DNA from: Catajapyx aquilonaris
Lineage: Eukaryota
Length of the DNA: 20,000 bases
NCBI GenBank assembly: GCA_000934665.2
Contig: JYFJ02001986.1
Coordinates: 45,127 to 65,126, forward strand
Direction: 5' to 3'
Part shown: in pieces, positions 1-20,000 of the stretch
How positions within the stretch are numbered: the stretch's first letter is position 1
Layout of the letters: every line of letters begins with the position of its first letter
The notes under the pieces: model-generated
Seen by the model: only the letters and a program-made list of their open reading frames with translations
Database searches by the model: none
What the model was told of the DNA's origin: nothing
Position numbers and translations under genes: made by a program

Positions 1-91
1 AAATTTTAATAATATAGAGGGTAGAATAAGAAATTTTATGTATTAACATATTACGAGAGTGTCGACGTCATAAGAATAATGCTCTATCAAT

Positions 92-422
92 ATGGGGAGA
101 CGGAGTGGCGCCGCGGTAACGCGTGCGCTCACGGAAGTTAAGGTCCCGGGTTCAATCCCCACCCGGGGTTCCCACCTTCTTTCGTGCAGAGTTGGGCCAT
201 CTCTGGCTTCGTTTCGGGTGGGAATATCCGCTAGACTAACCCACCCGGGGGAGTTCACGAAATGACAATATAACGACATTGCACTTGCACTTCGCACATC
301 CCCTCCTAATTACCCTTGGAGCAATTAGAAATACGTATATGTATCGCTCCAAACCACAAATGGTGGTAACCCACCCCCCTAGAAATGGCCTATCGGCCAG
401 ATAACGGGGTACAGGAAAAAAA
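92..422 (+). mobile_element. Full-length tRNA-derived SINE (~330 bp) with 11-bp target-site duplication
   Basis: A-box-like TGGCGCCGCGG at 106-116 and B-box GGTTCAATCCC at 149-159 (tRNA-like spacing); short A-tail ending at 422; exact direct repeat GCTCTATCAAT at 81-91 and 423-433. Confidence 0.85.
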
Positions 423-457
423 GCTCTATCAATCACATATTAAATGGAACAACCTTT

Positions 458-655
458 GTGTACATGTAGTGGTTAAGCTTTCAGATTGCTATTTGGGAGG
501 TCCTGAGTTCGAATCCCGGTGCCAACCATCCTCACTCGGGGCTGATTTCCGTCGAATCCTATCACTTTAGGGTAGTTTTCGGTTGGTTTGCCTTACAGTT
601 ACACAATATAGCCACATGCGANCCCCCCCCCCCCCTTATGATGTCGTTCAGTAAA
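458..655 (+). mobile_element. Degenerate tRNA-derived SINE (boundaries approximate)
   Basis: A-box-like TGTAGTGGTT at 465-474 and B-box GAGTTCGAATCC at 505-516 with tRNA-like spacing; no full cloverleaf and no TSD found; includes an N and a C13 run at 622-635. Confidence 0.55.
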
Positions 656-721
656 ATTTTGTCAAATTCCTGCTCTGGTCTATGTTGCTTGGTTATGATT
701 ACTACTCATATTATCCATCAC

Positions 722-739
722 CCTATATAATTATATAGG
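722..739. repeat. Perfect 18-bp palindrome CCTATATAATTATATAGG
   Basis: Sequence equals its own reverse complement; AT-rich, low complexity. Confidence 0.9.
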
Positions 740-3188
740 AGAAGCCATAATTATCTCATATTACGTTTTTTCATATGAGCATGTACGGTGCTGCAAAGTA
801 CTTCAATAAGTTATTATTTTGTAGTTCTACCTAAGTATGTTCTACTTTGCGTGCTAGGAAGGACACTGGCAGATTGAAAGGGATTTCGTGACACAAAATA
901 CGTGCATCATCCCTCCTCCAGACGTCTTCACTCTGTAAGCAGATAATGGACATCCATTAAGACTTTATTTTCTTCTTAGAGTGGGATGGGAGGTACAAGA
1001 ATACGTACTAACCTCACCTTACTCGTATATAGAGGTTATCACCACAGAAGTTTGTCGGAATCATTATGAAACATCCTGCATTGTTGCTCACTTTTGCCGA
1101 ATATGTGTGGGTGGCAGTACAACTTGTCGGAACTTCGTCAGCCTGCGGCGCGGTGTCCAGCGGATGCCACTCAGTGTCGAGAAGCTGACGGCACTCAGTT
1201 GTTGCACACTCGTGACAAATTTGTGGTCTTCAATGAGGTACGGGATGTGATTGGGAGCATTATTCTGCCAGTATTCTCAGAAGGATGTCTAGGCTATATC
1301 ACCAGTCATCACGAATCTTGATTTAGCTGCCTGTAGAGATCCAAGGCAGACCTTTTGTACCAGAAATGCCTCGAGTAGGCTGACGACCAGGTTGCATGAA
1401 ATCGCACCATGCAATGAGGCAGAAACATACCCGTTATGTCGGCTCCTAATAGGATCGCGACCTTTTCCTTCTGTCCAATGGAGCATGCGTCTGTGCTCGA
1501 AAGCCAAAGGGCTCCTTGCCAACAAAGCCGAAAGGAAGTCCCGATTGTTGTCTCCGCTTGCCGGCAATTGAGCCCGCATCTAAGCCAAAAGTGGACTGTA
1601 TTGGTTCTCTCGAAAGCCGGTGGTCCGGGGATGATTTGGTGGCGATACGGTTTGGTCGGACGCCCACCAAAATTTTGGACCGACTGTCCCTCCATTCCCC
1701 TCCTCCCTCCTAACCCTAATAATGGATACCAGCAGCAGAGTGTGCTCTTTGTGGTCAAGACAAAGGGCTCGGAAGACTGGAAACCGTGTCCAGTTGTGGC
1801 TTCATCCGAAAAGCGGGCCAAATTTTCTCCGTCCTTTACCCCTTGCCTTGGGGAGAAGGCTGGTAGGGGTTGAGGGTGAGGGAGGATGGAGCAACCGGAG
1901 CGTGCAACAACTCGGACGACGATGTGTCCGCACCGCTGACTCAGTCAACTGCAATGTTCCGCCGGAGATTCCAAAGGGTCGGGGTCATGCTGGCAAGGAC
2001 ACTCCGGATAAGAGGAACTCGAGCAGCAAAATTATTGGCTAAACTTTTTTTCCTGAAGGGAGTCGGAATTTACGTATACTTGTAGATGGGGGTATTAGTC
2101 TCAGTCAACAAGGTGCGTTAGGGAGATCACTCTGGGAATCACAGGAATCAGGGAGAATCTAGAAAGAGTTCAGTCCGAAGTTCAGTCTGATCCTGTTCCG
2201 CTCTACATTCTCTCAAAATTTCCAAGTAGGTTAAACATTTGAACTTATACGCCAAATATATTTACAGTACCGTATATTTTCCTATCAACAATGCCAAATC
2301 TGTGCATATATTTTTCAAAATCCCAATCGGAAAATGATGTTGTAGGTGAAACATATCAGAGGGTTGTCAAGAGTCCCATTTGGTCCTCTTGTTGCGGGCA
2401 GTATGTGTCAGTATGAGCAAAGCTATTTTATCTTTGATGTGGGGTGGATTTTCCGCATTACATTTGAAATCAACAACCCTACATCGCAGGCTTTTGTACT
2501 ATTCATGACAGTTCAATATCGAAAACTCGTTATTATTGGGCAATAATAAATGCACGAACTGCAATACTGGGTCAAATTCATGCGCAAACAGGCTGATGGT
2601 TCCGGGCATATATTTATATTTACGTCAAAAATTTCAGTACTACCTGTAGGGGGCGAAAAATAATGTCCAAAAATAAATCAAAACACGATAGTTTATAATT
2701 ATCTGTAGAAGGTACATTTTCCCGATCATTTCCTAGGTCGATTATTAATTTTAAAGGGCTAAAAAGCAAAATCATTAAGAAAGGTTCAAAATACCGCAGT
2801 AAAATAATTCATTATGGAAACCTAATTAGACCTACTTATAAGACATTAGAAGCTGTACTATCGTGACGTGAAAAGTCAGTGTTACCAAATTAGGAAACAT
2901 GACGTCACTCGCCCTGTTAAATTGCATTTCATTATGTAGAGAAGAAGTTTGGCCGAACCAGAAATTGTGAAGAAGAAAATCAAGGAGAACGGATGACTTC
3001 TGATGCCTTATAAGACCGCACTAGTTAGTGCTAATGACGTCTAAAGAGGGAACACGTGGCAATTACTCCGATTATCTTGATTAGTTCACAATAGCTGGTG
3101 CGTGTTTGTAATAACTTTTCCGATGCATCCCTCCTACAGGGAACGGGAAGCAAATGGCTTTCCGGTCACGTCACCTCTCCTCTCCTTT

Positions 3189-3216
3189 CCCCACCCAACC
3201 CCCTACCCCGTTCCCC
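3189..3216 (-). other. G-quadruplex-forming motif (C-rich on + strand)
   Basis: Minus strand reads GGGG-AAC-GGGG-TA-GGGGG-TT-GGG-T-GGGG: five G-tracts with 1-3 nt loops. Confidence 0.7.
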
Positions 3217-3470
3217 TACCACCTATTCTCCTCCGCCCTCAAAATGTGATAATTTGAGCCTCCCCTGGTGATTCCTAGGCGCACTAGCAGCAGGCCTCGC
3301 TAAGCGAAACTATGCCCCCATGACTTGCATGCACACTCACTGTATACGAGCGTATCATCAGATCATCACACAGACCATACTGGTACATATCAAAGCGTAC
3401 TGTACCTACTACATACCCTATATCTAACCACAAAAATCGATATTACATAATTATATCGAATCATTGCGAT

Positions 3471-3471
<1 letters not shown>

Positions 3472-3549
<78 letters not shown>
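3472..3549. repeat. (TAA)26 microsatellite
   Basis: Uninterrupted trinucleotide repeat read directly. Confidence 0.98.
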
Positions 3550-4139
3550 GTTAATGAGTTGGCCATAACTTGTATACAGTCATAGAAGCAGACCCATTAT
3601 GTAAGTCGAGTGCGATATTTTTTAGAAGAGAATGTAGCTTTGCAGCATGCATGTGCAGGCCCAAGTTGACGGCACCAGCCCATCGGCATAATTGGATTCT
3701 TGTTTGACAACGAAATTGCAGAGGGCGCTGCAACAATGCGGGAGTTTAAGCCGAGAACAATGGGGGTCATCCGCCGCTAGTTTGGCCCTGGCCTGGAAAA
3801 TATGGCCCAGGCACTCTGGAGGCAGAGAAAGGCTAAATAACTCCAGTTCCGAAATAACAGGCGCGCCAACAGGCGTCATTTTCCATAATGCCCCCCTGCA
3901 TGAACCTTGGTCCATGGCAAATATTGTGCAATTAGAAAAGAGGGAGGGGACAGAGGGGTCTGAATTGCGAAGACTCCCCTTTTGGCCAATTGAAGCCTGT
4001 AATCATCCGTGGGGGTCGCATTATGGCATGTTTATCAGGCCAGTGTATCAGTGGCTGCAGCATAACTACCTCCGGCCTATGTTACGCAGCCTGGGTATTC
4101 CGCTCACACAATGCAGTTACGACGTCCACTGCCCCCAAC

Positions 4140-4197
4140 CGCCGCACGTGATGTACACTACAGTACCCGCTCCCGCTGTGTTTACATCAGTGCGGCG
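4140..4197. other. 58-nt stem-loop
   Basis: CGCCGCAC/GTGCGGCG, TGATGTA/TACATCA and ACAG/CTGT pair around a 12-nt loop. Confidence 0.75.
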
Positions 4198-7100
4198 CTT
4201 TTGATCTCGTTCATCAACACGACTATTAAATTGCCACTCACCTAGCTCGTATTTTTGGTATCGCTGTCTTCATGCCCGGATTTTGACGTTTATTGCCGGT
4301 GTTAAAAGTGGGGGCCAACTATTTTTGACTGGGACGAACCTGCAATTCAGTCTTCACCCAGTGTGATAAGCCATGTTATGCCAAAACTAAGGGGGTTATT
4401 ACTCAGGCACGCTTCGTCAGTTCATGTGGGGCTAATACAAATGCCAGGGGGGCTTGGCTGCGACTTCCGGTATCTGCTGAGGAGCACTTACGGCCACAAT
4501 GTCCAACAAAAGGGGTCGTAACAATCACGTACAGGCTATTCGTCCAAATCGGTTTAGTTTATCAAGTGGTCGTGTCAAGAGACCTAATATTAGCAGCTAA
4601 TATTCTTGATAGCCTCCTAAATGTAACTGTTTAAAAGTTACTTCTTAATGGTAATCAGATTAGTGCAGTGTTGCTAAGTGAAATGGAAACTACTTCAACT
4701 GACGGACCAACAGGTGAGACGGGGAAAAGTTGATGAATTATTCACCCCTGGGCTATGTAAACAAAGTCGACAGCCATATTTGCGAATTTCTCAGTTGTTG
4801 CGACCATGAGATTCTCTGGAAGAAATTATCAGTAATGGTTTGAAGGCGTGTGTTTCTCACTTAAGAAGATTTTTAAACATCAGAACCAGTGCCCTTGGCA
4901 GCCTTAATGAGTTCCGTAGCCATGAAATATGCCCAAAAGTTAAAGGAGTTTTGCTAGACCGAAATTGGTCATTATTTTTTAAAAGTGCCAAACTATCCTT
5001 CAAGTTTTATGGTGAAGTAAAGTGAACTTTGAGGTTTTCACCGAAAGGCGTATACACCTTAATAAACTGTGCGCCTCAAGAAGAAGCATAAACTCCACTT
5101 TTACGATGCAGGGAAATTTTCTTCCAGGGATTGAATCTCAAAACATACAATGGCATTGTTGATTGCTGGTAAACAAAAAATAGAAAATTTTATGCACATT
5201 AAATACAGCTTAAAATACCATTTTATACTGAAAGTTGTATGACAGTACAACATATTTTCAATGTATAATGAGGTAAGTGTATTTAAGGTACACACAGTTG
5301 AAAAGTATTTTCTGTTTATTTACAGATGTATAATGAAAGTCGTCAATTTGAGAATCGCGTTAAATATTGGTGTTCTTTATCTTCGTCCAGTGGTTATCTG
5401 CATTTCACGCACGAAGCCGATTCCAGCTTTCATTTTTAAACTTGGAAGGATTGTTGACGGTTTGCTCAAACGCTGGGGTGGCAAGTTCTCTCTGCAAATG
5501 GGAAATAAAGGGCCTGGCAATTTCCGTTTGGCGAATCCTGCTTGTGAATTCCAAAAACCCAGTTGATGGCACAATGTTCTCCCGCGGAAAACCAAGCAAC
5601 TGAAATCCTATGCTAAAAGATGTGCGCATTAGGTTTACCGGTGCGAGCTTAATTCTCGCATGGATGAAGCTTAAATCCGATTTGGACTCCATTGCGCCGA
5701 GTACAGCACAATGAGAGCGAGGTGGAATTCGAAAATAAAGGCCAGTGTATTTTCTTTTTGTGCGTCGCCGTCTCTCTACATTCTATTTTTTATCACTTTG
5801 GAATGGCGTGGAGTGAAGCAACAAAGGGGGAAGGAAAGTGGAAAAGCTGATTATTGCTTATTCCTCATCCAGTCCGGATTGGCTGAGCTGTCCGAAGTCT
5901 CGTGAGGGAAAAGCTGTAATGGTGCCTTGGTTCTTTCCAAGCGCCAAGATCAATCTCCAAGAGCATCGATTGCTGCCGAGATTCCTTCGCATGGGGGAAG
6001 GATTCCCTTCCAGCTATACGCTTCCCAAATCGGAAATAGTTTTGCTCCGCGCATAGTGCATCCCTATGATACGAGTCTTCAATATTCGAGAACGACGCCA
6101 CAAAATATATGCAGGCTTTGCGGCAGCTTACTAGAATGGTTGCAGCCATTAGTGGTGCCTCACTTACTATAATGGTTTAACATCACAGCTACTGGTTTCT
6201 CACCAGCTGGACCCCCAAAATAATCTTTGCAAGCAACTTGCGTCATTGTCATCTCCTGTCGGTTCTCGTTCCTTAGCAACGACAATGGGCTCGAAAATGG
6301 ACCCGAGTTCTATTCAGTACACGCTGCGTAATGTAAAAGAGATCAGAAGGGCACCAGTTTCCTGTAATTTAACCTCGGAAAATTTTCCCTTTCCCAGAGC
6401 AGTTTCAGGAGCCATTGATTCATGCTGTTTCGAGCATGGCCTCTTCCCTTTCCCTTGAAACATCCGGATAAAAAAAGTTAGGCCCTTTCCCCCCTCCTCT
6501 TCTCTTGACCGCTGATTCAAAAGAACAGCAAAAGGGCCCACCCCTAGGGGAAATTCAAACCGACTTTTTTCCGGGTTCGAAACGACTCCACTTTATCCCG
6601 TTTGCTCACTGAAGAAATCCAAATTTGACCTGCACTTGGCCTCTTCCTCGACGTTTCTTCATGCTATAGTATACAGACTGCAGGATTGTATCAGAGTCAC
6701 GTAGCCAGAAATGTTTCCTGGAGTGAAAGGTGGAGGGTTTGCTTGATCCAATCAGTCACACACATCCTCCAACATGTGCGGCCGGTATTGTGTTCCTTCA
6801 TCCGTATTCAATGTCCGTTCGCGAATGACTTGTCATCATCTGACCTCACAATGCAGGTCATTGGACGCATCCAGAGAAGGCTCCTGGGAAAATATTGCAA
6901 TTTACCTACGGATGGCGTCCAAGCTAATAGTAAATACGCGTTTGCTCGAATCCTTGAAAATTCTGAATGCAAATCCAAGCTTTCTAGTGTGTGGGCAGAG
7001 GATAGTAGTCTGTGCTTACTGCTGCGGTAATGTATCTGCGGCTTGCTTGGTATTCTAATATCCCCGAAACTCAAGCGGCGAGTCCATTTCGGAGGCATTA

Positions 7101-10100
7101 GTCGGAGGTCTGGCTTCCACCCTTGGCCTCCTGCTTCTGACCACATACAATGACTATAAACCCCACGGAATTACTCATAACGGCACAGCTTATACGATCC
7201 ACGTTGGTCACTCATTTTTTCTTCTTATTTTTTCCACCCTAAGCCTGCGTTCCTCCTTTTTTTTTTTGGCCCTCCTACCTCTTTTTCTCTAACACCGCGC
7301 AGATTTTATTCCTTCAGTCCGGAACTGCAGAGAGGGCACTTTCAACACCACAATGACCGGGTTGAGGAGGAATAAAAGTAGATGGGGATCAGGACTAGTG
7401 GAGTGGAAATGCAGTCCAATCCCGCGGAAGGGACCACCAGCTTCCTGGCATTTTTCAGCAAAAAATTTTATTACTGCCATACAGTCCTGATTATTTGGCA
7501 CTGATGAGGCTGCTTGTCCTATTAGACTTTTAAATGACGAACGGTATATTCTACCAATGGGAATCTTCTATCAGCCACGAAGTATCCTTCTCAGGTTGCT
7601 ACTACAGTGCACACAATATACAATAACTAATATGTACTGTACACACAGGCATTGCAATTCATATATTTATTACTAGCGACTGCTTTTGTTCCAATTGGAT
7701 ACGGGGCCTGACTGACCTGATTCTCCCAGGAGCCATACAGTATACCCTATCAAGCTAATACTCGACACAATCTGGACTTCCTCCGGTAATAACAGCTTAC
7801 AACCTCGCGATACTCAAAAAGCCTGATTATTGTTGTCGCGACAGAAAAGTAAAATAAATGTTCCCGGAATACCTGGAGATCATTTAGGGTTGGTTTTGGG
7901 AAAGAGAACGTACAATCCACTTTGCAATCCGATCCCTGGAGTGCAGCAAGGGAAAGAAGGAAATGGCTGAGTAACACAACACCAGAGCACATCGCAGTGC
8001 CAGGCACTCTGCAGTTATCCAGACACGTTGTGTGTTCGAGTAACATTGTGGAGCCCGCTGCACTCCAAGCGTGCTCTCACTGTTGAAGAGTTGAGGTTTG
8101 CCATACCGCAGATAGGTCTACTGTAGCCCACCCCCACCTTTTTTTTACGACCCTCCATAAACGAGATCGTTTCACCCGCTACCAATCTCTTGCTGCCTTC
8201 CGTGTTTTCCACGGCCACCTTTTTGTCAGTGTTTTCCCCTGCGCGGCAAAAAGGACGTAAACTCATTTTATTTTCTATCCCGGAAAAGCCTCGGAATCAA
8301 TACATTCGAATCATACGCGCCAGTTGACACTACTGTCTCAACTACACAAAACAGAATTGTCCAACATATCACCATCATTGTTGACAGATATTGTGCCCCA
8401 TCGTTTTCACTGAATCCGAGTCACCCGCAGCATAATAATGTCGCAGATGTCTACGCACTTTGAGGCGCTTCTAAGATTAGTGGCGTTCATTATCGCCATG
8501 TGCCGACCATATTTCAGACATCCCTGTTGGCGCCGAAATTAATTTGGATGGGAGGGCCAAAAGGAGCGTCGGAAAAATAGATATGGCCTGGCCGAAAAAA
8601 ATGGCCCCCTTCAACGCAGCAGACCAGTAATTATTCAGGCCAGCGGAGACCACTTGAGTAATTAATGTGCTGCCGTCGCCCATTTATAAATTTTGAGGCA
8701 GAAACTCGCGCTTTTCCATATTATGCGCGCCTTACTCCCGGATAATATTTAGCAGGGGCCCCATCCGATGAGGATCATCCCGCTCTTCCCTTTTCCTTCA
8801 GATAAAGCCAGCTCATCAACTTTTCACTTCATTCCTGCAGCGATGAATTGGCTCCAGCTTTTCCGGCCCTTTTATTTCCGCCAGCTGCAGACGCCTACCA
8901 CCCTACAAGACACCACACACTATAGGAACTATCCAGTGCCGCCATACAGAATATAATAATTATGTGAGAGGCGGCATGACGTCGCTGTTATGGTTGCATA
9001 AATATGCGGCATAACACTGTTTGCCAGTATGTCAACAGGAGGGCTTTATAAAATAACTTACACCAAGAGTTGAAAAATATTGTTAACGAGCAGGAACTTC
9101 GATGTGCTTATTTTAGTATATTAGGTTGAACTTCACTGGCCTATTATTTTCAACCATTATGCCCAGTAAATAAAGAATGCACCATGATCAGCACTAGTCA
9201 ACAACAATCAAACACGATCTAGTTTCTCAACGTACCGGTATACACTAAAATAATTTTAGAAATGTGCAACTGACGACCTAATGTACTTTACAGAATCATC
9301 TATATTTGCATACCATCCTTTTCCTGCCTTTATAAAACCTCCGGGAATGAAGCCTTCAAGTTTCATTTGACAACTCTCAGAGCTAGGGACTTGAGCTAAT
9401 CAATATTGTAATATTATGTAAATGACATAAAAGCGTCTGTGCAGCCAGCCTCAATGAAATAAACTCTCACACAGATGTACAGTACACATGAAATCATCAA
9501 ACTATCTGATACAACTATCAGGAATAATATATTTATAATATCAGCGTATGTATAGGAATGTAAAGGCAGGAGGTGGCCAAAAAGGAGGCCTGGATTAATG
9601 CTGTGTTATAGTGCCCTCCAAGCTGAAATGGGATTGAAAATACTGTAAACTGTTTGCAGCCGGAATTCAACCTATGCGCCGCCACCGACTTTTGTTTTCC
9701 ACGCACCATCAACTGTGGCATGGCGAGAATAGGCCCCATGTGAATGTGGCTTTAACATGTGGGGAAAGGGAGCAGCCATCCGAATAACCTCCAACTGTTC
9801 AGGACGGATTTTGGTGCCGTGTGTCTCGAATTTGCGGGGATGTGAATGCGACCTAAGACGGGATAAGTCCTATAGTATAAAAATGATATTTTAGTCGAGT
9901 ACGTATGTAGATCGTTAAGGGTGAAAGGTTATTAAAATATGCCGTTATTAATATTAGATTTAACTGACACCCATTACTTTAGAAGGTTGCATGGTGAGAG
10001 TCAATGAATCATACCAGGTGTAATGTGAGCCCATAAATAGAGCAATTTTAGCAGTGTGTTGTGCGCTTTCTTAGGCCAGTGTCCATTAACGAGTCACACA

Positions 10101-11920
10101 CTGTTCTCTAATCCTATTAAAAATTCACACAGCCGACTAATCCCACCCTGAATGTGAATATTTCAAAGAGGAATATAGCCATGCAACCTTCCCCACATGT
10201 GAAGGTAAGGCTTGTGAGGCACCGTAGCCTGCAGTATACGCACAGAGAGCTTGAGCCCCTAGAACAAAATCGATAGTTTGGCGGATAAATGGCACAATGT
10301 CAGTTTGTCTCCTCGACGTCCTCATCAAAGGGGGCCCTGCTGCGAGCCATACTCACGCCCATGCCCACACAGACAAAGAACTCTCTCCAACACACTTAGA
10401 TTCATCGGCAGCCTCCAGATAGAACGAGAGGGTCAACCCTCCCCGTTTCCCAAATTAACCTGCCCCTCCCTTCTACCGGCCTCGTGGAGCATATTAAGCT
10501 GACACACGGGCTGTCCGACATTTTCCGGGCGCCTGCATGCAAAAGGAGAAGGTTCTCCCGTGATAAGGCGCCCTCAGTACATTATTGCCGCCTGCCTGCG
10601 GTGACCTGTCTGCTTCCCTGCCTGCCCGACCTTATTTTTGGCTCTTATGGCCACTGTTCACGTGCGATGACTCTCATCCAACTATAGCCTTACTTAAGGG
10701 CGAATCACAACTATTGTTGAGGAGGGCTTGAAACGCTTCGGAGCATTGATTTTATAGCCTGCCAAGTATCCCTGAAGACAATGATCTAGTAATTGGCAAT
10801 CGATGATAGTAGGAGGATGAGTCCTAAAACCTACAACACAATCTAAAAGATTGTGGGGAGTTTTTTTTTGGGCTCTCTTCATTTCTGCAAATCCCATTTC
10901 TTGATCGCCCGCAATGTCTGACCCGATTAAGTCGTTTTTCGACTAGAAGGAGTCGCATTGTCGTAATCGCGTGGAGAGGTTCCCAATCATCCAATTTCAC
11001 TCCCCCCTTATCCAGAACTTATCAACATACATGGACAAAAAAAGGGGGCAGAAAACTTTCGAAAACCATTCCTACATTTCAGAAGAGAATAAATTGCAGT
11101 GTTCATTTGCCCCACTTATCAAAGAGCACGCAACACAAATGATTGAAGAGTAATGAAATGTCAATTTCGTCAACATTGGTCTTGATTATGCAGATGATAA
11201 GTGCGATGACGGACATTGTTTGGAAGTGGATCGATCGACAAGCAAATTGGGGACAGTGAGGAAGCACACTCAGAATAGCCTTGGCCCCTTTGTTGGCGGC
11301 GGAGACTTGTGTTCCATCGCTAATAAGTGGCTAATTCAGTTTGCTAATGAGTCGACGAATAATCAGCGGGGGTTTTCAACCAAGCAGTCGGGCTTTTCTC
11401 TGCAGAGGGAAAATCCTCCCATGCTGCAGGCTGCAGAGACTCCCTTCCTGAATCATGCCTTCGCATGCAAGAGCAGGAAATTATTCGACCTCCTTCTCCA
11501 AATAGAGAAAGTAGGCATATTAGTGCCAATATTCAGACTGGAAAGACCATTTATATATTTATACGTCAAATTTACAAAGGTGTTCCGTTCATTTTCACTG
11601 AAATTGCAACAAAAATTACCGTACTAGTTAATTATAAATATATGCCTCATTTATTAACTTTTACTGCTAGTCGGAAACAATGCGTGACCCATATGCGACC
11701 AAAGCGCAATCATTACTGCTGCGAACGTGGCACACGTTACTGGTACATTATCAGCTCAATTAATATTTAATTACATCACCCGACATTATAACAAATTATT
11801 AATTATTATAAACAATGAGAGTTCATCATGTAGGCATGGGTTAGGGCGTGTGGTAATGAGAGTGACCATAGTGTTCTAATTGAACGGGGTATTCAATATG
11901 GAATTATTTACTTGGGACAG

Positions 11921-12098
11921 GTTAAACAGCTTGGTACATGGACTAAGTGCCACAGGGTTCCACACAGTCAACGTCCTACTTCACTCGGCGGTCACCATAC
12001 TTTTGGCCATCCTGTGCAGGAGAGACCTCCGCTTGGGGGCACAGGTCACATGGACGGCGTGTCTTCTCTTCGCCATACATCCGGTCCACACGGAAGCC
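11921..12098 (+). CDS. TMTC1: TMTC1-like protein O-mannosyltransferase, internal exon A (178 nt, phase 2-0)
   Basis: Acceptor GACAG at 11916-11920, donor GTAAGT at 12099; encodes (R)LNSLVHGLSATGFHTVNVLLHSAVT...LLFAIHPVHTEA with the FHxxNVxLH and LFAxHPxHTEA motifs of the TMTC family. Confidence 0.93.
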
Positions 12099-13150
12099 GT
12101 AAGTACAGATTGTGACATTCAGTAATAAATTCGAGAAAGCGATGTGACAAAATATTCAGATAATTAATAACTGATAAACCGGTATATTTTCATAAATACC
12201 TAATTAACAATGTTATATGAATTATTTGAGTTTTTTTGCTCAAAATGATATAAAATAGGAGTGGATAAAGAAACTCATTAATTATTATTCGTGAAACAAA
12301 ACAAAACAAAACAAATTCGTGAAACAGAATTTGTAGCCGAATTTTTACCACTTCAGTTGAATTTTATCAAGCACACTACCTCTTGTTGTGCAGTAATACA
12401 AAAAAGGCTGATACCCACGCGAGTATTTGTTTATTCCGTACCAATATTTTCCCACTGGAAAAACTGGACCACTGACGCCCGAAAAAAAACCCTGCAGAAA
12501 TTACAGTGTTTTTTGGTGTGAAATCATTTTGCGCAGAACTTGTACAGTCCAATCCCAGGAGAACAAGTACAGTGTATGCACTTGAGAATGTGCCGTATCG
12601 GAGCACTGCAGCAGAAAAGCTCCCAAAGCCCGGCCTGTTGCAGGTTAACTAAATTCCTCTCCAACCTTCATTGCCCCAGAGCTAAATCCTCGAGGGAGAA
12701 TTCGTGCATGAAACAAACCGCATGCAACCTGACTGCCTGTTCATGTGTTCTATGGAACCTGCAACAAGTTACAAGTAGGTTCTAACTGCGTTTGCTTTTC
12801 CGGCCACTACCTCCCAGCATAAACCCAGCCACTAAAATACTATGTTATCCAACTGTTTATGACATAAGTAACGGGGGAACTACACCTTTGTTTCATAAAT
12901 GGGTGTATCATATTTTTAAACACCTTACCAAGAAAGCACACTCAGGCAACATTGCTCGCGTGACGTTGAATTCAAATCGGCGATAACGCGTTTGAATTTC
13001 CCTGCAGGTGCACGATCGATTGCTAAGATGTATTATACGGCTCACGCAGCGTTATCAAGTTTGGAGATAAAAGGAATACTTCATAGATGCTATTGTCCAA
13101 TGGTCTTGATAAAATATGAAACTTTCTTATACATGTCTTTTCTTCTGCAG

Positions 13151-13224
13151 GTAACGGGCATCGTAGGGCGGGCTGACGTTCTGGCTGCTTTGCTCTTTCT
13201 GCTTTCCTTTCTCTCTTACCTAAG
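13151..13224 (+). CDS. TMTC1: TMTC1-like internal exon B (74 nt, phase 0-2)
   Basis: Pyrimidine-rich acceptor TTTTCTTCTGCAG, donor GTAAGG at 13225; encodes VTGIVGRADVLAALLFLLSFLSYL(R), in frame with exon A. From memory of the paralogues, GRADVLAxLLFLL is closest to TMTC1. Confidence 0.93.
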
Positions 13225-13411
13225 GTAAGGATGTTCATACAGGTTTATATTGTGTAGCGTGTACCTTAGAACATGTCTTGAAATATGACTTTTCGACCCC
13301 ACTCTCATGAAGTAATAGGGCGAGTAAAAGTGCGAGGGTATATCACCCCAGCAGGCAATTTACGGTGGGGTCACTGATTAACGAGTGGGGCAGTGCACAT
13401 AGGAAGGAAAC

Positions 13412-13730
13412 TCCGTGATCACGGATCATCAATTTTCCCGGCTTCCGATTGGTTGGGACAATGTGCGGCATCGTATAAGAAGATTCAGAGGCACATGATC
13501 CCCCAAGCATGGCTGCGCTGCAATTAAAACATGGGGAGCGTGGAGAGGGGGGTCATGTAGGGATTAAAATCTGCTCTTTGCGAAAGAGGGGCAAAGTGGT
13601 CCCGGACGCCAATCGACAAATCCCGAACAAGAAGTTTATTACAGGCTGCGACCAAGTGGGACCAATTTGCCAACTTCTCGTCATTTCACGAGTTCCTGTT
13701 TTTTGTTGTTTCTTTGCCTCCCCGCGGGGA
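13412..13730. repeat. Cluster of nested inverted repeats, probable degenerate MITE/foldback element
   Basis: Palindromes TCCGTGATCACGGA (13412-13425) and TCCCCGCGGGGA (13719-13730); arms 13493-13504/13547-13558 (11/12), 13446-13452/13609-13615, and 13590-13603/13658-13671 (13/14). Confidence 0.55.
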
Positions 13731-13928
13731 AGCTCCCGTAATGAGGTCCTCTATGCTGCACAGATTTTGCAATGACAAAATTTTAAATCATACAACTTCC
13801 GACCAAGTTTAAGCCACATTTAAAAACAGCCAGTAATTAAATCGCATACTAATTGCAAAAAATGAATGTGGATAAGCTATCCGTTGCAGATACGCTGTAA
13901 GGCAGTATGTTGCAATTTTATTCAATTG

Positions 13929-14013
13929 TATGGCGGTCTGCCACCCCCCTATAACGACCAAGTGTTGTATCACGGGGTAAATACAATAAAATAAAAATAA
14001 AATATATAAAATA
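13929..14013 (+). mobile_element. 5'-truncated SINE/LINE 3' tail with 9-bp target-site duplication
   Basis: ATTCAATTG at 13920-13928 and 14014-14022; A-rich (TAAAA)n tail; body resembles the 3' end of the SINE at 92-422. Confidence 0.7.
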
Positions 14014-14124
14014 ATTCAATTGCAGCGTTAAAATAAATATTTAAATTGATGCAAATGGTACCTTGTGGAATATACAGTACTGTACATACTTAACAGTATT
14101 CACCTTGTATACTTTTTGCTTCAG

Positions 14125-14145
14125 GTCTGCACTAACTTACACTAA
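14125..14145 (+). CDS. TMTC1: Candidate 21-nt alternative microexon of the TMTC1-like gene (adds SALTYTK)
   Basis: Acceptor TACTTTTTGCTTCAG, donor GTGAGA, phase 2-2 matching the host intron, no stop; branch-point-like CTTAAC at 14089-14094. Confidence 0.55.
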   Translation, partial: VCTNLH

Positions 14146-14311
14146 GTGAGAAATATATTTGCATTTTACTGTACTCCTTACAGTGGGTCAGTGGCCACTG
14201 TGTATAGCTAAGAGCGACTGTGAGTTGTTACTCCCCTAAATGCACATGACTGCATGTAGCTTACTGTGAAACATTTTGGGTATTTTCCACTTTTCTGACT
14301 GATCCAGACAC

Positions 14312-14640
14312 TTAGCTTGGGGAAATGGTCGATTTGGAACAACAGCCTTTATCTGGGTGTGGTTCGAGTCGCTCAGCTAATTTAACGGCCGCAATAAAAT
14401 AAGCAAGTGAGATTGGAGACAGCCAGGCAACTTCTCACTCCTTCAGCCAGTCGTATGGTTAAATCCAACCAATCCGGTGCATTTCCGGAACAGCTGTATG
14501 ACATTATTGCTCAGGAGCCACAATAAAATGATAACGAGGCACGGCATCATGGATTTACCTCTCTCTTCAGCTCGAATGACGTAGGAGTTGGAAATAAACC
14601 AGTTACTCCCCAGTGGCTGCCCTCATTCGCATTTATCCTT
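14312..14640 (+). mobile_element. Possible old tRNA-derived SINE (3' boundary uncertain)
   Basis: A-box-like TGGGGAAATGG at 14318-14328 and B-box GGTTCGAGTC at 14361-14370, the same 43-nt start-to-start spacing as in the SINE at 92-422; no TSD seen. Confidence 0.4.
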
Positions 14641-15551
14641 AATAATTGCGTTCTTAAGAAGGATACTTCAGGCCTACTGCAATTGAATCTATCTTTCGCT
14701 CAACTTTAATTTTATATTTTTAAATGCTCAGCTACTTGATAGAATGTTCTCTAATGATGTAAATTACTCATATTAGAAAGCATTTGCTCGAATTTTGTGA
14801 ATATGCGATATGCTTACGCTTGGTTGACATTAAAGATCTCGCAACTCCGGGTCAGGAGGATTGGGCCACAATTTACAAAATTTATATCAAAATTACAGGA
14901 CCAGAATACGCCTCGGGGTCAGCCGGGACGGATAAAGGAGACTCTAATAAACACATCCTTTAACATAATCGCTCTTGACCTGTCACGTGCACGCATCAAA
15001 AATCTCCATTATTGTGCAGCCATTGCTCTTGATATCTGGTGAATAGCAGCAATGCTCTATGGTTGTCGGAGGAAGATACCAGTGTTTAACATGGATTCAA
15101 GTCACGACCAAGTATTATACTTCCCATTTGACATGACAGTGGCTGTTCTTATGCTGCTATTATCTGGGTCAAAGGAAGTGCGTCAATATTAGAGAGTTAC
15201 GACTAAGGGAAAGATACGCCTGAACTCTCATACGCTATTATATTGTATAGCCAATTTTGTGGCTTTGACTGAATAGTCGATATCTGTGGAAGGCGGATTT
15301 TCTACTGTGATATACCTAGGATTGTCTATTTTTAAATTCATAATGAGTTTTGGCCTGATGTGGGCTAACAAATAATAGAAAATTATAGCATTAAGTATAA
15401 TTACACCATATGCAGAAGCATTCTGCTTCCTGAATATGCTTTCACTGTAGAGTAATTATCCCAACTGAAATGGTTGTAATATAATTAACTAACACTATGT
15501 CAGAACTCTGAAATTTTAAAACAATAATCTAATATTCTGTAACATAATAAT

Positions 15552-15775
15552 ATTGTATTAGGTTACCCCGGGATAGGCCTGTGACCGTTTTAATGCCTGC
15601 ATTAATTCACTGACTGTACTTTTTACTGATTTTGACTGTGGGAGAATCACGAGAGAACTCATGGAAACTCTGCATGAGAAATTCCTCTACCCAATCCGGA
15701 GATAGAACTCGGGATCTAAGTGACCTCAGAGGAAGAAGGCTGTGGTGCTAGCCACTGTACCTTTATGGCCGTCCC
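15552..15775 (-). mobile_element. tRNA-derived SINE (~224 bp), antisense to the host gene
   Basis: Minus strand starts GGGACGGCC; A-box-like GGTACAGTGG (15752-15761), degenerate B-box GAGTTCTATCTCC (15698-15710); flanked by ATAATAAT at 15544-15551 and 15776-15783 (low-complexity TSD). Confidence 0.7.
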
Positions 15776-15880
15776 ATAATAATCCAATACAAAATAATTA
15801 ACGTATTATAAAAAATGTGAACAAAAACTACCGTAGTTGTTGCAATCGTGTTGTAACGGTCTGCTTACACAACCGCATCT

Positions 15881-15955
15881 TTTTATCCACGCGCGCTTTA
15901 GAAGCACCTTCGCTGCTAGCATAAAAGGGAGCTTCTAAAGCTTGCGTGGGAAAAA
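15881..15955. other. 75-nt stem-loop
   Basis: CCACGC-NN-GCTTTAGAAGC (15887-15905) pairs with GCTTCTAAAGC-NN-GCGTGG (15931-15949), 17/19, extended by TTTT/AAAA outside and CCTT/AAGG inside. Confidence 0.8.
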
Positions 15956-17069
15956 CAAACAAACAATAAGAGAGTGTAGTCTTGTACCACCATTTCTGTT
16001 CTCTTTTCCTCTACAAGGAAAAGCTTCACGCAGCAGGCAATATCACCATCAAAGTAGGATAGAATACACGAAGAAAGAAAAGAAATATAACAAGCTTCCG
16101 AACATAATGAGGTTGTCACTTTGCCGACGACAGGTACGTCACGAATTCGTGAGAGGTATGGAAAGAGGCCTAGTAACGTAGTCATATCGTTTCCCACCTC
16201 GTCCGCCATCTGACGTCCCCTATTATGCGATATGACAAGTGTCGATAAGATAAGCCCCGTATCTTTTTCTGTGGGGGCATAAATAATTTATGAATTCATT
16301 TACGACGAAAAAGAGGAGGAATGGTCTGCACCGAATAATCTCACGCATGTTATAACGTTCCGTGCTAAAGGAAAACCCCACCAAAATATTTAAGTTACGT
16401 GTACTATGATATGTAACCGTGAAATTGTCGTGCGTATCAAAATATCTGATAACATTTGCGATAGGGTGAGGGAGTGGGTGCGTGTGGGACAGGATTCGAC
16501 TCTTACTTTGCCCAGAGGCTTCAACGTGGAAGCCTAAGAAGATCAGTTTCCTCAGAGCCTCAGTCTTGGGACCAATCATTCAACTCGATAGCTACTTCTT
16601 TCAAAACAGTATCTTCTTCTTGACTGAGTACAATCCGCTTCTCTCCTCTCAAAAGGGATTTGAAGTATCCGCATTCAATTTAGGTCCCAGTTCATTATTA
16701 TCACGTGACAGATTCTATCCCAAATTTCTCATGGACTCTTCGATTTCAAATCAACTGAAGCCAAGCGACATTACTTTAACCAATGCCTGAATTCCTAACC
16801 AAACAAAGGAAATATTTTACTCTGTATGTAGGGTCCGTTAGACTGTATGGACAGATTTCACTGTATCAGTCACTAGTAATAAGATGTGTCAGCCATTTTG
16901 ACATTTTTGAAATATATTATATATAAAAAAGAAAAAGAAAACCATTTTTGTTGAATACGTTGAGTGTAATGTAGGAAAGTTGAGGTGGAAGTTTCATAAG
17001 TGAAATTTCTTTTTCTCTTTGTCACTGCAGGAGTGCCTGCTGCTTTAGACATAAATAAACGTTGAATTT

Positions 17070-17146
17070 TATTTTGGCACTTTTTTTCGCCTCTGCAAGC
17101 AATAAATAATTTATTGCTTGAAGAGGAGAAAAAAAGGGCCAAAATA
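17070..17146. repeat. 77-bp near-perfect palindrome
   Basis: Arms 17070-17107 and 17109-17146 are reverse complements at 35/38 positions with a 1-nt spacer. Confidence 0.92.
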
Positions 17147-17342
17147 CTGGCAAAATAATCTGATTTGGTCTCGTGATACCTGAAAGTGCAAGAATAAAAA
17201 TGAAAAATATATTGCATTGGGTAGACCGGGAATCATCAAAAGTCTTAATTCGTTTGTAATCACCACCAGTGAGTTTTCTCTCTATAGGAGACTGTAATAT
17301 CTCTACCAGATATCTGACTTGGCCAGTAGAAAGCACCATATC

Positions 17343-17407
17343 GCTCAAAAAGATTGAGATGATATTAAAATTTGGTTCAGTGCAAAATCGTCTCAATATT
17401 TTTGAGC
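17343..17407. repeat. Inverted repeat with 21-bp arms
   Basis: GCTCAAAAAGATTGAGATGAT (17343-17363) vs ATCGTCTCAATATTTTTGAGC (17387-17407), 19/21, 23-nt spacer. Confidence 0.85.
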
Positions 17408-17600
17408 AAGGTAGGACCTTTTGAGAACTAAATTAATCAATGCCAAACTAAATTTTGACCCAAATGTGATTATGATCGTTATGCATTTCAGGTATTTAGA
17501 GTTTGCGTCCGAATCACTAGCAGCAGCCTTAATATACGATATTTTATAATGTAGTTTAAATAATTATATGACATTATAAGGGCCTCGGATCTCTTGACAG

Positions 17601-17822
17601 GTGCCTGGAAAAATGGTGGTGTCCAGAGAAGTCCAGGTCATCCCCACTCTCGGTAATGTCGTCCGTGTTAGACGACCCCGAAGGCTGGTGGGTTTGCCTG
17701 AAGCGCCTGTGGCCATCTCTTCTCCTGGCCACAGCTTCGATGCTGGCCAAGGAGCACGGAATCACCGTCCTGGGAGTCAATGCTCTCTGGGACATGACCA
17801 CTTCTGCAAGCCTGCTCCGGAG
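17601..17822 (+). CDS. TMTC1: TMTC1-like internal exon C (222 nt, phase 2-2)
   Basis: Acceptor CTCTTGACAG, donor GTGAGA at 17823; encodes CLEKWW...LWPSLLLATASMLAKEHGITVLGVNALWDMTTSASLLR(R) containing the conserved MLxKExGITV motif. This frame is not in the ORF track. Confidence 0.92.
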
Positions 17823-17974
17823 GTGAGATCCGAGTCTCGCTATTCTCCGTCACCCTACCTCCAAATTCGAATAAGCTGGAATAACAACATTTCCTCACTC
17901 TCCGACTCGGCTCATTACCACATCCCCAACTCAACTATTTCTCCATCTCCTATTAACACAGATCCTTGCCGCAG

Positions 17975-17986
17975 GCACAACTATCA
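17975..17986 (+). CDS. TMTC1: Candidate 12-nt alternative microexon of the TMTC1-like gene (adds HNYQ)
   Basis: Acceptor TCCTTGCCGCAG, consensus donor GTAAGT at 17987, phase 2-2, no stop; upstream CT-rich AG-free zone 17876-17959 and branch-point-like ATTAAC at 17952-17957. Confidence 0.55.
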
Positions 17987-18417
17987 GTAAGTGAAAGATA
18001 ATTCGGCAGAGGCACTGAGGCAGGCGAGCTACTGCACTATTCATGTCGACACTGACTGTTCTGCCTTCAGCCCTCCGAATTCACTGGGACTACTGAACTT
18101 TCTAGGGAGGTGGTACTTGCTAAGCCAGAACAAATAAGGGCAGTCAGTGTAAATATTACACAAAAGTTCAAAGTAACACTGTAGGCCCAACGCATGGGAA
18201 ATAGGTGGTGGTCTTATCCATTTAAAGGGCAGTAACCTCTGGAAGAAACATTCTGTGACTGTTGCTTTCCTGGTCATTGTAACTATTTCACCTACAGTAG
18301 GCCAAGCAGTAGGCCTACTCAGTGCACCAACTGGCATATTTATTTATTCACTAATGAAGGATGTAACTAGCCGTTATTTTTATTTTATTTTCACAATCTC
18401 TCTTTCAATCGTTCCAG

Positions 18418-18490
18418 GGCTCTGGAAAGCAAGAAGATTGACTCAGCCACTTCTCAGTTATTGAAAAGAATCGTCATTCTCGGCCTTACC
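18418..18490 (+). CDS. TMTC1: TMTC1-like internal exon D (73 nt, phase 2-0)
   Basis: Long pyrimidine tract ending GTTCCAG, donor GTAAGT at 18491; in frame with exon C, encodes ALESKKIDSATSQLLKRIVILGLT (loop leading into the next hydrophobic helix). Confidence 0.85.
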
Positions 18491-19021
18491 GTAAGTATAT
18501 TTTGACTTTTTTTTCCTCCGTAACATTCAGTTTGTAAGCCTTCTCTGGGCCACTAATTGGAGAGAGGCGGGAAGCAGAGTTGGGCTTGCGAGAGGAGGGA
18601 AGGGGGATTCTCGGGCCAAAATGGCACCGTAATGATGGAGTTTCGCCGAAAACAGCAGTGAGAGCGGTTTCCTTGGAATTGCTTCTAGGCATTCGTCAAG
18701 GTTAGATTTTGACATACAGTATTAGTACCGATTAGTTTCATTCCAGCTTAATGACACTAACTCTCGGAATTTGTCATATTTGTGTAAGAATAACTTTCAT
18801 AACTGCTATTTATACAGGCTGAATTCGCAACACACTCCTCGCGCTACTTTCCAACAATAAAGCTGCTTTACACTAACTCTTATGTAGAAGGATACGTCAA
18901 AGGATCCTGCCAATAATGGGTCTTGCTTTCGATTCCAGTCAATTTAGTGAAGTTAGTTGATAATAATATGCTACAAATCCGCTCAGGAACTTGTGATTTT
19001 GGGGGCAACATTTGGAGGAGC

Positions 19022-19099
19022 GAAAGTATCATGACAGCCAATCCTCTTTCGATTTCGGGAATCAAAATCGAGAGCAGATTGATTGCTATGTTTACTTTC
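19022..19099. repeat. Imperfect palindrome, probable MITE core
   Basis: GAAAGTA..CAATCCTCTTTCGATTT pairs with AAATCGAGAGCAGATTG..TACTTTC (inner arms 14/17). Confidence 0.6.
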
Positions 19100-19149
19100 T
19101 GTCCCCCAATATTGTTACTCCAGATCGGAATTCCCAATATGGAAGCTAC

Positions 19150-19150
<1 letters not shown>

Positions 19151-19212
<62 letters not shown>
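19151..19212. repeat. (AGT)20 microsatellite
   Basis: Uninterrupted repeat; source of the poly-L, poly-S and poly-V ORFs in the track. Confidence 0.98.
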
Positions 19213-19464
19213 ACTACACAATATTATATGCTGCCCAAGTGAATGTCATATTTTTCGTGCTAAGGTAACAGTTTGGATCGTTAGTGTAGTAGGCTTCTTA
19301 AAGCTGCATCATTTGGACTGTTCGTAAGATACCAGGATTGTAATATCGCGCATCCATCTTCATTCGTTTTGCATTAGCATATTCAATGTTCATATGATTG
19401 TATGCTTTGTCATCAATAAATAACACTGTTCTGTAATGGGTCAATAAATAAGCTATATTCTGAC

Positions 19465-19835
19465 CACGGTCTGAGAATAGTAAGGTCTGGTAACTCTTCC
19501 CCCGTTTGTGTGCGCACTAGTTGATCCACCCCTTGTCGCTAGTGTCGTGCGGCATAGATGTAGCCAGCGCCTCTCTAGCGGGCTGATTCTGCATTTAACA
19601 TCGCGTCGATTCACAATCGACACAGGCTTGAATCGATGCGGAGTGTTTCAGAATCGCCCGCGAGGATGCGCCACAGAGCTTTATGTATGCGTTTTTTGCA
19701 TGCAGCCTTGAGGCAGCAGCGCCATGACGGATCCATCACCTGGGTGGGGGAGCACAACTAGTGAGCACGCACAGGGGGAGCCGTATACTTGGTATAGGAG
19801 AGTCCTGGGCATGGTCATAGAATACTAAGGTCTGG
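19465..19835. mobile_element. Foldback/MITE-like element bracketed by 26-bp direct repeats
   Basis: Nested inverted arms 19507-19523/19755-19771 (15/17), 19578-19591/19649-19661 and 19602-19613/19629-19640 (11/12); direct repeats at 19465-19490 and 19810-19835 (22/26). Confidence 0.65.
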
Positions 19836-20000
19836 ACACTCCCACCTACCCCCTTCCGGGGCGTTTTGCAGGAGGTGCTCACCTGAGAGCGCCATGAGAC
19901 CTTTCACTGCACTGTTATGTGGCGACCCTGCCGGACTACGCTGAACTTTATAGGTACAAAAGGGAAGCGCTACATGCGGACCCAACATGGCCGCCGGCGA

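Follow-up and report, generated by a model that had tools for sequence, protein, structure and literature searches.

Two microexon-like sequences in the introns of a TMTC-like gene of Catajapyx aquilonaris are probably chance pseudo-exons

Introduction

When two short stretches in the introns around one exon carry the same splice-site letters, are they a pair of jointly regulated microexons, or do they look like exons by chance? Pseudo-exons are AG...GT pairs that look spliceable by their signals but that the cell never uses as exons. To our knowledge, real microexons should be far rarer per intron than such pseudo-exons, which gives any single candidate a low prior. A 20-kb stretch of DNA from Catajapyx aquilonaris (here called the window, meaning the whole 20,000 nt analyzed) raises the question in a TMTC-like gene. 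An original prediction proposed that two candidates, m1 (21 nt) and m2 (12 nt), form a co-regulated, possibly neuron-specific switch in an enzyme that modifies cadherins.

Results

A TMTC-like gene with phase-2 introns around exon C

Three exons, A, B, and C, on the + strand of the window belong to a gene for a TMTC-like ER O-mannosyltransferase (Table 1). By hydropathy, exon A codes for two hydrophobic helices, TM2 and TM3, and ends in an HP-x-HTEA stretch; its TM3 stretch resembles the human TMTC3 TM3 peptide quoted in the available excerpts of PMC7801869. These excerpts (Table 4 and the Fig. 2 legend) also give the motif definitions and topology used here, with M3 as R-x-D in EL2 and the TMTC consensus of M4 as K-E-T/Q-x-x-T in EL3. 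Exon B carries M3 as R-A-D together with TM4, and exon C codes for the cytosolic TM4-TM5 loop, TM5, M4 as K-E-H-G-I-T in the lumenal loop EL3, and TM6, so that both motifs are present with hydrophobic segments flanking them. The third residue of M4 is His here, in contrast to the Thr or Gln of animal TMTC1-4 in the same excerpts. Exon B stops after the second base of a codon, while exon C begins with a third base and likewise stops after a second one; the introns on either side of exon C are therefore phase 2.

A motif scan and the ORF listing revealed no DD or SHKSYRP motif, DUF1736 loop, or TPR part in the window, and no upstream exon with SHKSYRP or DD. An exon D inside the window was considered and rejected, since no TM7- or DUF1736-like ORF occurs in 17990-20000. 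All of these pieces presumably belong to stretches of the gene beyond the 20 kb, and the usual transcript most likely runs from exon B straight into exon C and on to an exon past the end of the window.

Table 1 Exons and candidate microexon features of the TMTC-like gene (positions in the window; slash, exon boundary)
Feature	Position	Strand	Length	Details
Exon A	11921..12098	+		Phase 2 in, phase 0 out; ORF and splice consensus
Exon B	13151..13224	+	74 nt	Phase 0 in, phase 2 out; donor GTAAGG
m1 3' splice region	14090..14124	+		TTAAC 14090-14094; AG 14095-14096; pyrimidine run; TTGCTTCAG 14116-14124
Candidate microexon m1	14125..14145	+	21 nt	
m1 candidate donor	14146..14151	+		GTGAGA; exon side TAA; 6/9 match to MAG/GTRAGT
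Exon C	17601..17822	+	222 nt	Phase 2 in and out; donor GTGAGA
Exon C to m2 interval	17823..17974	+	152 nt	CU-rich; TTAAC 17953-17957; AG 17960-17961; TTGCCGCAG 17966-17974
Candidate microexon m2	17975..17986	+	12 nt	
m2 candidate donor	17987..17992	+		GTAAGT; exon side TCA; 6/9 match to consensus

The TMTC-like identity and the placing of the K-E motif in exon C, the latter part of the original prediction, appear reasonable given the motifs, the topology, and the relative found for exon A. This nearest relative is a bacterial TM and TPR protein of 599 aa (L001), to which residues 13-59 of exon A are 56% identical; exons B and C gave no BLASTP alignment to it. Exon A matched six loci in metagenome contigs, and of the five examined (L001-L004 and L006) L001 is the only true relative: L002 is an adenosylhomocysteinase, the matches in L003 and L006 run antisense to another gene, the verdict on L004 comes from its identical match, and no eukaryotic orthologous locus was found among the five. 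No orthologue of exon C was found in protein collections or metagenome contigs, its one match among 1.84 billion representatives being marginal, repetitive (E 1.9e-4), and not orthologous. Searches among longer proteins gave no relatives for exon C, and those among proteins of longer and near length gave none for exon A. Pfam produced nothing meaningful on the exon pieces and no hit for 12 long intronic ORFs, the window was empty in Rfam and tRNA scans, and PDB yielded no relative, just chance adenosylhomocysteinase matches. The Atlas returned PMT_2/Dol-P-Man mannosyltransferase clusters at only 0.77-0.80, below 0.9.

Splice signals and coding capacity of m1 and m2

The letters on which the original prediction was built can be read at both candidates: TTAAC, a nearby AG, TTGCnnCAG/G, and GTRAG, with TGC at the same offset (-8 to -6) and G as the first base of either exon. 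Its starting position, 14089, was one base early, with TTAAC running from 14090; the remaining letters of m1 and m2 were as described. Both lengths are divisible by 3 and compatible with phase-2 introns, again as predicted, and both fall within the size range of frame-keeping microexons (about 3-27, up to 51 nt).

Candidate m1 lies 900 nt downstream of exon B, inside a 4.4-kb intron. Its first AG (14095-14096) stands 2-3 nt past the putative branch A, and the acceptor has a pyrimidine fraction of 0.76, an AG-free stretch of 26 nt, TGC at -8, and YTRAY at -32. In phase 2, m1 would add Ser-Ala-Leu-Thr-Tyr-Thr and a Lys from a split codon right after TM4; it is open in this required phase only, with a stop codon in both other frames. 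Candidate m2 would add His-Asn-Tyr and one further residue (split CA- codon) to the loop past TM6, and its frame test is uninformative because all three frames are open. The 152-nt interval before m2 has a pyrimidine fraction of 0.625, the 97th percentile of + strand windows, and its last 100 nt contain four UCUC/CUCU copies, upstream of the putative branch site, against none counted for m1. Directly before the m2 3' splice site, the AG-free stretch is just 11 nt.

By the topology in the excerpts of PMC7801869, both inserts would fall in loops on the cytosolic side of the membrane, across from the catalytic K-E site in the lumen. The spacing from M3 Asp to M4 Lys without m1 is already 66 residues, compared to 43-50 in human TMTC1-4 (Table 4 of the same excerpts); the protein thus has no need of the inserts.

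Chance rate of similar pairs and of the shared motif

In-phase, open AG..3n..GTRAG pairs number 7 in the 6,554 nt of the two introns, and 500 dinucleotide shuffles give 7.44 on average (P = 0.55). According to the original prediction, other such pairs had failed the frame test; this was not confirmed, since five more AG..GTRAG pairs of 3-51 nt, which it leaves unnamed, are in phase, open, and 3n in length (14404-14406, 16134-16148, 18531-18533, 19285-19323, and 19713-19760). Across the window, AG..GT pairs of 3-51 nt number 3,232 on the + strand and 3,200 on the - strand, and those with a donor match of at least 7/9, YAG, and a pyrimidine fraction of at least 0.5 number 21 and 27, respectively; with splice-site strength expressed as a crude consensus match plus pyrimidine counts, both m1 and m2 fall below this donor cut-off.

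Templates closer to the candidates are rarer by chance. A loose template (YTRAY in -45 to -11, TGC in -20 to -3, YAG, 3n length, open in phase, GTRAG) has 2 matches; shuffles give 0.25 (P = 0.034), and 30.5 kb of control DNA taken from this window give none. Once the frame condition is dropped, the template matches 3 times in 6.55 kb compared to 2 in 31.6 kb. The exact shared motif (TGCNNCAG up to the exon boundary, then 3n and GTRAG) has two copies on the + strand of the window and none on the - strand. Shuffles contain 0.033 copies on average, and the P value for at least two copies, 0.002, is post hoc because the motif was read off m1 and m2 themselves. The original prediction named a high frequency of the composite motif in shuffled introns as grounds for giving it up; the comparison was run, and since the motif is rare in shuffled sequence, these grounds do not apply.

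The likeness of the two candidates extends beyond the template. Among 14,963 pseudo-acceptor pairs in the window, m1-m2 is the only one with at least 7/11 identical positions in which, in addition, the two sites share their YTRAY pentamer and an AG follows it; the alignment of the two exons with their donors scores 20, which 1.1% of random windows attain. An origin of this likeness in a repeat or a duplication was considered and rejected, as it does not reach past ~30 nt and no repeat family covers either site. The loose-template excess, the uniqueness of the pair, the exon-donor alignment, and the CU-rich stretch before m2 are observations that run against a chance origin.

Partial fit to the SRRM/eMIC architecture

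Microexons controlled by SRRM/eMIC factors are described, in the available portions of PMC8797185 and bioRxiv 10.1101/2024.09.17.613571, as having long AG-exclusion zones, a long distance from branch point (BP) to AG, and a long UCUC-rich polypyrimidine tract. In the same portions, 74-79% of human microexons that depend on SRRM3/4 have a UGC between the branch site and the AG, the median eMIC exon length is 31 nt, fly eMIC exons are reported between short introns, and the fly branch sequence is CUAAY. Both m1 and m2 have UGC near the 3' splice site, a feature that is not specific, given that the constitutive exon B also carries TGC, at -5. Long AG exclusion is not seen: the AG-free stretches of m1 and m2 (26 and 11 nt) compare with 47, 62, and 18 nt at exons A, B, and C. 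The putative BP-AG distances are 31 nt (m1) and 18 nt (m2); at both candidate branch sites, the AG used is the first one at a workable distance, a side observation that does not favor chance. Both branch pentamers, UUAAC, fit YTRAY and not the fly CUAAY. Judged from their letters, m1 and m2 therefore fit the published architecture in part.

Discussion

We consider it likely, with good confidence, that m1 and m2 are intronic pseudo-exons that arose by chance and are presumably not spliced in. Short AG...GT pairs would match the required length and phase fortuitously, and m1 resembles m2 because both were picked for one textbook template (branch site, UGC, CAG/G, GTRAGT). The co-regulated, neuron-biased switch of the original prediction is, by our own estimate, probably wrong, and it is unlikely that even one of the two candidates is a real exon.

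The best placed of the alternatives, improbable as it is, holds that m2 alone is real, with a 152-nt CU-rich intron followed by a 12-nt exon, constitutive or alternative, and m1 a product of chance. The intronic part of its donor, GTAAGT, is perfect, its pyrimidine-rich upstream interval is of a typical short-intron size, a branch-type TTAAC stands 19 nt ahead of the exon, and the short introns reported around fly eMIC exons (PMC8797185 and bioRxiv 10.1101/2024.09.17.613571, portions as above) would suit it. However, 12 nt open in every frame provide no coding signal, the polypyrimidine tract right before the AG is weak (0.53), a rival AG 13 nt upstream has a better tract and would give a frame-breaking 25-nt exon, and the CU-rich stretch may be an intronic element of exon C.

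Less credit is due to the reading in which m1 and m2 are both real alternative microexons, controlled together in the SRRM/eMIC manner. The UGC 6-8 nt before the AG would then recruit the eMIC factor in neurons, and inclusion would add 7 residues past TM4 and 4 past TM6, flanking the TM5-TM6 hairpin with the K-E motif. The architecture shared by m1 and m2 and rare in shuffles, the unique similarity of their 3' splice regions, the UGC between a YTRAY branch site and the AG, lengths within the eMIC range, the preserved phase, and the CU-rich sequence upstream of m2 are consistent with this reading. Against it stand the short AG-exclusion zones and BP-AG distances, the UUAAC in place of CUAAY, the post hoc definition of the shared motif, and the very low prior that we would give to neighboring introns each containing a real microexon. 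Fly CG31690 and CG4050 and mouse Tmtc1 and Tmtc4 are never classed as eMICdep in the consulted part of table S2 of PMC8797185, where they appear in the LowPSI/HighPSI background groups only, so that no TMTC exon there is eMIC-dependent in fly or mouse. A full-text literature search gave no title on a TMTC microexon, and a TMTC splicing switch of this kind is not described in the literature searched or in that part of the fly/mouse table. One UGC-reading factor that co-included both exons would lengthen the cytosolic loops around this hairpin, whose K-E motif is the Dol-P-Man phosphate/metal motif, and would thus switch a cadherin O-mannosyltransferase by splicing on its cytosolic side, a scenario that we hold to be very improbable.

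That m1 alone is a real 21-nt alternative exon, with m2 due to chance, is equally improbable. Its 3' splice region equals that of exon B in quality (pyrimidine fraction and CAG/G), it is open solely in the required phase, and its donor is identical to that of exon C, but the exon side of this donor, TAA, limits the consensus match, the long intron around it holds two other in-phase candidates, and the TM4-TM5 loop already exceeds the human TMTC length in the excerpts of PMC7801869. The least favored possibility, that the two are decoy or intermediate splice sites that would affect long-intron removal or exon C recognition and yield no protein isoforms, could draw on the good-looking splice signals near exon C and the CU-rich interval, but it is speculative and finds no AG/GTRAGT juxtaposition; recursive splice sites were rejected for the lack of the same juxtaposition, as m1 begins GTCTGC and m2 begins GCACAA.

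If the co-regulated pair were real, it would link the neuronal microexon program to cadherin protein O-mannosylation and offer a compact exon pair to probe how UGC position sets co-regulation. With chance pseudo-exons as the preferred reading, the main lesson is that in-phase AG...GT pairs arise easily in long introns (7 in 6.5 kb), and that choosing sites by one template also makes them alike. Sequence alone is insufficient to carry the claim made for m1 and m2.

Compared with the animal TMTC1-4 cadherin O-mannosyltransferases (excerpts of PMC7801869), the gene shares the TM3 stretch, R-x-D before TM4, and K-E-x-x-x-T between hydrophobic segments, whereas just three of its exons are in the window. 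Like the microexons of vertebrate SRRM3/SRRM4 and fly Srrm234-eMIC in the portions of the literature cited above, m1 and m2 are tiny and frame-keeping and have UGC, a CAG acceptor, and GTRAG donors; m2 in addition has a short CU-rich upstream intron that resembles the published UCUC...UGC enhancer. Unlike those microexons, these candidates combine short AG exclusion and BP-AG spacing with a UUAAC pentamer. They are more alike in detail than random pseudo-sites of this window are, and, as is usual for pseudo-exons, their places are deep inside long introns or at the margin of one, with a pair count at chance (7 versus 7.4).

Host gene and its predicted exons

Three coding exons, A, B and C, lie on the + strand of the window. 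Their frames are open, their ends fit the splice consensus and their phases match, and the predicted boundaries rest on the same three features (see table). By hydropathy, exon A carries two helices, exon B one and exon C two weaker ones; R-A-D precedes the helix in exon B, and K-E-H-G-I-T sits between the two helices of exon C. The TMTC topology set out in the passages of Eisenhaber et al. (PMC7801869) cited here comprises 11 transmembrane (TM) helices with a cytosolic N terminus and five lumenal loops. Motif M3 (R-x-D) lies there in the lumenal loop EL2, just N-terminal to TM4, and motif M4 (K-E-(T/Q)-x-x-T) lies in EL3, the TM5-TM6 interval, where its Lys touches dolichyl-phosphate-mannose at the phosphate and its Glu touches the metal ion; cadherin O-mannosylation is the role that these passages give to TMTCs. 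The TM3 peptide of human TMTC3 quoted in the same passages ends much like the end of exon A.

A search with exon A returned six metagenome loci, and among the five examined (L001-L004 and L006) one is a true relative: the bacterial contig L001, the sole relative retrieved, whose protein is 56% identical to exon A residues 13-59. This 599-residue protein (193-1992, +) has an N-terminal membrane domain followed by C-terminal TPR repeats. The membrane domain resembles TMTC TM2-TM5, with an HP-I-HTEAV stretch and K-E after a helix, and the protein is of the kind of the prokaryotic full-length TMTC homologues mentioned in the cited passages of PMC7801869. Atlas look-alikes fall in PMT_2/Dol-P-Man mannosyltransferase clusters with scores of 0.77-0.80, weak and to be read as leads only. 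Pfam and PDB searches with short exon pieces gave no meaningful match, and for exon C neither an orthologous protein in the protein collections nor a locus in the metagenome contigs was found. Neither motif scan nor ORF listing found EL1 motifs, a DUF1736 loop or a TPR part in the window, and 12 long intronic ORFs in it (6 within 1-11920) matched no Pfam family. The scan for EL1 motifs recognised no upstream TMTC exon in 1-11920, so the intron 5' of exon A is probably longer than 11.9 kb. We accept the host gene as TMTC-like.

The window holds several other features. About 455 nt upstream of exon C, the intron contains a near-perfect hairpin (17070-17146, +) whose 38-nt arms, with a 1-nt gap, are 92% complementary. 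Folded as RNA, the segment 17060-17156 reaches -42.3 kcal/mol (z = -8.3, 200 shuffles), and the hairpin matches no Rfam family; it may be either a hairpin RNA of the intron or a small palindromic mobile element. Another inverted repeat in the introns (17343-17407, +) has 24-nt arms with 88% complementarity around a 17-nt loop, and there are perfect trinucleotide microsatellites, (TAA)26 at 3472-3549 and (AGT)20.7 at 19151-19212.

Sequence and placement of the two candidates

The candidate microexons, m1 in the intron between exons B and C and m2 downstream of exon C, had been proposed as a co-regulated, possibly neuron-specific switch, and every letter reported for their 3' splice regions, exons and donors is present in the sequence.

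Predicted exons, candidate microexons and further in-phase pairs in the window
Feature	Position	Strand	Details
Exon A (predicted)	11921-12098	+	phase 2 in, phase 0 out; donor GTAAGT
Exon B (predicted)	13151-13224	+	phase 0 in, phase 2 out; donor GTAAGG
Exon C (predicted)	17601-17822	+	222 nt; phase 2 in and out; donor GTGAGA
m1 TTAAC	14090-14094	+	read from sequence
m1 nearby AG	14095-14096	+	read from sequence
m1 TTGCnnCAG	14116-14124	+	TTGCTTCAG; read from sequence
m1 candidate exon	14125-14145	+	21 nt
m1 candidate donor	14146-14151	+	GTGAGA
m2 TTAAC	17953-17957	+	read from sequence
m2 nearby AG	17960-17961	+	read from sequence
m2 TTGCnnCAG	17966-17974	+	TTGCCGCAG; read from sequence
m2 candidate exon	17975-17986	+	12 nt
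m2 candidate donor	17987-17992	+	GTAAGT
In-phase AG..GTRAG pair	14404-14406	+	
In-phase AG..GTRAG pair	16134-16148	+	15 nt; CAG/G acceptor; donor GTGAGA
In-phase AG..GTRAG pair	18531-18533	+	
In-phase AG..GTRAG pair	19285-19323	+	
In-phase AG..GTRAG pair	19713-19760	+	

Both host introns are phase 2. m1 would add Ser-Ala-Leu-Thr-Tyr-Thr plus Lys from the split codon, and m2 His-Asn-Tyr with one further residue, encoded by a split CA- codon. The claim that both are in the right phase stands for m1, which is open in phase 2 only, and is uninformative for m2, which is open in all three frames. The AG beside each TTAAC lies 2-5 nt past the putative branch adenosine. An AG that near a branch adenosine is too close for use, and from general splicing knowledge the proposed AG would thus be the first usable one in both candidates. 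At both donors the usual AG is missing on the exon side, which limits the match with the 9-position consensus to 6 of 9.

Other such pairs were said to have failed the frame test, which proved incorrect: another five AG..GTRAG pairs, 3-51 nt in length, also pass. The 15-nt pair among them, unlisted in the original prediction, has TGC 10-12 nt before its AG and no YTRAY in -45..-11, and shows how easily such candidates arise.

The inserts had been placed in hydrophilic loops bordering the K-E helices, rightly so by the published topology: in the cited passages of PMC7801869 the loops that join TM4 to TM5 and TM6 to TM7 lie in the cytosol, and K-E, like all seven conserved TMTC motifs, faces the lumen. 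Both inserts would therefore sit across the membrane, on the face opposite the active site.

Chance rate of the motifs

Under a bare criterion (AG, 3n length of 3-51 nt, open in phase 2, GTRAG), the two introns (6,554 nt) contain 7 pairs versus 7.44 +/- 3.70 expected (500 dinucleotide shuffles; P = 0.55). When features were added one at a time, 5 pairs had YAG (shuffle mean, 3.67; P = 0.30), 3 also had TGC in -20..-3 (mean, 0.86; P = 0.072), and 2 also had YTRAY in -45..-11 (mean, 0.25; P = 0.034), so that the full template is nominally enriched about 10-fold. The same template is absent from 11.2 kb of other + strand sequence and from 19.3 kb of the - strand; without frame and length class, the introns (6.55 kb) hold 3 matches and the control sequence (31.6 kb) holds 2. 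The exact shared motif, TGCNNCAG up to the acceptor junction followed by a 3n exon and GTRAG, is found at m1 and m2 only in the whole window on both strands (shuffle mean, 0.033; P(>=2) = 0.002, 1000 shuffles), the motif being defined post hoc. The composite motif is thus rare in shuffled introns, and the chance-rate check suggested with the original prediction does not count against it. Both the shared motif and the template ranges were chosen after the sites were seen, and choosing sites by likeness to one textbook template itself makes m1 and m2 alike; the nominal P values of 0.002-0.03 are suggestive only.

The 175 pseudo-acceptors of the window give 14,963 pairs, 109 of them with at least 7 of 11 positions identical. 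Three of these 109 also have a YTRAY pentamer in common, and one of the three, m1-m2 itself, also has an AG after that pentamer. The exon-plus-donor alignment of m1 and m2 scores 20, a value that 1.1% of random windows attain. Descent of m1 and m2 from one repeat is unlikely, since their similarity ends after about 30 nt and no repeat family covers either site.

Interpretation of the candidates

Few introns contain a real microexon, and pseudo-exons that fit the phase are plentiful. With this low prior set against the nominal enrichment of the template and the unusual, post hoc similarity of the two sites, we infer that m1 and m2 are most probably both chance pseudo-exons. It is unlikely that m2 alone is real. 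The 152 nt directly 3' of exon C and up to m2 (17823-17974, +) have a pyrimidine fraction of 0.625, which places them at the 97th percentile among windows of the + strand, and their last 100 nt include four UCUC/CUCU. Whether m2 is real or not, this interval could serve exon C as an intronic splicing element. An AG 13 nt upstream of the m2 acceptor has a better pyrimidine tract, and its use would give a 25-nt frame-breaking exon. That m1 alone is real is very improbable. The distance from M3-Asp to M4-Lys without it is already 66 residues by count, the same distance being 50, 45, 43 and 47 residues in human TMTC1-4 (cited passages of PMC7801869). Nothing is missing from the predicted protein that m1 would need to supply. 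No more probable is a pair of real, co-regulated exons, to which the shared motif points and for which the similarity is discounted by the choice of sites. Some non-coding splice-site role for these sites is the least probable of all. The proposal is a testable, weakly supported hypothesis and not a discovery.

Comparison with known microexon programs

In the part of table S2 of PMC8797185 used here, the fly TMTC genes CG31690 and CG4050 and the mouse genes Tmtc1 and Tmtc4 appear in the LowPSI/HighPSI background groups only, with exons of 69-1418 nt; the eMICdep group there contains no fly or mouse TMTC gene, and fly CG4341 and CG5038 are absent. A full-text literature search found no title on TMTC microexons, and bioRxiv and other supplements might list such exons.

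As described in the cited parts of Torres-Mendez et al. (PMC8797185), eMIC-dependent exons show a 31-nt median length and short flanking introns, weak 3' splice sites with long AG-exclusion zones, UGC near the 3' splice site, long UCUC-rich pyrimidine tracts and strong CUAAY branch sites. The cited parts of a 2025 preprint (10.1101/2024.09.17.613571) add that the branch point and pyrimidine tract are distant from the AG, that the microexon enhancer is bipartite (UCUCUC...UGC) and that 74-79% of the human microexons that depend on SRRM3/4 have UGC between branch point and AG. Unlike the eMIC-dependent exons so described, neither candidate has a long AG-exclusion zone (AG-free stretches of 26 nt in m1 and 11 nt in m2; 47, 62 and 18 nt in exons A, B and C), the branch motif is UUAAC rather than CUAAY, and a CU-rich upstream interval, a short one, is found in m2 only. 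The constitutive exon B also has TGC near its AG. Set against these differences, m1 and m2 are like eMIC-dependent exons in length and UGC, and both have a branch-type motif, UUAAC.

Follow-up and report, generated by a model that had tools for sequence, protein, structure and literature searches.

An intron of a TMTC1-like gene in Catajapyx aquilonaris contains a 21-nt segment flanked by splice-site-like sequence, and the question raised by this locus is whether the segment is an exon, and if so of what kind, or an accident of intronic sequence. A preliminary description of the window (the whole 20,000-nt stretch of DNA analyzed here) had read it as a tissue-regulated neural microexon. The observation behind that reading is right: the segment lies exactly where it had been placed, is stop-free and phase 2-2, and sits in a phase-2 intron of 4376 nt (13225-17600); translation of the spliced frame indicates that inclusion keeps the frame and adds seven residues (SALTYTK) with no stop; and the short motifs invoked (TGC at 14117-14119, i.e., positions -8 to -6; ACTAAC at 14131-14136; TGCATG at 14251-14256; GTGAGA from 14146) are all present at the positions claimed for them. 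The neural, tissue-regulated interpretation is a candidate reading that the sequence leaves open, and the evidence set out below favors, with modest confidence, an inert pseudo-exon. The features concerned are collected in the table.

Table. Coding exons, candidate segments, and splicing-related motifs in the window, in positional order
Feature	Position	Strand	Basis
TMTC1-like coding exon, TM2-TM3 region, ends at HTEA	11921-12098	+	tblastn E 6.5e-16 (P0161), acceptor and GTAAGT donor, phmmer matches
Upstream flanking exon, 74 nt, phase 2 end, GRAD motif and TM4	13151-13224	+	homologues, splice sites
Putative branch point TTAAC, of yUnAy type and not CUAAY, putative branch A at -32	14090-14094	+	presumed function
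Polypyrimidine tract, 11/15 pyrimidines, with UGC (14117-14119) and CAG acceptor (AG 14123-14124)	14107-14124	+	sequence
Candidate frame-keeping microexon, 21 nt, SALTYTK, ACTAAC inside	14125-14145	+	sequence and simulations
Candidate donor GTGAGA, 5/9 U1 matches	14146-14151	+	sequence
Candidate exon-like string, 36 nt, CAG acceptor, GTGAGT donor, in-frame stop (poison-type)	14184-14219	+	sequence
UGCAUG, Rbfox-type motif, 105 nt 3' of the candidate donor and 31 nt 3' of the second donor (GTGAGT)	14251-14256	+	sequence
Downstream flanking exon, 222 nt, long TM4-TM5 linker, TM5, KEHG motif	17601-17822	+	spliced frame, tblastn
Probable next coding exon, 73 nt	18418-18490	+	open frame, AG/GTAAGT sites; own homologue similarity weak

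The host gene and the frame logic of the preliminary description both hold. The four coding exons join into one open frame and, like TMTC1, an O-mannosyltransferase of GT-C fold with TPRs, encode TM2-TM6-type sequence with the GT-C membrane motifs HPxHTEA, GRAD (D169), and KExG (K219), the GRAD aspartate of the upstream flanking exon being the equivalent of human D169. The best BLAST match is homologue P0161 (47% identity across 179 residues). The exon at 11922, used as query, retrieved 898 proteins at E up to 0.001, among which the top spliced-frame matches are proteins named TMTC1 from a sea cucumber, a millipede, and a brine shrimp, and two profile searches returned mostly TMTC1 proteins among the best 120 of 2592 and the best 120 of 1186 matches. 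In a tree of 35 rows, to none of which the window sequence is more than 52% identical, it falls outside the supported TMTC2 and TMTC3 groups as well as outside the winged-insect and springtail TMTC1 groups, and joins most TMTC1 rows and the single TMTC4 row in a 94/86 group graded as weakly supported. On this sequence evidence the name TMTC1-like is fair, not proven. Unlike human and other vertebrate TMTC1, the window sequence has a TM4-TM5 linker that is 16 residues longer than the usual vertebrate spacing.

The window holds only part of the gene, and among the tblastn matches listed for its 20 kb there is no exon with DD, SHKSYRP, DUF1736, or the C-terminal TPR array. Since no upstream TMTC exon (DD/SHKSYRP) is among the matches listed in 1-11900, the intron before 11921 is probably longer than 11.9 kb. 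Several stop-free frames of 100-210 codons occur in that same region (e.g., 1309-1944 minus, 3692-4204 plus). Three single-exon frames matched 0 Pfam families; a PDB search with a full-length homologue gave matches that all lie in the TPR part among the best 60 of 113, and weak adenosylhomocysteinase matches of one exon were rejected as chance. A single ESM Atlas match at 0.80 is a lead only. An alternative in-frame acceptor at 17637, which would shorten the linker by 12 residues, is unlikely (6/15 pyrimidines, with an AG 3 nt upstream).

Around the candidate itself, an AG at 14095-14096 directly follows the putative branch point and leaves a 26-nt AG-free zone before the acceptor. Use of the segment would split the host intron into introns of 900 and 3455 nt, and unspliced read-through of the GTGAGA donor meets a stop at once. 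The possibility, raised earlier, that the segment belongs to a multicopy repeat finds no support within the 20-kb window, where a repeat search recovered no further copies of the locus. The predicted RNA fold of 14060-14270 is nothing unusual (z -0.37).

How often such a string would arise by chance is central to its interpretation. The intron contains 60 frame-keeping YAG..GTR strings of up to 51 nt, 39 of them stop-free, and the candidate alone among these passes the strict filter; when the UGC is added, it is the sole string to pass on either strand of the 20-kb window (40 kb in all). In 3000 third-order Markov copies of the intron, examined with four nested filters, an equally good string appeared in 457 runs (15%) for splice sites and frame, in 130 (4%) once the UGC was added, and in 62 (2%) with a yUnAy branch point as well; another simulation of the intron gave similar rates. 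Adding a UGCAUG within 150 nt, a criterion chosen post hoc, leaves 2 of 3000 runs, a figure that overstates the case because the candidate was already known when the thresholds were chosen. Exon-like pairs of up to 250 nt are as numerous in the sense orientation of the intron as in the antisense (8 each). The candidate is somewhat above chance for one intron, which is too little for it to stand alone in a genome-wide scan. The prior expectation is that fewer than about 1% of such introns contain a real exon this short, and with so low a prior, and with only a fraction of real exons passing all of the filters, the odds of a real exon stay below even. The chance rates (2-15% per 4.4-kb intron) are a caution for similar calls elsewhere.

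Comparison with homologues likewise bears on whether the segment is used. No SALTYTK-like motif was found in 386 proteins. In a cluster set of 141 members in 23 clusters (the large clusters represented by 15 of 45 and 15 of 26 members), no same-species isoform pair has a multi-residue insert at the site among the 111 listed members that cover it. The only differing pair among the listed members is Branchiostoma lanceolatum TMTC1-like X1/X2 (P0188/P0390), with a one-residue difference exactly at the junction, a hint that amphioxus has tandem splice sites and an intron placed as here. The skip form scores as well as the inclusion form, or slightly better, in most BLAST comparisons with homologues. 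Directly after the junction, 112 of 153 distinct homologous sequences have S and 14 have C, so that the skip and inclusion forms both fit. Homologues also tolerate long insertions in the TM4-TM5 linker. The missing insert in orthologues says little, since all are at most 52% identical to the window sequence and roughly one in two neural exon orthogroups occurs in a single species (10.64898/2026.09.05.749416), a preprint in whose main text TMTC is not mentioned. No close relative was recovered: searches with the downstream exon (17602-17820) yielded 53 candidates among longer proteins, none at E up to 0.001, and 597 pattern matches in metagenome contigs, none of them confirmed; the exact 24-nt acceptor-plus-exon pattern had 0 matches in metagenome contigs. 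A search of sequencing runs with 11900-18520 listed no RNA run, which weighs neither way, that stretch probably being too long a query. As separate observations on this protein family, the linker of the window (17601-17700) is unusually long and carries two Trp-Trp pairs near cysteines; long insertions are present in the TM4-TM5 linker of the TMTC1-like proteins P0274, P0283, and P0321 (spiny lobster, Elysia, and Biomphalaria); and two models may be gene-model artefacts, namely Branchiostoma belcheri P0280, which repeats the TM2-TM4 block, and Orchesella P0183, which ends in CCHC zinc knuckles.

Published exon tables and the literature were surveyed for microexons in this family. CG31690 is taken here to be fly Tmtc1. 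In the supplement tables of one study, CG31690 appears with exons of 69, 1418, and 481 nt only, in background groups, and once in the expression table, while mouse Tmtc1 and Tmtc4 appear in the same tables with 138- and 410-nt exons (PMC8797185). A literature search found no TMTC-family microexon described in titles or the opening lines of abstracts, and exon tables in further preprints and supplements could bear on the point; one paper has a single mention each of microexon and TMTC1 (PMC6451108).

The reading best supported by these results is that the segment is an inert pseudo-exon: a fair acceptor and a weak donor brought together by chance in the 4.4-kb intron of this TMTC1-like O-mannosyltransferase gene. 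A segment of 21 nt would be too short for ordinary exon definition, and 13224 would presumably be joined directly to 17601 in all tissues, leaving an ordinary intronic look-alike. This reading is favored by the frequency of look-alikes in simulated introns and the strand symmetry of exon-like pairs, by a skip form that needs no insert, by isoform pairs that lack one, and by a motif set that shows the hallmarks of known microexons only in part (see below). The exon sizes given for CG31690 in the fly tables (PMC8797185) point the same way. So does the low prior for exons of this size. Against it stand the candidate's being the sole UGC-filter string in 40 kb, the rarity of the full motif set in the simulations, and a second exon-like string nearby, together with an acceptor as pyrimidine-rich as those of real exons, the tolerance of homologues for linker insertions, and the distance of all orthologues examined, which makes the missing insert weak evidence.

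A possible but doubtful reading is that the segment is a real, lineage-restricted cassette microexon that would be skipped by default and included in one tissue. About two thirds of the weight given to it falls on a variant in which inclusion in neurons would be promoted from the UGC by a Srrm234 that has the eMIC domain and from the UGCAUG by Rbfox; the alternative is Rbfox/How control in muscle. The frame-keeping length, the good acceptor, the weak donor, and the joint occurrence of the motifs argue for it, as does the cytosolic and length-variable TM4-TM5 connection (PMC7801869), at whose junction either S or C fits. Like eMIC and SRRM3/4 microexons, the candidate is shorter than 27 nt (the 3-27 nt class), a multiple of three, stop-free, and has a UGC between putative branch point and AG, an interval in which UGC marks 74-79% of SRRM3/4 microexons but is not strictly required (10.1101/2024.09.17.613571). 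The lack of the peptide and of insert-bearing isoforms among the proteins surveyed weighs against it, and so does closer comparison with the fly code.

Fly eMIC exons combine a very weak 3' region with a long AG exclusion zone, a UGC close to the AG, a UCUC-rich tract, and a CUAAY branch point; their donors are weak, and the introns on either side are short (PMC8797185). The eMIC-type marking proposed for the segment survives in part: the UGC at -8 and the weak donor (5/9 U1 matches versus 7/9 at the upstream exon) agree with this code, but a long AG-free zone, UCUC, and CUAAY are all missing. The 26-nt AG-free zone is within the range of the gene's four other exons (18-62 nt), and the acceptor is not weak, its 11/15 pyrimidines comparing with 8-12 at the other exons by the rough test of pyrimidine counts. 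No CTAAY is present in the 60 nt upstream of the candidate, where the branch point is a yUnAy match only, and no UCUC in the upstream stretch inspected; the flanking introns, at 900 and 3455 nt, are unlike the short ones of fly eMIC exons. As a microexon mark the UGC is present but discriminates weakly, since among the 205 strong-looking acceptors of the window 62 carry one at -15 to -5, and the neighboring constitutive exon has one at -5. In all, 6.6% of positions have a UGCAUG within 150 nt and 0.9% have an ACUAAY within a 21-nt span, and the motifs were picked post hoc. QKI elements often consist of two parts, one of them a UAAY half-site (PMC12064062), and no such half-site is found within 20 nt of the candidate's ACTAAC. 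The candidate resembles the muscle microexon of Snap23, which QKI and RBFOX2 together drive from downstream sites, in being a small in-frame segment whose donor is weak and which has (U)GCAUG downstream and ACUAA(C) nearby; it differs in that the Snap23 QKI motifs are downstream, activating, and tested for binding and splicing, whereas the candidate has a single ACUAAC inside it, known from sequence alone (PMC12064062). Since a muscle microexon is under the control of QKI and RBFOX2, the motifs are no specific sign of neuronal use, and the earlier motif reading, while correct as to their presence, is weaker than it was presented.

If the segment were included as a cassette, its seven residues would probably sit in the membrane domain of the enzyme on the side away from catalysis. 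In human TMTC1, D169 lies before TM4 in lumenal loop EL2 and K219 after TM5 in lumenal EL3 (PMC7801869; numbering checked on P0245), and since both are in lumenal loops, the stretch joining TM4 to TM5 is on the cytosolic side, across the membrane from the catalytic face. The insert had been described as lying in a loop. Its placement, taken from the AlphaFold model of the homologue P0161 (mean pLDDT 91.9; helix 132-157, junction after R150), argues against this and would put the insertion within the end of the TM4 helix, 7 residues before the helix ends. On this model the insert would make TM4 longer at its cytosolic end, remote from the lumenal active site; little change of register is expected, as seven residues are about two helical turns, and an effect on partners, localization, or stability is likelier than one on catalysis because the insert would be cytosolic. 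Were this cassette real, it would be another microexon of a well-known class, in a family for which the titles and abstract openings searched describe none; it would tie cadherin O-mannosylation to splicing that differs among tissues and would be a case of an exon born within one arthropod-like lineage that has been poorly sampled.

The second exon-like string, which begins 38 nt after the candidate, introduces the unlikely reading of a poison cassette. The 14125 acceptor can also be paired with the GTGAGT donor at 14220 to give a 95-nt exon (14125-14219), also with a stop, and this form or the 36-nt string would end the protein right after TM4 and lead to nonsense-mediated decay, the 21-nt form being a minor alternative-donor product. 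In its favor, each of the two forms is bounded by GT-AG sites and contains an in-frame stop, a length of 95 nt is usual for an exon, the UGCAUG lies 31 nt past the GTGAGT donor, and the branch-point-like ACTAAC precedes the 14184 acceptor by 49 nt. Of 3000 simulated introns, 21 produced a frame-keeping candidate accompanied by another cassette within 120 nt. Against this reading, exon-like pairs of such size are common and strand-symmetric in the intron, two AGs intervene between ACTAAC and 14184, and the sites of the second string lie in an ACAGT/ACTGT-rich, partly self-complementary patch: ACTGT occurs five times in 14060-14270 (0.63 expected from the intron average), perfect 12-bp palindromes stand at 14073-14084 and 14189-14200, and in the predicted fold the acceptor and donor of the string can base-pair. 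Either regulation of the island or this sequence bias could account for the two-cassette patch.

Less probable again is a lineage-specific TMTC1 switch, in which the 14125 acceptor would feed either the 21-nt donor (lengthening TM4 by two turns) or the 95-nt donor (truncating the protein), with the 36-nt poison exon nearby. That exon, only 38 nt away, would probably not be spliced together with the 21-nt form, and the splicing factors of a tissue would decide whether the cadherin O-mannosyltransferase is modified or silenced. Finally, a constitutive tiny exon, always included and missed by gene models, is very improbable: its acceptor matches constitutive ones in strength and its first residue, S, is the commonest after the junction, but the donor is weak, the skip form does as well or better in most BLAST comparisons, and the segment does not supply a missing constitutive piece because the GRAD-to-KExG spacing of the skip form (65 residues) is already beyond the 36-60 residues seen in 314 of the 317 homologues with the motif pair.

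A few minor features of the gene were also observed. At 13215-13229 the donor of the upstream exon falls in an inverted repeat (6-bp arms, 3-nt loop), which could mask the donor and is probably a codon by-product. At 18531-18533 (+), 40 nt past the 18490 donor, a 3-nt string (AG-TTT-GTAAGC) passes the splice-site filter, probably by chance. The host intron also carries inverted repeats at 17070-17146 (38-nt arms, 92%) and 15881-15955 (28-nt arms, 82%), which are possibly MITE-like remnants.
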